This document shows positions 1-24,813 of a DNA stretch of 24,813 nucleotides, one piece after another. Location: the IMG/VR virus record IMGVR_UViG_2529292921_000026, one strand, 5' to 3'. The position numbers and the translations under genes were made by a program. Below the pieces are notes generated by a model, which made no database searches, had not been told where the DNA came from, and worked only from the letters and a program-made list of their open reading frames with translations. How positions within the stretch are numbered: the first letter of the stretch is position 1; the number at the start of each line of letters is the position of its first letter. Source of the stretch: a virus. Lineage: Duplodnaviria; Heunggongvirae; Uroviricota; Caudoviricetes.

Positions 1-420
1 ATGACGGATTATCAGCCATACAGGAAAGGAACTGTGCTTGCCCCAACTGGACCATGCAATCATCTTCATGTGATTTGTAATGATCCTGTTTATTACCCCG
101 TTAACGATTGTTATTGTGTTTTAGTTGTTAATATTTCTAGTATCAAGGATGGTGTCCCCCACGATCCGTCTTGCGTCTTGAATTCTGGTGATCATCGCTT
201 TATCAAGCATCCAAGTTATGTTGTTTACGCTGAAGCTATAATTTGGCGAGTGGATAACATGGTTAGAAAGCAGCGATCGGGTGAGATTTCTGTTCATGAT
301 GATATGCCAGAAGCTACATTCAATAGAATTCTGGACGGTTTTGATATCTCTGATGAAGTTACGCCAAAGAACCTTAAATTTAAAAATAAATATTGCGTAT
401 CATCTATTGATGATGAGTAA
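1..420 (+). CDS. hypothetical protein (139 aa), AT-rich moron-like gene
   Basis: ORF starts with ATG at window position 1 and stops at 418-420. Local composition is visibly more AT-rich than the flanking phage genes. No family recognised from the translation. Being at the window edge, the true start may lie upstream. Confidence 0.4.
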   Translation: MTDYQPYRKGTVLAPTGPCNHLHVICNDPVYYPVNDCYCVLVVNISSIKDGVPHDPSCVLNSGDHRFIKHPSYVVYAEAIIWRVDNMVRKQRSGEISVHDDMPEATFNRILDGFDISDEVTPKNLKFKNKYCVSSIDDE

Positions 421-459
421 ACAACAGGAATTGTTTCGGTATAACTTCTGGAGTTTTCT

Positions 460-633
460 ATGGAAGATCAAAAAGCAACCAAGCCACAGGTTAAGTTCGA
501 CACAATGAAAGCATTCGTAGGTATGGGTGCTGCTGTTGAAGTTCTGATGAAGGCTGCTCCTAATGCGTTCACTCACGCTACTGTCTCTGGTAAAGAGCAG
601 CAGGGTAAGCTTCGTCGTCTCAAAGCAGCATGA
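460..633 (+). CDS. small hypothetical protein (57 aa)
   Basis: ATG at 460 is preceded by GGAG (450-453) with a 6-nt spacer. The 57-codon ORF (MEDQKATKPQVKFDTMKAF...) is below the ORF-track cutoff. Stop at 631-633 is followed 20 bp later by a strong terminator. Confidence 0.35.
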   Translation: MEDQKATKPQVKFDTMKAFVGMGAAVEVLMKAAPNAFTHATVSGKEQQGKLRRLKAA

Positions 634-653
634 TCATAGCTGGTGCTTTTTGA

Positions 654-682
654 AAACCCGCCTTCAGGCGGGTTTTTTCTTT
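654..682. terminator. bidirectional rho-independent terminator between convergent genes
   Basis: Perfect 6-bp GC stem CCCGCC(657-662)/GGCGGG(667-672) with a 4-nt loop, followed by TTTTTTCTTT on the plus strand and preceded by AAAA (a T-run on the minus strand). It sits between the plus-strand ORF ending at 633 and the minus-strand ORF ending at 681. Confidence 0.6.
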
Positions 683-962
683 AGTGATTTTCTTTGCCCT
701 TCTGTTTGACTGTTCTGACCTGTTCCCACTCGATACGTCCTTCTTCTCGCCTTTTGTCTATGTATTCCGCAAGATCCTGAATATTGATGCAACGTTTTGC
801 TTTTTGTGATGTGCCGATGCGATATGTTGGAACGGGCAACTTACAAGCGTTTGCTTTTGCTTCTGCCGTGGCTGGACTCATACCAAAGTACTTTTGGCTA
901 ACTGCTGAGAGTTCAATGTTTGGGGTATTGAATTCAGCCATCAGTAAAAACAAGGTGTTCAT
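681..962 (-). CDS. phage DNA-binding regulatory protein, PrtN (pyocin activator)-like
   Basis: Translation MNTLFLLMAEF...FGMSPATAEAKANACKLPVPTYRIG...DLAEYIDKRREEG matches my recollection of PrtN-family small phage regulators. ATG at 962-960 has GGAG 6 nt upstream; alternative in-frame starts at 974 (ATG) and 989 (GTG). Confidence 0.5.
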   Translation of the reverse strand: MNTLFLLMAEFNTPNIELSAVSQKYFGMSPATAEAKANACKLPVPTYRIGTSQKAKRCINIQDLAEYIDKRREEGRIEWEQVRTVKQKGKENH

Positions 963-998
963 AATTTTCTCCATCAAAACCGGCTGCACCCGGGAAAA

Positions 999-1571
999 TC
1001 ATAATTCTGTGCTGGTGGCAGGAATTAATTTCTGCCAGATAGCGGAAACATATTTTGCCTGATGACGGGCATCAGCCAGGGCGTTGTGCCGTTCGCCATC
1101 GAAAGGCATGTCCATTTTGGGGTCGAATCCGATGGAACGCCCAAGCGTAACGATCGTGCGTACATCGTGGTCATTCCAGTACGCCCACGGGCAGATTTGT
1201 CCTGCTCGCTCGTAAGCTCCACGTAAAATTACGTTGTCGAAGGTGGCCCCGTTACCCCAGACTTTTAAATATTTCGTATTGTCTGCGTGCCGGTTAATGA
1301 AATGGTTTAGTTCTGAGAGAGCATCGCTGATCGACAAAGTATCATCAATACAGATTGCAGCTCGCGCTTCAGGGCTTTGTTTCAACCACCACAGGATGGT
1401 ATCGCCGTCAGGTGTAGCTCCTTGCTTCATAGCACTGTCTAGGCTGACAACCGCATAGAATTCTTGTCCGATGTCTCCGGTTTCTGGAGTGAAGAACACC
1501 GCGCCAATGGAAACGATCGGTGCATCCTTATTTTTCCCCATCGTCTCAAGGTCGATCATTAAGTTGTTCAT
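999..1571 (-). CDS. DnaQ-like (DEDD family) 3'-5' exonuclease
   Basis: N-terminal MIDLETMG (DxE exo motif I) and C-terminal H-x4-D (ERHNALADARHQA) are typical of DEDDh exonucleases. ATG at 1571-1569 overlaps the upstream stop (TGATG), with AGGAGG upstream. Confidence 0.6.
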   Translation of the reverse strand: MNNLMIDLETMGKNKDAPIVSIGAVFFTPETGDIGQEFYAVVSLDSAMKQGATPDGDTILWWLKQSPEARAAICIDDTLSISDALSELNHFINRHADNTKYLKVWGNGATFDNVILRGAYERAGQICPWAYWNDHDVRTIVTLGRSIGFDPKMDMPFDGERHNALADARHQAKYVSAIWQKLIPATSTEL

Positions 1572-2215
1572 CACTTCACCTCCTGCGGCGGTTCCGGTAG
1601 CGGCATCCAGTGAGTTGCTTGCTCAATACCATTACCCGGCTTAATCGTTGCATCTCCGCGCCGAAAGGTGCTTCCGGTATAGCGTGCGGAGCATATTAGC
1701 GGTTCAACCAGAGAGCTATCGAAATTCACCGAAATAAGCACGTTCTGGCCCTTTTCAGGCATTCGATCACTACAGCTTATCCAACCATCCGGAGTTACCG
1801 GAGAGTTGCCGGGTTCTTTAATGTGCAAGCGAGGCTCACCATCTTTTGGTTCAGGCCACTGGCGCTTCATGTTGATCTTCAATTTATCTTCCATAGCAGC
1901 GGTAATTTCAGCATCGCTGATGCCAGCACGGCGCTGTGCATCCCACAACAGAAACTGCATATCAGCCCACTCGCCAAGATCGTCTGGTTCGGCTGCGGCT
2001 TCCAGTGCCTCTTTTGAGAGATGTTTCAGCGGACCAATGGGGCCAACGCAGCCAAATGTGGAGTCAGACCATTTGGCATGCTCGTGGCGAATCTGTTCGC
2101 GTTCCAGTGATGCCAGTGCAATTCGTGCCAGTTCCATTTGTTCGCCACGAGTAAGTCCGTTATCAAGCGGATTTTTAATGAATAATTTGATACGTTCTTT
2201 GGTTATAGCGCTCAT
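1571..2215 (-). CDS. phage protein with C-terminal DUF551 domain and N-terminal MazG-like/DUF550-type region
   Basis: C-terminus WISCSDRMPEKGQNVLI...THWMPLPEPP is the characteristic DUF551 signature of lambdoid phages. ATG at 2215 has AAGGAG upstream and the stop overlaps the next gene's start. Confidence 0.55.
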   Translation of the reverse strand: MSAITKERIKLFIKNPLDNGLTRGEQMELARIALASLEREQIRHEHAKWSDSTFGCVGPIGPLKHLSKEALEAAAEPDDLGEWADMQFLLWDAQRRAGISDAEITAAMEDKLKINMKRQWPEPKDGEPRLHIKEPGNSPVTPDGWISCSDRMPEKGQNVLISVNFDSSLVEPLICSARYTGSTFRRGDATIKPGNGIEQATHWMPLPEPPQEVK

Positions 2216-2216
2216 A

Positions 2217-2897
2217 TCACTCTCCTTTGATGCGAATGCCAGCGGCGCGGATTGCAGCGATGACTTCAGAAACTTTGTATGCCATTACCGTTTGGTAATC
2301 ATCGTGATAATCTGTTCGATGAAGCATGCTGCTACGTTCCGGGAGCGATATTTCCCGAGCATCCAGTTCCTTAACGCGTTCCTCCAGTTCGTAGACCCTG
2401 CATTGTTCTCTATCATCAATCAGATATAACCCAAGACATTCGCTTTCTACCCAACCGCCAAAATCATGATCGTAACGCTCACATGAAAACTCACCGTCAC
2501 CGTCCTTTGTTGGAATGGTGTAACTATCTAATGGGCCACCATATGTCGGCACATTCCCCAATGTTGGATGCTCAATCCACATGAAAAATGCACGTCCGGT
2601 TATTGGGCAAATATCTGGCCGCCATTGGTTACGAACAGCCTTGGTTTCGGATAATTCTTCAGCGTGTTGTTTTACTTCCTCAAGCTCAACTCTCAGCTTC
2701 CCAACCGTAAGAGCAATATCCTCGTTCTCCTGGTCGCGGCGTTTGATGTATTGCTGGTTTCTTTCCCGTTCATCCAGCAGTTCCAGCACAATCGATGGTG
2801 TTACCAGCTCATGGAAAAGGTCCGCGTCAAATCCCCAGTCGTCATGCATTTCCTGCTCTGCCGCCTCACGCAGTGCCTGGTAATTAATTTCGCTCAC
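2217..2897 (-). CDS. Ead/Ea22-like family protein
   Basis: N-terminus MSEINYQALREAAEQ... plus an acidic coiled-coil region is typical of Ea22-like proteins in the lambdoid b/ea region. GTG start at 2897 has AGGAGG 6 nt upstream and a 4-bp overlap with the upstream gene. Confidence 0.55.
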   Translation of the reverse strand: MSEINYQALREAAEQEMHDDWGFDADLFHELVTPSIVLELLDERERNQQYIKRRDQENEDIALTVGKLRVELEEVKQHAEELSETKAVRNQWRPDICPITGRAFFMWIEHPTLGNVPTYGGPLDSYTIPTKDGDGEFSCERYDHDFGGWVESECLGLYLIDDREQCRVYELEERVKELDAREISLPERSSMLHRTDYHDDYQTVMAYKVSEVIAAIRAAGIRIKGE

Positions 2898-3532
2898 TGG
2901 TTGCCTCCTTTGCGAAGCTCAGCGGCGAAGGCTACTGCGTGATCATGATGTTCAAGCGTGTATGCACACTCCGCAAACATCTCCACGCCCTGCGCCCGGA
3001 CTTCAGCCAGGAAAGCATCGGTGGCTGGCGTTTCCCGTGAACGGTAAGACCAAACAATGTCGTCTGTTTCACTGGGTTCTTCATGAGAGCAATTTGGGCA
3101 GACAGCAGTACAACCAGCATGATCTTCTATGAGCATCTTCAGCCACGAGTTCTCCTCCGCCAGCGTCACGCGACTGGCCTCCAGTTCTGCTACGCGCTGT
3201 TTTGCAGCATCCAGTTCAATCGACAATTTTTCCAACTGCTCTTTATGCTTTTTATATTCCTGATATGCGTGCCAAGACTGACCTTTGCGCACACTATCAG
3301 TGATATCAGCAACCTGCTCTGGTGTTAGCGTGGTCAGTGGCTGTGCTGGGAAAATAAGCACTTTCCCGGAATCCCAATCAAAACCAGCATGAATTGACTG
3401 AACCTCAACTGAAGGTGTTGAACCAATGCTGCCAGGCGAATGAACAACGATCGTTACATCCATATCGCGACGATGGCTGTGGTTGTTGGACAAAATACGA
3501 TTCACCAACTCAGAAAATTTGGAGAATTTCAT
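2894..3532 (-). CDS. Ead/Ea22-like family protein (coiled-coil plus Cys cluster)
   Basis: 212-aa ORF with a central coiled-coil (KEQLEKLSIELDAAKQRVAELEASRVTLAEEN) and a CxxC...CPNC cluster, positioned in tandem with the other Ea22-like gene. ATG at 3532. Confidence 0.5.
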   Translation of the reverse strand: MKFSKFSELVNRILSNNHSHRRDMDVTIVVHSPGSIGSTPSVEVQSIHAGFDWDSGKVLIFPAQPLTTLTPEQVADITDSVRKGQSWHAYQEYKKHKEQLEKLSIELDAAKQRVAELEASRVTLAEENSWLKMLIEDHAGCTAVCPNCSHEEPSETDDIVWSYRSRETPATDAFLAEVRAQGVEMFAECAYTLEHHDHAVAFAAELRKGGNQ

Positions 3533-3540
3533 GCGGAGCC

Positions 3541-3951
3541 TCAGTATGTAAAATAGACAGTTGCCACGCCGTTATAGTGATCAAACGATACGGCATTTAC
3601 TTCGTAGCTGGCAGGGAGCTTCGATCCGAGAACGTATCCGGGCCACGTTTTCCATGGAATTTCTCTGCGCTCACTATCGCCATATACCGTACATCCCAGA
3701 GAGCCTACAGCTTCATTAGAACGCGTGCCGCACGTTATGAATCCCAGATTTTGCTTACTGCTCTTAATGGTGATTGGGTGAACGCTGGCTGATGCATTAG
3801 CAGCACGCTGTGCCTGTTGGTTTGCGATATTCGCAGAGTTCGCAGCAGCTACAGCAGCCGTAGTCGCGGCGGTAGAGGCTACAATAGCTGCTGAAGCATG
3901 CACTTGTTGGATATTCACCAACAATGCCGCGACAAAAATCATCTTCTTCAC
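3541..3951 (-). CDS. secreted/periplasmic protein with signal peptide, unknown function
   Basis: N-terminus MKKMIFVAALLVNIQQVHA-SAA is a classic Sec signal peptide, followed by an Ala/Thr-rich linker and a two-Cys domain. GTG start at 3951 has AAGGAG 7 nt upstream and overlaps the upstream stop (GTGA). Confidence 0.5.
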   Translation of the reverse strand: MKKMIFVAALLVNIQQVHASAAIVASTAATTAAVAAANSANIANQQAQRAANASASVHPITIKSSKQNLGFITCGTRSNEAVGSLGCTVYGDSERREIPWKTWPGYVLGSKLPASYEVNAVSFDHYNGVATVYFTY

Positions 3952-4298
3952 TTGTCAGCTCCTTTGCGAATCTGTTCCGCCCATTCTTCAAGGGATTTCT
4001 CCGCATATTCACCGGACAGGCCATCAATCGGGTACGGTTCATTAGCCAACTCTTCTTTCGCTGACAGAATCATGCGTGTAACGTCGAAAACTTCACGCAA
4101 AGACTTATTGATAAATCCGTGATTGAAAGCAGCAGCAAGACGGCTTGCGGTATAGTTAATACCCTCGTTGCGAGCCTCAGCACGTACTTCATCGAATTTA
4201 CGCACCAGATACTCAGCATTTGTTTCATTCACTTTCAGATCTCGCGGTACACATTTCCCGCGAAGAAACCCTTCCATTTCGAAAACATTCATGCGCAT
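3948..4298 (-). CDS. hypothetical phage protein (116 aa), possibly YfdS-like
   Basis: Clean ORF with ATG at 4298 and stop/start overlaps on both sides, consistent with translational coupling in the leftward operon. No motif recognised. Confidence 0.45.
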   Translation of the reverse strand: MRMNVFEMEGFLRGKCVPRDLKVNETNAEYLVRKFDEVRAEARNEGINYTASRLAAAFNHGFINKSLREVFDVTRMILSAKEELANEPYPIDGLSGEYAEKSLEEWAEQIRKGADK

Positions 4299-4825
4299 TT
4301 GCGTAACTCCGATAACTCGTTAAAACGTTCCATAAACATCCCATAGGCATGGCCTGGCGACAGTGGAATAACTTTGAACATCTCTGTTGCCGGGATACCT
4401 TCCAGTACAGGCCAGAAAGAGCCATCATCAAGCCCGAGATCGCGGCGTTCGGTTGCCAGCATAATGAGATCGGCATATTTCACTGGCGTGCTCATAACAG
4501 GAGGTAACCCGTATTTCTCACGGATTACGGCGTCTATTTTTTCTTCCATCTGTTTATAGTCAGGAAGAAGGCGTTTCAGTGGCGCGGGGATGTCCTGACA
4601 ATACGCTTCTGTTGCATCATGCATTAACGCTTCAAAAGCAAACTCCTCCGGAACCAGTTTGCTGCAAAGCACCGCATGTTGGGCGACGCTGTAGAAGTGT
4701 GAAAGATGCCCTGCAAAGCGACAGATATTTGAGAGGGAAACTGCGATATCGTTAATCACGATGTCGTCTTTATTTATCCTGTCATAATAAAAATGCTTCC
4801 CGGAAAAAGTTTTAATAAATGACAT
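4289..4825 (-). CDS. yfdR: HD-domain phosphohydrolase (5'-deoxynucleotidase YfdR-like)
   Basis: HD-superfamily motifs are visible (VAQHAVL ... LMHDATEAY). Using the ATG at 4825 with GGAG 6 nt upstream gives 178 aa, the length I recall for K-12 YfdR; the ORF track extends to a GTG at 4852. The gene symbol is assigned from memory only. Confidence 0.55.
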   Translation of the reverse strand: MSFIKTFSGKHFYYDRINKDDIVINDIAVSLSNICRFAGHLSHFYSVAQHAVLCSKLVPEEFAFEALMHDATEAYCQDIPAPLKRLLPDYKQMEEKIDAVIREKYGLPPVMSTPVKYADLIMLATERRDLGLDDGSFWPVLEGIPATEMFKVIPLSPGHAYGMFMERFNELSELRKCA

Positions 4826-4918
4826 TTTGTTCTCCACGTATATGCGCTGCACCGCGCTGAATTCTGGTAAAAGGAAGCCCTCACCATCCGGTGATTATTG
4901 AGTTAATTACGTTTCCAT

Positions 4919-4940
4919 AAATGCCCCCGCAGGGGCATTT
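4919..4940 (-). other. intergenic stem-loop (9-bp stem, 4-nt loop) without a U-tract
   Basis: AAATGCCCC(4919-4927) / GGGGCATTT(4932-4940) are perfectly complementary. It lies between the DUF2303 gene stop and the HD-domain gene start, so it may be an mRNA processing or stability element rather than a terminator. Confidence 0.3.
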
Positions 4941-4952
4941 GCAGTAATGAAA

Positions 4953-5777
4953 TCAGGCGGTGAAAGTACCAATAAAGGTTTCGACTTTGCTGTCTTTGAA
5001 TTTCTCAACAAGCAGATCACGAAATTCGTTAGCCATTTCTTCCTGCACTGCTTCCAGCTGAATAATGCGCAGAACCAGTACAGGGCGATCACCAGTGATA
5101 ATGCTGAGTCGTAATTTAAATGGACGTTCTTTCAGGCCTTCAAACGGAACGCATTTAAATTCAAATGCCACTGGCATAATGTCTTTGGTCTTCGCTTCGA
5201 CAGACTCCATCAGGGAGCGTTTGCCGCTGAAGTCATTGTCTTCAAAATCAGCAGTCTGGTTCGCTTCAATTGTGATTTTACGGACTGCCGCAGCCGCTTT
5301 TGTTGCCTGAATGGCGTCACCATTAGCATCAAAGCCCACAAGGTAGTCGGCCCAGTCTTCAATCCATTCTGCCAGTGACTTCTGGGAGTTACGCTCGCCG
5401 TTAACAGACAACAGAGCAGAGAACGGTGCTGTCTTTTTCAGTTTGAGGGTGGCGGTGTTATCTGCGTGACCTGGTTCATCAATAGTACCCAGGTTAAGCA
5501 CACTGACGGCTCGCATATTATCGGCATCGATAAAGCAGCGGGTGCCTTCATCTGCAAGATCTTTAGAATAACGGGTAAAGTCATCGATGCTGGCAGTGGA
5601 AAGCGCACCACGGAAACGGAAGCGATTTAAATTAAATTTTTCCAGATCATGAATGCGGAAATTCTCAGGCAATGCCACAGCATCGGCACCAATCTTACTG
5701 ATAATTTCATTAACACCCTGAGCAGAAATAAGGGCATGGATTTGATTAATTGCGGTTGCGTCTAAGTTCTGAGACAT
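4953..5777 (-). CDS. yfdQ: DUF2303-family phage protein (YfdQ-like)
   Basis: 274-aa ORF with ATG at 5777 and GAGGA 6 nt upstream. The length and its position immediately upstream of the HD-domain gene match the yfdQ-yfdR arrangement of CPS-53 as I recall it. Confidence 0.5.
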
Positions 5778-5842
5778 AATAAGTCCTCACTATATAAAGA
5801 TATTCAGTGATGAGATAAATAATCAGTTAATTAAGAACGATA

Positions 5843-6205
5843 TTAATGACCTGCTGCGCGTAGTTTTCCGTCAGGTTCACCGGCAAGAGTCAGTAATTGT
5901 CCCTGGTCTTCCTGCAGAATAGTCAGGCGACCACCGCGATTGACATACATCGGTGTTTCGGTGGTGTCTTCTTCGGAAATTTTCCCGCGGTTAGTCGGGC
6001 GAACATATGAGAGTTTGTGTTTGATTTTCACACGGTTCTCATCAAATGGTTCGATTTCCAGGTTGAGCGAGACCTTACCTTTGGTTTTCGTGTTCATCAC
6101 ACCGGAAGCGACTTCACTGAGAGCTGCGCCGATTTTGGTTTCAAATACGCCGCCGTCCAGCTCCCCGATAAATGCCTGCACATCAGTACTGCGTTCGCTA
6201 GCCAT
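5843..6205 (-). CDS. hypothetical protein, first gene of the leftward (PL-like) operon (YfdP-like?)
   Basis: ATG at 6205-6203 has GAGGAG 7 nt upstream and gives 120 aa (MASERSTDVQAFIGELDGG...). The ORF track's longer 182-aa version extends upstream through Cys/Arg-rich sequence that looks non-coding. Not Arg-rich at the N-terminus, so not an N-like antiterminator. Confidence 0.45.
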   Translation of the reverse strand: MASERSTDVQAFIGELDGGVFETKIGAALSEVASGVMNTKTKGKVSLNLEIEPFDENRVKIKHKLSYVRPTNRGKISEEDTTETPMYVNRGGRLTILQEDQGQLLTLAGEPDGKLRAAGH

Positions 6206-6253
6206 TTTGCTGCTCCTCATCATATCGACCCTGCAAGGTCGGTTAGTTTCTCC

Positions 6254-6398
6254 ACAAAACAGAGAAGAACACCTGCGGTGGCAGCCGCCCGGATGGATTG
6301 GGTTATGAGCCCGTCGTCCGGTGATGTTCTTCTCTGTTTTGTAAAAAGAGCGGTACCAGCCGGAAGCAAGTGTACAAACTGGTACCGCCAAAGCAGTG
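6254..6398 (-). promoter_or_regulatory. structured leader of the leftward transcript: two hairpins plus a boxA-like motif (putative nut/put-like element)
   Basis: 18-bp perfect inverted repeat ACAAAACAGAGAAGAACA(6254-6271) / TGTTCTTCTCTGTTTTGT(6325-6342). A second 10-bp inverted repeat GCGGTACCAG(6349-6358) / CTGGTACCGC(6389-6398). On the minus strand the sequence CGCTCTTTTTACAAAA (6353-6338) resembles boxA (CGCTCTTA / rrn GCTCTTTAACAA). Confidence 0.3.
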
Positions 6399-6546
6399 GC
6401 TGTTGTGGTGACCGGTGCTGATCTCCGGCTTGCGGTTATTTCAGACTCTCACGGGCGTTTAATTGCCCCGCCGAACAGCTCTTTTCCGCAATAGCTGCAA
6501 TGTCTTTCGCGCATCAGCCTGCGCATTCACCACAACTCTAAAAACA

Positions 6547-6600
6547 AATGTAGGATATCCAACATGCGAGTGTCAAGAGTTTATGTTGGTTATCCTACAT
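6547..6600. promoter_or_regulatory. left operator/promoter (OL/PL-like) for the leftward operon
   Basis: Near-palindromic 18-mer ATGTAGGATATCCAACAT (6548-6565) and a second copy ATGTTGGTTATCCTACAT (6583-6600). On the minus strand TTGACA (6576-6571) sits 17 bp upstream of CTACAT (6553-6548), a -35/-10 arrangement overlapped by the operator. Confidence 0.5.
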
Positions 6601-6616
6601 AAAAAGATAGGCTCAT

Positions 6617-6642
6617 AAAAAAACCGGGGATACCCCGGTTTT
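6617..6642 (-). terminator. rho-independent terminator downstream of the repressor gene
   Basis: Hairpin CCGGGG(6624-6629)-ATA-CCCCGG(6633-6638) is flanked by 7 A (6617-6623, a T-run on the minus strand) and by TTTT on the plus strand. It lies 20 bp beyond the repressor stop. Confidence 0.45.
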
Positions 6643-6662
6643 GCGATAGTGAGGAAGATGTG

Positions 6663-7316
6663 TCAAAAATCCATTATTACTTGTTTGACAAGACCAACTA
6701 TTCTGCAGTTCTCACCGCATTCAATAGTTTTATAGTTAGGATTTAGTGGGACGAGATACCTGTTCGGCCAGTCCTCAACAAATTTTTTGAGTGTCGCTTC
6801 TTGCCCACCATTGATATGGGCAACAACGATTTTTCCGTTAATACACTCTGTATCAATAATATCTGGCTCTACGATAACGATAGAACCTTCTGGTATCGAT
6901 GGTGAGCCGAGGGGATTGGTCATTGAATCACCACGGACCCGTAGTGCAAATGCCATTTCTGATACAAGGGCGGTAGTATAAACCCACTCTTCAGCATCTT
7001 CTTTCCTGACACCAGGCTCCGTCATTGTCCATGAACCCGCCTGAACCCACGAGATTAGGGGGACTTTTTTAACTGCGAATATTTCAGGTTTTAGATTTAT
7101 CTTTGGTTCAGGCGAGCCTTTTCCGCTAACAAGCCACAGAGGATCGCATTTAAGTGCGTTGGCTAGGGCTTGAAGGTTGGCTCCATTTGGTTGGTAGTCG
7201 TCCTTTTCCCATCCAGTAACCGTGACACGGTTCACACCAGTCAAATCAGCCAGTGCTTGTTGTGTCAGGTTCAGTTCTTTTCGCCTTTGGCGAATACGAT
7301 CACTCATGTTCATCAT
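6663..7316 (-). CDS. CI/C2-like prophage repressor (N-terminal HTH-XRE, C-terminal S24 LexA-like peptidase)
   Basis: N-terminus RIRQRRKELNLTQQALADLTGVNRVTVTGWE is an XRE-type HTH. The C-terminal domain carries the S24 self-cleavage serine motif (RVRGDSMTNP) and a catalytic Lys region. Overall it resembles P22 C2 as I recall it, and it sits between the two operator regions. Confidence 0.8.
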   Translation of the reverse strand: MMNMSDRIRQRRKELNLTQQALADLTGVNRVTVTGWEKDDYQPNGANLQALANALKCDPLWLVSGKGSPEPKINLKPEIFAVKKVPLISWVQAGSWTMTEPGVRKEDAEEWVYTTALVSEMAFALRVRGDSMTNPLGSPSIPEGSIVIVEPDIIDTECINGKIVVAHINGGQEATLKKFVEDWPNRYLVPLNPNYKTIECGENCRIVGLVKQVIMDF

Positions 7317-7338
7317 GTAGGCAATCCTACCACATGCC

Positions 7339-7380
7339 CATGTAGGATTCTTGACATTGGCATGTTGGATATCCTACATT
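7339..7380. promoter_or_regulatory. right operator/promoter (OR/PR-like) for cro and the rightward operon
   Basis: ATGTTGGATATCCTACAT (7362-7379) plus a degenerate copy ATGTAGGATTCTTGACAT (7339-7356). TTGACA (7351-7356) is followed 18 bp later by TACATT (7375-7380). A 33-bp block here is a near-exact inverted copy of 6547-6579. Confidence 0.5.
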
Positions 7381-7411
7381 TCTGCTTAACGTAATTTAAC
7401 GGGAGACAGAA

Positions 7412-7609
7412 ATGCGGAAATCCGACGTGATTAATTATTTCGGCGGAGTTTGTAAAACCGCCGAAGCCCTAGGTATTAAGCATCCGTCTGTTTCAGAGTG
7501 GCCTGAGATTATTCCTGAAGGCCGAGCGTACCAGTTAGAAAAAATTACTAACGGGAAACTGAAAGTTGACGTGTCTTTATATCAAAAGACTAACAGTGCT
7601 GCGGCATAA
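7412..7609 (+). CDS. cro: Cro-like transcriptional regulator (P22 Cro family)
   Basis: 65-aa ORF (MRKSDVINYFGG...ALGIKHPSVSEWPEIIPEGRAYQLEKIT) resembles P22 Cro as I recall it. GGGAGA RBS upstream; divergent from the repressor across the operator region. Confidence 0.7.
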   Translation: MRKSDVINYFGGVCKTAEALGIKHPSVSEWPEIIPEGRAYQLEKITNGKLKVDVSLYQKTNSAAA

Positions 7610-7636
7610 AAACACCACAGAAATGAGGAATTAACC

Positions 7637-8221
7637 GTGGGTAAAGAACCTGAATGGAAAGTTGATAAACAACCAGCATGGCTGGTGGCAGCAATACGAA
7701 GAACGATTGCTGATTTACCTCATGGCTATGAGGAAGCAGCAGAAATTCTTGGTTTGTATAAATCTGATGATATCACCCCAGCAAAAGATCAATTGCATAA
7801 CAGACTGCGTAGCGGTGGGGATCAAATTTTTCCACTTGAGTGGGCCATGGTTTTACAGGATGCCAGTGGTACCAGGCATGTAACGGATGCGATAGCGCGT
7901 CGTAGTAATGGGGTGTTTGTGCCGCTGGTGGACATTGATGACATTGACAATGGTGACATTAATCAGCGGCTGATGGAGTCAATAGAATGGATTGGCAAGC
8001 ATTCCCAGTACTTACGCAAGGCAACTGCTGATGGAGTTATTGACCAGGCTGAGCGTGAGCAAATCGAAGAGAACAGCTACCAAGTAATGGCGAAGTGGCA
8101 GGAGCATTTAACACTGTTATTTCGTGTTTTTTGTGCACCGGAAAAGAGTAACGCCCGCGAGTGTGCAGCTCCGGGCGTCGTGGCGTCGATTGCTTCTGGT
8201 TGTGGAGAAACTAACGCATGA
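7637..8221 (+). CDS. phage CII-like regulatory protein (CP76-type), putative
   Basis: GTG start at 7637 has GAGG 8 nt upstream and follows cro by 27 bp. The 194-aa product has a central helix region. Family assignment is from position and weak recall only. Confidence 0.4.
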   Translation: MGKEPEWKVDKQPAWLVAAIRRTIADLPHGYEEAAEILGLYKSDDITPAKDQLHNRLRSGGDQIFPLEWAMVLQDASGTRHVTDAIARRSNGVFVPLVDIDDIDNGDINQRLMESIEWIGKHSQYLRKATADGVIDQAEREQIEENSYQVMAKWQEHLTLLFRVFCAPEKSNARECAAPGVVASIASGCGETNA

Positions 8222-8366
8222 ACAGTTTAACGGCAAATAACCGTTTGTCGCAACAGCTGGTGGTCAGCGTCGCTGAACACCTGTTGTTACGGCATGAATG
8301 CAGATTACCAAATCACCTGGCTGTAAGTAACCACAGAGAACTTTACCTGACTGTGGGGGGCGAGTT

Positions 8367-8546
8367 GTGCAGGAACTTAACCGCTGGTTTCGTGACGGAA
8401 GAGGGCTTTATGTCCATGTTATTCGTTGGGAGCCAGAAACACAGCGCGTTATCTATCTTCGCAAAGACTACCCGCATGAGTGCTTTAGTCCTTTGTGGAA
8501 ATTCAGGCGTGATTTTGTTGAGTGTGAAGGACCACCAGCACATTGA
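8367..8546 (+). CDS. candidate small protein (59 aa) in the cII-rha gap
   Basis: Frame-3 ORF with GTG at 8367 preceded by a GGGGGG run and a 6-nt spacer. Translation MQELNRWFRDGRGLYVHVIRWEPETQRVIYLRKDYPHECFSPLWKFRRDFVECEGPPAH has protein-like composition. It is below the ORF-track cutoff and competes with a frame-1 ORF. Confidence 0.3.
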   Translation: MQELNRWFRDGRGLYVHVIRWEPETQRVIYLRKDYPHECFSPLWKFRRDFVECEGPPAH

Positions 8547-8631
8547 TTCTGCCATTCCGGGACGTTACACTGTTCAGGCACCTTATAAAGCGGGTGCCGG
8601 GATTGGCGTCCTGAAATTGATTACTGAGCAT

Positions 8632-8653
8632 AACCGCGCTCATGCGGTTTTTT
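8632..8653 (+). terminator. weak terminator-like hairpin plus T-run (tR-like)
   Basis: AACCGC(8632-8637)-GCTCAT-GCGGTT(8644-8649) followed by TTTT (8650-8653), within the 600-bp stretch between the CII-like and Rha-like genes. Confidence 0.3.
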
Positions 8654-8823
8654 CGTGTCATGAGCATTGCTACGCCCAAATTATGGTGGGGCGTACAGGG
8701 CCGACTTCGGTCGGGCCGGGTTCGGTAGTCTCCGGTAACGCCAACCCTGTACGTCTCACCACCTCTGTGATTGGCGTCCCATGTGGTGAGTTTTCTGAAA
8801 AACTGACTACCGGGGCTGTCACC

Positions 8824-9381
8824 ATGACTACTCTCCCAACCCTCTCTCAACCTGAAATTGCCATCGTTGATGGTCAGGCTGTTACATCTTCTTTGGCTGT
8901 TGCTGACTTCTTCTCTAAACGTCATGACGATGTTCTGAAAAAGATCCGCATTTTGGATTGTTCTCCAGAGTTTTGTGCCCGCAATTTTGCGGAGACATCA
9001 ATTTTGGTACACCAGCCCAACGGCGGTACTCGCAAACTTCCTTGCTACCACATCACCCGTGACGGCTTCGCGTTCCTGGCAATGGGCTTCACTGGCAAAC
9101 GTGCTGCCCAGTTCAAAGAGGCATACATCAATGCCTTTAACCAGATGGAGAAACAGCTTTCAAAGCCCTCTGTACCGAGCGACGTTGCACATAACGCCAG
9201 CGTTCTCTATTCCTACATTTCATCAATTCATCAGGTCTGGTTGCAGCAGCTTTATCCCATGCTGGAAAAAGCTGAATCACCGCTGGCTGTAAGTCTGTAT
9301 GACCGAATTAACGATGCGGCATTTCTTGCCCGTCTTATTCATTCGTCGCTGAACTCTTCAGAGGTAAGGGGGCGCAAATGA
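8824..9381 (+). CDS. Rha-family phage regulatory protein
   Basis: N-terminal IAIVDGQAVTSSLAVADFFSKRHDDVLKKIR matches the Rha-domain signature (V-T-S-L-x-IAE-x-FGKRHxxVLRxI). ATG at 8824 has GGGG 8 nt upstream. The ORF track's 387-aa version adds a 200-aa upstream extension that I consider unlikely. Confidence 0.6.
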   Translation: MTTLPTLSQPEIAIVDGQAVTSSLAVADFFSKRHDDVLKKIRILDCSPEFCARNFAETSILVHQPNGGTRKLPCYHITRDGFAFLAMGFTGKRAAQFKEAYINAFNQMEKQLSKPSVPSDVAHNASVLYSYISSIHQVWLQQLYPMLEKAESPLAVSLYDRINDAAFLARLIHSSLNSSEVRGRK

Positions 9382-9602
9382 TCCGGAATATTTTCAAACG
9401 ATTTACCAATCAGACTTTCCGTTGTCCTCGCCCCGGTCAGTGGTACACCACGCCTGCAGGGCATGTTCTACGTGTTAGCCTGGTTGACCGTGAATGTCAG
9501 AAGGTGATTTGTGAACCGCTGGGCCGTAATTACCGCGTCAGTATGCCGCTTATAGCCTTTCGCTCCGGAAAAAACATGAAGCATCTCGGAGGTGCGGCAT
9601 GA
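9378..9602 (+). CDS. hypothetical small protein (74 aa)
   Basis: ATG at 9378 overlaps the Rha stop (ATGA) and its own stop overlaps the next start (ATGA). AAGGGGG RBS upstream. The tight coupling supports a real gene. Confidence 0.4.
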   Translation: MIRNIFKRFTNQTFRCPRPGQWYTTPAGHVLRVSLVDRECQKVICEPLGRNYRVSMPLIAFRSGKNMKHLGGAA

Positions 9603-10591
9603 GCCTGTTAATGACATCCCAGCCCATTGTGATAAATCGTGATCTTGCATGCCGTATTGGTCTGAATGAGGCAATTGTGTTGCAGCAGCTTCATTACTGG
9701 CTGAATGAAACGAATTCAGGCACTGAGCATGGCGGAATTCGCTGGGTTTATAACACGACAGAACAGTGGCTGGAGCAGTTTCCGTTCTGGTCAGAGTCCA
9801 CTCTGAAACGCACATTTGCAAGCCTGAAATCACTTGGGGTTTTGCGTCGCGAGCAACTCAATAAATCGAAGCGTGACATGACCAACTTCTACACGATCAA
9901 CTATGAAAGTGAGCTTTTAGAAGAGGTCAAAGTGAACGAATCAATCAGGTCAAAATGCACTTCTCCATCGGGTCAAAGTGACCTGATGGATGGGCGCAAA
10001 ATGACACGATCCATTGGTTCAAAACGACACGCTGTCATCGGGTCAAAATGGCCCAATGATCTTACAGAGAATACAACAGAGATTACTACAGAGAATAAAA
10101 CCTCTTCTCGTCCGGACGCTTCGCAACCGGACACGCAAACGGCTGAACAGGAGTTTTTAACTCGCCATCCTGATGCGGTTGTATTCAGCCCTAAAAAGCG
10201 CCAGTGGGGAACGCAGGATGATTTGACCTGCGCACAGTGGCTCTGGAAAAAAATCATCGCCCTGTACGAGCAGGCCGCCGAATGTGACGGCGAGGTGGTT
10301 CGTCCCAAAGAACCGAACTGGACAGCCTGGGCAAACGAAATTCGCCTGATGTGTGTGCAGGATGGTCGTACCCACAAACAAATCTGCGAGATGTACAGCC
10401 GCGTCAGCCGCGATCCGTTCTGGTGCCGTAACGTGCTCAGCCCGTCGAAGTTGCGGGAAAAATGGGATGAGCTTTCCCTGCGCTTATCGCCGTCCGTCAG
10501 CACGCACACAGAAAAACGTGAAGACCCGTACTTCAAAGCCAGTTACGACAACGTGGACTACAGCCAGATCCCGGCAGGATTCAGGGGGTGA
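9599..10591 (+). CDS. phage replication initiation protein (O-like/YfdO-like, iteron-binding)
   Basis: 330-aa ORF with GGAGGTG RBS, in the position of lambdoid O. Like lambda O, it contains an internal iteron array followed by an A-rich tract. Confidence 0.65.
   Translation: MSLLMTSQPIVINRDLACRIGLNEAIVLQQLHYWLNETNSGTEHGGIRWVYNTTEQWLEQFPFWSESTLKRTFASLKSLGVLRREQLNKSKRDMTNFYTINYESELLEEVKVNESIRSKCTSPSGQSDLMDGRKMTRSIGSKRHAVIGSKWPNDLTENTTEITTENKTSSRPDASQPDTQTAEQEFLTRHPDAVVFSPKKRQWGTQDDLTCAQWLWKKIIALYEQAAECDGEVVRPKEPNWTAWANEIRLMCVQDGRTHKQICEMYSRVSRDPFWCRNVLSPSKLREKWDELSLRLSPSVSTHTEKREDPYFKASYDNVDYSQIPAGFRG
9924..10100. repeat. putative origin of replication: six 14-bp iterons at 23-bp spacing plus an A-rich tract, inside the initiator gene
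   Basis: Copies of (G)GGTCAAARTGAC begin at 9924, 9947, 9970, 9993, 10016 and 10040. They are followed by ACAGAGAATACAACAGAGATTACTACAGAGAATAAAAC (10061-10100). Confidence 0.5.
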
Positions 10592-10593
10592 TC

Positions 10594-11081
10594 ATGAGTC
10601 TGTTAAATGACGTTCAGAAATTCATTGAAGCCCATCCGGGCTGTACTTCCGGAGACATTGCGGATGCTTTTGCAGGTTACTCACGGCAGCGCGTTCTGCA
10701 GTCAGCAAGCAAGTTACGTCAGAGTGGGCGTGTGGCTCACCGTTGTGAAGGAGATACACACAGACATTTCCCGCGCCTGACTGAGAGAGCGCAGGATCCG
10801 GAACTACAACCAGTTCGTGAAACCAGACCTGTGCGCAATTTCTATGTCGGCACTAACGACCCGCGGGTGATTTTGTGCCTGACCCGCCAGGCGGAAGAAC
10901 TGGAGTCCAGGGGCTTATACCGTCGTGCTGCAACGGTGTGGATGGCGGCATTCCGTGAAAGCCACTCCCAGCCAGAACGAAACAATTTTCTGGCGCGTCG
11001 TGAACGGTGTTTACGGAAAAGCAGTAAGCGGGCTGCATCAGGTGAAGAGTGGTATCTCTCAGGGAATTACGTGGGGGCTTA

Positions 11082-11082
<1 letters not shown>
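10594..11082 (+). CDS. PerC/ANR-like putative transcriptional regulator
   Basis: ATG at 10594 has GGGGG 5 nt upstream. The C-terminal motif LESRGLYRRAATVWMAAF...ERNNFLARRERC resembles the PerC-family signature as I recall it. Confidence 0.4.
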
Positions 11083-13537
<2,455 letters not shown>

Positions 13538-14092
13538 TCTTTTGCCCGTCCATATTCAACGGCTTCTTTGAGGAGTTCATTTTCCATCGTTTTCTTGCCG
13601 AGCAGGCGCTGGAGTTCTTTAATCTGCTTCATGGCGGCAGCAAGTTCAGAGGCAGGAACAACCTGTTCTCCGGCGGCCACAGCAGTAAGACTTCCTTCCT
13701 GGTATTGCTTACGCCAGAGAAATAACTGGCTGGCTGCTACACCATGTTGCCGGGCAACGAGGGAGACCGTCATCCCCGGTTCAAAGCTCTGCTGAACAAT
13801 TGCGATCTTTTCCTGTGTGGTACGCCGTCTACGTTTCTCCGGCCCTAAGACATCAATCATCTGTTCTCCAATGACTAGTCTAAAAACTAGTATTAAGACT
13901 ATCACTTAAATAAGTGATACTGGTTGTCTCGAGATTCAGGGGGCCAGTCTAGGTGTGAAAAGCAAGCGTGCGAACGGAAGTAGATGGCAATTCATTGCAT
14001 TACTTCAGAAAAACTTTTTCAGGAAACGAGCTAAGGGCGTCAACCAACGCCCTGTAGCATAAGCTCAGGCACCGGATGCCGTTTTACAGGCT

Positions 14093-14824
14093 TCACCTGC
14101 CATCCAGAAGATGTCCCGACCAACGACTGCAACCATAATTACGTTGACCTGAACCGTCATGCAGCTTCGTTTCATTTTTCACGAGATAACGGGCTCTCTC
14201 CAGGGCTTTCTGCATCGCTTCTACATCACCACGCTTGATCCAGAGAACAGCGGCTTCACCAGACTTTTTGTCTGAAGCCTTCCTGGTATCAGAACATCCA
14301 CCCGACAAAGGCGTGTCATCGGAAGAAGGGCGAGCATCAGACGATGCTGGTTTACGGGAAGGCGTCCACCTGGAAAAATGGACTAGGCCATCGCCTTGCC
14401 AGGGCTCAAGATGCAGGGCGCTGCACCATGCCTCCTGGATCATCGTCGCCAGCGAAGACGGTTCGCTGAAATCCCCGAGCGAGCACCAGGTATCTTTGTT
14501 GAGCAGTAATATTACGTGATAATGTTTCCTGCCATACATCTTGCCGAACTCCCGGCACCAGAAATAACCCAAGCTGGTTGCATGCACACGCTGATTGGCA
14601 CATCTTTTTTTCCGCTGGTAAGCCTGAATTTTGGCTTTCAGGGATGCAAAAAAACGAGAAATTACCGCTGAATCCGGATCGGGATCCATGATGGTGACAG
14701 GCATATACTCAGGGAAACGTAAATCCTCCCGGATTAACGAGACGGCACGGTGCTGCGACAGAGCACTGTCGAGAAGGCTGTCAAAACGGGATAACCAGTA
14801 AGCATTGTGTATTGGTTGATTCAT
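14093..14824 (-). CDS. inovirus Gp2-like protein (YfjJ/YagK family of CP4-type islands)
   Basis: 243-aa ORF (MNQPIHNAYWLSRFDSLLDSALSQHRAVS...). The N-terminus and context match the yfjJ/yagK family as I recall it. The start faces the AT-rich region. Confidence 0.5.
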   Translation of the reverse strand: MNQPIHNAYWLSRFDSLLDSALSQHRAVSLIREDLRFPEYMPVTIMDPDPDSAVISRFFASLKAKIQAYQRKKRCANQRVHATSLGYFWCREFGKMYGRKHYHVILLLNKDTWCSLGDFSEPSSLATMIQEAWCSALHLEPWQGDGLVHFSRWTPSRKPASSDARPSSDDTPLSGGCSDTRKASDKKSGEAAVLWIKRGDVEAMQKALERARYLVKNETKLHDGSGQRNYGCSRWSGHLLDGR

Positions 14825-16315
14825 GATGAGAGATCTCCGTTGATTTGGATTGACTTCACATCATTAATCACCGCGGTAAAACTTTACGGCATCCGGCATT
14901 GAGCAATGCTACAACTCTCTGATTAAGAGTGATTGAAACGGAACAAACCATCCCGGAACGAAAAGATAATCCTACACGCAGGGTAAAAACACTCAAGAAC
15001 AGCGAATGGATTTAAAAACGACATGGACAACGAGAAAAGTCAGAAGGGAAAAGGATCCACAGAACATTCGAACAAAACACCAGAAACGCAACCAGAACGC
15101 TTCCTGGTAATGCAAATCAACAACAACCCCAAAACCTACAGCTTAATCACACAACTCAATCACGGATGCGAATGACACGTTTAAAACCTGTTTACAGATA
15201 ACGCCGTTACACGATCATCCCCATCAGAATCGATTTTCCCTTCCGGAAAGCGTTATGTTTCACTACGCACCATAAAAACGATTAACCATCGATAACGTAA
15301 ACTTCATCTGAATCAAAACTCCAAAACCGTTCATCACACTTTCGCAATGCAAGAAGAAACCTCATGACGAAAGCAATAACCTTACACGGAAAAGAAAAAC
15401 GTCAGGAATCGTTAATGCCTCAATCTGATTGTTATCAAAACATCCAGAAAGTCGTTTAACAGAATCGTCGTAAGTATATCGAAAAGAACGTCAGATTACT
15501 TCAGGAAAGTTCGGGTTGATTTAGCGTAAAGATACTTTTCTCATGCCAACGTCGAAACTCGAAATCTCAGGAAAGGTTAAACGTAACATCAGTAAAATTG
15601 AATAGCAGATTGATTGCTGAAGCAGAAAGGTTTTACAGCAGCATTAAACTGATTTAGTTAACGTAAAGATTTACTAAACTGGATGTGTATAGCAATGCTT
15701 AACGAAAACACTCGTAGAAGTGTTTATGAAAATACGTGTATAACACTTACTGAAATGCTTAGTTAAATACGTGTATATAGTATCATACCGACATTAGCAA
15801 CATTCTCAGACACTCATGCAGACTGAATGTTGATTACCCGTTTTCACATCAGGCATGGTTCTTTACTGACCAAAAAACAAACTGGTTTACTCTTGAATTA
15901 TTTTCTCTACCTCAGAAAACATGGTCTCAGGAATCTGCTATGGTTTCATAGTTTCTGTTGTTTTTTCATAAAAGTTATAAGTCATTGTCATAATCATACG
16001 ATAATCACTTTATGTTAGTTTTTACTGTCACACGCTACTGACTTTTTCAGTCATTGCCAGAAAGGGGCTCTTTTTACTTCCATTTCACCACTCAACAAAT
16101 GCAAAACTTGTCCAGTAAAGCGGACCACCTCTTGCTCACAAGCAACGAATCATCTCCAGGAACAGCCCTCAAACATTGCAGAAACAAAAACAACAAAACC
16201 CTCATTATCACTGATGTTCGGAAAATTTCCCGGAACAAAAAAACGAAAACAAAATGAGACGCATTATCATTAATGTAGTCAAAAAGACGTTATGGTGGCT
16301 TTCAGTTAAATGGTA
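14825..16315. other. 1.5-kb AT-rich, A-biased region without convincing ORFs, containing short direct repeats
   Basis: No ORF of 60 aa or more on either strand across 14825-15826, and only two low-complexity ORFs after that. Direct repeats TGATTTAG..CGTAAAGAT (about 15517 and 15650) and AAATACGTGTATA (15730 and 15766), and a hairpin AAACACT-CGTAGA-AGTGTTT (15705-15724). Confidence 0.4.
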
Positions 16316-17446
16316 CTATTTCTCATAAATCCACTTAACTTTTTTTACTGATTCATCCCAGATAACCACTTTATCAGTAAAAAATGAATTATATAGATTG
16401 ACGAGTTTTTCTGTTTCAGTTATTCCCAATGTATTATGTATCAGTTGTAGATATGCTTTTATCCAGATTTCTTTACCCTCCCTCCACTTATCTATAAAAC
16501 TTTCCAGCTTACTTAATCGTTGATTTATAAAAAACGAATCAATATCATGAAAAAGCTCAACAAGAAAACAGCACGAGACAATCTCAACAAAAAACAAATT
16601 CTCCTTAAAAGTATTATAAAACCTTATCAACACATAACGAAAAACACCTCCTGTTAATCTTTCCTGTTCATAAAACAACAAACCAAAAACAGGAGGAAAT
16701 CTTTTAACCACACCACTTTTAATCCAGTAAGGATGATGATTAGTCTTTACTGGCAGTGAATAAAAGAACAATTCGGTTTCTCTTTTCCCACCACAAACAG
16801 ACAAAACTGTCTTATAAAGACTTTTTGAATCATTATGTCCTGATACCCCAGACGAATTAGCAGAGTATTTTCTTTTTACTTTTTGCCTTAATGGAGCTGG
16901 AAGAATAATAAAACGGGATGGCAGATAACAATCGCTTTCAGAAGACCGGCATTCGCACACATGAAGATTTATATTTACATCCGGACAATTCAAAAACCAC
17001 ACAGAATAATTATCGCACCGTTTGCAATATGAAACCCATGAATAAATTGCATAAAGTTCAGAAAGCGCATCTAACTCTGCTTTTGAATTAAATGTGATAC
17101 CGTTTCTTCGAATTCTCGTTTCCAGCGTTCTCCATGCCGGGGTTTTCAGTATCTCACGAACTTTTTTATTAAGTTCAGCCAGAGATGGTCCCTGCTCCTG
17201 TTTATGTTTCGTCCTGCTGTTAATGATTTCTCTTTCTTTTACTAATTTCCTCTTTCTTTTTGGGCCTTCTACCTTTCTTGGCAATGCTTCATTTAATCTG
17301 TGAACAGGATTTTGCTCTCTTCTTTTTTTGAGCTCACAAAACCTCTCATAATGTTTTCTGCACAGTCTTTTCTCCACTGCCATTTTTACTGAGAAAACCT
17401 GATTGTTACAATTTTTTCTGACACATTTGTTTTTACGTCCGGTCAT
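16316..17446 (-). CDS. uncharacterised 376-aa protein: Lys/Arg-rich N-terminus with Cys clusters (zinc-ribbon-like) and an aromatic-rich C-terminal domain
   Basis: ATG at 17446 has AGGAG 8 nt upstream. N-terminus has C-x4-C ... C-x2-H-x4-C (KCVRKNCNN...LCRKHYERFC), with a second cluster YCKRCDNYSVWFLNCPDVNINLHVCEC. Codon usage is AT-rich and foreign-looking. No family recognised. Confidence 0.5.
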   Translation of the reverse strand: MTGRKNKCVRKNCNNQVFSVKMAVEKRLCRKHYERFCELKKRREQNPVHRLNEALPRKVEGPKRKRKLVKEREIINSRTKHKQEQGPSLAELNKKVREILKTPAWRTLETRIRRNGITFNSKAELDALSELYAIYSWVSYCKRCDNYSVWFLNCPDVNINLHVCECRSSESDCYLPSRFIILPAPLRQKVKRKYSANSSGVSGHNDSKSLYKTVLSVCGGKRETELFFYSLPVKTNHHPYWIKSGVVKRFPPVFGLLFYEQERLTGGVFRYVLIRFYNTFKENLFFVEIVSCCFLVELFHDIDSFFINQRLSKLESFIDKWREGKEIWIKAYLQLIHNTLGITETEKLVNLYNSFFTDKVVIWDESVKKVKWIYEK

Positions 17447-17637
17447 CCTCTCATCTCCTGAAACAGCAGTATGTCATTAGTTCCCGTTCTGAAAAACTGA
17501 CGCCATACTCCATTACACTTTAACAATAATGTCCGTAATTCAGACATTCCATCATTTTTCACGCCCATATTACCTGAATGATAAACCGGATTAGTGTGAT
17601 CCGGTTCAGTGAAATCAACAGGATACCGGTATGTCAT
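17443..17637 (-). CDS. doubtful small ORF (64 aa) upstream of and coupled to the 376-aa gene
   Basis: ATG at 17637-17635 overlaps the GTPase start codon region on the opposite strand, and the stop overlaps the 376-aa start (ATGA). This stretch may instead be a divergent promoter region. Confidence 0.2.
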   Translation of the reverse strand: MTYRYPVDFTEPDHTNPVYHSGNMGVKNDGMSELRTLLLKCNGVWRQFFRTGTNDILLFQEMRG

Positions 17638-18515
17638 TCAGCCATTCTTCCCTCTCCGCACAAGTGAAATCATATCTGACGTTTCTTCCTGAAGAAATTC
17701 GTCAGAAAATTCTTGAACATCTCCACAGCGTTATTCATTACGAACCCGTGATTGGCATTATGGGTAAATCCGGCACCGGCAAAAGTAGCCTGTGTAATGC
17801 TATTTTTCAGTCCCATATCTGTGCCACGCATCCCCTGAACGGCTGCACCCGCCAGGCTCATCGTCTTACCCTGCAGATCGGTGAACGCAGAATGACGCTG
17901 GTCGATCTGCCCGGCATTGGAGAGACGCCGCAACATGATCAGGAATACCGGGCGCTTTACCGTCAGTTACTGCCGGAAGTGGATTTGATTATCTGGATCC
18001 TGCGGGCAGATGAACGCGCGTATGCCGCCGACATTACCATGCATCAGTTTTTACTGAATGAAGGCGCAGATCCCTCGCGTTTTCTGTTTGTTCTCAGCCA
18101 TGCCGATCGCGTGTTTCCTGCTGAAGAATGGAATGCCACAGAAAAATGCCCGTCCCGTCAGCAGGAACTCTCACTGGCGACGGTGACAGCCCGGGTGGCA
18201 ACCCTGTTCCCTTCATCATTTCCGGTACTCTCCGTTGCTGCACCTGTCGGCTGGAACCTTCCGGCGTTTGTGTCGCTGATGATCCACGCACTGCCACCAC
18301 AGGCAACCAGCGCGGTGTATTCACATATCCGGGGAGAAAACCGCTCTGAACAGGCCCAGAAACACGCACAACAGACTTTTGGTGAAACCATCGGGAAAAG
18401 TTTTGACGTCGCCGTTGCCCGTTTCAGTTTTCCGGCCTGGATGTTACAGCTTCTGCGTAAAGCCCGGGACCGCATTATCCACCTGCTGATCACACTGTGG
18501 GAGCGTCTGTTCTGA
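17631..18515 (+). CDS. YeeP/YfjP/YkfA-family GTPase (50S ribosome-binding GTPase-like)
   Basis: P-loop GIMGKSGTGKSS (G1) and DLPG (G3) are present. Overall the sequence matches the CP4-island GTPase family as I recall it. Confidence 0.8.
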   Translation: MSFSHSSLSAQVKSYLTFLPEEIRQKILEHLHSVIHYEPVIGIMGKSGTGKSSLCNAIFQSHICATHPLNGCTRQAHRLTLQIGERRMTLVDLPGIGETPQHDQEYRALYRQLLPEVDLIIWILRADERAYAADITMHQFLLNEGADPSRFLFVLSHADRVFPAEEWNATEKCPSRQQELSLATVTARVATLFPSSFPVLSVAAPVGWNLPAFVSLMIHALPPQATSAVYSHIRGENRSEQAQKHAQQTFGETIGKSFDVAVARFSFPAWMLQLLRKARDRIIHLLITLWERLF

Positions 18516-18530
18516 CACACTCACGCCGAC

Positions 18531-18653
18531 AGGATGTGTCGCTGGATTAACGAGCATTCTTCTTTTTATGAAATCATGCTTAAAAATCAGATAATTAAAA
18601 GAATATTTTTTCTGCTGCATTTTATTCCTGATTATCCGGATGCGACACATCCT
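18531..18653. promoter_or_regulatory. 12-bp perfect inverted repeats flanking an AT-rich spacer between the GTPase and WYL-regulator genes
   Basis: AGGATGTGTCGC (18531-18542) and GCGACACATCCT (18642-18653) are exact reverse complements; the right copy lies inside the palindrome GGATGcgacaCATCC. Confidence 0.3.
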
Positions 18654-18717
18654 TTCAACATCATGATGCATAATAACATCATGAAATAAAAGATGTTTTC
18701 TTACGGAGTGCACATCT

Positions 18718-19398
18718 ATGTCTGATAATCGTTCCCGGCATGATCGCCTGGCGGTTCGCTTATCACTCATTATCAGCCGACTGATGGCCGGAGAATCTCT
18801 GTCACTAAAAACACTGTCAGATGAATTTGGCGTTACAGAACGTACTTTACAGCGCGATTTTCATCAGCGTCTGGTTCACCTGGATTTAGAGTACAGAAAT
18901 GGCAGGTACAGCCTCAGACGACAGAGCAGCCCAGGTGCGATCCCTGAAATGCTTTCTTTTATACAGAATACCGGGATCGCACGGATACTTCCGCTCCGGA
19001 ACGGACGACTGATAACCTGTCTTACCGACAACCAGGAGCCCTCTCCCTGCCTTATCTGGCTACCGGCGCCGGATATCACTGCAACGTTCCCCGAGTGTTT
19101 CTCGCAACTCATCCTGGCAATAAGACAGTGTATCCACATCTCTCTGATGACTGAGCGATGGTATCCGTCACTGGAGCCCTGCCGGCTCATTTATTACAGC
19201 GGTAGCTGGTATCTGATCGCGTTACAGAAGGGAAAACTGCAGGTCTTTCCTCTGGCAGATATCAAATCAGTCAGCCTGACATCAGAACGGTTTGAACGGA
19301 GAGGCCACATCCACAGTCTGGTCGCTGAAGAGCGTTTTATCTCCGCCCTGCCACATTTCTCTTTCATCCATAAACTTATCAACACCTTTAACCTGTGA
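18718..19398 (+). CDS. WYL-domain transcriptional regulator (YfjR-like, HTH plus WYL)
   Basis: N-terminal HTH (SLKTLSDEFGVTERTLQRDF) and a WYL signature (YYSGSWYLIA). ATG at 18718 with GGAG upstream. Confidence 0.7.
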   Translation: MSDNRSRHDRLAVRLSLIISRLMAGESLSLKTLSDEFGVTERTLQRDFHQRLVHLDLEYRNGRYSLRRQSSPGAIPEMLSFIQNTGIARILPLRNGRLITCLTDNQEPSPCLIWLPAPDITATFPECFSQLILAIRQCIHISLMTERWYPSLEPCRLIYYSGSWYLIALQKGKLQVFPLADIKSVSLTSERFERRGHIHSLVAEERFISALPHFSFIHKLINTFNL

Positions 19399-19545
19399 TC
19401 GCCGGCCTGCCAAAGCCGTCCCGACAGGTATGGAGACAATATGTTGAACAGAAAACTAAATATACGGCTACGTCATTCCCTGAACAGTTACTGCATACCT
19501 TCCATCATTATCAATAACACCGTACGTTCATTTCAGAGGTCAGTC

Positions 19546-20223
19546 ATGAATACCAGAGCTCTTTTTCCCCTGCTGTTCACTGTGGCATCATTCTCCGCCT
19601 CCGCCGGCAACTGGGCTGTCAAAAACGGCTGGTGTCAGACCATGACGGAAGATGGTCAGGCGCTGGTAATGCTGAAAAATGGCACGACTGGTATTACCGG
19701 CCTGATGCAGGGATGCCCGAATGGCGTACAGACGCTCCTGGGCAGCCGTATCAGTATTAACGGTAACCTGATCCCCACATCACAAATGTGTAATCAGCAG
19801 ACGGGATTCAGGGCTGTTGAGGTGGAAATCGGACAGGCGCCGGAAATGGTCAAAAAAGCCGTTCACTCCATAGCAGAGCGTGATGTGTCCGTTTTACAGG
19901 CATTTGGTGTACGAATGGAATTCACCCGCGGTGATATGCTGAAGGTCTGTCCGAAATTTGTCACATCACTTGCCGGTTTTTCCCCGAAACAGACGACCAC
20001 TATTAATAAAGATTCCGTCCTGCAGGCTGCCCGGCAGGCATACGCCCGGGAATATGACGAGGAAACAACAGAAACCGCTGATTTTGGCTCTTACGAAGTA
20101 AAAGGCAATAAGGTTGAGTTTGAAGTATTCAATCCTGAAGACCGTGCGTACGACAAAGTGACCGTCACGGTTGGTGCTGACGGTAATGCCACCGGCGCCA
20201 GCGTTGAATTTATCGGAAAATAG
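19546..20223 (+). CDS. secreted protein with signal peptide, unknown function
   Basis: ATG at 19546 has AGAGG 6 nt upstream. N-terminus [23 protein letters not shown] is a Sec signal peptide. The ORF track's upstream extension lacks an RBS. Confidence 0.5.
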
Positions 20224-20228
20224 CCGGT

Positions 20229-20462
20229 ATGTCGGACTGCCACCCTGTTTTATTGCCCGAAGGCCCTTTCTCACGCGAACAGGCGGTTGCCGTCACAACA
20301 GCTTACCGCAATGTGCTTATTGAAGATGACCAGGGAACGCATTTCCGGCTGGTTATCCGCAATGCCGAAGGGCAGCTACGCTGGCGGTGCTGGAATTTTG
20401 AACCTGATGCCGGAAAACAGCTAAATTCGTATCTCGCCAGTGAGGGAATTCTCAGGCAATAA
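20229..20462 (+). CDS. DUF905-family small protein (YkfF/YpjJ-like)
   Basis: 77-aa ORF ([57 protein letters not shown]...) in the expected position of this family in CP4-type islands. Confidence 0.6.
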
Positions 20463-20485
20463 ACGTCTTCATTTCATCCATCAGG

Positions 20486-20518
20486 CCGCGTCTTCTCCGG
20501 GAGACGTGGCTTTTTCAT
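20486..20518 (+). terminator. rho-independent terminator after the DUF905 gene
   Basis: 10-bp stem (with G-U pairs) CCGCGTCTTC / GGGAGACGTGG around a tetraloop, followed by CTTTTTCATTT. Confidence 0.5.
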
Positions 20519-20560
20519 TTATTACACCAGTAAATCTTAACCACCGATAAGGAGCAAATT

Positions 20561-21379
20561 ATGCGACTAGCCAGTCGTTTTGGTTATGCGAACCAGATAC
20601 GCCGTGACCGTCCGCTGACACACGAAGAACTGATGCACTATGTGCCGGGGATTTTCGGGGAAGATAAACACACGTCCCGAAGCCAGAACTATACGTACAT
20701 CCCCACCATCACCGTACTGGAAAGCCTGCAGAGGGAAGGCTTTCAGCCATTCTTCGCCTGCCAGACCCGTGTGCGCGACCCGGGCCGCCGGGGATACACA
20801 AAACACATGCTGCGTCTGCGGCGGGCCGGAGAGATAAACGGAGAACATGTCCCTGAAATTATTCTGCTCAACTCTCATGACGGTACCTCCAGCTACCAGA
20901 TGCTGCCGGGTTACTTCAGGTTCGTCTGCCAGAACGGATGCGTCTGTGGTCAGTCTCTGGGGGAAGTGCGTGTTCCGCACCGGGGAAATGTGGTGGACAG
21001 AGTCATTGAAGGGGCTTACGAGGTGGTGGGCGTGTTTGACCGGATTGAGGAAAAGCGTGATGCCATGCAGTCGCTGATTCTGCCGCCACCGGCACGCCAG
21101 GCGCTGGCACAGGCGGCACTGACTTACCGTTATGGTGACGAACATCAGCCCGTCACCACCGCCGACATTCTGACGCCACGACGCCGGGAGGATTACGGTA
21201 AGGACCTGTGGAGTGCTTATCAGACCATTCAGGAGAATATGCTGAAAGGCGGAATTTCAGGTCGCAGCGCTAAAGGAAAACGTATCCATACCCGTGCCAT
21301 TCACAGCATTGACACTGACATTAAGCTCAACCGCGCATTGTGGGTGATGGCGGAAACCCTGCTGGAGAGCCTGCGCTGA
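20561..21379 (+). CDS. DUF932-family protein (YfjQ/YafZ-like)
   Basis: 272-aa ORF with AAGGAG RBS upstream. Sequence and position match the DUF932 paralogs of CP4-44/CP4-57/CP4-6 as I recall them. Confidence 0.65.
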   Translation: MRLASRFGYANQIRRDRPLTHEELMHYVPGIFGEDKHTSRSQNYTYIPTITVLESLQREGFQPFFACQTRVRDPGRRGYTKHMLRLRRAGEINGEHVPEIILLNSHDGTSSYQMLPGYFRFVCQNGCVCGQSLGEVRVPHRGNVVDRVIEGAYEVVGVFDRIEEKRDAMQSLILPPPARQALAQAALTYRYGDEHQPVTTADILTPRRREDYGKDLWSAYQTIQENMLKGGISGRSAKGKRIHTRAIHSIDTDIKLNRALWVMAETLLESLR

Positions 21380-21433
21380 TTCAGCCATTACCCTGAAAAC
21401 CACGCATTTATTTGTCCTTTAAGGAGTCATTTC

Positions 21434-21919
21434 ATGAAAACCATTTCACATAATTCCACCACATCTTCTGTTTCCGTAACCGCTGCATCAGGGAATGACC
21501 AGCCTCAGCTGGTTGCCACCATAGTCCCTGATGAACAGCGCATCAGCTTCTGGCCGCAGCATTTTGGCCTCATTCCACAGTGGGTGACCCTGGAGCCCCG
21601 TATCTTCGGCTGGATGGACCGTCTTTGCGAAGACTACTGCGGTGGTATCTAGAATCTGTACACACTGAACAACGGTGGCGCATTTATAGCGCCCGAACCG
21701 GATGACGATGATGGCGAAACATGGGTACTGTTCAATGCCATGAACGGTAACCGCGCTGAAATGAGCCCGGAAGCCGCCGGCATTGCTGCCTGTCTGATGA
21801 CGTACAGTCATCACGCCTGTCGTACGGAGTATTATGCCATGACGGTCCATTATTACCGGCTGCGGGATTACGCCCTGCAGCATCCGGAATGCAGCGCCAT
21901 TATGCGCATCATCGACTGA
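21434..21919 (+). pseudogene. antirestriction protein (KlcA/ArdB-like, YfjX/YafX/YeeS family) interrupted by an in-frame TAG
   Basis: A single 161-codon frame runs from ATG 21434 to TGA 21917-21919, with an amber codon at 21650-21652 (codon 73). Both halves read as antirestriction-family sequence (...FGWMDRLCEDYCGGI * NLYTLNNGGAFIAPEPDDDDGETWVLFNAMNG...). Confidence 0.6.
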
Positions 21920-21934
21920 ATGGAGGCAGGGACA

Positions 21935-22411
21935 ATGCAGCAGCTTTCCTTTCTGCCCGGAGAAATGACGCCCGGCGAGCGCAGTCTCATTCTGCGGGCT
22001 CTGAAAACCCTGGACCGCCATCTTCATGAACCCGGTGTGGCCTTCACCTCCACCCGTGCGGCACGGGAATGGCTGATTCTGAACATGGCGGGACTGGAGC
22101 GTGAAGAGTTCCGGGTGCTGTATCTGAACAACCAGAATCAGTTGATTGCCGGTGAAACCCTCTTCACCGGCACCATCAACCGCACGGAAGTCCATCCCCG
22201 TGAAGTGATTAAACGCGCCCTGTATCACAATGCCGCTGCTGTGGTGCTGGCACACAATCACCCGTCCGGTGAAGTCACACCCAGCAAGGCAGACCGCCTT
22301 ATCACGGAACGTCTGGTACAGGCACTGGGCCTGGTGGATATCCGGGTGCCGGACCATCTGATAGTCGGTGGCAGCCAGGTTTTCTCCTTTGCCGAACATG
22401 GTCTGCTTTAA
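21935..22411 (+). CDS. RadC-like JAB/MPN-domain protein (YeeS/YfjY/YkfG family)
   Basis: JAB metalloprotease motif HNHPSGEVTPSKAD. ATG at 21935 has GGAGG 9 nt upstream. The translation from MQQLSFLPGEMTPGER... matches this family. Confidence 0.75.
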   Translation: MQQLSFLPGEMTPGERSLILRALKTLDRHLHEPGVAFTSTRAAREWLILNMAGLEREEFRVLYLNNQNQLIAGETLFTGTINRTEVHPREVIKRALYHNAAAVVLAHNHPSGEVTPSKADRLITERLVQALGLVDIRVPDHLIVGGSQVFSFAEHGLL

Positions 22412-22473
22412 CCCGTCACAACCACATCACACCTGTTTTCACTTTTATCTTCTGTCTTCAGAGGTATCCCACT

Positions 22474-22695
22474 ATGAAAATCATCACCCGTGGCGAAGCC
22501 ATGCGTATTCACCGTCAGCATCCGGCATCCCGTCTTTTTCCGTTCTGTACCGGCAAATACCGCTGGCACGGCAGTGCTGAAGCGTATACCGGTCGTGAAG
22601 TGCAGGATATTCCCGGTGTGCTGGCCGTGTTTGCAGAACGCCGTAAGGACAGTTTTGGTCCGTATGTCCGGCTGATGAGCGTCACCCTGAACTGA
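22474..22695 (+). CDS. DUF987-family protein (YeeT/YkfH-like)
   Basis: 73-aa ORF MKIITRGEAMRIHRQHPASRLFPFCTGKYRWHGSAEAYTGREVQDIPGVLAVF... is near-identical to YeeT as I recall it. Confidence 0.7.
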   Translation: MKIITRGEAMRIHRQHPASRLFPFCTGKYRWHGSAEAYTGREVQDIPGVLAVFAERRKDSFGPYVRLMSVTLN

Positions 22696-22857
22696 TGTTC
22701 CGTCACCCGGAAAACGAGTACGACTGGCTGAGCTCAGACGCCGCTGTGGATGAGGTCCTGCTCATCAACGAATACACCTTTACCGAAGCCGGTCTGCGCG
22801 CCGGCTGACCCGTCATCGTTAAACTATCATTCACCGATTTTCTGTGAGGATTTTATC

Positions 22858-23226
22858 GTGTCAGACACACTTTCCGGGACAACGCATCCCGATGACAATG
22901 ACGACCATCCCTGGTGGGGACTACCCTGCACAGTGACGCCCTGTTTCGGCGCCCGTCTGGTGCAGGAGGGTAACCGGTTGCATTACCTTGCCGACCGTGC
23001 CGGTATCAGAGGCCGGTTCAGCGATGCAGATGCGTACCACCTGGACCAGGCCTTTCCGCTGCTGATGAAACAACTGGAACTCATGCTCACCAGCGGTGAA
23101 CTGAATCCCCGCCATCAGCATACCGTCACGCTGTATGCAAAAGGTCTGACCTGCAAAGCTGACACTCTCGGTAGCGGTGGTTACGTTTATCTGGCTGTTT
23201 ATCCGACGCCCGAAACGAAAAAGTAA
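22858..23226 (+). CDS. cbeA: type IV antitoxin CbeA (YeeU family)
   Basis: GTG at 22858 has GAGGA 7 nt upstream and gives 122 aa ([52 protein letters not shown]...), matching YeeU. It lies immediately upstream of the toxin gene. Confidence 0.75.
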
Positions 23227-23315
23227 ACCACCGGAATAACCTTCTGCTCCGGCCTGGTGCTTTCACCACGCCACTTTTCCATTTTTCATCTCTGCATATC
23301 AGGAAAACCTTCAGT

Positions 23316-23693
23316 ATGAAAACATTACCCGATACACACGTACGGGAGGCATCGAGCTGCCCGTCTCCCGTCACCATCTGGCAGACTCTGCTCTCCCGAC
23401 TACTGGGCCAGCATTACGGCCTTACACTGAATGACACACCGTTCGCCGATGAACGTGTGATTGAGCAGCATATTGAAGCTGGCATTTCACTGTGCGATGC
23501 AGTGAACTTTCTTGTTGAAAAATACGCACTGGTGCGTACCGACCAGCCGGAATTCAGTGCCTGTACCCGCTCTCAGTTAATAAACAGCATCGATATCCTC
23601 CGGGCTCGCCGGGCGACTGGCCTGATGACCCGCGACAATTACCGAACGGTAAATAACATTACCCTGGGTAAGTATCAGGAGGCGAAACGATGA
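23316..23693 (+). CDS. cbtA: type IV toxin CbtA (YeeV family; cytoskeleton-targeting)
   Basis: 125-aa ORF (MKTLP...[54 protein letters not shown]...) is closest to YeeV among the paralogs I can recall. Confidence 0.8.
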
Positions 23694-24178
23694 AACTGGC
23701 CCTGACGCTGGAAGCTGACAGCGTTAACGTGCAGGCACTGAACATGGGGCGCATTGTCGTTGACGTCGATGGTGTTAATCTCACTGAACTGATTAATAAC
23801 GTCGCTGAAAACGGTTATTCACTCCGTGTGGTGGAGGAATCCGACCAACAGTCAACCTGCACACCTCCGCCATTTGCAACCCTTGCCGGCATACGCTGCA
23901 GTACCGCACATATCACGGAAACGGACAACGCCTGGTTGTACTCGCTGTCACACCAGACCAGGGACGTTGGTGAATCAGAATGGATTCATTTTACAGGTAC
24001 CGGTTATCTGTTACGTACTGATGCGTGGTCGTACCCGGTTCTGCGGCTTAAGCGCCTGGGCCTGTCAAAAACGTTCCGTCGTCTGGTTGTCACACTTACC
24101 CGACGTTATGGCGTCAGTCTCATTCATCTGGATGCCAGCGCTGAATGCCTGCCGGGTTTACCCACTTTCGACTGGTAA
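23690..24178 (+). CDS. YeeW-like protein (DUF5983)
   Basis: 162-aa ORF whose start overlaps the cbtA stop (ATGA), in the conserved position downstream of the toxin in CP4-type islands. Confidence 0.6.
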
Positions 24179-24189
24179 CCAGAAACAAC

Positions 24190-24387
24190 ATGAAATCATT
24201 AACCACGGAAACAGCGCTGGATATTCTGATTGCGTGGCTGCAGGACAATATCGACTGCGAATCGGGAATTATCTTTGACAACAATGAGGATAAAACGGAT
24301 TCAGCAGCACTGTTGCCCTGTATCGAACAGGCCAGAGAGGATATCCGTACCCTGCGCCAACTGCAGCTTCAGCACCAGAACCGGTGA
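24190..24387 (+). CDS. small hypothetical protein (65 aa)
   Basis: ATG at 24190 (MKSLTTETALDILIAWLQDNIDCESGIIFDNNED...), followed by a terminator. The ORF track's longer version starts inside the yeeW-like gene. Confidence 0.35.
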   Translation: MKSLTTETALDILIAWLQDNIDCESGIIFDNNEDKTDSAALLPCIEQAREDIRTLRQLQLQHQNR

Positions 24388-24427
24388 GTCTCACTCATCA
24401 TCTCACTCACCAGACTTCATTCCACTG

Positions 24428-24460
24428 ACGCCAGCCTGAACACGGCTGGCGTTTTCATTT
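24428..24460 (+). terminator. rho-independent terminator
   Basis: 9-bp stem ACGCCAGCC(24428-24436) / GGCTGGCGT(24444-24452) with a 7-nt loop, followed by TTTCATTT. Confidence 0.5.
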
Positions 24461-24483
24461 ATCTGCAAAAAGGAATATCGATT

Positions 24484-24813
24484 ATGTCTGAAATCACAGT
24501 CTCCCGTCCGGAAGTGGTCAACGAGAATACGGACGTTATCTGCTCCACCTCAGTCAGGTCCAGGTCACTGGAATATGATAATTTTCCGGAAATCAGCGAA
24601 GCGAACATTCTGAGCACATTTGAACAACTGCACCAGAACAAAGATGAAGTGTTTGAACGGGGAGTGATCAACGTCTTCAAAGGGCTGAGCTGGGATTACA
24701 AAACCAACTCACCCTGTAAATTTGGCAGTAAAATTATCGTCAACAATCTGGTGAGATGGGACCAGTGGGGATTTCATCTTATCAGTGGAATGCAGGCAGA
24801 TCAGCCTGGCTGA
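24484..24813 (+). CDS. hypothetical protein (109 aa)
   Basis: ATG at 24484 with AAAGGAATATCG upstream. The frame's stop codon coincides with the last three bases of the window. No motif recognised. Confidence 0.4.
   Translation: MSEITVSRPEVVNENTDVICSTSVRSRSLEYDNFPEISEANILSTFEQLHQNKDEVFERGVINVFKGLSWDYKTNSPCKFGSKIIVNNLVRWDQWGFHLISGMQADQPG

Follow-up and report, generated by a model that had tools for sequence, protein, structure and literature searches.

A predicted PanA-PanT toxin-antitoxin pair carried as mobile cargo near the dusA end of an Escherichia coli lambdoid prophage

Genes and signals at the left end of the window

The stretch of DNA analysed here (the window, 24,813 nucleotides of IMG/VR virus record IMGVR_UViG_2529292921_000026) opens with two ATG-initiated open reading frames on the plus strand, which code for proteins of 139 and 57 amino acids and are present as claimed in the original prediction made from the letters of this DNA (Table 1). 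They converge, as also noted there, on two minus-strand genes with which a leftward early operon of lambdoid type ends and which belong to the context of the cassette rather than to the cassette itself. Escherichia phage Lys8385Vzw and several E. coli chromosomes match the first 700 nucleotides with 100% identity.

Table 1. Features at and around the panA-panT locus (window coordinates; negative positions lie to the left of the window)
Feature	Position	Strand	Basis
panA, 190-aa Panacea-domain gene, predicted antitoxin	-568..4 (L001 5432-6004)	+	PF13274
panA TGA stop; rest of the gene left of position 1	2..4	+
panT, 139-aa predicted toxin gene of a PanA-PanT type II pair	1..420	+	ORF calls, homologues, synteny, model
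3' end of the 1.2-kb swapped panA-panT segment	421..446	+	blastn; homology to the phrog_4350 allele resumes at 447
Shine-Dalgarno GGAG of orf57, 6 nt before the ATG	450..453	+	sequence
orf57, conserved 57-aa protein gene (phrog_2741)	460..633	+	PHROGs, homologues, dN/dS
Intrinsic terminator, GAAAACCCGCC-TTCA-GGCGGGTTTTT followed by TCTTT	652..677	+	hairpin scan, folding
PrtN-family excisionase-like gene, last of the leftward early operon	681..989	-	PF11112, 4e-23
Rv2179c-like 3'-5' exonuclease gene	999..1574	-	Pfam

In the identical genomes that carry sequence upstream of position 1, the ATG of the 139-codon gene, panT, overlaps by four nucleotides (ATGA) the stop codon of panA, a gene of which the window retains only the end. 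The panA product is a standalone Panacea/DUF4065 domain that matches Pfam family SocA_Panacea (PF13274) with E = 2.2e-19 and 70.9 bits, for a gathering cut-off of 25.7, and is named 'Panacea domain-containing protein' in RefSeq. The overlap suggests that panT is translationally coupled to panA. Because the window edge cuts off panA, the cassette was mis-delimited originally: it had been described as the two genes visible in the window, while the actual pair consists of panA and panT and the 57-aa ORF (orf57) lies outside the exchanged segment. A putative panA promoter with 9 of 12 consensus positions lies inside the cassette; such matches are no commoner than in shuffled sequence.

A stop codon lies in frame eight codons 5' of the panT ATG, with no other start between the two in the identical genomes. 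This shows the ORF to be complete: the stop rules out a longer gene running in from upstream, an eventuality raised in the original prediction. Residues 1-11 are conserved across homologues (P6 is nearly invariant and G10 invariant), which places the panT start at the ATG of position 1 and not at the GTG of position 34 selected by PGAP.

Both ORFs had been described as AT-rich. This is so for panT, whose GC content is 38.3% (30.7% at third codon positions) versus 48.4% for the whole window, but not for orf57, whose 47.1% falls between the 43.0% of the neighbouring xis-like gene and the 49.3% of the exonuclease gene. The ribosome-binding site attributed to orf57 is found at the expected distance from its ATG.

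The rightward transcript is closed by a GC-rich hairpin of 11 pairs followed by a T-run, with 4 nt between it and the end of the xis-like gene that runs towards it. For the segment 630-690 the folding energy is -21.5 kcal/mol (z = -3.9), a value reached by 0 of 200 shuffled versions, so the terminator is indeed strong. The case for its presumed bidirectionality is weak: the scan calls it on the plus strand only, and in the minus-strand reading CAAAAAG comes after the hairpin. The only Rfam matches are sub-threshold look-alikes of terminator hairpins. The terminator had been assigned to the cassette as its own, but it is part of a conserved flank and was not brought in by the cassette.

An exchangeable slot between dusA and the excisionase gene

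The prophage is integrated in dusA. Comparison by blastn with E. coli O157:H7 and with phage mEp460 places the boundaries of an exchanged segment at L001 5238/5239 and 6446/6447, the latter being window position 446/447; other matches to the window likewise begin at 447 or 450. Between flanks that are identical in the two alleles, the slot holds either the 1.2-kb panA-panT segment (L001 5239-6446) or a 0.8-kb segment with a gene for a 177-aa protein of phrog_4350, which is the content of the O157 and mEp460 alleles examined. Among 5,426 complete E. coli genomes, the orf57-bearing right flank occurs in 562, and about 205 of these have panT as well when counted at a threshold of at least 95% identity. 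Enterotoxigenic strain H10407 carries panAT and orf57, and an additional CoiA-like gene is inserted at the terminator.

This alternation, taken with the distinct composition of panT and the position next to the attachment site, bears out the original suggestion of moron-like accessory cargo at a prophage end. The panA-panT pair appears to be a 1.2-kb mobile element lodged in a lambdoid prophage, with the dusA attachment site on one side and the excisionase end of the prophage on the other, where it replaces the phrog_4350 gene.

The history of orf57 is a different one. Its product matches phrog_2741, a PHROGs family of unknown function, at 1e-34. Its homologues are always 57-58 amino acids long, share 63-98% identity across Enterobacteriaceae and have an invariant core (KFDT..AF.GMGAAVEVLMKAAP), and divergent copies of the gene evolve with dN/dS of about 0.2. 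A search within 3-4 kb of PanT at 29 other loci found no orf57 homologue. At the other sites inspected orf57 always stands behind a phrog_4350 gene, at a spacing of 145-195 nt. Salmonella and mEp460 have this arrangement at the dusA prophage end, Franconibacter and Hafnia in the Q-antiterminator/holin slot, and in Hafnia a RelA_SpoT-domain gene is found further upstream. In the window the replacement of the native region upstream of orf57 comes to within 3 nt of its Shine-Dalgarno sequence. From these comparisons orf57 is seen to be a real gene of the prophage backbone and of another module (phrog_4350 plus phrog_2741), not of the PanA-PanT pair; most simply, it would be the surviving downstream partner of the phrog_4350 gene that was replaced. 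As no terminator separates panT from orf57, transcription of panAT probably continues into orf57.

The AlphaFold2 model of the orf57 product is of low confidence (pLDDT 62.6), with a helical stretch at residues 15-37 between basic tails. The 177-aa phrog_4350 protein gave no Pfam match and only chance matches in the PDB; a GNAT-like motif suspected in it by eye is unsupported on these grounds.

The PanT family and the predicted fold of PanT

Scans of the 139-aa and 57-aa products against Pfam, NCBIfam and PADLOC returned nothing meaningful, PADLOC and NCBIfam being without a model for the panA-panT pair. In PHROGs the 139-aa protein matches phrog_19071, again a family of unknown function. PanT has nevertheless 62 close homologues, and a profile search extends the family to about 2,700 clusters at 50% identity (E <= 1e-3). 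No common family emerged from a Pfam scan of 113 diverse members.

The loci inspected for a conserved neighbourhood comprised Shewanella and Proteus loci and 26 species genomes, from which the ORF ending at the start of the panT homologue was extracted. This gave 27 informative loci from Gamma-, Beta- and Alphaproteobacteria, to which Pseudomonas phage Sirocco and Yersinia phage YeP1 were added. A Panacea gene lies directly upstream of the panT homologue at 29 of these 29 loci, which range from E. coli to Alphaproteobacteria and include temperate phages; its ORF abuts or overlaps the panT start at all 27 bacterial loci, and likewise in Sirocco and YeP1. The overlap is mostly of 4 or 1 nt, that of the window pair being 4 nt. 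The outer flanks, on the other hand, are unrelated between the Shewanella, Proteus, Yersinia phage, Pseudomonas phage and E. coli loci. In Shewanella the pair is flanked by a P4-type integrase island, in Proteus it occupies the tail end of a prophage beside Abi_2, S8-peptidase and ABC-ATPase genes, in YeP1 it neighbours the integrase gene and in Sirocco the portal gene. The conserved neighbourhood is thus confined to a unit of two or three genes. Nine deposited phage genomes carry the pair.

PanA-PanT systems were defined by Kurata et al. 2022 (PMC8832971) through such a conserved two-gene neighbourhood, and nine pairs were validated. Within the accessible part of their Dataset S1, the listing of toxin cluster T6 includes WP_101821906.1 of Yersiniaceae bacterium 2016Iso4. 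By exact look-up this Chimaeribacter protein is one of the homologues of the window gene (P0276), with 57% identity over 93% of the 139-aa ORF. The same part of the listing gives pairs from Pantoea septica LMG 5345, Proteus vulgaris, Pluralibacter gergoviae, Photorhabdus and others. One of the loci analysed here (L015) is from P. septica LMG 5345 and has the same overlap of 4 nt as the T6 pair of that strain, the two being matched by strain and not by accession; Proteus and Pluralibacter are also among the genera that yielded homologues of the 139-aa ORF. To judge from sequence relationships and from what is accessible of the T6 listing, the 139-aa product belongs to this catalogued cluster. 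The original prediction had recognised no family for it, a view that is superseded, but had named toxin-antitoxin functions among the candidates, and it is as the PanT of a PanA-PanT pair that the protein is now classified. The E. coli proteins WP_000458584, WP_014640052 and WP_000390073 were not found in the accessible parts of the supplements to Kurata et al. 2022 and Ernits et al. 2023.

One member of T6 has been characterised. The PanT of P. moraviensis (WP_083201923.1) is toxic, is rescued by its PanA and pulls PanA down, and it selectively blocks incorporation of 35S-methionine, i.e. translation; it has no CDD match and is MazF-like by HHpred (PMC8832971). This protein is absent among the 120 matches listed in the homology search with broad alignment, and its relation to the window PanT passes through phage Sirocco. 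The amino terminus of Sirocco PanA, MIFSEQKVAQ, is exactly the ten-residue stretch put back into P. moraviensis PanA by Kurata et al., and the Sirocco genes overlap by 1 nt, as in P. moraviensis. Sirocco PanT is in turn 48% identical to the window 139-aa ORF product (3e-39) and Sirocco PanA 49% identical to E. coli PanA (8e-43). The homology proposed between the window PanT and the validated P. moraviensis protein rests on this bridge and on membership in T6 as seen in the accessible listing.

PanT is predicted to adopt the SH3-like barrel fold of the MazF/CcdB type. Its AlphaFold2 model, built from an alignment of 39 sequences, has a pLDDT of 93.0 and a pTM of 0.86 and consists of five beta-strands, a helix, a short strand and two helices. 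In a Foldseek search of the PDB the matches ranked 1 to 44 are all toxins of the MazF/Kid family, with probabilities of 0.93-1.00 (mostly at least 0.97). Their TM-scores are 0.39-0.53 when normalised to the query and 0.50-0.65 when normalised to the target length, and the E-values are modest, from 1e-3 to 1e-1. CcdB, which is of the same fold class as MazF, is absent from the top 50 PDB matches. A Foldseek search of a viral library returned PemK-like or endoribonuclease proteins.

A link to MazF at the level of sequence was sought and not found. PF02452 (PemK_toxin) did not rise above noise in the 113 family members (one reached E = 0.11, the window ORF giving none), only chance matches came from searching PDB sequences with profiles of 39 and of 113 members, and hhalign of PanT against a five-sequence MazF profile gave a local probability of 0.4%. 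The residues kept across the 113 members are H21 (invariant), L22, V43, D55, C58, G63 and H65, as well as F67, S72, Y76, G113 and S117. The catalytic residues of E. coli MazF are R29, in beta2, and T52, at the end of beta3, and this Arg/Thr couple is not evidently conserved in the PanT family. When the two profiles are forced into a global alignment, which is statistically non-significant, the MazF topology is kept, including the Gly before beta1, and H21 falls beside MazF H28/R29 and 'VNISS' opposite 'VPCTT'.

Function of the pair and comparison with known systems

Very probably, then, window positions 1-420 are the PanT toxin gene of a PanA-PanT type II pair carried as mobile prophage cargo, with orf57 standing outside the pair. 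The two genes would be expressed as a bicistronic operon in which the antitoxin gene comes first and ATGA couples translation of the second. By analogy with the validated T6 member, PanT most likely arrests growth by inhibiting translation. The fold model combined with that member points to a MazF-fold toxin which most likely acts as an endoribonuclease. PanA would in all likelihood neutralise it by direct binding; antitoxins made of a standalone Panacea domain were reported to act directly on their toxin by Ernits et al. 2023 (PMC10440598). Orf57 retains its own ribosome-binding site and is probably reached by transcripts that continue from panAT to the shared terminator. The biological role of the pair might be stabilisation of the prophage, abortive infection, or both.

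A related reading, compatible with the toxin-antitoxin assignment and entertained here as a tentative one, is that the pair has been selected for anti-phage defence, by abortive infection or superinfection exclusion, the Panacea domain sensing infection and releasing PanT, and would be more than a simple addiction module. It draws on the lodging of the pair as prophage cargo in a variable slot next to the attachment site, on its company at the tail end of Proteus prophages (genes for Abi_2, S8-peptidase and ABC-ATPase), on the phage genomes that carry the pair, and on the sensory role of Panacea favoured by Ernits et al. 2023 (PMC10440598). That same study, however, finds direct neutralisation for the standalone type of domain to which PanA belongs, and PADLOC gave no match. 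That the genes are an inactive relic, with a PanT non-toxic in E. coli and hitch-hiking as neutral DNA, is very improbable. Some PanT candidates do fail in this host: of the 25 assayed by Kurata et al. 2022 (PMC8832971), 8 showed no toxicity in E. coli and rescue failed for 5. Here, however, panA and panT are intact and at least 99% conserved among the E. coli matches listed, and both the ATGA coupling and all family-invariant residues of PanT have been kept.

The chemistry of PanT might also differ from that of MazF, the protein having kept the scaffold and acquired another target: a gyrase poison in the manner of CcdB, which shares the fold class, or a His/Cys/Asp enzyme, possibly metal-dependent. 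The near-invariant H21, D55, C58 and H65, unlike the Arg/Thr of MazF, and the want of profile-level similarity speak for such a divergence. It is nonetheless judged unlikely, given a structural search in which all PDB matches are MazF/Kid until rank 45 with CcdB missing from the top 50, and given a validated T6 member that selectively hits protein synthesis and not DNA synthesis (PMC8832971). Were it correct, invariant His21 with near-invariant Asp55, Cys58 and His65 could form the alternative active site, possibly a metal-binding one. An extended form of the idea, in which T6 toxins use the MazF scaffold with a different active site, have a target or chemistry unseen among MazF-fold toxins and, in addition, serve a Panacea-triggered abortive infection by prophages, is likewise doubtful. 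The grouping implied originally, in which the 139-aa and 57-aa ORFs (alone or with panA) form one functional module, for instance with orf57 as a second antitoxin or regulator, appears highly implausible. The two genes lie on the same strand, 39 nt apart, without a terminator between them and with a common one behind, and the three non-synonymous and zero synonymous differences between the window and O157 copies of orf57 might be a trace of its adapting to a changed partner. Three substitutions cannot carry such an argument, though, and orf57 is missing near PanT at the 29 other loci, lies outside the swapped segment and elsewhere follows the phrog_4350 gene.

Since the PanA-PanT type of system has already been described, the current understanding of it is unchanged by a toxin-antitoxin pair at this locus; what is new is an E. 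coli-native, phage-borne copy of cluster T6. Its recognition corrects the annotation of about 200 complete E. coli genomes, O103, O157 and enterotoxigenic strains among them. In the phage and RefSeq records examined panT is labelled 'hypothetical protein', with a PGAP start 11 codons late, and in the record of Pseudomonas phage Sirocco the panT homologue is not called at all. A toxin-antitoxin module at a swappable cargo slot of prophages that integrate in dusA bears on prophage stability and possibly on phage exclusion. T6 being a large family whose activity is for the most part deduced, a member native to E. coli would make a convenient model.

Several known systems share part of these features. 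Prophage morons are independently transcribed cargo placed between phage modules, such as bor/lom and rexAB of lambda or stx in the Q-holin slot. The panA-panT pair resembles them in its presence or absence in otherwise collinear prophages, its distinct composition and its location at a module boundary next to the attachment site. Unlike morons with a terminator of their own, it would use the one inherited from the backbone gene orf57.

MazEF, Kis-Kid and PemIK are likewise bicistronic, with overlapping genes and the antitoxin first; their toxins have the SH3-like barrel with a C-terminal helix predicted for PanT, and an outcome of translation inhibition is expected in both cases. PanT differs from MazF, PemK and Kid in having no detectable sequence similarity to them, in conserving His21, Asp55, Cys58 and His65 and not evidently the Arg29 and Thr52 that MazF uses, and, in the model, by a beta1-beta2 loop reduced to a tight hairpin and by two extra C-terminal helices. 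Its partner is a Panacea-domain protein, while the antitoxins MazE, PemI and Kis are of the AbrB or RHH type.

The antitoxin domain of PanA, PF13274, is also that of SocAB from Caulobacter crescentus. SocAB is a type VI toxin-antitoxin system and SocA the founding Panacea protein; SocA acts as a ClpXP adaptor for degradation of SocB, a toxin that blocks the replication clamp. SocB is unrelated to PanT, and PanA scores 14 bits with the NCBIfam SocA equivalog, far under its cut-off of 190.

The closest parallel is the PanA-PanT pair of P. moraviensis. Both pairs have a standalone Panacea antitoxin encoded upstream of a toxin of about 130-140 amino acids without CDD or Pfam match, an overlap of 1 or 4 nt between the genes and a MazF-like toxin fold according to remote methods, and in the accessible listing the FlaGs cluster of the P. 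moraviensis pair, T6, also includes proteins closely related to the window PanT. They differ in setting: the P. moraviensis locus was scored 'NotPhage', whereas the pair of the window resides in an E. coli lambdoid prophage.

The phrog_2741-phrog_4350 module and divergence of orf57

The 57-aa gene orf57 (phrog_2741) is one half of a recurrent two-gene module whose other member, phrog_4350, codes for a protein of 177-179 aa; the two genes are separated by 145-195 nt. The module occupies differing moron slots. In E. coli, Salmonella and mEp460 it lies at the dusA end of the prophage. Franconibacter and Hafnia carry it in the Q-antiterminator/holin slot, and a gene coding for a RelA_SpoT-domain (toxSAS-like) protein is found immediately upstream of the Hafnia copy. 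A Pfam search with the phrog_4350 product gave no match. The GNAT-like 'R..G..' and 'YY.SFGF' pattern discerned by eye in the 177-aa protein was supported by no tool.

Coordinates of the module copies and of other features discussed in the text (window positions unless a locus is named)
Feature	Position	Strand
phrog_2741-phrog_4350 module	L009 2284-3187	
phrog_2741-phrog_4350 module	L039 3274-4174	
phrog_2741-phrog_4350 module	L044 3280-4174	
phrog_2741-phrog_4350 module	L036 2150-4174	
orf57 part of the module	460-633	
Near-palindrome upstream of panA	L001 5277-5290 (window -724..-711)	
1.3-kb insert, ETEC H10407	L049 2713-4039	
Equivalent of the H10407 insertion site	about 651-660	
PanT homologue, phage Sirocco	L050 1486-1884	
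Antisense 44-aa ORF, phage Sirocco	L050 1741-1875	
CP4-like part of window	about 11200-24813	
YagK/YfjJ-type protein (CP4-like part)	14093-14824	-
AT-richest stretch	15000-17500	
376-aa ORF	16316-17446	-
YeeP-like GTPase (CP4-like part)	17631-18515	+

Compared with the O157/mEp460 copy, window orf57 carries three amino acid changes, K2E, A20V and R54L, the second of which affects a near-invariant position; synonymous changes number 0 relative to O157 and about 1 relative to mEp460. These substitutions might reflect relaxed or altered selection once the phrog_4350 partner was lost, the sites being too few to judge.

The panA-panT segment, its flanks and its annotation

Within the swapped segment that carries the predicted toxin gene panT and its predicted antitoxin gene panA, the sole promoter-like -35 hexamer upstream of panA is overlapped by a 14-bp near-palindrome, TTGACCATGGTTAA, a possible operator or a chance occurrence. 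In ETEC H10407 the terminator, where orf57 meets the xis-like gene, is the exact insertion site of a 1.3-kb segment with a gene resembling 'competence protein CoiA', which gives this slot a second point at which cargo has been inserted.

Public records contain two annotation errors on panT. PGAP starts it at GTG (window 34; region concerned 1-36), yielding 128 aa, although conservation extends to residues 1-11 and the panA stop codon shares bases with the ATG. In the record of Pseudomonas phage Sirocco the PanT homologue is left unannotated, and an antisense 44-aa ORF is called instead. The 90%-identity protein cluster to which E. coli PanA belongs also has as members the PanT forms of 139 and 128 aa, which are unrelated to it, and a 'DUF4065' variant of 232 aa. 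The mixed PanA/PanT membership looks like a clustering oddity, perhaps originating from fused or mis-called ORFs across the ATGA junction.

Mosaic structure of the window

The AT-richest stretch of the window (GC 34-40%) has a strongly negative GC skew and includes a 376-aa ORF that found no match in a Pfam search. The window is a mosaic, covered to at most 53% by any complete E. coli genome. From about 11-13 kb on it matches a CP4-like island instead of the remaining lambdoid prophage, and codes there for a YagK/YfjJ-type protein, a YeeP-like GTPase and DUF932, together with IS elements; the prophage seems truncated or recombined at this position.

Follow-up and report, generated by a model that had tools for sequence, protein, structure and literature searches.

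The leftward early (PL) transcript of an Escherichia coli prophage opens with an untranslated leader of 335 bases, which is a conserved, strand-specific structured RNA and a mosaic of three parts, all on the minus strand: a tRNA-like cassette (B), a terminator-like hairpin (T) and a three-way-junction motif (H2), the last followed by a small hairpin (H3). The stretch of DNA that was analysed, hereafter the window, comprises 24,813 nucleotides of a virus of the class Caudoviricetes (IMG/VR record IMGVR_UViG_2529292921_000026), and the features of its leader region are collected in Table 1. Folded as minus-strand RNA, the whole leader reaches -142 kcal/mol (z = -5.05), a value equalled by none of 100 shuffles. 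A structured leader with long hairpins at 6206-6547 had been proposed in the first-pass annotation; it proved to be real, with the hairpins recovered in place, conservation in relatives, strong covariation in H2 and a stem in T whose pairing is kept by compensating changes.

Table 1 Features of the leader and its surroundings in the window.
Feature	Position	Strand	Basis and details
OL operators	6548..6600	.	18-bp repeats at 6548-6565 (ATGTAGGATATCCAACAT) and a relative at 6583-6600, flanking and overlapping PL; read in the sequence
PL promoter	6547..6576	-	-35 TTGACA 6576-6571, 18-nt spacer, -10 TACATT 6552-6547; consensus scan, 10/12 matches
B, tRNA-like / STnc100-class RNA cassette, 135 nt	6402..6536	-	fold; conserved ends in phage records
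B-T linker, single-stranded (AGCCACUGCUUU)	6390..6401	-	fold; position of the seed region in Hfq-type sRNAs
T, intrinsic-terminator-like hairpin	6341..6389	-	stem 6389-6377 with 6361-6349; dG -21 kcal/mol, z -4.65
H2, three-way-junction RNA motif, 99 nt	6249..6347	-	dG -51 kcal/mol, z -7.63; covariation
P2 core of H2, near-invariant GACGGGCUCAUAACCCAAUCC	6295..6315	-	no second occurrence in the window; 0 expected by chance
H3, small hairpin	6226..6241	-	fold; between H2 and the ribosome-binding site, after conserved GUGGAGAAACUAAC
yfdP start	6203..6218	-	Shine-Dalgarno GAGGAG 6218-6213, ATG 6205-6203

Architecture and conservation of the leader

PL is placed as expected, with the repressor gene on one side and the leftward genes on the other, and mirrors a PR-like site at 7351-7380, and the repeat family of OL recurs at OR (7314-7380) around PR. 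Transcription from PL is predicted to start near 6540, and B begins 3-5 nt past this predicted start. At the other end of the leader, the start assigned to yfdP agrees with the RefSeq annotation of a locus of 99.6% identity. The first two leftward genes encode YfdP, which belongs to no Pfam family, and a DUF2303/YfdQ protein, in agreement with the earlier observation that an N-like gene is absent. The leader itself is without annotation apart from a doubtful ORF, ymfH. Portions of it were found in 2970 of 5426 complete E. coli genomes, where the matches cover window positions 6150-6391, 6150-6410/6418, 6150-6539 or the entire stretch, and these differing extents indicate that the mosaic joints coincide with the borders of the modules. 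The only Rfam families recognised in the whole window at gathering thresholds were isrK and C4, both outside the leader, and lax Rfam searches of the leader gave only noise (MIR1094, a snoRNA and Guanidine-I at 17 bits). No paper was matched in a literature sequence search with four diagnostic 16-17-mers, and a literature search for ymfH found nothing on RNA. The C4 RNA recognised by Rfam lies elsewhere in the window.

Cassette B is closed by a tRNA-like helix of GUUGUGGUGA (6536-6527) with UCACCACAAC (6411-6402), within which a conserved 5' hairpin (AUGCGCAGGCUGAUGCGC), a variable centre and a conserved 3' hairpin (GCCGGAGAUCAGCACCGG) follow one another. Elements of this type, with conserved ends and a variable centre (95-232 nt), were found in 137 phage records and also in viral contigs; an initial pattern scan of the contigs had picked up many fortuitous matches in the terminal part of a lambda tail gene (GGTCAGGTTGTGGTGATTGG...), and these were discarded. 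The hosts of the cassette comprise lambdoid prophages, P1, and N4-like, T1-like and Vi01-like phages, often with tRNA genes adjacent, and the window interval 6401-6536 alone recurs at 98.5% identity in P1-type plasmids. In P1, IME207, IME11 and HK629 the element is co-oriented with the flanking genes and tRNAs, and its orientation relative to transcription is constant across all annotated contexts. Variation in the 3' strand of the closing helix consists mostly of transitions that preserve G-U pairing. The flanks of the family are asymmetric, with a conserved rrn-boxA-like GUGCUCUUUCC directly 5' of most members and CAAAUCAC on the 3' side; the copy in the window is without the boxA-like flank. 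The loops of the two hairpins (GCUGAU / AUCAGC) form a candidate kissing pair and are mostly conserved rather than covarying. An HDV-like ribozyme topology for B with its 5' flank was considered and rejected, since the required P1 partner is not conserved in the sequences read.

Between B and T lies a short single-stranded linker, at the position of which relatives carry a different, conserved sequence (UGCUGUGUGUAGUCUU). The minimum-free-energy fold pairs this linker (AGCCA/CUGCU) with the Shine-Dalgarno and start region of yfdP, a pairing that is probably coincidental because relatives with the same yfdP start region have a different linker. Hairpin T has a GC-rich core of 10 bp (6388-6379 with 6359-6350), lengthened by G-U pairs; the 10-bp stem of the hairpin that the first-pass annotation had delimited as 6349-6398 thus stands, with its upper bound about 10 nt too far. 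The tail of T, CUUUUUAC, spans 6348..6341. The structure is present in all 26 relatives compared as a GC stem of 6-14 bp with a run of 5-8 U behind it; the stem sequences differ through compensating changes, and the loops measure 3 to 49 nt. T may therefore be called terminator-like, as it has the GC-rich hairpin and U-run of a Rho-independent terminator, conserved as structure. Its strength in the window is uncertain in view of a long loop (15-19 nt) and just five consecutive U; a simple terminator scan missed it owing to a loop limit of 8 nt. In many relatives the T hairpin contains a Shine-Dalgarno sequence and an AUG/GUG-UUC-UGA mini-ORF, which is absent from T of the window.

The basal helix P1 of H2 pairs 6347-6323 with 6273-6249 over 25 bp and holds the 18-bp perfect stem that had been recognised in the first pass, exactly at 6254-6271 with 6325-6342. 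P2 is a conserved arm (6321-6289) and P3 a variable hairpin (6288-6275). P1 also pairs the U-run of T with GUGGAGA, by which an SD-like GGAG is buried. Across 23 aligned sequences, 97.8% of the cells are paired and 13 pairs show compensatory changes, a result matched by 0 of 500 shuffles; slid controls reach 43-61%. Many of the U-G pairs are possible in the leftward sense only. The length of P1 (about 25 bp) is kept in all relatives, including Providencia, where a plain extended hairpin stands in for the inner arms, and P3 measures 14 nt in the window versus 39 nt in phiNP. The P2 core is carried by more than 120 viral contigs, and 14 nt of it, CGGGCUCAUAACCC, equal the anticodon stem-loop of the E. 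coli initiator tRNA, the tRNA sequence having been verified in all 5426 E. coli genomes. A target complementary to the H2 loop was not found in the window besides the element itself. H2, which has no counterpart in Rfam, is a previously undescribed motif.

H2 and H3 adjoin the ribosome-binding site of differing first genes, namely yfdP here and an rdgC-like gene or xis elsewhere, and in relatives the position of H3 is taken by another hairpin (CGGCGGUGGCAGCCGCC). In late regions of the Klebsiella type, H2 sits after tRNA genes and ends in GCCA. Our guess is that H2 most likely acts post-transcriptionally, on how the RNA of the first gene is processed, how stable it is or how well it is translated.

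The boxA-like string and the nut reading

In the first-pass annotation the leader had been compared to an antitermination site on account of a boxA-like string directly followed by a hairpin, downstream of PL, which is indeed the likeness that it bears to lambda nut (boxA, boxB and N). The string CGCUCUUUUUACAAAA is present at 6351..6336, but it consists of the 3' arm of T and its U-tract and not of a conserved boxA. Its GCUCUU core is kept in just 2 of 26 relatives, and e14 reads CGCCCUUUUU instead. At the place of a boxA of the CGCUCUUA / UGCUCUUUAACA class the window has CGCUCUUUUUAC, and the remaining relatives have CCGCC-CUUUUU, GCCGC-ACUUUUUU and similar strings. Nor does a boxB stem-loop of about 15 nt follow, the next structure being the 99-nt three-way junction with its 25-bp basal helix. 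An N-family antiterminator was not found just downstream, where YfdP and the DUF2303/YfdQ protein are encoded instead. With a "boxA" that is a stem end plus U-tract, no boxB and no N, a lambda-type nut site was rejected.

Relation to STnc100/PasD RNAs and to tRNAs

Comparison of the window fold with the Rfam consensus structure of STnc100, and of the sequences set side by side, shows the same order of parts. The likeness to the STnc100/PasD RNAs extends over the closing helix ((G)UGGUGAAU...CACCA), the 5' hairpin, the variable centre, the 3' hairpin (CCGG...GCACCGG), the linker and the terminator hairpin with its U-run, and also over the home of these RNAs in enterobacterial lambdoid prophages. 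Membership of B in the STnc100 class is drawn from this shared architecture and from intermediates, not from a score: a 226-nt stretch with the window copy gave no match to STnc100 (RF02076; gathering threshold 47 bits) at E <= 10, the elements of ST64B and e14 that share its slot score 35 and 29 bits, both below the gathering threshold, and a score of 81 bits is reached by a B-type element directly past PR' in Klebsiella phage 2 LV-2017. In e14, the terminator hairpin of the Rfam model aligns to the hairpin homologous with T. STnc100 and PasD RNAs are transcribed, some of them verified by northern blotting, PasD is bound by Hfq, and the 3' ends of the Pas sRNAs consist of a stem-loop and a poly-U stretch (PMC5331693; bioRxiv 10.64898/2026.05.13.724894). 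The window copy differs in being PL-driven, whereas the one full STnc100 match examined lies just past PR' and copies described in the literature are found near Q or downstream of stx2. It differs further in that its subfamily reaches P1 and lytic N4-, T1- and Vi01-like phages and passes gradually into tRNA-like elements.

The reading that we favour, with moderate confidence, is that PL would yield an RNA of about 195 nt of the STnc100/PasD class ending at T, and that read-through transcripts would bear H2 and H3 as a 5'UTR element. The leader would have been assembled from horizontally exchanged RNA modules. The first module comprises B, the linker and T (6536..6341) and has the architecture of the STnc100 prophage sRNAs, which are related to PasD. 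Once the repressor is off OL, polymerase would first make this structured RNA, with a 3' end at the U-tract near 6343, and its rank as the first PL product is suggested by the closing helix of B lying so close behind the PL start. The second module, H2 with H3 (6347..6226), would be reached only by polymerases that read through T, and in such read-through RNA the 25-bp basal helix may engulf both the U-run of T and the SD-like GGAG. A small RNA or attenuator had been named in the first-pass annotation as a fallback, and this comes nearest to the evidence, with termination at T and a discrete small RNA as its putative elements. The boxA-like GUGCUCUUUCC upstream of most B-type elements hints at a Nus-factor biology coupled to transcription, for which a plain sRNA gene gives no explanation.

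A comparable layout of a strong promoter followed by an intrinsic terminator within about 200 nt, from which a short abundant RNA is expected unless polymerase passes the terminator, is known from the PR'-tR' interval of lambda, the source of 6S RNA, and from StxS of Stx phages. Both of those RNAs are derived from PR' with a terminator that is overridden by Q. In the present case transcription starts from PL instead, and an antiterminator is not known.

The modules of the leader are found across phages of widely differing lifestyles, and the favoured reading, if right, would place the STnc100/PasD sRNAs within a much wider family of tRNA-like cassettes with conserved processing-type flanks and exchangeable centres, offering a handle on the origin and the binding partner of the scaffold. 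H2 would then be a strongly covarying motif new to Rfam, with a sequence-invariant loop resembling that of initiator tRNA, at the entry of an early operon and directly testable. N-less lambdoid phages of the SfV/ST64B/mEp460/e14 type would start their leftward operon with a terminator, which would make the expression of their early genes a tractable question.

The B family looks tRNA-derived. In Phytobacter, the slot of B holds a tRNA-Ile called by ARAGORN with the same closing helix. Likeness to phage tRNA genes and to tRNA-like RNase P substrates (P1/P7 C4, phi80 M3) is seen in the acceptor-like closing helix of B, which abuts a T-arm-like hairpin, in the lodging of B among tRNA genes with some slot-mates called tRNAs, and in the initiator-tRNA anticodon stem-loop sequence of H2. 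The window copies of B and H2, in contrast, are called tRNA by neither program: ARAGORN found no tRNA or tmRNA in the window, the Rfam tRNA model had no match in the leader at E <= 10, and the canonical T-loop and D-loop consensus sequences are absent from both elements.

A bolder reading, to which we assign a low probability, is that B and H2 would both be tRNA-derived mimics carried by phages as mobile cassettes, with H2 acting in trans and B serving as a tRNA-shaped scaffold. The near-invariant arm of H2 (GGG/CCC stem, CUCAU loop) would copy the anticodon stem-loop of initiator tRNA and might act as a decoy for host tRNA-targeting nucleases, such as VapC-type toxins that cut initiator tRNA or the anticodon nucleases of abortive infection; alternatively, it might be bound by the initiation machinery (MetRS, IF3 or the 30S P site). 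The B scaffold would in turn present its variable centre as "cargo". Were this true, the prophage sRNAs STnc100/PasD and the tRNA islands of phages would form one class of tRNA-mimic cassettes.

Alternative readings of the leader

Among the alternatives to an STnc100/PasD-class RNA ending at T, a cis-acting use of the whole 335 nt as a single 5'UTR without a trans product is rather unlikely. T would then be a leaky attenuator or pause, the dense structure would shield a long untranslated leader from Rho and RNases, and the H2 helix would be an RNase III or RNase P site setting the stability or translation of yfdP mRNA. Such a role would suit the constant length of P1, kept even where Providencia has a plain extended hairpin, the position of H2 and H3 always next to the ribosome-binding site of the first gene, and the mini-ORF of many relatives, which suggests translation-dependent control of T. 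Hairpins processed by RNase III are familiar from phage leaders, as in the lambda N leader and the early sites of T7, and H2 resembles these in that a helix of 20 bp or more separates the upstream RNA signal from the first gene's ribosome-binding site; it differs in its two conserved inner arms and near-invariant loop sequence. Against a purely cis-acting leader, B and the H2 arm occur outside any 5'UTR, in tRNA clusters and late operons, the near-invariant loops suggest specific recognition rather than generic structure, and T of the window is without the mini-ORF. A cis-acting role of another kind, in which B would be an RNA antiterminator analogous to HK022 put that lets polymerase pass T and the later terminators of this N-less leftward operon, appears unlikely. 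The resemblance to HK022 putL/putR lies in a structured RNA right after an early promoter, in an N-less lambdoid phage, with terminators following; moreover, B opens the PL transcript and is invariably followed by a terminator-like hairpin, B-type elements also occur just downstream of PR', and most members have the boxA-like flank. HK022 put, however, is made of two adjacent stem-loops of about 70 nt in all, as against a 135-nt multi-branch tRNA-like fold, and the PL-nun interval of HK022, when folded and read by eye, bore no resemblance to the leader in sequence or architecture; the comparison made in the first pass was not supported. HK022 was not among the matches listed in similarity searches with the leader. 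A second copy of B downstream of PR is absent from the window, and the window copy does not have the boxA-like flank. Late operons, and also the tRNA clusters of P1 and of lytic phages, harbour B-type elements and H2 arms as well, a misfit with a device specific to N-less early operons; the B family itself is embedded among the tRNA genes of P1 and of lytic phages resembling N4, T1 and Vi01, and tRNAs are among its members. Its STnc100/PasD relatives, finally, accumulate as discrete RNAs (PMC5331693; bioRxiv 10.64898/2026.05.13.724894).

Two further readings dispense with a functional RNA. A DNA-level element, whether a MITE or recombination linkers with inverted repeats that mimic RNA hairpins, would account for the near-symmetric ends of B, where GTTGTGGTGA and a small hairpin with a GCTGAT loop appear on both strands, and for the mosaic joints at these ends. 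It is very unlikely in view of the constant orientation of B relative to transcription in all annotated contexts, its asymmetric conserved flanks and G-U pairs that are functional on one strand only, on which grounds a MITE or DNA palindrome was rejected; target-site duplications were not noticed on unsystematic inspection. Even less credence can be given to a protein-coding region, either as a YmfH-like ORF, as in e14, or as an N-terminal extension of YfdP (a 182-aa ORF with a TTG start, 5843-6391). RefSeq does place ymfH over the homologous e14 segment, one frame runs open through T and H2 in e14 as well as in the window, and the reading frame of yfdP extends upstream as far as 6391 without a stop. 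The first half of the ymfH ORF, on the other hand, is located where B has its variable centre, and the window sequence there is unrelated to it, and NCBI annotation puts the start of YfdP at the ATG with the strong Shine-Dalgarno sequence. Both coding variants were rejected on the pattern of change among relatives, in which indels are not multiples of three (as in P3 of phiNP and the T loops) and substitutions lack synonymous bias and are compensatory in the stems.

Phage setting and mosaic architecture of the leader

By similarity searches the prophage is an E. coli lambdoid of the mEp460, cdtI, SfV and Stx2c-phage kind, in which the repressor gene is flanked by two mirror-image sigma-70 promoters, each lying within 18-bp operator repeats. 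From the -35 and -10 positions of the leftward promoter PL its transcript is expected to start near 6540, so that, given the position of the yfdP ATG, the RNA ahead of the first start codon measures about 335 nt; it is this interval that the first-pass annotation flagged, and the second leftward gene is DUF2303/yfdQ.

The proposal that this leader is a structured minus-strand RNA was upheld by folding (-142 kcal/mol, z = -5.05, with none of the shuffles as good). The 18-bp perfect stem is exact at 6254-6271/6325-6342 and the upstream hairpin has a 10-bp core at 6350-6359/6379-6388; folded separately, the long hairpin gives z = -7.63 and the upstream hairpin z = -4.65.

Similarity matches end sharply within the leader, which is carried at least in part by 2970 of 5426 E. 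coli genomes, the coverage being 6150-6391, 6150-6410/6418, 6150-6539 or the whole stretch. The interval 6401-6536 alone is 98.5% identical in phage P1 and P1-type plasmids, where it adjoins tRNA-Thr and tRNA-Asn, while 6216-6391 is 83.5% identical in the e14 prophage of K-12, just upstream of xisE and annotated there as the ORF ymfH. Owing to these sharp borders and separate occurrences the leader was treated as modules: a tRNA-like cassette (B), a terminator-like hairpin (T), a three-way junction (H2) and a small hairpin (H3).

Features of the repressor region and of the leftward leader
Feature	Position	Strand	Basis
Repressor, HTH + S24-peptidase	6663-7316	-	gene/domain annotation
P22-type Cro	7412-7609	+	gene/domain annotation
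CII-like protein	7637-8221	+	gene/domain annotation
Leftward promoter PL	TTGACA 6576-6571 / TACATT 6552-6547	-	promoter scan and sequence
Module B	6536..6402	-	mosaic borders and fold
B-T linker	6390-6401	-	between B and T
Hairpin T with U-run	6389..6341	-	mosaic borders and fold
H2, large structure	6347..6249	-	mosaic borders and fold
H3, small hairpin, then ribosome-binding site	6241..6226	-	fold
yfdP, first leftward gene	ATG 6205-6203, SD GAGGAG 6218-6213	-	annotation and sequence

The bases AGCCA and CUGCU of the linker can pair with UGGCU and AGCAG around the start codon and SD of yfdP (6200-6218), and in the MFE fold they do so; this pairing is probably coincidental, since relatives with the same yfdP start region have a different linker. 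A strong hairpin at 6613-6645 (AAAACCGGGG-AUA/UAU-CCCCGGUUUU), with U-runs on both strands, separates the repressor stop codon (6663) from OL/PL and is probably a bidirectional terminator shielding the PL operon from the repressor transcript.

Terminator-like hairpin T and three-way junction H2

Leaders upstream of yfdP homologues were collected from 31 genome loci (Escherichia, Shigella, Buttiauxella, Mangrovibacter, Enterobacter, Kosakonia, Phytobacter, Providencia and others), and those of phages ST64B, phiNP, LLS and Kp4866-6 were added. All 26 leaders with the downstream structure hold a GC-rich stem of 6-14 bp directly followed by 5-8 U and then AC, and the stem sequences themselves differ (GGCGGUACCAG, GUCGGCGUC, UGCCCAUCG, GCGGCGUCU, GCGGCACCU). 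Judged from sequence, a conserved GC stem with a U-run is the signature of a putative intrinsic terminator, and as T starts 12 nt after B, a PL transcript stopping at the U-run would measure ~195 nt. The boxA-like string CGCUCUUUUUACAAAA reported between the two hairpins is indeed present; it consists of the final stem bases of T and the U-run, and GCUCUU recurs in only 2 of 26 relatives, so the boxA assignment falls away. Neither a conserved boxA nor a boxB was found in the leader, nor an N-like gene downstream of it, in which respects it differs from nut sites, and the suggested nut-like layout is not sustained.

Many relatives (ST64B L129, L130, L140, L149, L155, L158-L163) have a longer T homologue. 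In its apical part lie a Shine-Dalgarno sequence (AGGAGG) and a mini-ORF (AUG/GUG-UUC-UGA) with the stop codon abutting the 3' arm, which suggests translation-dependent control of the terminator in those relatives. The T versions of the window and e14 are devoid of both.

The downstream structure, H2, covaries across relatives. An alignment of 23 leaders yields a consensus three-way junction with 97.8% of its cells paired, and in 13 of the 35 pairs both partners have changed; none of 500 shuffles reached the observed pairing or covariation score, and pairing fell to 43-61% in slid controls with partners moved by 1-3 columns. Several positions are U-G in nearly all sequences and would give C-A mismatches on the opposite strand, and the structure therefore belongs to the leftward transcript. 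Its basal helix P1 (distinct from phage P1) comprises 25 bp in the window fold and 23 pairs in the consensus, including those of the terminator U-run with a conserved GUGGAG(A); the hairpin P3 varies in length from 14 to ~40 nt, and the conserved arm P2 is nearly invariant around GACGGGCUCAU(A/U)(A/C)CCCAAUC. The P2 core occurs once in the window and in at least 120 viral contigs. Providencia has a plain long hairpin in place of the inner arms, and this replacement suggests separable roles for the long helix and the conserved arm.

H2 is encountered in two contexts, namely within T-H2-H3 ahead of the first early-left gene (yfdP, an rdgC-like gene, or xis in e14), and in Klebsiella-type late regions directly after tRNA genes, where it has a 6-bp closing helix, a 3' GCCA and a tRNA-like outline. 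Over 14 bases, CGGGCUCAUAACCC, H2 matches exactly the anticodon stem-loop of the initiator tRNA of E. coli, a tRNA whose sequence is 100% identical in 5426 of 5426 genomes at a median of four copies. As a 14-mer match to some part of ~8 kb of stable RNA would, by rough estimate, arise by chance in ~0.3% of cases, descent or mimicry appears the more likely origin. Neither Rfam nor the literature searched yielded a description of H2.

In both e14 and the window a reading frame free of stop codons spans T and H2, and that of yfdP stays open upstream as far as 6391. A protein-coding reading was rejected on the indels in relatives, which are not multiples of three, on the compensatory substitutions, and on the position of the upstream half of ymfH within the unrelated variable centre of B. 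The annotated ymfH of e14 (L003 2502-2813) covers the same stretch as B, T and H2 of that prophage and is probably not protein-coding.

Module B and the tRNA-like cassettes

The closing helix of B (GUUGUGGUGA/UCACCACAAC) encloses, in the fold, a 5' hairpin AUGCGCAGGCUGAUGCGC, a branched region and a 3' hairpin GCCGGAGAUCAGCACCGG abutting the 3' strand of the helix. Matches were obtained in 137 records of the phage collection, mostly to the two ends only (~30 nt each, often 95-100% identical), the centre being variable and the whole element spanning 95-232 nt. Carriers include T1-like Klebsiella siphoviruses, N4-like IME11, Vi01-like 158-kb phages, P1, the lambdoids HK629 and HK633, and phages of Aeromonas, Stenotrophomonas, Hafnia and Edwardsiella; a pattern scan added dozens of copies in viral contigs, chance matches in a lambda tail gene being set aside. 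B is co-oriented with flanking genes and tRNAs in every annotated context and is consequently read as RNA in one sense. With the 5' strand of the closing helix fixed by the search pattern and variation scored on the 3' strand only, most changes replace C by U opposite G or A by G opposite U, both of which preserve pairing in this sense alone, and both small hairpins carry compensatory changes (GCGCA/UGCGC to GCACA/UGUGC; GCCGG/CCGGC to ACCGG/CCGGU). A transposable-element reading was rejected on the constant orientation, the asymmetric flanks and the one-strand wobble pairs. No second copy of B or H2 was found downstream of PR in the window.

Directly 5' of most copies, outside the search pattern, lies a conserved (C)AGUGCUCUUUCC (for example in viral contigs L040, L054, L087, L089 and L115 and in Pantoea phage PA-1, L133), in which the rrn boxA UGCUCUUU is represented by its first eight bases. 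Nus factors may act at this flank to protect untranslated RNA cassettes; in the window copy the flank is missing, as the closing helix there directly adjoins the PL region.

No Rfam match was obtained for the window B even with lax filters, and its subfamily lies outside the STnc100 model. With that model a B-type element shortly downstream of PR' in Klebsiella phage 2 LV-2017 reaches 81 bits, and the elements of ST64B and e14, both of which occupy the leader position held by B, reach 35 and 29 bits, respectively; in e14 the terminator hairpin of the model aligns with the T homologue. On direct comparison, the STnc100-positive element, the type of e14 and ST64B and that of the window grade into one another, sharing the 5' end (G)UGGUGAAU and the 3' end GCACC(C)GG-CACCA. 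Other elements in this position, found through neighbouring features and hence unbiased towards B, keep the closing helix and differ in their interiors. The Phytobacter one (L150 1722-1800, L156 1186-1264) is a tRNA-Ile (AAU) by ARAGORN with a GGGUUCGAAUCCC T-arm and a CUAAUAA anticodon loop, and two others (L250, L270) are long and tRNA-like, combining canonical D and T arms with a long insertion; all are closed by the same GUUGUGG.../...CCACAAC helix and have the same boxA-like flank. We infer that B belongs to a superfamily of tRNA-derived cassettes of which STnc100 is one branch. The PL leaders of phiNP (L131) and Kp4866-6 (L130) extend for 0.6-1 kb, untranslated, upstream of B, contain additional structured segments, among them isolated hairpins resembling tRNA T-arms (GGUCCGUUCGAUUCGGAC, CUGGUUCGAUUCCAG), and have the look of noncoding cassette arrays.

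In EHEC, transcription of STnc100 copies is documented, one being northern-verified (PMC5331693), and the related PasD sRNAs are abundant and bound by Hfq; a stem-loop followed by poly-U terminates the Pas sRNAs (bioRxiv 10.64898/2026.05.13.724894; PMC12370729). The Pas paper mentions tRNA-like sequences once, as integration-site remnants, and no description linking STnc100/PasD to tRNA-like cassettes was found in the searched literature.

Proposed expression scheme and further RNA features

Upon derepression, PL would transcribe a tRNA-like RNA of the STnc100/PasD class, ~195 nt long with its 3' end at T, which may bind Hfq; polymerases reading through T would add H2 and H3 as a 5'UTR element acting on the processing, stability or translation of the first gene. 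We give this scheme as a whole an even chance. What the analysis establishes is the structures with their conservation, strand and modularity; termination at T, the discrete small RNA, its binding to Hfq and all functional roles are inferred. Plausibly, the long P1 helix could be an RNase III substrate and the tRNA-like outlines RNase P signals. Alternatively, B could function as a put-like antitermination site, as its position in the leader, the terminator that follows and the boxA-like flank of its relatives would allow. Such a role is improbable, since members of the family lie within tRNA clusters of phages that differ widely in their transcription programmes, and since STnc100 and PasD RNAs accumulate as discrete species. 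The folded PL-nun interval of HK022 with putL is, by eye and without formal alignment, unlike B and H2, and the likeness to put RNAs drawn by the first-pass annotation found no support.

The favoured combination of a prophage sRNA, a terminator and a structured 5'UTR is of an already known kind. That B and H2 are tRNA mimics with an anti-defence or translation-hijacking role is of low probability, and would be of interest if true.

In the rightward operon, Rfam identifies isrK (8578-8654, +, 59 bits) and C4 antisense RNA (8679-8766, +, 82 bits) in tandem, inside a mechanical ORF (8218-9381) and just upstream of a Rha-domain reading frame (8800-9381); together these constitute a P1/Gifsy-type RNA-controlled antirepressor module. 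At 19441-23226 the window encodes a DUF932 protein, a RadC-like JAB protein and the CbeA antitoxin, which suggests that its right-hand end belongs to another integrative island and not to the lambdoid prophage.

Follow-up and report, generated by a model that had tools for sequence, protein, structure and literature searches.

In bacteriophage λ, the PL and PR promoters carry TTGAC-type -35 elements, and the OL1 and OR1 operators are nearly identical. Among Stx phages, 933W is recognized for having only two OL sites. The repressor of phage P22 acts at six rotationally symmetric 18-bp sites, contacting positions 2-7 and 12-17 of each; the four base pairs at the center are read indirectly, A/T being preferred (PMC4267663). 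Within the P22 repressor, Asn46 is found at the mouth of the minor groove (PMC4267663). Viewed at the level of the genome, OR3 of a phage with P22 immunity (AGTTAAGTCATCTTAAAT) abuts the start codon of c2, and OR2 and OR1 are placed at intervals of 25 and 23 bp.

A similar arrangement is encountered in the stretch of phage DNA analysed here, which is 24.8 kb in length and is referred to in its entirety as the window. Two 33-bp blocks in inverted orientation flank a repressor gene, and an 18-bp near-palindrome is common to both. With a probability of roughly 0.88, the blocks represent the OL/PL and OR/PR elements of a lambdoid prophage cI/cro immunity region resembling P22 immC, and the 18-mer would be the operator of the repressor. 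The elements of the region, ordered by coordinate, are the following.

6547..6576, minus strand: PL, predicted leftward early promoter, with -35 TTGACA at 6576-6571, an 18-bp spacer and -10 TACATT at 6552-6547
6548..6565, no strand assigned: OL1, predicted 18-bp operator, ATGTTGGATATCCTACAT on the minus strand, exact consensus, spanning the PL spacer and -10
6583..6600, no strand assigned: OL2, second predicted left operator, ATGTTGGTTATCCTACAT, one mismatch, directly upstream of the PL -35
6614..6642, minus strand: intrinsic terminator of the repressor transcript, hairpin CCGGGG-UAU-CCCCGG followed by U7
6663..7316, minus strand: cI-type repressor gene, 217 aa, HTH_3 (1.1e-15) and Peptidase_S24 (3.7e-25)
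7315..7332, no strand assigned: OR3, predicted operator ATGTAGGCAATCCTACCA, four mismatches, sharing two bases with the cI start codon
7340..7357, no strand assigned: OR2 candidate, ATGTAGGATTCTTGACAT, left half-site perfect, right half replaced by the PR -35
7351..7380, plus strand: PR, predicted rightward early promoter, with -35 TTGACA at 7351-7356, an 18-bp spacer and -10 TACATT at 7375-7380
7362..7379, no strand assigned: OR1, predicted 18-bp operator ATGTTGGATATCCTACAT, exact consensus, spanning the PR spacer and -10
7412..7609, plus strand: cro, 65 aa, Pfam P22_Cro (7.6e-22), phrog_409
7637..8221, plus strand: CII-like activator gene, 194 aa, Pfam Phage_CP76 (4.8e-07), phrog_101 CII-like (1.7e-62)

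The two blocks had been described in the first-pass annotation as near-identical and inverted around the repressor gene, and this description is accurate. The reverse complement of 6547-6579 is CTCTTGACACTCGCATGTTGGATATCCTACATT, the plus strand at 7348-7380 is TTCTTGACATTGGCATGTTGGATATCCTACATT, and the two agree at 30 of 33 bases. In the output of a repeat finder, the inverted repeat is longer, 40 nt at 88% (6539-6578 with 7349-7388), and encloses 770 bp. Each block was also said to hold a TTGACA -35 and a -10-like hexamer, and a promoter scan agrees: TTGACA and TACATT are separated by 18 bp on both sides and match the sigma-70 consensus at 10 of 12 positions, with predicted starts at about 6540 for PL and about 7387 for PR. 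When ATGTTGGATATCCTACAT is searched across the window with up to three mismatches allowed, only three sites are returned, at 6548-6565 (minus strand, no mismatch), 6583-6600 (one mismatch) and 7362-7379 (no mismatch), against a chance expectation of 0.00 for the whole window. A looser scan adds 7315-7332 and the half-site at 7340-7357; sites as good as the former, with its four mismatches, are expected 0.29 times per window. The degenerate second 18-mer proposed for each side is therefore present, at 6583-6600 on the left and at 7315-7332 on the right. Four copies of the perfect 9-mer half-site ATGTAGGAT are present in the window, each of them within the OL and OR regions. Two further 18-mers with four mismatches, at 3904 and 12342, were taken as chance occurrences, or at least as unsupported.

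Measured against the lambdoid complement of three plus three operators, OR offers two clear sites and one half-site and OL offers two; no third OL site appeared in a scan allowing up to five mismatches. The earlier proposal of an almost symmetric switch consequently holds for the switch and not quite for the symmetry, as there are three positions in OR and two in OL. As in λ, the repressor gene is situated between divergent early promoters that are overlapped by operators, and cro would be read from PR. The operators differ from those of λ in being 18 bp rather than 17 bp long and unrelated in sequence, and the counterpart of λ OR2 is degenerate. Since the rexAB genes of λ are missing here, the distance between OL and OR is only 814 bp. 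[quoted passage not shown] 2004; Bullwinkle et al. 2012, PMC3317979) is likewise a lambdoid switch, and the number of its operators also departs from the canonical one. While 933W belongs to the Stx phages and the immunity cassette described here is also found on Stx1 and Stx2c phages, the 933W repressor is of another clade (approximately 34-36% identity) and its operator sequence is unrelated.

The product of the repressor gene is homologous to λ cI over its full length (3bdn, 7e-25), including the C-terminal oligomerisation and self-cleavage domain, and its N-terminal domain matches that of P22 c2 (5.7e-14). An N-terminal helix-turn-helix and a C-terminal LexA-like S24 self-cleavage domain are thus combined in one protein, as expected of a lambdoid repressor. 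An Ala-Gly pair (A93-G94) and the serine of a GDSM motif (Ser131) are invariant among the aligned repressors. In keeping with lambdoid organization, cro diverges from the repressor gene across a short intergenic region and is followed by a cII-type gene. Over its entire length, the repressor is 44-45% identical to P22 c2, and it retains the equivalents of c2 residues Val33, Trp38, Glu39 and Asn46. The cro product belongs to the P22_Cro family, while the activator differs in kind, being c1 in P22 and of the CP76 CII type here.

Relatives of the region were selected by protein similarity alone, without reference to the DNA motif. Their repressors are 84% identical in Enterobacter soli, 76% in Pantoea brenneri, 88-90% in Erwinia tracheiphila and 61% in phage mEp390. 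In repressors that go with a retained operator, the helix-turn-helix GVNRVTVTGWE..YQPNG is essentially invariant, even at 49% overall identity; the exceptions are one V-to-L change and a G for Asn in mEp390. The linker and C-terminal domain of the repressor, on the other hand, drift among these relatives. The nearest sequenced phage relatives are mEp390 and the Yersinia phages YeP1-3, with repressors 61-66% identical. In mEp390, the sites occupy the same positions and the recognition helix is the same; its half-sites are TGTAGGAT and TGTAAGAT, and its sites have two to four mismatches to the consensus established here.

These comparisons bear on which protein would use the 18-mer. One could envisage that the divergent promoters are real but that Cro or a host factor is the main protein at the palindrome, with the S24 repressor acting elsewhere. 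In favor of this idea, a P22_Cro gene is adjacent and co-varies with cI. Lambdoid Cro proteins bind the same operators as their repressors, so that sequence alone cannot tell the two apart. However, the repressor helix-turn-helix stays essentially constant along with the 18-mer as the rest of the protein diverges to 49% identity, and the geometry of the sites is that used by the homologous P22 c2 domain. A host factor of the LexA type finds no footing either, as a search of 6500-7420 for the LexA box CTGT-N8-ACAG gave no match at one mismatch or fewer. Given the invariant repressor helix, exclusive use of the 18-mer by Cro or a host factor is unlikely, at odds in the region of one in sixteen. 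Shared use by Cro is to be expected and poses no conflict with the 18-mer as the operator of the repressor.

Comparison with P22 operators, as had been suggested at the outset, yields agreement in geometry and disagreement in sequence. As in P22, the operators are 18 bp long, with conserved arms of 7 bp and a variable, A/T-rich center of 4 bp. Among 22 distinct OL2 variants, positions 2-4, 6-7, 12 and 15-18 carry 1.7-2.0 bits, while the values fall to 0.5-1.1 bits at central positions 8-11, where A/T predominates. This is the pattern to be expected of a c2-type repressor, which on its symmetric 18-bp site contacts outer positions and reads an A/T-preferring central 4 bp indirectly. The operators of OR are spaced at 25 and 23 bp in P22 and at 25 and 22 bp here, and OR3 is found at the repressor start codon in both. 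Turning to the differences, the P22 half-site is ATTTAAG and the one here is ATGTAGG, a change at positions 3 and 6. The recognition helix reads SNVAISQ in P22 and NRVTVTG here, with six of nine positions differing. Relative to the operators, PR is located about 12 bp further to the right than in P22, such that its -35 displaces the right half of OR2. P22 has three OL sites, whereas two are present here, 35 bp apart. From the differences in half-site and recognition helix, a different immunity specificity is predicted. In its organisation and, judging by its sequence, in its mode of action, the region follows P22 immC, yet the predicted immunity is not that of P22.

When the relatives are aligned, conservation outside of genes is concentrated in islands that coincide with the predicted elements. 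On the right, these are OR3, the PR -35 with the half-site next to it, and OR1; on the left, they are OL1, the PL -35, the OL2 arms and the terminator's A-run. Between and beyond these islands, the DNA is divergent or cannot be aligned. The exact 18-mer was found in 99 contigs of IMG/VR, and in 96 it is next to a repressor homologue of 49-100% identity. In one further contig, this context is truncated by the end of the contig but the same OR and cro are seen, which brings those in a repressor/cro context to 97 of 99; in the remaining two (L025 and L051), the 18-mer occurs without a repressor in unrelated coding DNA and was set aside. Since these contigs were chosen by means of the 18-mer, independent evidence from them is confined to the other sites, the spacing and the proteins. 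Within that scope, OR3 is again found at the repressor start codon in the IMG/VR relatives.

On the right side, OR1 is identical in relatives whose repressors are 65-100% identical, and PR is conserved among relatives as well. OR3 is nearly invariant in all of them despite being non-coding, and its position relative to the repressor ATG is that of P22 OR3. The OR2 candidate is separated from OR3 by 25 bp and from OR1 by 22 bp; it is only partly conserved in relatives, poorly so in Pantoea and Erwinia, and is the weakest element of the map. A leftward promoter into cI (PRM) was sought by eye, and no acceptable -35 was seen. Inside OR3, a TAGGAT on the minus strand (7329-7324) could possibly serve as the -10 of a leaderless cI transcript from PRM or, alternatively, as a Shine-Dalgarno sequence for longer transcripts from PRE.

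On the left side, the repressor stop codon is followed directly by the terminator, which folds at -17 kcal/mol (z = -3.0). It was missed by a terminator scan and was confirmed by direct folding. In relatives, the stem sequences vary, yet every one of them folds into a hairpin beside the same A/T run. OL2, the PL -35 and OL1 then come after the terminator on the same strand, and transcription of cI and from PL is co-directional, as it is in λ. OL1 is kept in the Enterobacter, Pantoea, Erwinia and mEp390 relatives, and the TTGACA and TACATT of PL have identical spacing in all five aligned relatives. The centers of OL1 and OL2 are 35 bp apart, a distance that is retained in nearly all of 69 distinct combinations of relative and flank and is 33 bp in one.

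Past its predicted start, PL is followed by a leader of about 335 nt in which no gene was recognised and which runs antisense through the remnant of a P1 plp-like gene. This gives reason to consider that only the right block works and that the left one, as a vestige or duplicate of PR and OR1, has no promoter function. Against such a history, the -35, the -10, OL1 and OL2 hold a fixed spacing in relatives from four genera whose flanks cannot be aligned. Beyond the leader, moreover, is an operon co-oriented with PL that encodes a phrog_204 protein, a YfdQ-like DUF2303 protein, an HD hydrolase and an exonuclease; the first of these genes (5843-6205) belongs to the phrog_204 family, whose function is unknown. 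The 5-bp stretch separating the -35 from the operator also differs freely between left and right within each relative, contrary to what recent copying would leave behind. The near-identity of the two blocks in the window is, by this comparison, a product of constraint on the -35 hexamer and on the combined operator and -10 rather than of recent duplication. A non-functional left block is, on balance, improbable, with a chance of the order of one in twenty-five.

No counterpart of the λ N gene and nutL was recognised downstream of PL, and no N-type antiterminator, in a family-library scan that covered the first PL gene only. An N-type antiterminator and its nut site are not universal among lambdoid phages. 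Rfam gave no match in the PL leader of about 335 nt and none in or beside either block, its only matches being isrK and C4 further to the right.

Taken together, the OL/PL and OR/PR reading suggests a mechanism by which the prophage could be kept silent. Dimers of the 217-aa repressor would bind 18-bp operators of two-fold symmetry with the consensus ATGTAGG-(A/T-rich 4 bp)-CCTACAT. As OL1 and OR1 cover the spacer and -10 of the divergent promoters, a dimer at each would, with high confidence, shut RNA polymerase out of PL and PR. PR would drive cro, the CII-like gene and the replication genes, and PL would read leftward. Cooperative binding may, with moderate confidence, be expected from OL2, from the OR2 half-site and from OR3, and OR3, through its position over the cI start, probably mediates negative autoregulation of the repressor and provides Cro with a target for shut-off. 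Finally, the conserved residues of the Ser/Lys peptidase domain suggest that RecA-stimulated self-cleavage at Ala93-Gly94, carried out by Ser131 and a lysine, would lift repression and permit SOS induction. The initial view of the region as an immunity switch, with the 18-mer as the predicted operator, is in line with every sequence-level test available.

The 1.3 kb surrounding the blocks are 99.4-99.9% identical to Escherichia phage Lys8385Vzw (Stx1, O103:H11) and to three Stx2c-converting phages, and two smaller E. coli phages match 96% of the same 1.3-kb region at 99.7% identity. Of 5426 complete E. coli genomes, 140 carry the immunity region. In mEp460 and similar phages, the flanking genes are 95-99% identical but the repressor is a different one, flanked on either side by different palindromes of its own. 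The left mosaic junction is at 6536/6537, only a few bases beyond the predicted PL start, and the right junctions are at about 7614 or about 8129. The region is thus a classical swappable imm cassette of lambdoid phages. That the blocks should instead be the terminal inverted repeats of a small IS- or MITE-like cassette carrying the repressor gene, with no regulatory role, is scarcely credible: the 40-nt, 88% inverted repeat around 770 bp and the recurrent junction adjoining the left block do suggest it, but there is no transposase (the sole gene between the arms encodes the HTH and S24 repressor), no flanking direct repeat (accacaactc at 6529-6538 against acgtaattta at 7389-7398) and no junction at the right arm, the 18-mer recurs inside the supposed element as OL2 and OR3, relatives keep only the -35 and the operator instead of the whole arm, and the position between the cro and PL operons is constant in 96 of 96 contexts.

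The publication on Lys8385Vzw states that CI, Cro, CII and N are absent from the phage (PMC7946995); its sequence record, however, carries all three genes in identical form, cI under the name 'LexA family transcriptional repressor', cro as 'hypothetical protein' and the cII-like gene as 'DNA-binding protein', with no N annotated. A survey of CI clades in Stx phages does not take up their operator specificities (PMC8951638), and neither of these two papers (PMC7946995, PMC8951638) describes operators. A full-text search of one literature library with the 18-mer and its sub-strings returned no paper containing the 18-mer. The architecture of the region is that of a standard, textbook lambdoid switch, and the particular operator sequence was not found in print.

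Beyond the window, it is slightly favored that ATGTAGG-N4-CCTACAT and the helix GVNRVTVTGWE define one undescribed immunity specificity, which would be shared by Escherichia prophages, Stx1 and Stx2c phages among them, and by prophages of Enterobacter, Pantoea, Erwinia and probably Yersinia and would persist down to 49% repressor identity. If this is true, immunity among these phages would be mutual and would extend across genera, and a few residues of the recognition helix together with two half-site positions could shift the specificity towards that of P22. As a close natural variant of the intensively studied c2/operator pair of P22, the system may be used for specificity swaps. The map also supplies concrete predicted operators and promoters for an immunity type that occurs in the 140 E. 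coli genomes and in Stx1- and Stx2c-converting phages. Repressor stability controls the release of Shiga toxin, and knowledge of the operators therefore enables reporter and induction studies. While no new concept of how the switch functions is introduced, the value of the map is chiefly in annotation and in the experimental handle it would offer on the induction of Stx phages.

Just rightward of the cII-like gene in the immunity region lies a segment in which two RNA families and one annotated protein gene occupy the same DNA:

8578-8654, + strand, isrK RNA (Rfam, 59 bits)
8679-8766, + strand, C4 antisense RNA (Rfam, 82 bits)
8218-9381, a 387-aa ORF, labeled 'peptidase' in the record of the Stx1 phage Lys8385Vzw

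Both Rfam matches fall within the 387-aa ORF, and the isrK-like element closes with an intrinsic terminator at 8632-8649. The RNA genes are overlapped by a Pfam Phage_ASH match at residues 117-212 of the ORF, and the Rha/anti-repressor domain starts only at about position 8821. The isrK/C4/Rha stretch looks like an antirepressor module of the P1 immI type under antisense RNA control, and the 387-aa ORF was probably called in error. A perfect CTGT-N8-ACAG motif, CTGTAAGTAACCACAG, stands at 8321-8336, some 240 bp upstream of this module, and might serve as a LexA box for the antirepressor. Matches to this motif across the window do not exceed chance (11 observed vs 8.9 expected), and no promoter was detected near 8321-8336.

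On the left side, a 137-bp segment at 6400-6536 is 98-100% identical to the DNA of many phages that are otherwise unrelated, including mEp460, Stx2a phages, the Salmonella/Klebsiella phage IME207 and P1-family phages. Its P1-family counterpart is made up of the 3' end of plp, a lipoprotein gene, and a further 42 bp. Every match to this segment breaks off at 6536, only a few bases beyond the point where transcription from the leftward early promoter PL is predicted to start. The edge at 6536 is a junction at which recombination has recurred, and it delimits the immunity cassette. The predicted PL transcript begins with a leader of about 335 nt (6205-6540, - strand) that holds no recognized gene and is antisense to the plp remnant. 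The first gene after the leader (5843-6205) belongs to phrog_204, a family with no assigned function; when this first PL gene, and only this one, was scanned against the family library, no N-type antiterminator was recognized.

In the published description of Lys8385Vzw, CI, Cro, CII, CIII and N are stated to be absent (PMC7946995). Its record, MT225100, nevertheless carries, within positions 7264-8822 of that record, cI, cro and cII-like genes identical to those of the window, labeled 'LexA family transcriptional repressor', 'hypothetical protein' and 'DNA-binding protein', respectively. In Erwinia tracheiphila ICMP 5845, a frameshift splits the orthologous repressor gene (1501-2153 of the relative's sequence, L006) into 167 aa and a tail ORF of 54 aa; cro, OL1, OL2, OR1 and OR3 are all intact.

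Beyond the immunity region, two more 18-mers carry four mismatches to the operator consensus:

3904-3921, TTGTTGGATATTCACCAA
12342-12359, ATGATGGAACTGCAACAT

Counting OR3, three such 18-mers were observed vs 0.29 expected, and on this ratio one of the two might be genuine, both being without supporting context. The strong predicted operators OL1 (6548-6565) and OR1 (7362-7379) are asymmetric in the same way, with ATGTTGG in the half adjoining the -35 element and ATGTAGG (CCTACAT) in the half bearing the -10 element. The latter half is almost never altered among relatives, and the -10 TACATT and the outer half share the same bases; in the inner half the T is conserved. In IMG/VR contigs (L020 and L098), some otherwise identical immunity regions have a perfect-consensus OL2, with ATGTTGGATATCCTACAT in place of ...GGTTAT..., and in others OR1, OL1 or OL2 is altered by a single change. 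Such naturally occurring operator variants could serve in binding studies.

Follow-up and report, generated by a model that had tools for sequence, protein, structure and literature searches.

A probable P4/P1/Gifsy-1-type RNA cassette and the long open reading frame that spans it upstream of a Rha-family gene in a lambdoid prophage

The C4 RNA of phages P1 and P4 is processed by RNase P from a longer transcript to a stable molecule of ~77 nt, which represses its target in trans. In the case of P1, Citron and Schuster reportedly described, in work of 1990 and 1992, the repression of an antirepressor-type gene by c4. As for the documented systems, the P1 c4 RNA represses Ant production (PMC8546580), and the immunity region of the satellite P4 follows a logic based on eta, kil, CI and seqA, the relatives of CI and seqA being detected by the Rfam models C4 and isrK, respectively (PMC10111431). 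Translation of P4 eta was demonstrated experimentally by Forti et al. 1999, according to the account given in PMC10111431. A third system, isrK - orf45 (STnc1160) - anrP, is found in the Gifsy-1 prophage of Salmonella (Hershko-Shalev et al. 2016, PMC4825925). Its two RNAs, IsrK and STnc1160, were detected as such in Salmonella (PMC4825925, PMC7067206) and are highly transcribed in lysogens (PMC7067206).

The window analysed here is the whole 24,813-nt stretch of the IMG/VR virus record IMGVR_UViG_2529292921_000026, in which positions 8222-8823 separate a YmfL/CII-like gene from a Rha-family gene; a LexA-family CI repressor is encoded at 6663-7316, and an O-like gene lies downstream of Rha. We consider it likely that this region is made of a DUF4222 gene followed by a mobile RNA immunity cassette of the P4/P1 immI/Gifsy-1 type placed before the Rha-family gene, the whole being bridged by a long open reading frame (ORF) in frame 1. 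All the features of the window given below lie on the + strand.

Two RNA genes and their recognition segments

A full-length match to Rfam family RF01394 (isrK) was found at 8578-8654 (59.3 bits for a threshold of 50; E 1.4e-10), corresponding to a 77-nt sRNA of the IsrK/P4-seqA type, while at the same place the narrower c4-a1b1 model (RF03163) reached 21.6, below its threshold of 46.7. This sRNA comprises a first hairpin (8578-8597), a second one (8598-8613) whose loop presents segment a1 (8603-8609), segment b1 (8619-8629) and an intrinsic terminator, recovered by a terminator scan, consisting of a hairpin and a T-run (8632-8654). Further downstream, the C4 family (RF01695) matches 8679-8766 over model positions 1-87 of 87 (82.3 bits for a threshold of 45; E 5e-15). 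This C4/P4-CI-type antisense RNA is built on a 17-bp basal stem and carries a UUCG hairpin (8701-8714), within the sequence GGGCCGACTTCGGTCGGGCC found at 8698-8717, segment b' (8720-8730) in the loop of the second hairpin and segment a' (8738-8744) in a single-stranded junction. Its minimum free energy fold coincides with the Rfam structure (z = -6.0 vs. shuffles), and helices 4-6 are 100% paired in 27 sequences, with both-sided compensatory changes in eight pairs. The same two Rfam families match seqA/CI of P4 and IsrK/STnc1160 of Gifsy-1. The identity and structure of the IsrK-type and C4-type RNAs are thus shown; the latter would be processed from a longer transcript at this locus.

The first-pass annotation had pointed to a terminator-like hairpin with a T-run and to a UUCG hairpin. 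Both are present, and the terminator is a real one belonging to a regulated RNA device, but they are not independent elements, being parts of the IsrK/seqA-type sRNA and of the C4/CI-type RNA, respectively. On the 5' edge of the C4 basal stem lies a conserved AUG (8683-8685), the invariant context of which is AAUUAUGGUGGG. Its position is that of the first AUG in Gifsy-1 orf45, a gene in which the A107C mutation lowers activation (Table 1C of PMC4825925); here it belongs to frame 1, which has no stop from there to the Rha ATG.

Concerning transcription of the cassette, an internal promoter is predicted at 8543-8571, with a -35 box TTGATT (8543-8548), a 17-nt spacer and a -10 box TACACT (8566-8571). 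The predicted RNA start at 8578 is 7 nt downstream of the -10, and the -35 contains the TGA stop codon (8544-8546) of the DUF4222 gene. A generic promoter scan missed this promoter because only 8 of the 12 consensus positions are matched; since that scan gave no call, the case for the promoter is built on conservation and on the analogy with Gifsy-1. In 27 diverged cassettes, the TTGAT and T-A-x-A-x-T motifs do not vary, whereas the more upstream DNA does, the left homology breakpoint being located just upstream of the -35. The predicted geometry is that of the experimentally defined Gifsy-1 PisrK (PMC4825925). This segment is thus a candidate promoter.

The two recognition segments of the C4 RNA are complementary to a1/b1 in IsrK and to a2/b2 upstream of the Rha ATG. 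Segment a2 (8771-8777; UUGGCGU) is identical to a1, and b2 (8805-8815; GACUACCGGG), the downstream target of the b' loop, extends into the GGGG Shine-Dalgarno (8812-8815), in which it ends 9 nt before the ATG at 8824. Apart from the expected a1/a2 and b1/b2 sites, a search for C4 targets in the window returned only isolated b-like octamers attributable to chance.

Co-variation of these segments was analysed in 27 distinct homologous cassettes, comprising 8 a-types and 9 b-types which are freely recombined (18 combinations among the 27 cassettes). For a'-a1 and b'-b1, 96.7% of the cells are paired vs. 35-43% in slid controls, with double changes in 14 of the 18 pairs. As for b'-b2, pairing reaches 100% of 270 cells (slid controls: 34-49%), and seven pairs out of ten are compensatory. 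The a'-a2 pairing is cognate in all 8 a-types, the mean duplex energy being -9.5 kcal/mol vs. -3.6 kcal/mol for non-cognate combinations, and the corresponding means for the b duplexes are -18.7 and -8.2 kcal/mol. As a whole, the recognition sequences co-vary three ways, between the C4 RNA, IsrK and the sites preceding Rha.

The DUF4222 gene, Rha and the long reading frame

Upstream of the two RNAs, the 59-aa ORF at 8367-8546 has a GTG start following a G6 Shine-Dalgarno-like run. It matches Pfam PF13973 (DUF4222; E 9.5e-14, 51.1 bits for a cutoff of 27) and PHROG 1343 (E 1e-36), and its pN/pS of 0.11-0.13 (vs. ST64B-type homologs) indicates purifying selection. The first-pass annotation had read this ORF as protein-like, proposed its conservation as a check, and suggested a small regulator in a place where reading frames and RNA structure overlap. 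The ORF is indeed conserved as a protein, a small protein gene is present, and frames and RNAs do overlap. In NZ_CP074961, PGAP calls the same DUF4222 start, yet flags the gene as a pseudogene. Within 8222-8366, the fold is no better than that of shuffles (z = -1.3) and no Rfam match was found even at E <= 1. No tRNA or tmRNA was found in the window.

At the other end, the short form of the Rha-family regulator (185 aa, 8824-9381) matches Pfam Phage_pRha (E 2.8e-27), has a pN/pS of 0.23-0.28 and is preceded by a weak Shine-Dalgarno (GGGG); it is a putative antirepressor. Its first ~11 codons (MTTLPTLSQPE) form part of the mobile cassette and share homology with the P4 Kil N-terminus, the right-hand homology breakpoint being situated at ~8840-8858. 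Homology between this Rha and Gifsy-1 AnrP was rejected (BLASTP E 0.77; different Pfam domains).

Across this region runs a 'bridge' ORF of 387 codons (8218-9381), the analogue of P4 eta. According to the ORF list, and as had been noticed at first, frame 1 runs without a stop from the ATG at 8218, which forms an ATGA overlap with the stop (TGA) of the YmfL/CII-like gene, into Rha and up to 9381. On its way, it passes through DUF4222 (in another frame), the predicted promoter, IsrK, C4 and the a2/b2 sites before reaching Rha, whose ATG at 8824 is in frame with that at 8218. All the junctions of the operon between 8218 and 11082 are overlapping stop/start codons, and the chain is unbroken only when frame 1 is counted. 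Predicted junction peptides of frame 1 include ...LTTGAVTMTTLPTL.

The position between a cII-like gene and the replication genes, the intrinsic terminator and the two overlapping open frames could also evoke either a lambda-style nutR/tR1 control, i.e. N-dependent antitermination, or a programmed frameshift joining DUF4222 to Rha; tR1/nutR-type elements and a programmed frameshift had been raised by the first-pass annotation. The terminator does lie in an early-right operon, where lambda has tR1, but no match to the boxA-like sequence YGCTCTTWA was found in 8222-8823 (its three matches in the window are elsewhere), and this terminator forms the 3' end of an sRNA assigned to a family and having its own putative promoter. 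As regards frameshifting, no slippery heptamer is present inside DUF4222, and the only XXXYYYZ heptamers, namely the terminator T-run and CCCAAAT, come after the DUF4222 stop codon and are out of phase for frame 1. Moreover, the cassettes devoid of any DUF4222 gene carry the same long ORF. A programmed frameshift is thus without basis, since no slippery heptamer occurs in a usable phase, and the two mechanisms, being disfavoured, are given almost no credence.

The openness of frame 1 was followed in 55 homologous cassettes, which share a common ancestry and are therefore non-independent: it contains no stop and its length is a multiple of three (276 or 279 nt) in 55 out of 55, vs. 1-8 and 0-6 stops for the other two frames, the indels among cassettes being either of 3 nt or compensated. 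In most genomic contexts, and with many different sequences upstream, the first ATG of the long ORF is found in an ATGA context. In relatives, the ORF remains open over 771-1101 nt of inserted genes, where the other frames have 7-28 stops. Using a synonymous-codon null, the probability of such openness is 0.0005 in L045, across embedded DUF4222 and ProQ/FinO genes, and also 0.0005 in L053, across DUF4222 and an opposite-strand toxin-antitoxin pair. For swaps of the recognition segments alone, the probability of remaining stop-free is ~0.03. The final null was based on codon usage and was substituted for within-gene shuffling of synonymous codons, which is too conservative because the toxin gene of L053 offers no TTA, CTA or TCA codons for shuffling. 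For the window alone, openness over DUF4222 is non-significant (P = 0.07 when the null is based on codon usage and 0.69 when codons are shuffled within the gene). Module copies without such a long ORF were found in L092, L093 and Gifsy-1, so that the bridge ORF is not universal in this RNA family and its openness is not imposed by the RNA sequence itself. P2-like phages, for their part, have a bridge ORF whose two ends are ATGA overlaps. Frame 1 is thus maintained as an open, in-frame, ATGA-coupled ORF.

With respect to its product, frame 1 displays a pN/pS of ~1 over the RNAs and ~3 over DUF4222, i.e. no purifying selection at the amino-acid level. Selection acts at the protein level on DUF4222 and Rha and not on frame 1. 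Conservation of frame 1 in homologs, another check suggested initially, therefore has a twofold answer: the open frame is continuous, but its conservation is RNA-driven. Similarly, its translation had been described as low-complexity, which it is, although not merely so, since residues 117-198 match Pfam Phage_ASH (38.4 bits). This match, together with PHROG 821 and 995, which model the long form, and with the long ORFs annotated by PGAP and GenBank depositors, would fit a genuine two-domain Ash-Rha protein, in which selection would act on the N-terminal Ash domain as protein, the Rfam matches being incidental. Such a protein is largely refuted and very improbable. Besides the lack of purifying selection on the peptide, amino-acid changes track compensatory changes in the RNA stems, and the three-way nucleotide co-variation involves sites coding for unrelated parts of the peptide. 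In addition, the Pfam family also covers the obsolete 'cI protein' ORF of P4, which is the CI RNA gene, and IsrK and STnc1160 are RNAs detected in Salmonella (see above). The Phage_ASH match is the conceptual translation of the two RNA genes.

A further reading accepts the RNA cassette as real, but regards frame 1 before 8824 (8218-8577 or all of it) as an untranslated by-product, Rha being made from the ATG at 8824 or from the orf45-like AUG at 8683, and the long ORF of PGAP and the depositors as an annotation artefact inherited with the RNA sequence. The pN/pS values of ~1 and ~3, the non-significant openness over DUF4222 in the window alone, the second stop-free frame that runs across the module in some cassette types, and the fact that Gifsy-1, L092 and L093 work without such an ORF all agree with it. 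We nevertheless hold it to be unlikely, in view of the 55 open cassettes with in-frame indels, the recurrence of ATGA-coupled starts in many unrelated upstream contexts, the absence of stops over 771-1101 nt of real inserted genes (vs. 7-28 elsewhere; P = 0.0005), the ATGA overlaps at both ends of the bridge ORF of P2-like phages, and the translation of P4 eta, reported as demonstrated in the account mentioned above. Frame 1 is most likely a translated bridge across the RNA switch, and not a protein domain.

Proposed control and distribution of the cassette

In a lysogen, the main early promoter pR would be repressed, and only the cassette promoter at 8543-8571 would then fire. Most transcripts would end at the intrinsic terminator, yielding the IsrK-like sRNA of 77 nt, whereas those reading through would carry the C4-like RNA, to be released as a stable antisense RNA. 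Pairing of its b' loop and a' junction with b2 and a2 would cover the Shine-Dalgarno, so that Rha would not be made, and the untranslated transcript would next be terminated before the replication genes, by analogy with P1 and P4. As IsrK carries the target mimic a1/b1, the IsrK:C4 balance could set or relieve this block, relief by IsrK having been demonstrated for Gifsy-1 (PMC4825925). We infer the sign and the level of the control proposed here, since the published systems differ in the action of the RNA, the effect being a block of translation for P1, termination for P4 and, for Gifsy-1, activation by IsrK.

Under an active pR, ribosomes ending the CII-like gene would re-initiate at the overlapping ATG at 8218, and translation of frame 1 would cross the cassette promoter, the terminator of IsrK, C4 and a2/b2. 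This passage would prevent the folding and pairing of the RNAs and shield the transcript from termination, the outcome being an N-terminally extended Rha and the continuation of transcription into the replication genes. Frame-1 translation would thereby be anti-terminating, and its bridging would correspond to the role of eta in P4.

More broadly, the long ORF may be selected for the act of translation and not for its product, as a bridge taking ribosomes from the last early gene upstream over the RNA cassette and, in relatives, over more than 1 kb of inserted genes located in other frames or on the opposite strand. Transcripts from pR would in this way escape the sRNA terminator and the antisense RNA, an N/nut-like job in lambdoid and P2-like phages, and the cassettes, three of which are sometimes in tandem, would act as orthogonal RNA locks of no fewer than 8 x 9 recognition types and could set the heteroimmunity of co-resident prophages. 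This general proposal is a tentative one, in which our confidence falls a little short of even.

Of 5426 complete E. coli genomes, 2381 are matched by the cassette or by close relatives of it, as are many Stx phages. Standard annotation shows only the long 'Rha' or 'antirepressor' ORF, the real DUF4222 gene being sometimes flagged as a pseudogene, and the Pfam 'Ash' domain, which published work uses as a protein marker, is for the most part two RNA genes in translation. By locking an antirepressor-type gene located between the immunity and replication genes, the RNA would provide a plausible second layer of control over prophage induction, including that of Stx phages. The mix-and-match recognition types would provide a concrete basis for cross-immunity between prophages, and the bridge ORF a clean natural case for ORFs kept for translation itself.

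Comparison with P1/P7, Gifsy-1 and P4

The immI region of P1/P7 (c4 - icd - ant1/2), whose P1 features are those given in the literature, shares with this locus the Rfam family RF01695, the co-transcription of the antisense RNA with its target, and the presence of a'/b' segments with a1/b1 upstream and a2/b2 downstream at the ribosome-binding site. Its specificity differs among related phages via changes in a and b. The regulated genes, icd and ant, are not homologous to Rha, and P1 is not known to have an eta-like bridge ORF.

For Gifsy-1, homology with the present locus extends to the promoter geometry, to IsrK, to the C4-like RNA and to the a2/b2 layout, and both have the same a specificity (ACGCCAA / AUUGGCGU). 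The AUG of orf45 corresponds to the invariant AUUAUGGUGGGG, at 8683 in the window. In both cases, b2 overlaps the Shine-Dalgarno of the downstream regulator and the TGA of the upstream gene lies inside the -35. However, orf45 ends at an ATGA overlap with anrP, whereas the same frame continues here into Rha without a stop, and Gifsy-1 lacks an eta-like bridge ORF because a stop immediately precedes the orf45 AUG. The sequence of AnrP, which carries an ORF6N domain, is unrelated to that of the present Rha. The Gifsy-1 locus also occupies another position, after antQ, whereas the present one lies between the cII-like gene and the replication genes.

As for P4, its immunity region (seqA - CI RNA/seqB - seqC) contains the same two Rfam families in the same order, with an internal constitutive promoter inside the long ORF, as is predicted here. 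The layout of eta, which overlaps the upstream gene as ATGA, runs through seqA and CI and includes the shorter in-frame gene kil, is also that of frame 1. The Kil N-terminus (MATTLTPSHPE) is homologous to that of Rha, and eta fully matches Pfam Phage_ASH, which frame 1 also matches. The differences concern the host element (a satellite for P4, the early-right operon of a lambdoid prophage here), the nested short gene (the 65-aa Kil vs. the 185-aa Rha-family regulator), the overprinting of DUF4222 by the long ORF, unlike in P4, and the ~90 extra nt that P4 has between seqA and CI. The control of P4 acts through Rho-dependent termination, a mechanism that may or may not apply here. By analogy with P4, P1 and Gifsy-1, the two-RNA switch proposed to control Rha is of a known type, which genome annotation mislabels.

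Two RNAs between the CII-like and Rha-family genes

The region at 8222-8823 holds an RNA immunity cassette of the P4/P1/Gifsy-1 type with an eta-like bridge ORF. The lambdoid prophage that carries it is common in E. coli, and annotation of the cassette is systematically wrong. The window around it forms a lambdoid early region, with a LexA-family CI-type repressor gene on the minus strand (6663-7316), a cro-like gene (7412-7609), a YmfL/CII(CP76)-like gene (7637-8221), the Rha-family gene (ATG at 8824, end at 9381), a 74-aa ORF, an O-like replication gene (9599-10591) and a PerC-family gene. E. coli chromosomes carry this gene order too, at 99.7% identity. At 11082-13121, a Dam-family DNA methyltransferase gene is broken up by an IS21-family element (IstA, 11320-12342, with an rve domain; IstB, 12339-13121), and of the Pfam model only the first ~41 positions are left (11082-11306).

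With Rfam's curated thresholds, a search covering the entire window gave exactly two matches, both within the region: isrK (8578-8654, 59.3 bits) and C4 antisense RNA (8679-8766, 82.3 bits). The features listed in the first-pass annotation, i.e. frame 1 open from 8218, a 59-aa ORF, a terminator hairpin and a UUCG hairpin, are all present. The IsrK-like sRNA ends, at its 3' side, in the terminator-like hairpin that a terminator scan called at 8632-8654. The UUCG hairpin (8698-8717) comes first among the hairpins in the C4-like RNA, whose intramolecular helices are 100% paired, with compensatory changes, in a 27-sequence alignment. A candidate promoter (TTGATT - 17 nt - TACACT, 8543-8571) lies 7 nt upstream of the IsrK start. 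As for the nutR/tR1-type element first proposed here, a boxA-like sequence was looked for in the region and none was found, and this reading was rejected on that ground.

The TGA stop of the 59-aa ORF is located inside the -35 hexamer (TTGA.., 8543-8548). In Gifsy-1 (34352-34347), the TGA of antQ, a gene unrelated to that ORF, likewise falls inside the -35 hexamer, which suggests a preferred recombination joint.

Recognition segments and cassette diversity

The segment a' (ACGCCAA, 8738-8744), at the C4 junction, is complementary to UUGGCGU, present as a1 in the loop of IsrK hairpin 2 (8603-8609) and as a2 at 8771-8777. In the same way, b' in the C4 loop (8720-8730) is complementary to b1 (8619-8629) and b2 (8805-8814), the latter running into a GGGG Shine-Dalgarno sequence 9 nt before the ATG at 8824. 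It is this kind of two-sided C4 pairing that defines the P1 c4 / P4 CI systems.

Phage GenBank records and 80 IMG/VR loci provided 100 cassette copies, 55 of them unique, with eight a and nine b sequences in 18 combinations; all three recognition sites change together in each cassette. In the 27-sequence alignment, pairing reaches 96.7% over the a'-a1 and b'-b1 positions taken together, where 14 of the 18 pairs show double changes, and 100% over the b'-b2 positions (double changes in 7/10 pairs); slid controls reach only 34-49%. A 3-nt indel shifts the a2 register in two types. Judged by duplex energies, every type is cognate, with means of -9.5 to -18.7 kcal/mol for cognate and -3.6 to -8.2 kcal/mol for non-cognate pairs.

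Homology breakpoints bound the mobile unit: on the left it begins shortly before the -35 (about 8532-8542), and on the right it ends near codon 6-12 of the gene that follows (about 8840-8858); that gene may be Rha, Ant or others. Some contigs carry two or three tandem cassettes. The IMG/VR locus L068 (IMGVR_UViG_2671181028_000005, 806-2783) has three (806-1468, 1465-2124 and 2121-2783), each with an ATGA-coupled long ORF, an isrK match, a C4 match, a small Rha-like domain and its own a/b recognition pair; from their sequences, the three resemble a series of orthogonal RNA locks. Two copies each were found in the comparison loci L013, L030, L034, L036, L037, L039, L058, L060 and L088.

An open, coupled frame and its peptide

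Frame 1 is open from the ATG at 8218, which overlaps the upstream stop as ATGA, to 9381, in phase with the Rha ATG. In the window, stops and starts overlap at every junction from 8218 to 11082, and this chain is without break only when frame 1 is counted; the junctions at 8218, 9378, 9599, 10588 and 11082 read ATGA, ATGA, ATGA, GTGA and TAATG, respectively. Among the 55 cassettes, the 276 or 279 nt from RNA start to downstream ATG contain no stop in the frame in phase with that ATG (55/55), vs. 1-8 and 0-6 in the two others. Cassette indels either span 3 nt or form a -1/-2 pair separated by 27 nt, and the first ATG of the bridge ORF is nearly always an ATGA overlapping the stop of whichever gene lies upstream.

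Selection was examined through pairwise pN/pS, computed per region and per frame. The 59-aa ORF, with a GTG start (8367-8546), is a clear member of DUF4222 / PHROG 1343, and the first-pass view of it as protein-like stands: pN/pS is 0.11-0.13 in its own frame. Since Rha (from 8824) shows 0.23-0.28 in frame 1, both genes are selected as proteins. Frame 1 reaches about 3 over DUF4222, and the RNA cassette about 1 in all three frames; the frame-1 peptide over these parts is therefore not selected as a protein. Thus, of the two frames proposed for comparison among relatives, the 59-aa one is conserved as a protein, while frame 1 is kept open with an unselected peptide over DUF4222 and the RNAs. 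Compared with ST64B-type homologs, the 149-nt interval from the CII-like stop to DUF4222 (8218-8366) carries an in-frame indel, with pN/pS of 0.35-0.38, about 0.95 and 0.44-0.47 in frames 1, 2 and 3; this hints at some peptide-level constraint, ambiguous between frames 1 and 3. A programmed frameshift, also suggested initially, was discarded: the region offers no slippery site that could be used, and the same ORF is present in cassettes that lack DUF4222.

The bridge ORF also persists across inserted genes. It reaches 771 nt upstream of the RNA start in locus L045, overprinting DUF4222 and a ProQ/FinO-family gene, and 1101 nt in locus L053, where DUF4222 is overprinted together with a Gp49/HigB-like toxin and its HTH antitoxin, both on the opposite strand. 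These stretches have zero stops vs. 7-28 in other frames (P = 0.0005 each, synonymous codons being redrawn from the phage's own usage); for the window alone, openness over DUF4222 is weak (P = 0.07). Random cognate replacement of the recognition segments is often stop-free and yields only P about 0.03. The RNA sequences do not force the frame to be open: in Gifsy-1 a stop directly precedes the orf45 AUG, and in two phage copies of the RNA module that are more distant, all frames contain stops. In P2-like phages (L090 and L091, 1144-1761; Shae_phiSM, P88-like), a 206-codon ORF starting 10 nt after the upstream gene's stop crosses promoter, isrK and C4. It overprints, in a different frame, an epsilon-like derepression gene (1455-1685), and its end overlaps the start of the following gene as ATGA; it has 0 stops, vs. 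4-7 in other frames.

Concerning the inserted genes themselves, the ProQ/FinO-family gene of L045 (1074-1466; Pfam E 2e-13), a member of an RNA chaperone family, sits after DUF4222 and before the cassette, inside the bridge ORF but in a different frame, and could be functionally linked to the antisense system. The toxin-antitoxin pair of L053 (816-1470, minus strand) occupies the same interval, and its toxin gene is without any TTA, CTA or TCA codon.

The Pfam Phage_ASH (PF10554) match of the frame-1 peptide spans exactly the two RNA genes. In P4, the family's matches include the obsolete 'cI protein' ORF and eta over its entire N-terminal part, so what is called the 'Ash domain' amounts essentially to translated seqA plus CI; a purely protein domain is ruled out by the pN/pS values and the nucleotide co-variation. 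The PF10554 matches correspond to translated seqA/CI RNA genes at 8168-8767 (minus strand) in P4 and 8566-8811 in the window. PF10554 was taken as a profile for epsilon (PMC8628076); P4 epsilon belongs to a different family, PF25738. On E. coli chromosomes, PGAP labels are 'YmfL family', 'DUF4222 (pseudogene)' and a long 'Rha family' CDS. In NZ_CP074961 (3218-4232, equivalent to 8367-9381), Rha starts at the equivalent of 8416, DUF4222 is flagged as an incomplete pseudogene because of the overlap, and the two RNA genes are unannotated.

A proposed switch and the P4 and Gifsy-1 systems

We infer the following sign and level of control, which we regard as the most probable mechanism. In a lysogen, the cassette promoter alone would be active, termination giving IsrK and read-through, presumably with processing, giving C4. 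C4 would mask a2/b2 and the Shine-Dalgarno sequence, preventing synthesis of Rha, a putative antirepressor, and transcription onward into the replication genes; IsrK, carrying the target mimic, could titrate C4. Once pR is active, ribosomes coupled from the CII-like gene would translate frame 1 through the terminator and RNAs, an anti-termination that would override the lock and give an extended Rha and continued transcription.

The same two Rfam families occur in the same order in two systems that have been studied by experiment: in P4, at the seqA leader and CI immunity RNA, and in Gifsy-1, at IsrK and the STnc1160/orf45 region. The P4 account in PMC10111431, citing Forti et al. 1999, states that eta reads across both seqA and CI, with the shorter kil nested in frame inside it, that transcripts from the internal promoter are terminated via CI/seqA interactions, and that eta translation from the upstream promoter prevents this termination. 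The eta/kil layout was confirmed on the P4 sequence; P4 is a precedent with exactly the bridge-ORF design of the window, and its Kil N-terminus (MATTLTPSHPE) is homologous to that of Rha (MTTLPTLSQPE). The candidate promoter has the geometry of Gifsy-1 PisrK. IsrK and STnc1160 are highly transcribed in lysogens (PMC7067206). In Gifsy-1, transcripts reading through IsrK are translationally silent, the orf45/STnc1160 region is a pairing partner of IsrK, and AnrP synthesis needs orf45 translation (PMC4825925). The G28/G31-C162/C159 pairs of that study correspond to a1-a' in the window, and the orf45 AUG to the invariant AUG at 8683, whose frame continues into Rha in the window. Three features, all of which merit experimental work, go beyond the descriptions of these systems in the literature consulted: how many recognition types recombine, that cassettes occur in tandem, and that the bridge ORF stays open over inserted genes.

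Follow-up and report, generated by a model that had tools for sequence, protein, structure and literature searches.

The window analysed here is a stretch of viral DNA of 24,813 nt (IMGVR_UViG_2529292921_000026), in which a gene encoding a replication initiator contains, within its own reading frame, an array of six iterons followed by three 12-nt repeat units (Table 1). The gene forms part of a lambdoid prophage, in its rightward early operon. The interval between the cI-like repressor gene and cro carries a pR-like promoter accompanied by palindromic operator-like repeats and, judging from the layout of the operon, transcription from this promoter would run through the putative origin described below. 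No P-, DnaC- or DnaB-like gene was found beside the initiator gene in the window, in mEp460_4F5, in HannyBb or in SfII, and these loci thus offer no adjacent partner for the helicase-loading step. To the right of the IS21-family element that interrupts the dam-like gene, the DNA consists throughout of IS and CP4-like island sequences of non-phage nature. The prophage is therefore decayed in the window, and its origin may never fire in this genome.

Table 1. Genes, protein domains and putative origin elements at the initiator locus, with positions counted from the first nucleotide of the window.
Feature	Position	Strand	Evidence or remark
cI-like repressor gene	6663-7316	-	
pR-like promoter upstream of cro	7351-7380	+	TTGACA-18-TACATT, consensus match 10/12 only
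cro	7412-7609		
cII-like gene	7637-8221		
isrK and C4 antisense RNA matches, Ash/Rha domains	8218-9381		
DUF4222 gene	9378-9602		directly upstream of the initiator gene
Replication initiator gene, 330 aa, containing the putative origin elements	9599-10591	+	ORF, PHROG 391
Predicted N-terminal winged-helix-like DNA-binding domain, aa 1-109	9599-9925	+	AF2 model, fold match
Iteron 1, GGTCAAAGTGAAC	9925-9937	+	
Iteron 2, GGTCAAAATGCAC	9948-9960	+	
Iteron 3, GGTCAAAGTGACC	9971-9983	+	perfect palindrome
Iteron 4, GCGCAAAATGACA	9994-10006	+	degenerate
Iteron 5, GTTCAAAACGACA	10017-10029	+	degenerate
Iteron 6, GGTCAAAATGGCC	10041-10053	+	centre 18 nt 5' of the first CAGAGA
Three 12-nt units ACAGAGAnTAC(n), proposed DNA-unwinding element	10064-10099	+	TRF, GC content, duplex stability, conservation
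Right border, mosaic joint with SfII-type genes	10100-10135	+	SfII alignment; role uncertain
C-terminal helical domain homologous to the lambda O C-domain	10139-10492	+	BLASTP, AF2 model
PerC-like gene	10588-11082		directly downstream of the initiator gene
dam-like gene			cut at about 11236 by the IS21-family element, ~650 bp downstream of the initiator gene
istA of the IS21-family element	11320-12342		
istB of the IS21-family element	12339-13121		

The initiator gene and its product

The encoded protein aligns from aa 1 to aa 330 with the complete profile PHROG 391 ('replication initiation O-like'; E 1.3e-101, positions 1-298 of 298), and the open reading frame is 98% identical to a gene of mEp460_4F5 annotated 'Primosomal protein I'. 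Scans of the 330-aa protein against Pfam (E<=0.01) and NCBIfam returned no match, nor did sequence searches of the PDB with either the whole protein or the N-domain profile. RefSeq entries for the gene uniformly read 'hypothetical protein'. In its C-terminal half the initiator is a homologue of lambda O, since BLASTP aligns aa 147-294 with the C-terminal part of that protein (33% identity over 148 aa, E 1e-26). The first-pass annotation, which had taken this frame for a replication initiator gene, is therefore supported. The homology does not extend to the N-terminal half: comparison of the N-domain profile with lambda O by hhalign gave a probability of 0.2%, and no Phage_rep_O match was obtained. 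The initiator is thus not a full homologue of lambda O, and that candidate assignment was excluded.

In the AF2 model, the N-domain reaches pLDDT values of 70-92 (means of 10-residue blocks) and is predicted to adopt a helix-strand-helix-helix-wing topology. The PDB fold closest to it is that of 5kbj, a Rep-DNA complex of RepA_N type (E 0.043), and generic winged-helix regulators come next; all these matches are weak, with 5kbj and 4pql at E 0.04-0.08 and none at E <= 0.001. The helices of the C-domain are predicted at aa 183-295. Between the two domains, aa 110-180 have pLDDT values below 50 and are predicted to form a disordered linker; the DNA encoding this low-confidence segment coincides exactly with the iterons, the tract and the palindrome that comes next. 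Codons 109-152 hold the iterons and codons 156-167 the tract, in both cases between the N-domain (aa 1-109) and the C-domain (aa 181-298). As they lie in a stretch coding for a predicted disordered linker, the constraint exerted there by the protein is expected to be weak. Three short homologues (P0045, P0033 and P0083) are interrupted or frameshifted genes.

Iterons and tract are constrained as DNA

The six iterons are plus-strand matches to GGTCAAARTGAC with 0-2 mismatches, separated by steps of 23, 23, 23, 23 and 24 bp and extending together over 9925-10053. Tandem Repeats Finder (TRF) independently delimited a 23-bp array of 5.4 copies at 9925-10050. The six copies listed in the first-pass annotation are consequently real and stand at 23-24 bp steps; the sites it gave were the right ones, although each of its start coordinates included one extra 5' base. 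The iteron unit is a 13-bp palindrome of the form NNN-CA-WWW-TG-NNN, whose best copy is GGTCAAAGTGACC. The third copy is the only one that matches GGTCAAARTGAC perfectly (GGTCAAAGTGAC) and forms a perfect 5+3+5 palindrome, GGTCA-AAG-TGACC; the second, fourth and fifth (GGTCAAAATGCA, GCGCAAAATGAC and GTTCAAAACGAC) differ from the pattern at two positions each and are the most degenerate. Because the palindrome is imperfect in four of the six iterons, their occupancy may be unequal.

Over the whole window, the number of matches to the pattern is unremarkable (8, against 4.9 +/- 2.3 in shuffled sequences). Their clustering is remarkable: six same-strand matches fall within 140 bp, compared with a maximum of two in 300 dinucleotide-preserving shuffles, and chance was rejected as an explanation of the cluster; as the pattern was itself derived from these data, the weight of the argument rests on the independent TRF result and on the comparative data presented below. 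The other two matches in the window are scattered and at chance level, and were rejected as extra iteron copies for handcuffing. No Rfam family was found at the site of the iterons and tract. An inverted half-iteron at 10222-10237 falls in a conserved coding stretch (DDLTCAQW) and is probably coincidental.

The A-rich tract was found exactly as it had been quoted, at 10064-10101. It is composed of the units ACAGAGAATACA, ACAGAGATTACT and ACAGAGAATAAA, and TRF describes it over the same interval as a 12-bp array of 3.2 copies of ACAGAGAATACA. Its top strand is purine-rich (27 of 38 positions) and the GC content at 10060-10099 is 0.30. The least stable 37-bp duplex of the gene is located here, at 10062-10100, with -41.3 kcal/mol against -51.5 +/- 3.5 kcal/mol, that is about 2.9 SD less stable than the gene mean; 0.13% of the positions in 7400-11300 are less stable than the tract. 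The description 'A-rich' is thus accurate, but the tract is not merely A-rich: it is a specific 12-mer repeat and, as shown below, a widely conserved one.

The constraint acting on these elements was assessed from the mean pairwise difference at each codon position among 15 dereplicated relatives, whose N-domains are 77-100% identical and which are collinear without indels. At codon positions 1, 2 and 3, this difference amounts to 0.118, 0.055 and 0.393 in the N-domain, to 0.155, 0.121 and 0.176 in the iteron region and to 0.000, 0.171 and 0.022 in the 12-mer tract. The three-base periodicity of coding sequence is thus lost in the iterons. The positions of the 23-nt unit that are invariant or nearly so in these relatives are CAAA, T-G and an A/T pair in the spacer.

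A repeat selected at the protein level, or a low-complexity linker devoid of function as DNA, would agree with the 12-nt period of the tract, which equals four codons and is nearly always read Thr-Glu-x-Thr, and with the predicted disorder of the segment encoded by the region. The remaining observations speak against such an explanation. The 23-nt period of the iterons spreads the units over all three frames, so that they are read successively as VK, RSK, GQS, RKM, GSK and GSK. Relative to the N-domain, synonymous diversity is about 2-fold lower in the iterons and about 18-fold lower in the tract, whose sole variable position among the 15 relatives is non-synonymous. Even low-GC Bacillota keep the GAG and ACA codons of the tract; in several loci neighbouring tract units are 11 nt apart, which places one of them in another frame. 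Finally, the 8.4-kb Bacillus plasmid pBSG3 carries a stand-alone non-coding module, in which three CCTACAGGGAAA repeats are followed by three tract units in DNA without an initiator ORF. The codon-position data, the 11-nt spacing and the non-coding copy of pBSG3 refute for practical purposes the protein-repeat explanation, whose probability we regard as negligible. Iterons and tract are constrained as DNA and not as protein, in agreement with what the first-pass annotation had deduced for the repeats from their period.

Distribution of the elements and covariation with the initiator

The N-domain belongs to a family of 10,549 clusters at 50% identity (E<=1e-3) for which no Pfam model exists. 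A relative of the N-domain half with its iterons is present in 1840 of 5426 complete Escherichia coli genomes, one instance being the Qin prophage carried by B strains (C41(DE3)). A scan of one genome per GTDB species retrieved 80 loci with N-domains 47-81% identical, in hosts belonging to the Enterobacterales, Pseudomonas, Acinetobacter, Comamonas, Campylobacterales, Bacillus, Staphylococcus, Clostridia and Bacteroidota. Most of these loci carry an array of 13-bp palindromes 3' of the N-domain, mostly of 3-7 copies spaced by 22-24 bp, and the centre of the last palindrome usually lies 15-18 nt before the first CAGAGAnTAC unit. The tract itself was found in 74 of the 80 loci, across several phyla. 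The six loci that lack it all come from Bacillus or Neobacillus and are also devoid of a 22-24-bp iteron array.

The conservation of the tract was quantified in 70 distinct loci by an alignment anchored on the first unit, which leaves the second unit free of search bias. The positions of this second unit reach C.86, A.87, G.80, A.91, G.84, A.91, n, T.86, A.87 and C.79. The iteron columns of the same alignment remain below 0.6, so that, across phyla, conservation is stronger in the tract than in the iterons. The G and C positions of the tract persist from phylum to phylum, and so do the GAG and ACA codons, low-GC hosts included.

The tract also occurs beyond this N-domain family. An exact-pattern scan of IMG/VR for two adjacent tract units matched at least 120 stretches. 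Among the 120 matches listed, 72 have the N-domain type of the window upstream, and the other 48 combine the same tract with quite different iteron arrays; the initiators of these 48 possess other winged-helix N-domains, joined to C-domains that are lambda-O-like, of the Phg_2220_C or DnaT-like type, or unknown. Used as sole query, a 51-nt sequence of the tract retrieved 123 phage records from many genera, in which the matches listed almost always fall within a gene annotated as replication initiator. These genes come from phages of Acinetobacter, Bacillus, Staphylococcus, Klebsiella and Pseudomonas, from Stx phages and from others. Literature searches with the tract motif (ACAGAGAATAC, ACAGAGATTAC) and with the peptide TEITTE and its variants gave unrelated papers only; a prior description is possible, as older reviews were not covered.

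Of the by-products of this analysis, the conserved 12-mer tract is the most interesting. Its units recur every 11-12 nt; the tract keeps a constant distance to iteron arrays of many specificities, from Pseudomonadota to Bacillota and Bacteroidota, and adjoins initiators with differing C-terminal domains. We tentatively suggest that the ACAGAGAnTAC units may constitute a sequence-specific element common to the origins of a very large superfamily of phages, and of some plasmids, with a role beyond AT-rich unwinding. If this were true, the tract would be read either by some part of the initiator that is itself conserved, for instance through strand-specific binding of melted DNA as in TrfA and RepE, or by a universally conserved component of the replisome.

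The relationship between the initiator and its iterons could be addressed by covariation. The outer arms of the palindrome vary by lineage, being GGTCA, GGGCA or GTGCA, GGACA, GTTCA, or TGCCA. A single column of the N-domain, residue 67, carries all the information on the arm base beside CA. This residue is Ser in the window (codon 9797-9799, in the motif FPFWSE-S-TLKR) and belongs to the first turn of the helix predicted to serve in recognition (aa 66-79). Among the 62 distinct N-domains of the GTDB set, Ser67 is paired with T in 35 of 37 cases, Asp with G in 16 of 17 and Lys with A in 6 of 6, and Asn or Arg are found with C. Residue 67 and the arm base share 1.44 bits of mutual information, which is the whole of the label entropy, and the next column reaches 0.83. 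A UPGMA tree requires about 11 changes of the arm base and about 12 of residue 67, amounting to about 11 independent switches; this parsimony count is the only way in which kinship enters the covariation statistics. In the closest pair of different class (Lys/GGACA and Asp/GGGCA), the rest of the domain is 91% identical. The rule was replicated in IMG/VR with 38 distinct N-domains, where Asp accompanies G (9/9), Ser T (17/17), Lys A (3/4), Asn C (1/1) and Met, Ile, Pro or Ala T (6/6). Initiator and iterons have therefore co-evolved. Extending over about 100 distinct relatives from several phyla, this covariation argues that the initiator reads the repeats; although indirect, it is, biochemistry aside, the strongest evidence that the iterons of the window are recognised by their initiator.

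The literature searched, from which older reviews were missing, contains no description of the N-domain family, of the rule linking residue 67 to the arm base or of the 12-mer tract. The added value of the present analysis resides in these three elements: a very large unnamed N-domain family, a one-residue/one-base rule and a tract spanning phyla. Once the iterons and tract are recognised, the origin can be annotated in a large proportion of temperate phages. The association of Ser with T, Asp with G and Lys with A could serve to predict or re-engineer replication specificity and incompatibility.

Comparison with known origins and competing readings

The location of the origin inside the initiator gene is a textbook feature of lambdoid phages. 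In lambda and the Stx phages it occupies the middle of gene O, where iterons are followed by an AT-rich tract (PMC7466680). The elements of the window resemble it in several respects. They comprise direct repeats that are dyad-symmetric around a central A-tract, for which the spacing in lambda is 20-24 bp, and their number, six, is that of the iterons of Stx phages 933W and P27 (PMC7466680). An AT-rich, strand-asymmetric tract comes directly after the iterons. The initiator has a homologous C-domain, the module is located after cro and cII in the rightward early operon, and in the BLASTP alignment the repeats and tract are collinear with the annotated iterons and AT-rich region of lambda. Other features set the locus apart: the N-domain is unrelated to that of lambda O by Pfam or hhalign, the iteron sequence differs, no P gene follows, and three well-defined ACAGAGAnTAC units replace a loosely A-rich stretch. 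The parallel with lambda drawn in the first-pass annotation consequently holds for the position of repeats and tract and for the C-domain, but fails for the N-domain, for a P-type loader gene and for a plain A-rich tract.

Plasmids of the RepA_N group provide a second point of comparison. In pSK41, the N-terminal domain of the initiator binds Rep boxes located centrally in rep, the origin encodes the linker of the protein and the C-terminal domain is host-specific (PMC5703833). RepA_N iterons are described as inverted repeats or semi-palindromes converging on poly-A (PMC7145576). The window shares with the plasmids pSK41 and pTZ2162, and with the RepA of Vibrio PLE, an initiator in three parts, namely a winged-helix N-terminal domain (predicted here), an origin-encoded linker and a variable C-terminal domain. 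It also shares with RepA_N systems semi-palindromic origin repeats situated centrally in the rep gene (compare PMC5703833, PMC7145576). It differs from them in that the initiator has no Pfam match to RepA_N (PF06970), no sequence match in the PDB and a weak fold match (E 0.043), in its phage context and in a C-terminal domain of lambda-O-like rather than DnaG-binding type. Considering both comparisons, we judge it highly likely that the locus is an origin of lambda/RepA_N style placed inside its own initiator gene.

A third parallel concerns the tract. In RK2, F and R6K, the repeats of the unwinding region, once melted, are bound on one strand by the Rep protein, and the sequence of these repeats matters in addition to their AT content (PMC4081077). 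As with the 13-mers of RK2 oriV bound by TrfA, and as in F and R6K, the iterons of the window stand beside a proposed unwinding element made of short repeats whose G/C positions are kept. By analogy, the tract may be a target for the initiator as single-stranded DNA. Unlike origins of the RK2, F or pSC101 type, the locus has no DnaA boxes (none matching TTATNCACA with <=1 mismatch in 8634-11253), and its initiator combines a single predicted winged-helix domain with a C-domain of lambda-O type. The 12-mer thus offers a handle on how DNA is opened by single-domain winged-helix initiators operating without DnaA and, here, without a phage-encoded loader.

Taken together, these data lead us to consider the array as very probably the replication origin of a lambdoid prophage, located inside the gene of its own initiator, from which replication would be fired as follows. 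Dimers of the N-terminal winged-helix domain would bind the six 13-bp palindromic iterons, with residue 67 at the start of the recognition helix reading the base that flanks the CA..TG core. A phasing of 23 bp, corresponding to two slightly underwound helical turns, would set these dimers on roughly one face of the DNA and would allow the formation of an O-some-like higher-order complex. This complex could then stress and melt the three adjacent ACAGAGAnTAC units, located 18 nt from the centre of the last iteron, and the lambda-O-like C-terminal domain would bring in the host helicase machinery. The literature searched holds no replication data for this group of phages.

Two other readings must be weighed against an intragenic origin. 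The repeats could be initiator sites with a control function only, in autoregulation, in titration or handcuffing, or in the exclusion of related phages, and replication would then start elsewhere. Covariation indeed speaks to recognition and not to initiation, plasmid iterons are known to assume control roles, and the gene for a helicase loader is not adjacent. Against this reading, nearly all relatives have an easily melted and conserved tract at a constant distance behind the last iteron, which is a hallmark of origins; the window has no other iteron cluster, and the layout is that of lambda and pSK41, whose intragenic repeats are the origin. We consequently regard a control function alone as improbable. 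The array might also be a fossil, a former origin now unused and drifting in a decayed prophage, as the IS21-family insertion and the IS and CP4-like island genes of the right arm would suggest. The initiator ORF is nevertheless intact and 100% identical to the protein in 207 member sequences; the first 522 nt of the gene, comprising N-domain, iterons and tract, are 100% identical to those of an E. coli prophage with a complete right arm, and the part coding for the N-domain is identical in many viral contigs. A drifting fossil is therefore very improbable and, in any case, would concern the activity of the element in this genome and not its identity as an origin.

The interpretation as an intragenic origin is complemented by the mosaic structure of the gene. 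From about 10090-10104 on, its C-terminal half is 97-98% identical at the nucleotide level to the 'O protein' genes of SfII/SfIV/SfV type, and the locus also resembles SfII-type loci in its downstream genes (PerC-like, dam, LexA-like and RusA). Unlike in the window, the N-domain of the SfII type is HTH_36/GntR-like, and its repeats consist of four copies of TCTGACCCGTCAAAA at 15-bp spacing with no ACAGAGA tract. The joint falls right after the tract, and this comparison shows that the N-domain is exchanged jointly with its iterons and tract, as a single unit of specificity. On the evidence of these alignments, the three are one exchangeable module and the C-domain is another. Such exchange of modules is a classic pattern among lambdoid phages. 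The right border of the module also displays a 10-bp palindrome, CGTCCGGACG (10109-10118), and a direct repeat, CTTCTCGTCCGGAC / CTTCGCAACCGGAC.

A repeat tract common to different predicted origins

The ACAGAGAnTAC unit, repeated with a period of 11-12 nt, is kept across phyla (window 10064-10099; relatives at loci L092-L291). The tract that it forms also adjoins unrelated iteron arrays, located inside initiators with different N- and C-domains, as encountered in IMG/VR matches. Among the matches listed, which number at least 120, the N-domain of the window type is absent from 48 of 120 tract-bearing stretches. From these sequence comparisons, the tract looks like a module common to a far larger class of phage origins.

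Over about 100 distinct relatives, one base in the iteron arms is predicted by a single amino acid, residue 67, which lies where the predicted recognition helix begins. Serine is paired with T, aspartate with G, lysine with A and asparagine or arginine with C, while a hydrophobic residue corresponds to T.

A stand-alone copy of an iteron-plus-tract module was uncovered on pBSG3, an 8.4-kb Bacillus plasmid of the rolling-circle type. Three copies of CCTACAGGGAAA, spaced by ~21-23 bp, directly precede three ACAGAGATTAC units, and the stretch that holds them is devoid of any initiator ORF. The module may be a copy of a phage origin that serves for hitch-hiking or acts as a decoy.

Location of the features discussed in the text
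Feature	Location	Description
Operator-like repeats	window 7310-7385	palindromic, CATGTAGG..CCTACATG type; between cI-like and cro genes
isrK	window 8578-8654	Rfam match, 59 bits
C4 antisense RNA	window 8679-8766	Rfam match, 82 bits
Ser67 codon	window 9797-9799	
istA	window 11320-12342	IS21-family element
istB	window 12339-13121	IS21-family element
Iteron-plus-tract copy	NC_014104.1 (locus L292), 740-845	plasmid pBSG3

Variation among relatives of the initiator

The initiator gene of Shigella phage SfII possesses its own array (locus L003, 2868-3010) at a position equivalent to that of the window iterons, composed of four copies of TCTGACCCGTCAAAA at 15-bp spacing, extra copies of CCGTCAGA and an A-rich stretch. 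Initiators of this type share the C-domain of the window gene but differ in their N-domain. Many members of the N-domain family, 400-880 aa in length (proteins P0243, P0249-P0260 and others), carry two matched N-domain stretches, which correspond to tandem duplications of the winged-helix domain.

Several database 'proteins' of this family display an early stop and a tract read in another frame (LLQRIQQRILQR), and one gene of the family is interrupted by a resolvase gene (early-stop or interrupted cases: proteins P0036, P0046 and P0062; loci L088 and L090). Frameshifts or indels may arise readily in the region of the 23-nt repeats. In six Bacillus/Neobacillus relatives (loci L152, L157, L158, L164, L165 and L168), neither a 22-24-bp iteron array nor a tract was found 3' of the N-domain, and L152 carries a 27-nt repeat in place of the array. 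The origins of these six relatives may be located elsewhere.

Surroundings of the proposed origin in the prophage

Upstream of the initiator gene, the operator-like repeats comprise a 22-bp repeat at 7339-7380 (TRF) and overlap a pR-like promoter. The isrK and C4 matches fall within 8218-9381, called mechanically as a single 387-aa Ash+Rha ORF; the 8578-8766 segment, which lies after cII and before the replication gene, probably corresponds to a P1/P7-like antirepressor control region.

On the right side, the phage dam-like gene (start 11083) is interrupted at about 11236 by an IS21-family element. The remainder of the window encodes a transposase fragment and YagK/YfjJ-like, GTPase, WYL, DUF932 and CbeA-antitoxin genes; beyond the IS21-family element, the window is a CP4-like island and not a phage right arm.

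The phage itself encodes a Dam-like methylase, and two GATC sites are found within the origin (10008-10011 and 10058-10061). One of them sits precisely where the tract meets the last iteron (TGATCTTACAGAG), and many enterobacterial relatives retain it.

Follow-up and report, generated by a model that had tools for sequence, protein, structure and literature searches.

A 1.5-kb gap in a genomic island

What does a 1.5-kb stretch without genes do in the backbone of an E. coli island? We examined positions 14825–16315 of the window (the whole stretch of DNA analysed, 24,813 nt), which are bounded on one side by a 243-aa gene of the Gp2/YfjJ-YagK family ("inovirus Gp2"; 14093–14824, minus strand; PF11726, E=6.8e-34), whose ATG adjoins the gap, and on the other by a 376-aa cargo gene (16316–17446, minus strand), whose stop codon adjoins it. 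A preliminary description of the sequence had placed the gap between a yfjJ-like and a 376-aa gene, and both the coordinates and the context are correct. The region is genuinely non-coding. It is a spacer that belongs to the backbone of a tRNA-associated E. coli island (CP4/PAI-type) and separates the divergent Gp2(YfjJ)–AlpA-type module from the cargo slot and GTPase module. The backbone includes a YeeP/YfjP GTPase, a WYL regulator, DUF932, antirestriction, RadC, CbtA/CbeA and YfjJ/YagK. The 376-aa gene, for which no match was found in Pfam, PADLOC, PHROG or NCBIfam, occupies a slot, bounded by the module and the GTPase gene, whose content varies: other genes take its place in other islands.

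As previously described, there is no ORF of at least 60 aa on either strand for about 1 kb (14825–15826); the rest of the region has two, both on the plus strand (63 aa at 15827–16018, and 67 aa at 16054–16257). The longest stop-free run among 64 homologues is 62–110 codons, against a shuffle median of 80. The scarcity of ORFs is thus the random expectation for DNA of this composition, and the oddity is the gene-free gap of 1.5 kb, not the missing ORFs. The AT-richness and the A/C bias of the plus strand were also borne out: GC content is 0.335–0.41, with an AT skew of up to +0.38 and a GC skew of −0.26 around 14800–15400, and some 100-nt bins contain 46% A and 10–14% T; in the flanking genes up to 14799, the absolute AT skew is at most 0.17. 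This strand bias is kept without sequence conservation, since a C-poor Gp2-sense strand is also found in the non-alignable upstream regions of other lineages. An island-wide, strand-specific mutation bias was rejected (the 4-fold sites of neighbouring genes are unremarkable), and so was a CsrA-type GGA sponge (14 GGA versus 12 ± 2.4 in shuffles). A-tracts number 20, with 12.8 ± 2.8 expected; they have no helical phasing at 10–11 bp, and curved DNA was rejected as well.

Four segments with different histories

We found at least part of the region in 1,878 of the 5,426 complete E. coli genomes, and its full length in 407 of them. Matching genomes almost never carry an annotation over it, except for a few records in which a short hypothetical protein is called (occasionally, by PGAP). 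The 1.5 kb had been treated as one unit; comparison of the islands reveals instead a mosaic of four segments. Segment I (14825–14977), the Gp2-proximal non-coding block, contains the ribosome-binding site, is common to all island classes and is almost invariant (pi of 0.004–0.07 at 14825–14899, below the 4-fold-site pi of 0.088); it is presumably the proximal promoter and 5′ UTR of Gp2. Segment II (14978–15304) is an A/C-rich, G-poor filler on the plus strand (A 36–46%, G 12–20% per 100 nt), present only in class A islands, with pi mostly at or above the neutral level. In class B islands, where segment I (query positions 1–153) is the only part kept next to Gp2, segment II is replaced by 1.2 kb with a 175-aa plus-strand gene, which lies on the strand opposite to Gp2 and has its own terminator-like hairpin; blastn and tblastx comparisons of segment II with its class B replacement showed no residual similarity.

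Segment III (15305–15905) is non-coding, is shared by islands of class A and class B (query positions 480–1081 are retained in 27 class B loci), and holds the constrained core; it has conserved sub-blocks at 15575–15600, 15675–15700 and 15775–15800 with pi of 0.046–0.054 (0.046 for the last). Homology among islands with different cargo stops at about 15905; the end of segment III and the GTPase gene can be used to delimit the cargo slot of these islands. Segment IV (15906–16315) is the 3′ flank of the 376-aa cargo gene, and travels with that gene and not with the Gp2 module: its identity is 98–100% in L006, a locus with the same 376-aa gene, and 84–98% in locus L011, versus 37–50%, which is unalignable, in loci with other cargo.

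Overall, divergence of the non-coding DNA (K=0.166) is close to the synonymous divergence of Gp2 (dS=0.153), and only a few blocks of the region have a pi lower than that of 4-fold sites. AT-rich filler evolving at about the neutral rate makes up segments II and IV and much of segment III. A pattern scan of viral contigs gave no match, and a search of genome contigs for related loci returned a single one, in a probably mis-binned MAG.

A repeat array and an invariant block

Within segment III we identified a 35-nt tandem direct repeat forming an iteron-like array on the plus strand (15707–15776), with two copies (15707–15741 and 15742–15776) that are 74% identical and a unit of AACACTyryngaArTGyTTAkkwAAATACGTGTAT. 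Tandem Repeats Finder at score 30 reported nothing for the region. We consider the repeat real because its copy number varies from one to five among homologous islands. The preliminary description had listed AAATACGTGTAT as occurring twice, 36 nt apart; this word is indeed repeated, as part of the 35-nt unit, and its spacing is 35 nt. Likewise, the pair TGATTTAG..CGTAAAGAT is present twice, as a weak repeat (83% identical) spaced by 137 nt and not 133. Sites for a regulator elsewhere in the window were considered and rejected: the repeat words occur only in 14825–16315. The first repeat unit also contains the hairpin that had been pointed out at 15705–15724, a 7-bp palindrome (AAACACT-N6-AGTGTTT). 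The palindrome is there, but it is not a conserved structure, since most variants have uncompensated mutations in its right arm.

The array leads directly into TATAGTATCATACCGACATT (15776–15795, plus strand), which is nearly invariant in the 32 representatives and contains CCGACA at 15788–15793; it is a candidate recognition or nick site, or else a candidate promoter core. Among 6-mers that contain three or more G/C, CCGACA alone is common to five of six diverged regions upstream of Gp2, always in one orientation. Five of 500 shuffles matched this degree of sharing, a frequency (about 0.01) that is optimistic because the motif was found post hoc. The combination of repeats and motif recurs in other genera: in Jinshanibacter, five 36-nt tandem units starting with AACACTC are followed by AAACCGACAAT, upstream of a 38%-identical Gp2, and in Providencia, three copies of AACACATA are followed by TATATCCGACAT, upstream of a Gp2 homologue. 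The Gp2 homologues with such arrays share 38–47% identity, and the orientation of the array relative to Gp2 is the same. In E. coli, Providencia, and Jinshanibacter alike, CCGACA lies 30–46 nt past the last AACACW repeat. Of the eight non-E. coli or plasmid lineages that we looked at, five lack AACACW repeats; two metagenome lineages have CCGACA without these repeats, which brings the lineages with the motif to five. CCGACA also lies upstream of Gp2 genes on one Klebsiella and one Pseudomonas plasmid, and is inverted upstream of yagK in K-12. Neither the yfjJ-type arrangement (L147) nor the 188-aa Gp2 type (L001b) has it upstream.

Beside the motif there is an imperfect inverted repeat, AACATTCTCAG-N13-CTGAATGTT (15799–15831), with a DNA folding energy of −5.5 kcal/mol. 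Its 22 variants range from −0.1 to −6.4 kcal/mol, and many of them, though not all, retain the inverted repeat; some of the changes are compensatory (T-A to C-G) and others disrupt the pairing. Hairpins beside CCGACA are weak and inconsistent between lineages, with the exception of the Pseudomonas plasmid, in which CCGACA sits in a 10-bp hairpin (−10.9 kcal/mol). The distance from the site to Gp2 is about 960 nt in class A islands, about 1.8 kb in class B islands, where an opposite-strand gene intervenes, and 66–440 nt in other genera.

Gp2 and its proposed cis site

The neighbouring protein offers a candidate partner for this site. The HUH and YxxK motifs of Gp2 are conserved, with H100, H102, Y212, and K215 invariant, and its predicted model has a Rep/NS1 nuclease fold, closest to the origin-binding nuclease domains of AAV Rep/NS1 and RepB. 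Judged by these motifs and by the model, Gp2 is an HUH endonuclease of the Rep class. We found no phmmer match for it in PDB and no match in NCBIfam; its PHROG match is to a family of unknown function, and its only "phage" match is an unverified 4.5-kb, low-coverage contig. Constraint on the protein is relaxed (pi of 0.049 at codon positions 1+2 versus 0.088 at 4-fold sites), so the Gp2 module could be decaying.

Rep-class HUH proteins (AAV Rep, RepB of pMV158, geminivirus and circovirus Rep) bind tandem direct repeats beside their nick site. Our leading interpretation, to which we assign a probability of roughly 0.4, is that the repeat and motif core would be a cis site for the adjacent Rep-like Gp2, set in near-neutral filler. 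The functional core would then comprise about 150 bp (15690–15835): the variable-copy 35-nt iteron array, TATAGTATCATACCGACATT, and the imperfect inverted repeat. Gp2/YfjJ may have its cognate binding site in this core, and perhaps also its nicking site; we infer the binding, the nicking and the strand alike. Put more generally, the core is probably an origin or an operator for the neighbouring HUH nuclease gene. The earlier suggestion that the region is a binding-site array is thus the best-fitting of those on offer, for these 150 bp only, and the likeliest partner is Gp2/YfjJ, not necessarily "the regulators" that had been proposed.

As an origin-like element, with a bind locus and a nic locus, the core might serve to replicate or mobilise the excised island. 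A broader version of this proposal is doubtful, if still well worth entertaining: YfjJ and YagK would be active HUH nickases, the iteron array and TATAGTATCATACCGACATT would be their cognate origin, and this unrecognised Rep-ori or relaxase-oriT pair would replicate or mobilise excised islands of the CP4/PAI type, which are very common in enterobacteria. If so, the strand bias conserved in the flanking DNA would show which strand is habitually single-stranded. About one in three complete E. coli genomes has an island with this backbone, and these islands carry virulence and anti-phage cargo. A site of about 150 bp acting with an HUH Rep-like protein would, if true, provide a function for the y-ome genes yfjJ and yagK.

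Alternative readings of the region

Of the alternatives, the strongest, which we regard as unlikely but substantial, is a distal sigma-70 promoter on the minus strand (TTGAGA/TTGCTA ... TGTCGG ... TATGAT/TATATA), with the repeats as operators and a leader of about 950 nt running into the Gp2–AlpA-type operon. The invariant block overlaps a sigma-70-like match directed at Gp2 (CTGAGA-16-TATGAT, 15809–15782, minus strand), a candidate distal promoter. Promoter-like sites in the region are fewer than in shuffles (3 versus 4.4 ± 2.1), so this match is not evidence by itself. In E. coli, Providencia, and one further lineage (L144), TGTCGG is preceded at 1–3 nt by a TTGnnn hexamer and followed by AT-rich −10-like words, and the orientation of the motif relative to Gp2 is constant in most lineages, although the hexamer spacing varies between them. 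Rho loading is established for C-rich, G-poor rut sites. The leader would be U/G-rich and C-poor, and therefore Rho-resistant, and the recurrence of the C-poor sense strand in non-alignable upstream regions would fit selection against Rho loading; in addition, a G·U-compatible change in the hairpin at 14894–14907, noticed by eye, favours a minus-strand RNA. Against a long leader, no conserved structure was seen and the DNA evolves neutrally. Moreover, in class B islands the opposite-strand 175-aa gene and its terminator-like hairpin stand between the site and Gp2, and segment I (153 nt) is the only part that stays beside Gp2 in every class, which hints at a proximal working promoter.

Somewhat harder to sustain is the view that the whole region is a functionless AT-rich xenogeneic spacer, probably H-NS-coated, left behind by repeated cargo exchange. 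Pieces of ordinary promoters or terminators, or hitch-hiking, would then explain the conserved words, and the array would be a slippage-prone simple sequence. Mean divergence does equal or exceed the synonymous rate, indels are abundant, and entire segments are exchanged or missing in other islands; the GC content is compatible with an H-NS-silenced region, as had been suggested, and the islands themselves encode H-NS paralogues close by. Providencia and other genera have only 215–490 nt between Gp2 and the upstream gene. Deletion bias, however, should purge a useless 1 kb, yet it is kept in 1,878 genomes and in island lineages that have diverged by 20–25%. Blocks of 20–25 nt are nearly invariant in a background pi of 0.12–0.24, the layout of repeats plus CCGACA recurs in genera where nothing else aligns, and the strand bias outlasts sequence conservation. 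The A-tracts, for their part, lack the phasing typical of curved H-NS nucleation sites.

A long non-coding RNA, also raised in the preliminary description, is improbable, as is an sRNA gene. The transcript could be an A/C-rich plus-strand RNA, or a short minus-strand RNA from the conserved block, perhaps a partner of the ProQ/FinO-family protein encoded in the same backbone. The strongly strand-asymmetric composition would suit such an RNA, and so would a minus-strand 7-bp hairpin followed by UUUUCGUU, about 60–75 nt downstream of the candidate promoter, but that hairpin is not conserved. A search of Rfam gave no match at the gathering score or at E<0.1 (the best had E=0.11), and the RNAalifold structure-conservation index was 0–0.39 in all 120-nt windows on both strands of the 32 representatives. 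The plus-strand RNA hardly folds (−8 to −15 kcal/mol per 120 nt), and substitution is about neutral.

The region adjoins a cargo hotspot, class B islands have an intact gene exactly at the place of segment II, and PGAP occasionally calls short hypothetical proteins there, but the proposal that the region consists of degraded cargo genes is the least credible of all: the substitution pattern across homologues has no 3-nt periodicity, 753 of the 845 pairwise indels have a length not divisible by 3, a six-frame Pfam search of the region had no match at E≤1, the translated search for pseudogene remnants (a concatenated six-frame query against 5.8 billion proteins) had none at E≤0.01, and segment II and the class B segment are dissimilar. 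Small ORFs fared no better, in that none longer than 16 aa is conserved and those of at least 20 aa are intact in at most 31% of the 32 representatives; the best is a 15-aa GTG ORF (15699–15746, minus strand), which lies inside a conserved block and is intact in 72%. For annotation, then, most of the 1.5 kb is non-coding spacer, and neither a missed gene nor an RNA gene.

Comparison with known systems

The proposed cis site for Gp2 resembles the rolling-circle double-strand origins used by Rep-class HUH initiators (pMV158 RepB; AAV Rep with its RBE and trs; geminivirus and circovirus iterons with their nonanucleotide stem-loop) in that an HUH/YxxK gene adjoins the non-coding region, tandem iterons lie tens of nucleotides from a short conserved word, copy number varies between relatives, and the modelled fold of Gp2 is nearest to the nuclease domains of such initiators (AAV Rep/NS1 and RepB). 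It differs from them in several respects. In E. coli the conserved word is not set in a convincing hairpin, and the site is 1–1.8 kb from the initiator gene and not directly upstream of it; the repeat unit of the islands is 35–36 nt instead of 8–22 nt; and the islands, which are integrated and tens of kb long, have a Gp2 with no fused helicase domain. Nicking and replication are candidate functions only.

A second parallel is with the iOriT islands, which lack conjugation genes of their own (Ares-Arroyo et al., bioRxiv 10.64898/2026.01.13.699239): both place a non-coding cis site, here a proposed one, in an element of the pathogenicity-island type, and an inverted repeat, imperfect in the present island, adjoins the conserved word. 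Close to oriTs, that paper reports clusters of defence cargo and anti-defence genes (bioRxiv 10.64898/2026.01.13.699239), and here too, defence cargo lies close to the site together with antirestriction, DUF932, and RadC genes. Unlike oriTs that match those of helper conjugative elements, segment III has no plasmid similarity beyond the island itself: a blastn search (word size 11) of 72,556 plasmids matched only three records, all copies of this island. With Gp2 as a candidate nickase encoded alongside the site, the island would be a relaxase-carrying mobilizable element and not an oriT-only one. In O157:H7 86-24, the module is present once, in an island beside KpLE2-type genes (a partial N-acetylneuraminate mutarotase), which we take to be the leuX region. 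Its location there is different from that of the iOriT case, as the module is not in the TAI islands with a reported oriT (bioRxiv 10.64898/2026.01.13.699239). MOB_M relaxases are tyrosine-recombinase-like and not HUH proteins (bioRxiv 10.64898/2026.01.13.699239), and are therefore unrelated to Gp2.

Origins of phage satellites and chromosomal islands (the SaPI/PICI ori, and the P4 ori and crr) are similar in setting, with an integrase/AlpA-type island and iterons in AT-rich non-coding DNA near a replication gene, and their copy number and sequence also vary between island lineages. Their initiators are of the helicase or primase type (SaPI Rep, P4 alpha) and are not HUH proteins. The YfjI/DUF3987-type protein of the present islands is, in most loci, not adjacent.

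Finally, Pseudomonas islands transduced by jumbo phages carry intY, alpA, RadC, YqaJ, and an "inovirus Gp2-like" core gene, and the Gp2-like protein was listed there among the likely core functions, with its role unknown (bioRxiv 10.1101/2024.08.29.610337). In contrast to the E. coli island, no cis site or non-coding region is described for them in that paper (bioRxiv 10.1101/2024.08.29.610337), and the likeness is one of gene content: both have the same kind of backbone, with AlpA, RadC, a Gp2-like protein, an HTH protein, and defence cargo.

Genomic setting and distribution

The DNA of the window is from E. coli, and the gene-free region (14825-16315) is part of the backbone of a tRNA-associated CP4/PAI-type island. 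The Gp2 gene lies to its left (14093-14824, minus strand; 243 aa; Pfam YagK_YfjJ_C, E=6.8e-34, with a weak match to REP_ORF2-G2P as well), named "inovirus Gp2 family protein" in RefSeq; to its right is a 376-aa gene (16316-17446, minus strand) without a family match in Pfam, PADLOC, PHROG or NCBIfam. This AT-rich gene, a candidate uncharacterised defence gene, fills a cargo slot of varying content, bounded by the non-coding module and the GTPase gene; farther right, the plus strand encodes the YeeP/YfjP-like GTPase, a WYL/HTH regulator, DUF905, DUF932, an antirestriction protein, RadC and CbeA/CbtA. The Gp2 gene is immediately followed, on its downstream side, by an IS21-family istA/istB pair (11320-13121, plus strand) and an IS3-family OrfA remnant (13495-13905, minus strand), so the Gp2-191aa-HTH (AlpA-like) operon, complete in intact islands, is truncated in the window. 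A Ser/Pro-rich insert of about 50 aa, disordered by prediction (pLDDT<50), sits at residues 152-188 of the E. coli protein; homologues of 189-205 aa in other genera are without it.

Of 5,426 complete E. coli genomes, 1,878 have a megablast match to the region (407 of them full length), with no annotation beneath the match in nearly all, and the start of the Gp2 gene directly adjoins the region in all loci inspected. A pattern scan of metagenome contigs, anchored on the invariant first block, yielded 120 further loci; pooled with those from the E. coli genomes, they give 88 distinct region sequences. One locus (L012, JAEYLX010000008.1), labelled a "Bacillota bacterium" MAG, has the module and an E. 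coli-type Gp2 gene (94% amino acid identity) and is probably a mis-binned enterobacterial contig.

Mosaic structure of the region

Alignments and BLAST architectures reveal a four-segment mosaic, not a single element. Segment I (14825-14977) is common to all islands and near-invariant close to the Gp2 start; segment II (14978-15304), the most A/C-rich part, is restricted to class A islands; segment III (15305-15905) is found in class A and class B alike; and segment IV (15906-16315) is conserved only where the same 376-aa gene is present, and thus belongs to the cargo. Class B islands, which account for roughly one in four distinct sequences, have 1.2 kb with a 175-aa plus-strand gene in place of segment II, with no remaining similarity between the two. 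The class B gene (175-176 aa, plus strand; 671-1198 in module coordinates in locus L081, 2616-3146 in L139, 2417-2947 in L140) is WP_000778605-like, has a weak NikA-like match (E=0.05) as its sole similarity, and is frameshifted in L138.

The stretch from the end of segment III to the GTPase gene is a cargo slot, whose gene content varies from island to island; other islands have a 407-aa gene there, or plus-strand genes of 262-345 aa. The last conserved words ahead of the cargo junction are TTACTCTTGAATTAT (15886-15900); a counterpart, TTACTCTGGAATTAT, lies in locus L146, a Klebsiella IncFIB/HI1B plasmid, at about 1664-1680 of the DNA upstream of a Gp2 gene 38% identical, and the two may mark a further conserved site or the boundary of the exchangeable slot. 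In two Providencia loci, L135 (3661-5570) and L141 (1828-4588), the Gp2 gene faces a divergent GTPase/DUF932/antirestriction module; the GTPase and Gp2 genes are just 449 nt apart in L135, without cargo, while L141 has a 255-aa gene between them and a gap of 489 nt. This layout suggests that the E. coli arrangement arose via insertions into a simple divergent promoter region.

A conserved core and its counterparts in other lineages

The direct repeats noticed in the preliminary description are present: we found a 35-nt tandem repeat of two units (15707-15776), and a second, weaker pair 137 nt apart. The hairpin proposed at 15705-15724 does exist as a 7-bp palindrome, but its right arm is lost uncompensated in most variants. 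The copy number of the 35-nt unit (AACACT...AAATACGTGTAT) is one in some class B islands and two in the window, and elsewhere it reaches five. Directly after the array comes the nearly invariant TATAGTATCATACCGACATT (15776-15795), followed by an imperfect inverted repeat (15799-15831). Of 22 variants, many retain this inverted repeat and others do not; one T-A to C-G change looks compensatory. The repeat words of this core (15690-15835) have no other occurrence in the window.

The DNA upstream of distant Gp2 homologues cannot be aligned with that of E. coli, yet the antisense strand relative to Gp2 again shows such an arrangement: Providencia has three copies of AACACATA and then TATATCCGACAT, Jinshanibacter has five 36-nt tandem units starting with AACACTC and then AAACCGACAAT, and two metagenome lineages have GGTATACCGACAT and CTATCCGACAC. 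The last AACACW is 30-46 nt ahead of CCGACA in E. coli, Providencia and Jinshanibacter. CCGACA is the sole 6-mer with at least three G/C common to five of six regions, a result equalled by 5 of 500 dinucleotide shuffles. Two plasmids, one from Klebsiella and one from Pseudomonas, likewise have it upstream of their Gp2 genes, the Pseudomonas copy within a 10-bp hairpin. Other cases run counter to the pattern: K-12 yagK is preceded by the motif in inverted orientation, a yfjI-yfjJ-type arrangement and the 188-aa Gp2 type lack it in their upstream DNA, and five lineages have no AACACW repeats. Two islands with the module also carry a second Gp2-type gene (188-189 aa), preceded by 1.0-1.4 kb of unannotated A-rich DNA (L001, 7245-8621; L134, 6057-7089) that neither aligns to the module nor contains CCGACA.

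The best-supported reading, which we propose tentatively with a probability of roughly 40%, is that the Rep-like Gp2 has a cis-acting DNA site at 15690-15835, either an origin-like bind-plus-nic element or at least an operator, which would be embedded in AT-rich filler. The binding-site array suggested earlier fits, though for this short portion alone; the bulk of the 1.5-kb stretch is ordinary spacer. What is new is the pairing that we infer between a conserved repeat-plus-motif site and a family of HUH proteins that is very common but uncharacterised. By analogy, the candidate site may work like the double-strand origin of Rep-type rolling-circle replicons, with Gp2 corresponding to the initiator and the repeat array to the iterons, or like an oriT. 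The only plasmid sequences that resemble segment III are copies of this island, so there is no support for the idea that it imitates a plasmid oriT already known. According to a recent preprint, numerous islands of the pathogenicity type have an oriT alone, and defence and anti-defence genes cluster close to it (bioRxiv 10.64898/2026.01.13.699239); another reports horizontal mobility for Pseudomonas islands whose core genes include an "inovirus Gp2-like" one (bioRxiv 10.1101/2024.08.29.610337). The candidate site is described in neither preprint.

Strand bias and rate of evolution

AT-richness and strand bias are pronounced, as first described (GC 0.335-0.41, AT skew up to +0.38, GC skew -0.26), and the unalignable upstream regions of Providencia (6-7% G on the antisense strand), Pseudomonas and Klebsiella have the same bias. 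The main alternative, a distal minus-strand promoter or operator from which the Gp2 operon would receive a long leader that is poor in C and resists Rho, would account for this bias too; we consider it doubtful, since in class B a gene intervenes between the site and Gp2, segment I alone is retained beside Gp2, and promoter matches are not enriched.

Across 741 island pairs, median Jukes-Cantor divergence is 0.166 over positions 100-1080 of the non-coding module, versus a median synonymous divergence of 0.153 in the adjacent Gp2 gene; nucleotide diversity averages about 0.12 in the region versus 0.088 at Gp2 four-fold sites. Only a few blocks are clearly below the four-fold level (14825-14899, 15275-15299, 15575-15599, 15675-15699 and 15775-15799). 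Most of the 1.5 kb is thus without sequence constraint, and short islands within it are constrained. A purely functionless, H-NS-coated spacer agrees with this neutral rate, but is unlikely: the region has persisted, some of its blocks are invariant and the arrangement is shared across genera.

Coding potential and RNA structure

The region is non-coding. No ORF of at least 60 aa exists over 14825-15826, which confirms the initial observation, whose interpretation is partly supported. In 64 class A sequences, the longest run free of stop codons measures 62-110 codons (shuffle median 80) and substitutions lack a three-base period; of 845 pairwise indels, 753 have a length not divisible by three. 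None of the small ORFs exceeding 16 aa stays in frame throughout a set of 32 representatives; the best-kept case is a 15-aa ORF with a GTG start (15699-15746, minus strand), intact in 72% and within a conserved block. Nor is the region a structured RNA: sliding 120-nt windows over an alignment of the 32 representatives give, past the invariant first block, a structure-conservation index of 0-0.39 for either strand, no Rfam match reaches the gathering score (best E-value 0.11), and plus-strand RNA would be nearly unstructured. The long non-coding RNA considered earlier is accordingly very improbable. Least probable is decay of former cargo genes: besides the missing periodicity, six-frame translations have no Pfam match at E<=1, and a concatenated six-frame query against 5.8 billion proteins, a search of limited sensitivity, gave no match at E<=0.01. 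The remnants of known genes in a BLASTX-type search that, by the preliminary description, would have refuted the observation were therefore not seen. Rfam also gives two adjoining gathering-level matches in the left, phage/P4-P1-like portion of the window, unrelated to the region: isrK (8578-8654, plus strand, 59 bits) and C4 antisense RNA (8679-8766, plus strand, 82 bits).

Follow-up and report, generated by a model that had tools for sequence, protein, structure and literature searches.

What an AT-rich gene with no assignable family is doing between two conserved genes of an integrative island is the question raised by this locus, which a sequence-only reading had described as a variable cargo slot carrying a candidate anti-phage gene. 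The window, meaning the whole stretch of viral DNA that was analysed (24,813 nucleotides; Caudoviricetes, IMG/VR record IMGVR_UViG_2529292921_000026), was compared with complete Escherichia coli genomes, with related enterobacterial loci and with protein family and structure collections, and the coordinates of the features discussed are collected in Table 1.

A real orphan gene in a CP4-57-like island

The 376-residue ORF that had been proposed was recovered on the minus strand, with GGAG 8 nt upstream of its ATG, and the identical gene is annotated in RefSeq as a "hypothetical protein" (WP_001339473.1). It is as AT-rich as had been claimed, with a GC content of 34.5% and a GC3 of 28.6% against 48.4% for the window, and the adjoining GTPase gene has a GC content of 52.9%. 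The interval first assigned to the gene, which ended at 17637, was too long: positions 17447-17637 lie outside it and comprise its 5' leader, a shared promoter and a 64-aa ORF. We treated this small ORF as spurious because it overlaps the GTPase start, has no homologue and no family match (Pfam, PADLOC, NCBIfam, PHROGs), and is missing from homologous loci, whose entire intergenic region of about 100 bp leaves no room for it. Its start lies upstream of a conserved -10 element. As a possible partner gene of the 376-aa ORF it was rejected, since it is not conserved and overlaps both the promoter and the GTPase start.

The gene lies where it had been placed, between an inovirus-Gp2/YagK-YfjJ gene (14093-14824; Pfam E 7e-34) and a YfjP/YeeP-type GTPase gene, and the downstream gene content agrees with the proposed CP4-57-like island: after the GTPase come WYL-HTH, DUF905, DUF932, antirestriction and RadC genes, followed by DUF987, CbeA/CbtA, DUF5983, DUF957 and DUF4942. 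The GTPase gene is the constant, divergent neighbour of every family member that was found. In homologous loci the family gene is divergent from it across 95-185 bp, and the opposite side is occupied by the Gp2/YfjJ (HUH Rep-like) gene, with or without AlpA. The DNA of the left flank, which has no annotated gene, was found in 1,878 of the 5,426 genomes. A preprint describes elements of this kind as islands with an integrase, an excisionase and an HUH endonuclease, notes their RadC/ArdB/CbtA "moron" module and proposes them as possible defence-carrying phage satellites; the 376-aa gene is not described there (PMC12458937). No description of the family was found in the literature on WP_001339473.1, on yfjP/yeeP/ykfA or on CP4 islands.

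Table 1. Positions in the window of the gene, its cassette and the adjoining backbone features.
Feature	Positions	Strand	Basis
Left backbone flank, about 1.1 kb, no annotated gene	14825..15904		Upstream of the Gp2/YfjJ gene; conserved DNA
Replaceable 1.65-kb cassette, GC 35.5%	15905..17554		blastn breakpoints, six loci
Type A cassette gene, 376 aa	16316..17446	minus	ORF list, RefSeq annotation, homologues, dN/dS, AF2
Predicted N-terminal zinc module, codons 1-54	17285..17446	minus	Invariant columns, dN/dS 0.08, pLDDT 88-90
64-aa ORF, judged spurious	17443..17637	minus	Overlaps GTPase start and promoter segment
Backbone intergenic segment, 76 bp	17555..17630		Common to all cassette types, 94-98% identical
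YfjP/YeeP-type GTPase gene	17631..18515	plus	MMR_HSR1 (E 3e-15) and Dynamin_N; synteny

The version of the gene found in the window, here called type A, occurs in 463 of the 5,426 complete E. coli genomes, with O157:H7 and ST131 among the carriers, at 96-100% identity in all of them but one, and it is intact (coverage of at least 80%) in 459 of the 463. Beyond E. coli the family is rare. An exhaustive HMMER search of 1.84 billion representative proteins returned only 19 matches, of which those of full length are 28-36% identical, and index searches together with a scan of 185,579 species genomes found homologues only in the Enterobacteriaceae (Escherichia, Salmonella, Klebsiella, Citrobacter, Atlantibacter and one further Enterobacteriaceae isolate), the full-length homologues in the four genera beyond Escherichia being 28-37% identical. 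A match on a 5-kb contig of a MAG labelled Oliverpabstia is 96% identical to the E. coli gene and is taken to be a misbinned E. coli contig. A tblastn search of 50,697 phage records came back empty, and of 72,556 plasmid records one was matched.

Pairwise Nei-Gojobori comparison of E. coli and Klebsiella alleles gave dN/dS values of 0.17-0.37 (0.09-0.33 for the GTPase); by segment, the N-terminal module had the lowest value (0.08) and no segment exceeded 1. The gene is real, more than a chance ORF, and under selection. The sequence-level outcomes that the sequence-only reading had named as counting against its proposal did not appear: no transposase or housekeeping domain was found, the intact copies and dN/dS values below 0.4 do not describe a decayed pseudogene, and related islands conserve the ORF, with homologues recurring there between yfjJ-like and GTPase genes. 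Identity to the window proteins along a homologous locus falls from about 73% for DUF932 and about 51% for the GTPase to about 30% for the 376-aa protein, which indicates that the gene is inherited with the backbone yet diverges much faster.

A cassette with three related types of occupant

To sample E. coli islands, the conserved left flank and the GTPase gene were each used as an entry point, and in six independent loci blastn similarity stops at 15903-15905 and resumes at 17554-17556. These sharp breakpoints at both ends define a 1.65-kb cassette, and the interval is variable, as had been claimed, with boundaries at 15904 and 17555. Besides the ORF it includes a 3' tail (15905-16315) and a 5' leader (17447-17554), each of them specific to the type. 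Across cassette types the left flank is 71-91% identical and the right flank, GTPase included, is 94-98% identical whatever the type, so that nothing points to co-evolution with the GTPase in E. coli; within this otherwise 94-98% conserved backbone segment the family gene is the only sharply polymorphic one. The tails have no similarity between types. A small conserved gene 3' of the ORF was considered and rejected, as T-run or homopolymer and indel changes break it between alleles; a short tail ORF is annotated in one genome.

Three types of occupant were distinguished: the 376-aa gene (type A), a 407-aa protein (type B), and a 314-320-aa protein with a convergent 262-284-aa partner (type C). 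Type B aligned over its full length with the family profile (hhalign probability 99.5%, E 8e-23) and retains both the zinc module and a C-terminal "LYNS(F/C)F" motif. Type C, which has no zinc module, aligned over 194 core columns (probability 95.9%, E 5e-9). Unrelated proteins of the same loci, used as negative controls, scored 0.08-0.4%. Among the proteins rejected as homologues were YfjI, which had given weak tblastn matches (probability 0.4%), and the type C partner and a neighbouring protein of locus L024 (0.08-0.2%). By these profile comparisons, types A, B and C are three ancient, barely recognisable allelic classes of one family. They occur in 463, 976 and 742 of the 5,426 genomes, respectively, at 2,406 places in total, a number near the 1,957 GTPase-clade records with a best match of at least 80% identity when the two totals are compared. 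About 11% of carrier genomes have the same cassette type twice.

The gene divergent from the GTPase was a family member in all seven of the E. coli loci sampled (7/7), and the same was true of all Klebsiella, Salmonella, Citrobacter and Atlantibacter loci. A same-family gene in every sampled locus marks this as a polymorphic backbone gene rather than the payload of a hotspot, and the proposed cargo slot with unrelated payloads has to be given up: the flanks are conserved with sharp boundaries, as in a hotspot, but the three occupant types are homologous, and the type C partner is the sole unrelated occupant gene. The sequence-only reading was right that the yfjJ-yfjP interval of K-12 carries abpAB (yfjKL) and rnlAB; K-12 CP4-57 has abpAB, yfjM and rnlAB at this position. 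No family member was found at the position in K-12 CP4-57, the Nissle island or the strain A3 island (L024), which are more distant islands.

Expression signals lie largely in the 76-bp segment between the cassette and the GTPase gene. A -10-like TAATAT on the minus strand (17567-17572) is invariant also in the Klebsiella, Salmonella, Citrobacter and Enterobacteriaceae alignment; a generic promoter scan did not list the site. The segment also contains the ribosome-binding site of the GTPase gene and a perfect palindrome, AACCGGAT-N7-ATCCGGTT, at 17584-17606, which occurs once in the window against 0.08 occurrences expected by chance and has no further copies. These signals suggest that the cassette starts close to the point where transcription begins, and that a backbone promoter common to all types drives it.

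Protein architecture

The N-terminal module has the pattern C8-x4-C13-x15-C29-x2-H32. These four residues are invariant in an alignment of nine module copies from three lineages, as are R27, L28 and Y33 in the N-terminal module alignments, and the basic residues K7, R10 and R27 are conserved. The motif C-x4-C ... C-x2-H-x4-C that had been read here thus holds in its first four positions and fails in its last, as C37 is lost in type B and in the duplicated modules; because it is not conserved, the ligand set is CCCH. With four conserved Cys/His ligands on two knuckles, the N-terminus has the features of a putative zinc ribbon or treble clef. AF2 models it with two short strands followed by helices (pLDDT 88-90), and in Salmonella members it is duplicated in tandem (P0020 and P0043). 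Binding of metal and of nucleic acid is predicted, the feature that suggests it being the module's basic composition (pI 10.3).

The highly basic linker that had been noted comprises residues 55-87 (pI 11.1); it is predicted to be disordered and is variable in sequence among homologues. The supposed second cysteine cluster (C141, C144, C154, C164, C166 and C173) did not hold up in the alignments, C141 being the sole member that is kept, and that within type A alone. The C-terminal part is aromatic-rich, as had been stated (18% F/W/Y), and also helical. A first AF2 model built with 12 sequences was mediocre (pLDDT 68), and a second, of residues 85-376 with 24 sequences from all types, reached pLDDT 81.5 and pTM 0.82. 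As modelled, the core (residues 88-376) is compact and mostly helical with two beta-hairpins. The only invariant residues that types A, B and C have in common are W105, R114, Y135, P183, Y211, P252, L256 and E288, so few that no catalytic-looking set can be made out. No nuclease, NTPase, TIR, SIR2, protease or membrane-effector features were found, and invariant polar residues are few. The proteins of all three types are basic (pI 9.3-9.8).

The claim that the protein belongs to no assignable family stands for Pfam, NCBIfam, PHROGs, PADLOC and PDB sequence searches. Pfam and NCBIfam yielded no family, PHROGs one sub-threshold match (E 0.097), and scans of all 12 alignment members and of the isolated N-terminal modules gave only isolated matches with E >0.01. 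Neither the single sequence nor either of two profiles matched a PDB sequence, the zinc module alone matched nothing in Pfam or among PDB sequences, and a search of BFVD returned nothing. Pfam recognised no HTH in the protein or in the alignment members. PADLOC-DB v2, which covers systems described up to 2023, has no model for types A, B and C, for the type C partner, or for the Klebsiella and Salmonella members, and no Rfam family reached its gathering threshold within the cassette or close to it. In all three variants of the type C partner (3/3) the C-terminus is RHH-like at a sub-threshold level (E 0.03-0.15). The core, as modelled, is apparently a new fold with no sequence relative outside the family.

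Possible function and comparison with known systems

Our preferred reading, to which we assign a probability of about 0.3, is that the family consists of polymorphic proteins that bind nucleic acid without enzymatic activity, confer specificity or act as sensors, and have a Stl-like regulatory or sensing role in the island, the gene being allelic type A. A binding or specificity protein is favoured over an enzyme by the constrained zinc module, the basic linker, the basic and non-catalytic-looking core and the RHH-like partner of type C. We infer that the protein binds nucleic acid and that it regulates or senses, as well as what its ligand would be. The family would be a constant part of a single lineage of CP4-57-like integrative islands, transcribed from the backbone promoter back-to-back with the operon that runs from the GTPase to CbtA. 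The CCCH zinc module and the flexible basic linker that follows it would tether the protein to DNA or RNA, and the fast-diverging helical core would be the specificity part that recognises a variable partner. As a Stl-like module, it would couple an external cue to the expression or activity of the island, candidate cues being a protein from a phage that infects the cell or acts as helper, or a related island in the same cell. Purifying selection within types, with no dN/dS above 1, fits old, balanced specificity classes. Against a regulator it can be said that the zinc module matches no characterised DNA-binding family, that the zinc module of types A and B and the RHH-like partner of type C are unlikely to read one site, and that a WYL-HTH regulator, which may be the reader of the palindrome, is encoded two genes away. 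A type-specific operator at the palindrome is excluded, as the segment is common to all types. Nor does the GTPase show co-evolution with the cassette in E. coli, and the genomes with one type in two copies speak against strict incompatibility here too.

A more specific version of this regulatory reading, which we consider unlikely, is that the three types are specificity alleles of a new-fold family acting as a phage- or helper-sensing switch of CP4-57-like islands. The polymorphic core, zinc-moduled or RHH-partnered, would bind different phage proteins, and the binding would turn on either the GTPase/antirestriction/CbtA operon or excision and replication. The models overlap, since a switch that senses phage could be classed under regulation and under defence alike.

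Several other accounts draw on the same observations. The protein could be a stand-alone anti-phage defence or abortive-infection protein whose core senses or targets phage components, its allelic types being phage specificities, with a zinc module that would bind phage nucleic acid and with the GTPase and the WYL regulator as possible co-workers. This is a possibility that we regard as doubtful. An AT-rich gene found in mobile elements only, with deep allelic types in a sharply bounded cassette, would suit it, as would the abpAB and rnlAB cargo of K-12, the description of these islands as carrying defence payloads and perhaps being satellites (PMC12458937), and a neighbouring GTPase with a weak PADLOC match to LeoBC (E 3e-6) followed by the WYL regulator. 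However, PADLOC has no model for the three types or their variants in other genera, effector-type features and invariant polar residues are as scarce as described above, the alternative occupants are homologues where typical hotspots hold unrelated systems, and positive selection is absent within types. Rather improbable, in our estimation, is a helper-exploitation or anti-defence zinc-finger factor of a satellite-like island, which, while the island transfers or establishes itself, would target a helper phage or host defences in a role akin to that of Ogr/Delta or of the adjacent antirestriction genes. The HUH Rep-like Gp2/YfjJ of the island and the AlpA of related copies, the antirestriction and RadC genes of the adjacent operon, and allelic types that could match different helpers are all compatible with it, and the tandem zinc module of the Salmonella members recalls Delta as a duplicated Ogr. 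Yet the protein, at 376 residues four to five times the size of Ogr, has no Ogr_Delta or other Pfam match and a different cysteine spacing, the 50,697 phage records contain no homologue, and the islands are without a known helper phage.

We think it quite improbable that the gene is a replication, maintenance or incompatibility determinant working with the Rep-like Gp2/YfjJ protein, in which the allelic types would let related islands coexist and the target would be either the 1.1 kb of conserved non-coding DNA or the cassette's own type-specific tail. The cassette does lie between the non-coding block (14825-15904) and the operon, a tail of no less than 390 bp is specific to each type (that of type A contains short direct repeats), and E. 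coli genomes often carry several such islands. These repeats, however, are weak two-copy families, the protein resembles no known Rep, Par or copy-control protein, and the occurrence of one type twice in some genomes argues against strict incompatibility. Least credible of all, and already disfavoured, is a passenger ORF, functionless or in decay, in AT-rich DNA silenced by H-NS. Its AT-richness, its lack of a known domain and its label of "hypothetical protein" wherever it is annotated would be expected of a passenger, but its near-universal intactness and the low dN/dS, particularly in the zinc module, would not, nor would invariant motifs kept in full-length homologues that are otherwise so divergent, nor the confident fold prediction.

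The gene is a real and widespread orphan and a moderate-to-good experimental target, and swaps of cassette type would make a clean experimental design. With neither a sequence relative nor a PDB match for the core, any function would define a new family. Islands like CP4-57, CP4-44 and CP4-6 belong to the most frequent accessory elements in E. coli, and polymorphic loci on a shared promoter usually encode specificity, whether of immunity, sensing or defence range. The phage-sensing switch, if true, would provide a functional handle on these very common, unexplained "cryptic prophage" islands and would bear on whether CP4-57-like islands are phage satellites.

Several known systems resemble the locus in part. 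Like the hotspots of P2/P4 elements and the AbpAB and RnlAB cargo of K-12 CP4-57, it has a sharply bounded variable segment in a conserved backbone; unlike them, its occupants are one remote family read from a backbone promoter and not unrelated multi-gene systems. Some phage HNH endonucleases carry an N-terminal zinc module of the form Cys-x(2-4)-Cys ... Leu-Cys-x2-His-Tyr-x-Arg, and the pattern found here resembles that "RLCxxHYxRF" signature, a likeness that serves as a lead only; in contrast to those enzymes, the protein has no HNH domain, and it has no Pfam or PDB sequence match to such a module. Delta is a duplicated Ogr, and with Ogr/Delta of P2/P4 the family shares a small cysteine-based zinc module, residence in a phage-related integrative element and tandem duplication in some members; its C-x4-C-x15-C-x2-H spacing, the attached 290-residue core and the missing Ogr_Delta match set it apart.

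The closest parallel in arrangement is offered by Stl of SaPI/PICI elements, the master repressor of the island, which is divergent from the main operon across a short intergenic region, combines an N-terminal nucleic-acid-binding part (HTH) with a very divergent C-terminal part, and comes in many barely related types at one position. The 376-aa protein differs from Stl in that it has no detected HTH and its operator-like segment is common to all types, so that neither a recognised DNA-binding domain nor a type-paired operator was found; type C has no zinc module, and repression and an inducer are known for the Stl side only. What the two have in common is a gene of an integrative island that is divergent from an operon and occurs as divergent types at a single position.

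A repeat-bearing intergenic segment and the genes beyond the GTPase

The 76-nt intergenic segment shared by all cassette types (17555-17630), which lies between the 376-aa type A cassette gene and the divergently transcribed YfjP/YeeP-type GTPase gene (17631-18515), contains a perfect 8-bp inverted repeat, AACCGGAT-N7-ATCCGGTT, at 17584-17606. This repeat is operator-like, and it is enclosed by an outer 15-nt inverted repeat (17575-17589 / 17626-17640) that extends across the GTPase start codon. A candidate for the protein that binds the inner repeat is the WYL-HTH regulator encoded after the GTPase, a type of regulator that often accompanies defence systems. The same start codon is also taken in by the 10-nt sequence GTATGTCATT (17629-17638), a second copy of which was found at 17469-17478, inside the 5' leader specific to type A; the pair may be a scar left by the recombination that put the cassette in place.

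The C-terminus of the GTPase itself matches the PADLOC LeoBC model (E 3e-6). For the conserved hypothetical gene that follows the WYL regulator, a Pfam search returned no match, and the RefSeq version of this gene is 225 aa long, with a start further downstream. A 20-residue stretch in the longer translation looks like a signal peptide. Coordinates of these and other features are collected in the table.

Features of the window and of the type C loci
Feature	Coordinates	Location	Matches
CI-like S24 repressor	6663-7316	Lambdoid prophage early region	
CII-like gene	7637-8221	Lambdoid prophage early region	
Rha/Ash gene	8218-9381	Lambdoid prophage early region	
IS21-family element (istA + istB)	11320-13121	Adjoins island remnant	IS100-like
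Conserved block, no annotated gene (~1.1 kb)	14825-15904	Upstream of Gp2/YfjJ gene	
WYL-HTH regulator	18718-19398	After GTPase	PADLOC WYL, E 2.6e-18; Pfam WYL + HTH_11
Conserved hypothetical gene	19441-20223	After WYL regulator	
Type C second gene (262-284 aa)	L015 8981-9835 (+); L017 8710-9519 (+); L018 1660-2448 (+)	Type C cassettes, convergent with family member	

DNA on the 3' side of the cassette gene

Directly 3' of the type A gene lies a short open reading frame (15990-16320, minus strand) that is annotated in one genome as an 84-aa protein (locus L019, 1886-2140). Changes in a T-run, along with other indels, disrupt it in the window as well as in O157:H7 and a further locus, L025, and the stretch is probably non-coding. 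The conserved block to the left of the cassette was found in 1,878 of the 5,426 complete E. coli genomes, many more than have the type A gene, and holds several short repeated motifs; an origin, a long leader and a non-coding RNA are all possibilities for it.

Further left, the IS21-family element adjoins the island remnant and the similarity of the strain 361 island to the window starts at about 13188, and therefore the window is without the integrase/AlpA side of the island. The lambdoid prophage region, in whose early part Rfam models identified isrK (59 bits) and C4 antisense RNA (82 bits) at 8578-8766, and the island are separate elements.

The type C partner gene and K-12 yfjM

The partner gene of the type C cassettes was ruled out as a member of the family encoded by all three cassette types (hhalign probability 0.08%). 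Sub-threshold matches to RHH_1 and RepB-RCR_reg were found at the C-terminus of its product in all three variants.

At the K-12 CP4-57 locus (L022), YfjM (12514-12777, 86 residues in this translation) matches Pfam GmrSD_C with an E-value of 6e-6. This model represents the C-terminal portion of the GmrSD restriction endonuclease domain, and the match suggests that yfjM, which adjoins rnlAB, is a gene fragment.

Follow-up and report, generated by a model that had tools for sequence, protein, structure and literature searches.

The window, that is, the whole stretch of 24,813 nt that was analysed here, is identical to the Escherichia coli DEC1B draft contig AIEW01000065.1 (assembly GCA_000249075.2) at 13,380 of the 13,380 positions compared in their overlap, with window position 21651 corresponding to position 75258 of the contig. 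A prophage early region occupies the window from position 1 to approximately 11,000 (to 11,100) and is followed by two insertion sequences and a genomic island that carries an antirestriction gene with one internal stop codon. The features on which the analysis builds are the following:

999 to 1574, Rv2179c-like 3'-5' exonuclease
4289 to 4852, YfbR-like gene, weak match
4953 to 5777, DUF2303 gene
6663 to 7316, minus strand, S24/HTH CI-like repressor
8218 to 9381, Rha/Ash-domain protein
11320 to 13121, IS21-family element with open reading frames of 340 and 260 aa, matching the IS100 istA/istB annotation in RefSeq relatives
13172 to 13905, IS2 remnant, directly beside the IS21-family element
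20561 to 21379, plus strand, intact DUF932 gene (272 aa), upstream of ardB with a gap of 54 nt
21421 to 21426, plus strand, Shine-Dalgarno sequence AAGGAG, 7 nt before the ATG at 21434, read directly from the sequence
21434 to 21919, plus strand, antirestriction gene of the ardB/klcA family (YfjX/YafX type), 161 codons including one amber codon, a pseudogene in the IMG/VR record
21434 to 21652, plus strand, residual N-terminal open reading frame of 72 aa, deposited as EHU05804.1 'hypothetical protein ECDEC1B_4894'
21648 to 21653, plus strand, XbaI site TCTAGA made by the G-to-A mutation, the sole XbaI site in the 24.8-kb window
21650 to 21652, plus strand, premature TAG at codon 73, with G changed to A at 21651 and the ancestral TGG (Trp73) thereby to amber
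21740 to 21919, plus strand, residual C-terminal open reading frame of 59 aa, beginning at Met103, the first in-frame start past the TAG
21935 to 22411, plus strand, intact RadC-like JAB gene (158 aa with the RefSeq start), beginning 15 nt past the ardB stop
24484 to 24813, plus strand, DUF4942 gene, of which 109 aa remain owing to a +1 insertion of A at 24803 as compared with the intact 190-aa gene

The gene order of the island reads YfjJ-like, hypothetical, GTPase, WYL/HTH, hypothetical, DUF905, DUF932, ArdB and RadC-like JAB, continuing with DUF987, CbeA/CbtA, DUF5983, DUF957 and DUF4942. From DUF905 to DUF4942 this is the order of a module of the CP4-57/CP4-6 type, as found with Pfam and RefSeq genomes and at 10 further loci. 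Judged from sequence and gene order, the ardB copy thus sits in a CP4-57/CP4-6-like island remnant adjoining cadC, which comes after the island in DEC1B and is likewise its neighbour in strain 2015C-3163. In K-12, yafX and yfjX have the same arrangement of genes downstream, which includes a RadC-like gene as well as a toxin-antitoxin pair of the CbtA type. The RadC/JAB gene at 21935-22411 is of the YeeS type (K-12 CP4-44); YeeS, which the original prediction had proposed for alignment as a paralog of the antirestriction gene, is not a paralog, its type being that of the next gene downstream. For the CbeA (YeeU-type) antitoxin gene at 22750-23226, the mechanically called open reading frame begins at an upstream ATG and comprises 158 aa, and the RefSeq protein of relatives 122 aa (369 nt); the gene is identical and the length difference is a matter of start-codon ambiguity only. 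On the minus strand, a 303-aa open reading frame (21488-22399) overlaps the ardB and RadC-like genes in antisense orientation; it matches no Pfam family and most likely exists as a mechanical open reading frame only.

From position 13188 on, the window is 99.93% identical to the island of strain 361. This edge of identity falls inside the IS2 remnant, which adjoins the IS21-family element, so that insertion sequences have reshaped the left edge of the island. No complete E. coli genome in the collection searched covers the prophage early region and the island together, the best single place covering 53% of the window. At the other end, the frameshift in the DUF4942 gene yields pieces of 109 and 77 aa, with the remainder continuing in the fetched locus L003 (13391-13624); the intact 190-aa gene is present in strains 361 and 2015C-3163, while an exact look-up of the 109-aa product finds DEC1B only. 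The window itself ends exactly on the premature stop of the frameshifted DUF4942 gene.

Over 12 kb of island, DEC1B and strain 361 differ at eight positions, five of which are substitutions. A further related assembly, GCA_000249235.2, was located through a 193-aa neighbour, the DUF932 neighbour being far too widespread to target relatives; it is comparable over 6.1 kb, up to where its contig ends inside the DUF932 gene and hence ahead of ardB. The eight differences are:

15320, substitution (A to T), apparently intergenic, in DEC1B only and in neither GCA_000249235.2 nor strain 361
15960, homopolymer of six T in DEC1B versus seven T, apparently intergenic, in DEC1B only and in neither GCA_000249235.2 nor strain 361
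16236, homopolymer length versus strain 361, common to DEC1B and GCA_000249235.2
19819, substitution versus strain 361, common to DEC1B and GCA_000249235.2
21077, substitution in the DUF932 gene versus strain 361, outside the GCA_000249235.2 contig
21079, substitution in the DUF932 gene versus strain 361, outside the GCA_000249235.2 contig
21651, substitution creating the amber codon versus strain 361, outside the GCA_000249235.2 contig
24803, +1 insertion of A versus strain 361, outside the GCA_000249235.2 contig

Since the changes at 16236 and 19819 are common to DEC1B and GCA_000249235.2, they are real variants of both, while those at 15960 and 15320 could be real mutations of the strain or errors of the draft assembly.

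Translation of 21434-21919 gives 161 codons followed by the natural stop TGA (21917-21919), all of them sense codons apart from one internal TAG, and frameshifts are absent. Position and codon number of the TAG (21650-21652, codon 73 of 161) had been predicted exactly, and the accompanying statement that the frame is unshifted and the 88 downstream codons are still antirestriction-like was borne out, with no difference from an intact allele besides 21651. Sequence and context alike assign the gene to the ardB/klcA family, whose complete single-domain proteins have about 134-161 aa; its frame is interrupted, so that the largest products are of 72 and 59 aa, and both halves have already been called as separate small genes in AIEW01000065.1. 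No more than about 7 residues of PF03230 fall within the 72-aa open reading frame, whose product has no Pfam match on record, and upstream of the 59-aa open reading frame (21740) no Shine-Dalgarno sequence is evident. The XbaI site that arises together with the stop contains the tetranucleotide CTAG, which is strongly depleted in E. coli as a rule and occurs 11 times in the window against approximately 97 times expected from base composition.

With codon 73 set to Trp, the protein matches the Pfam family PF03230 'Antirestrict' with an E-value of 2.1e-35 and 121.2 bits (cut-off 25) over residues 66-161, covering profile positions 1-92 of 92. The repaired protein equally aligns with the experimentally characterised members of the family, with ArdB of E. 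coli CFT073 (PDB 2WJ9) at an E-value of 2e-97 and 140 of 157 residues identical (89%) and with KlcA (PDB 2KMG) at an E-value of 2.1e-20, a similarity that indicates a close sequence relationship to a member of known activity. As compared to 2WJ9, the N-terminal 24 residues of the window copy are more divergent and include a 4-residue insertion, whereas only 5 differences follow after residue 24; the TAG stands where residue 93 of the 2WJ9 chain is Trp. The CFT073 protein is likewise island-borne (PAI-II, ORF14), and its antirestriction activity has been shown in vivo against Type IA-ID systems (PMC2836571). KlcA of the IncP-1b plasmid pBP136 (2KMG) shares Pfam family and fold with the window ArdB and differs in being plasmid-borne, distant in sequence and, at 142 aa, devoid of the N-terminal extension. 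In K-12, YafX (CP4-6) and YfjX (CP4-57) are ArdB homologues from cryptic-prophage-like islands that are active in vivo (PMC2836571) and, unlike the window copy, intact with 152 aa.

For ArdB of CFT073 and the K-12 proteins YafX and YfjX, the relief of Type I restriction in vivo ranges from 10- to 9000-fold (PMC2836571, Table 2). Together with KlcA they counteract, in vivo, restriction by each of the four Type I families, by tens- to thousands-fold, while EcoKI is not inhibited by these antirestriction proteins in vitro (Serfiotis-Mitsa et al., PMC2836571). ArdB/KlcA proteins adopt a single-domain alpha/beta fold with two beta-sheets flanking three C-terminal helices (PMC2836571). A residue-by-residue count of the alignment places Trp73 of the window at W54 of KlcA (KlcA136), a Trp that is also kept in 2WJ9. 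In KlcA, W54 is one of the largely conserved hydrophobic residues, stacks on Y39 and lies within a conserved surface patch of E35, Y49, G51, A52 and W54, one of only three well-conserved patches (PMC2836571).

If the base is real, translation would stop at codon 72. A stop at codon 73 deletes 89 of the 161 residues of the single-domain fold, which by the KlcA alignment comprise everything from roughly strand B on, the three-helix bundle included. With this much of the fold removed, the window copy is almost certainly inactive and would no longer inhibit Type I restriction; folding or activity of either the 72-aa or the 59-aa fragment is unlikely. Effects on neighbouring genes can also be envisaged. 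The TAG lies 267 nt ahead of the natural stop, and the RadC-like JAB gene starts 15 nt past the latter with GGAGG in between. A scan of 20100-23400 found no promoter- or terminator-like sites on the plus strand from the DUF932 gene to the RadC-like gene, a result compatible with their co-transcription though no proof of it. With the RadC-like gene this close downstream and neither promoter nor terminator between, the premature stop might possibly lower the expression of this and other downstream genes by polarity, which we purely infer.

Which codon preceded the stop can be read from the relatives. The intact allele WP_000849570.1 (161 aa), recorded on at least 1000 contigs and among the 22 matches listed at 99.8% from 5426 complete E. 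coli genomes, is identical to the window gene at 485 of 486 nt, the sole difference being at 21651, where the allele has G and the window A. Its loci in strains 2015C-3163 and 361 have the same neighbours as the window from DUF905 to DUF4942, but differ from it in the TGG at codon 73 and in the intact 190-aa DUF4942 gene. Codon 73 is TGG in all 13 of the other homologous copies fetched that align across it (94-99.8% identical), four fetched loci with TAG being all one and the same DEC1B contig, and the gene downstream of the same DUF932 neighbour is uninterrupted with 161 aa at 10 of 10 loci. The ancestral codon is consequently TGG (Trp) rather than TAT or CAG, the examples named beforehand. 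The disabling change is unaccompanied by any other divergence (1 of 486 nt), as characterizes a young pseudogene with a unitary lesion, and because there is no other change in the 486 nt the event must be very recent.

The TAG allele itself is exceedingly rare. Among the 5426 complete E. coli genomes it does not occur, with a best identity of 99.8% and no match of 100%; exact-pattern scans, one of them with a degenerate position, found no copy in 185,579 representative genomes (one per species), and an exact-pattern scan of JGI metagenome contigs found none either. The 72-aa product with a genuine stop is found by exact-sequence look-up in the DEC1B record only. Two further contigs that also match this product (L004 and L005) were rejected as instances of a shared stop, as they end one base past codon 72; partial fragments of other lengths in the protein cluster (64, 67, 77, 79, 86 aa and others) are at least as common as the 72-aa fragment, so that there is no enrichment at the codon-72 position and the coincidence carries no signal. 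Equally, a look-up of the 59-aa open reading frame for other genomes with the same split returned DEC1B only, the remaining matches being contig ends or different lesions. Homologues that naturally end at the TAG, which would have spoken for a short gene with an independent gene downstream, were thus not found among these searches, the stop being present in one assembly only.

The different lesions come from further E. coli assemblies. In locus L007 (2701-3180) the same gene is frameshifted and split into 94 and 59 aa, and in locus L008 (2285-3180) a 239-aa upstream open reading frame abuts a 59-aa remnant in a fusion. By comparison of these sequences, individual ArdB paralogs decay repeatedly through independent lesions.

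We consider it probable, at roughly 0.7, that the one-base G-to-A nonsense mutation is real and that it represents an ordinary, very young pseudogene in a decaying island. A single G:C-to-A:T transition would have turned Trp73 (TGG) into an amber codon (TAG) in one copy of a multi-copy ArdB/KlcA gene, and the mutation would fit a general decay of the island, with IS100 in an IS2 remnant at the left edge and the frameshifted DUF4942 gene at the right. The original prediction had offered a recent nonsense mutation as one reading and amber suppression or read-through as another; the former is supported by the 485 of 486 identical nucleotides, with only the stop-creating base differing, while the latter finds no support, given a stop private to one assembly and a window without a tRNA gene. 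No spontaneous change is more frequent in E. coli than the G:C-to-A:T transition, and approximately 3.5% of all possible single-base changes in the ardB gene create a stop (computed). There are 16 G:C-to-A:T positions in the gene that can create a stop, ten of them in its five Trp codons, with 21651 being one of the 16. With five substitutions between the island and its nearest relative, the chance under neutrality that one is a nonsense change is approximately 16%, which is not improbable. The main competitor, a sequencing error having likewise been named in the original prediction, is a miscalled base or wrong consensus in the draft DEC1B assembly, with a true genome that reads TGG and encodes an intact, functional ArdB. 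Of all sources searched, one draft assembly alone has the TAG allele, and the gene family is multi-copy, with a median of 3 places per genome and a maximum of 13 in complete E. coli genomes, so that a wrong consensus base might arise in a draft assembly. Furthermore, GCA_000249235.2 breaks its contig in this repeat region, and oddities seen in DEC1B only lie nearby, such as the homopolymer length at 15960 and the +1 insertion at 24803 that frameshifts the DUF4942 gene. However, consensus errors do not, in our judgement, typically take the form of a clean substitution outside a homopolymer, and no known paralog carries A at the codon-73 position that could have been mixed in; together with the frequency of the transition and of nonsense changes among so few differences, these observations make an error an unlikely, though still appreciable, explanation.

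Readings in which the allele is real and non-neutral, either silenced under selection or conditionally expressed as an antirestriction function through a natural amber suppressor, are very improbable as a whole. In the latter case a natural suppressor tRNA or leaky read-through would allow decoding of the amber codon, so that full-length protein would still be produced, perhaps in smaller or regulated amounts. The first base after the stop is A, and the context TAG-A favours suppression, as known from classical supE studies; this A belongs, however, to the conserved Asn74 codon, and is therefore inherited and not evolved. Equally, the undamaged 88 downstream codons, which at first sight suggest that the complete protein is made, are explained by the youth of the mutation, the 486 nt showing 0 other differences. 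Contrary to what programmed read-through would lead one to expect, no relative shares the in-frame stop (0 of 5426 genomes, TGG in 13 of 13 fetched copies), no tRNA gene lies within the 24.8-kb window, and classical amber suppressors, which insert Gln, Tyr, Ser, Leu or Lys but not Trp, would not restore the family-conserved residue, so that decoding of the amber codon appears extremely improbable. Equally improbable is the idea that selection favoured losing this ArdB copy, for example because chromosomal expression weakens the Type I restriction defence of the cell itself. Such a cost is conceivable with ArdB homologues from E. coli islands that, when expressed, act in vivo against each of the four Type I families (PMC2836571), and other disrupted copies exist, as in the frameshifted L007 and the fused L008. 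On the other hand, the allele occurs once and without recurrence, intact copies are the overwhelming norm, several paralogs are usual per E. coli genome such that one knock-out would leave activity, and the unrelated neighbour DUF4942 is broken as well, pointing to neutral decay or error; we give selection a minimal chance.

Taken as a phenomenon, the present case is an ordinary one, being either a pseudogene with a single lesion or an erroneous base in a public record, and its importance is small. A real mutation would illustrate neatly how gene decay begins in a cryptic island, with one transition and no other damage. The main practical value is an annotation note: the 72-aa and 59-aa 'hypothetical' open reading frames of DEC1B are halves of one ArdB gene, for which the pseudogene annotation is fitting. 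The new XbaI site could, if the mutation is real, alter the pulsed-field pattern on which XbaI-based typing relies, and it equally offers a cheap restriction-digest test of the base call at 21651.
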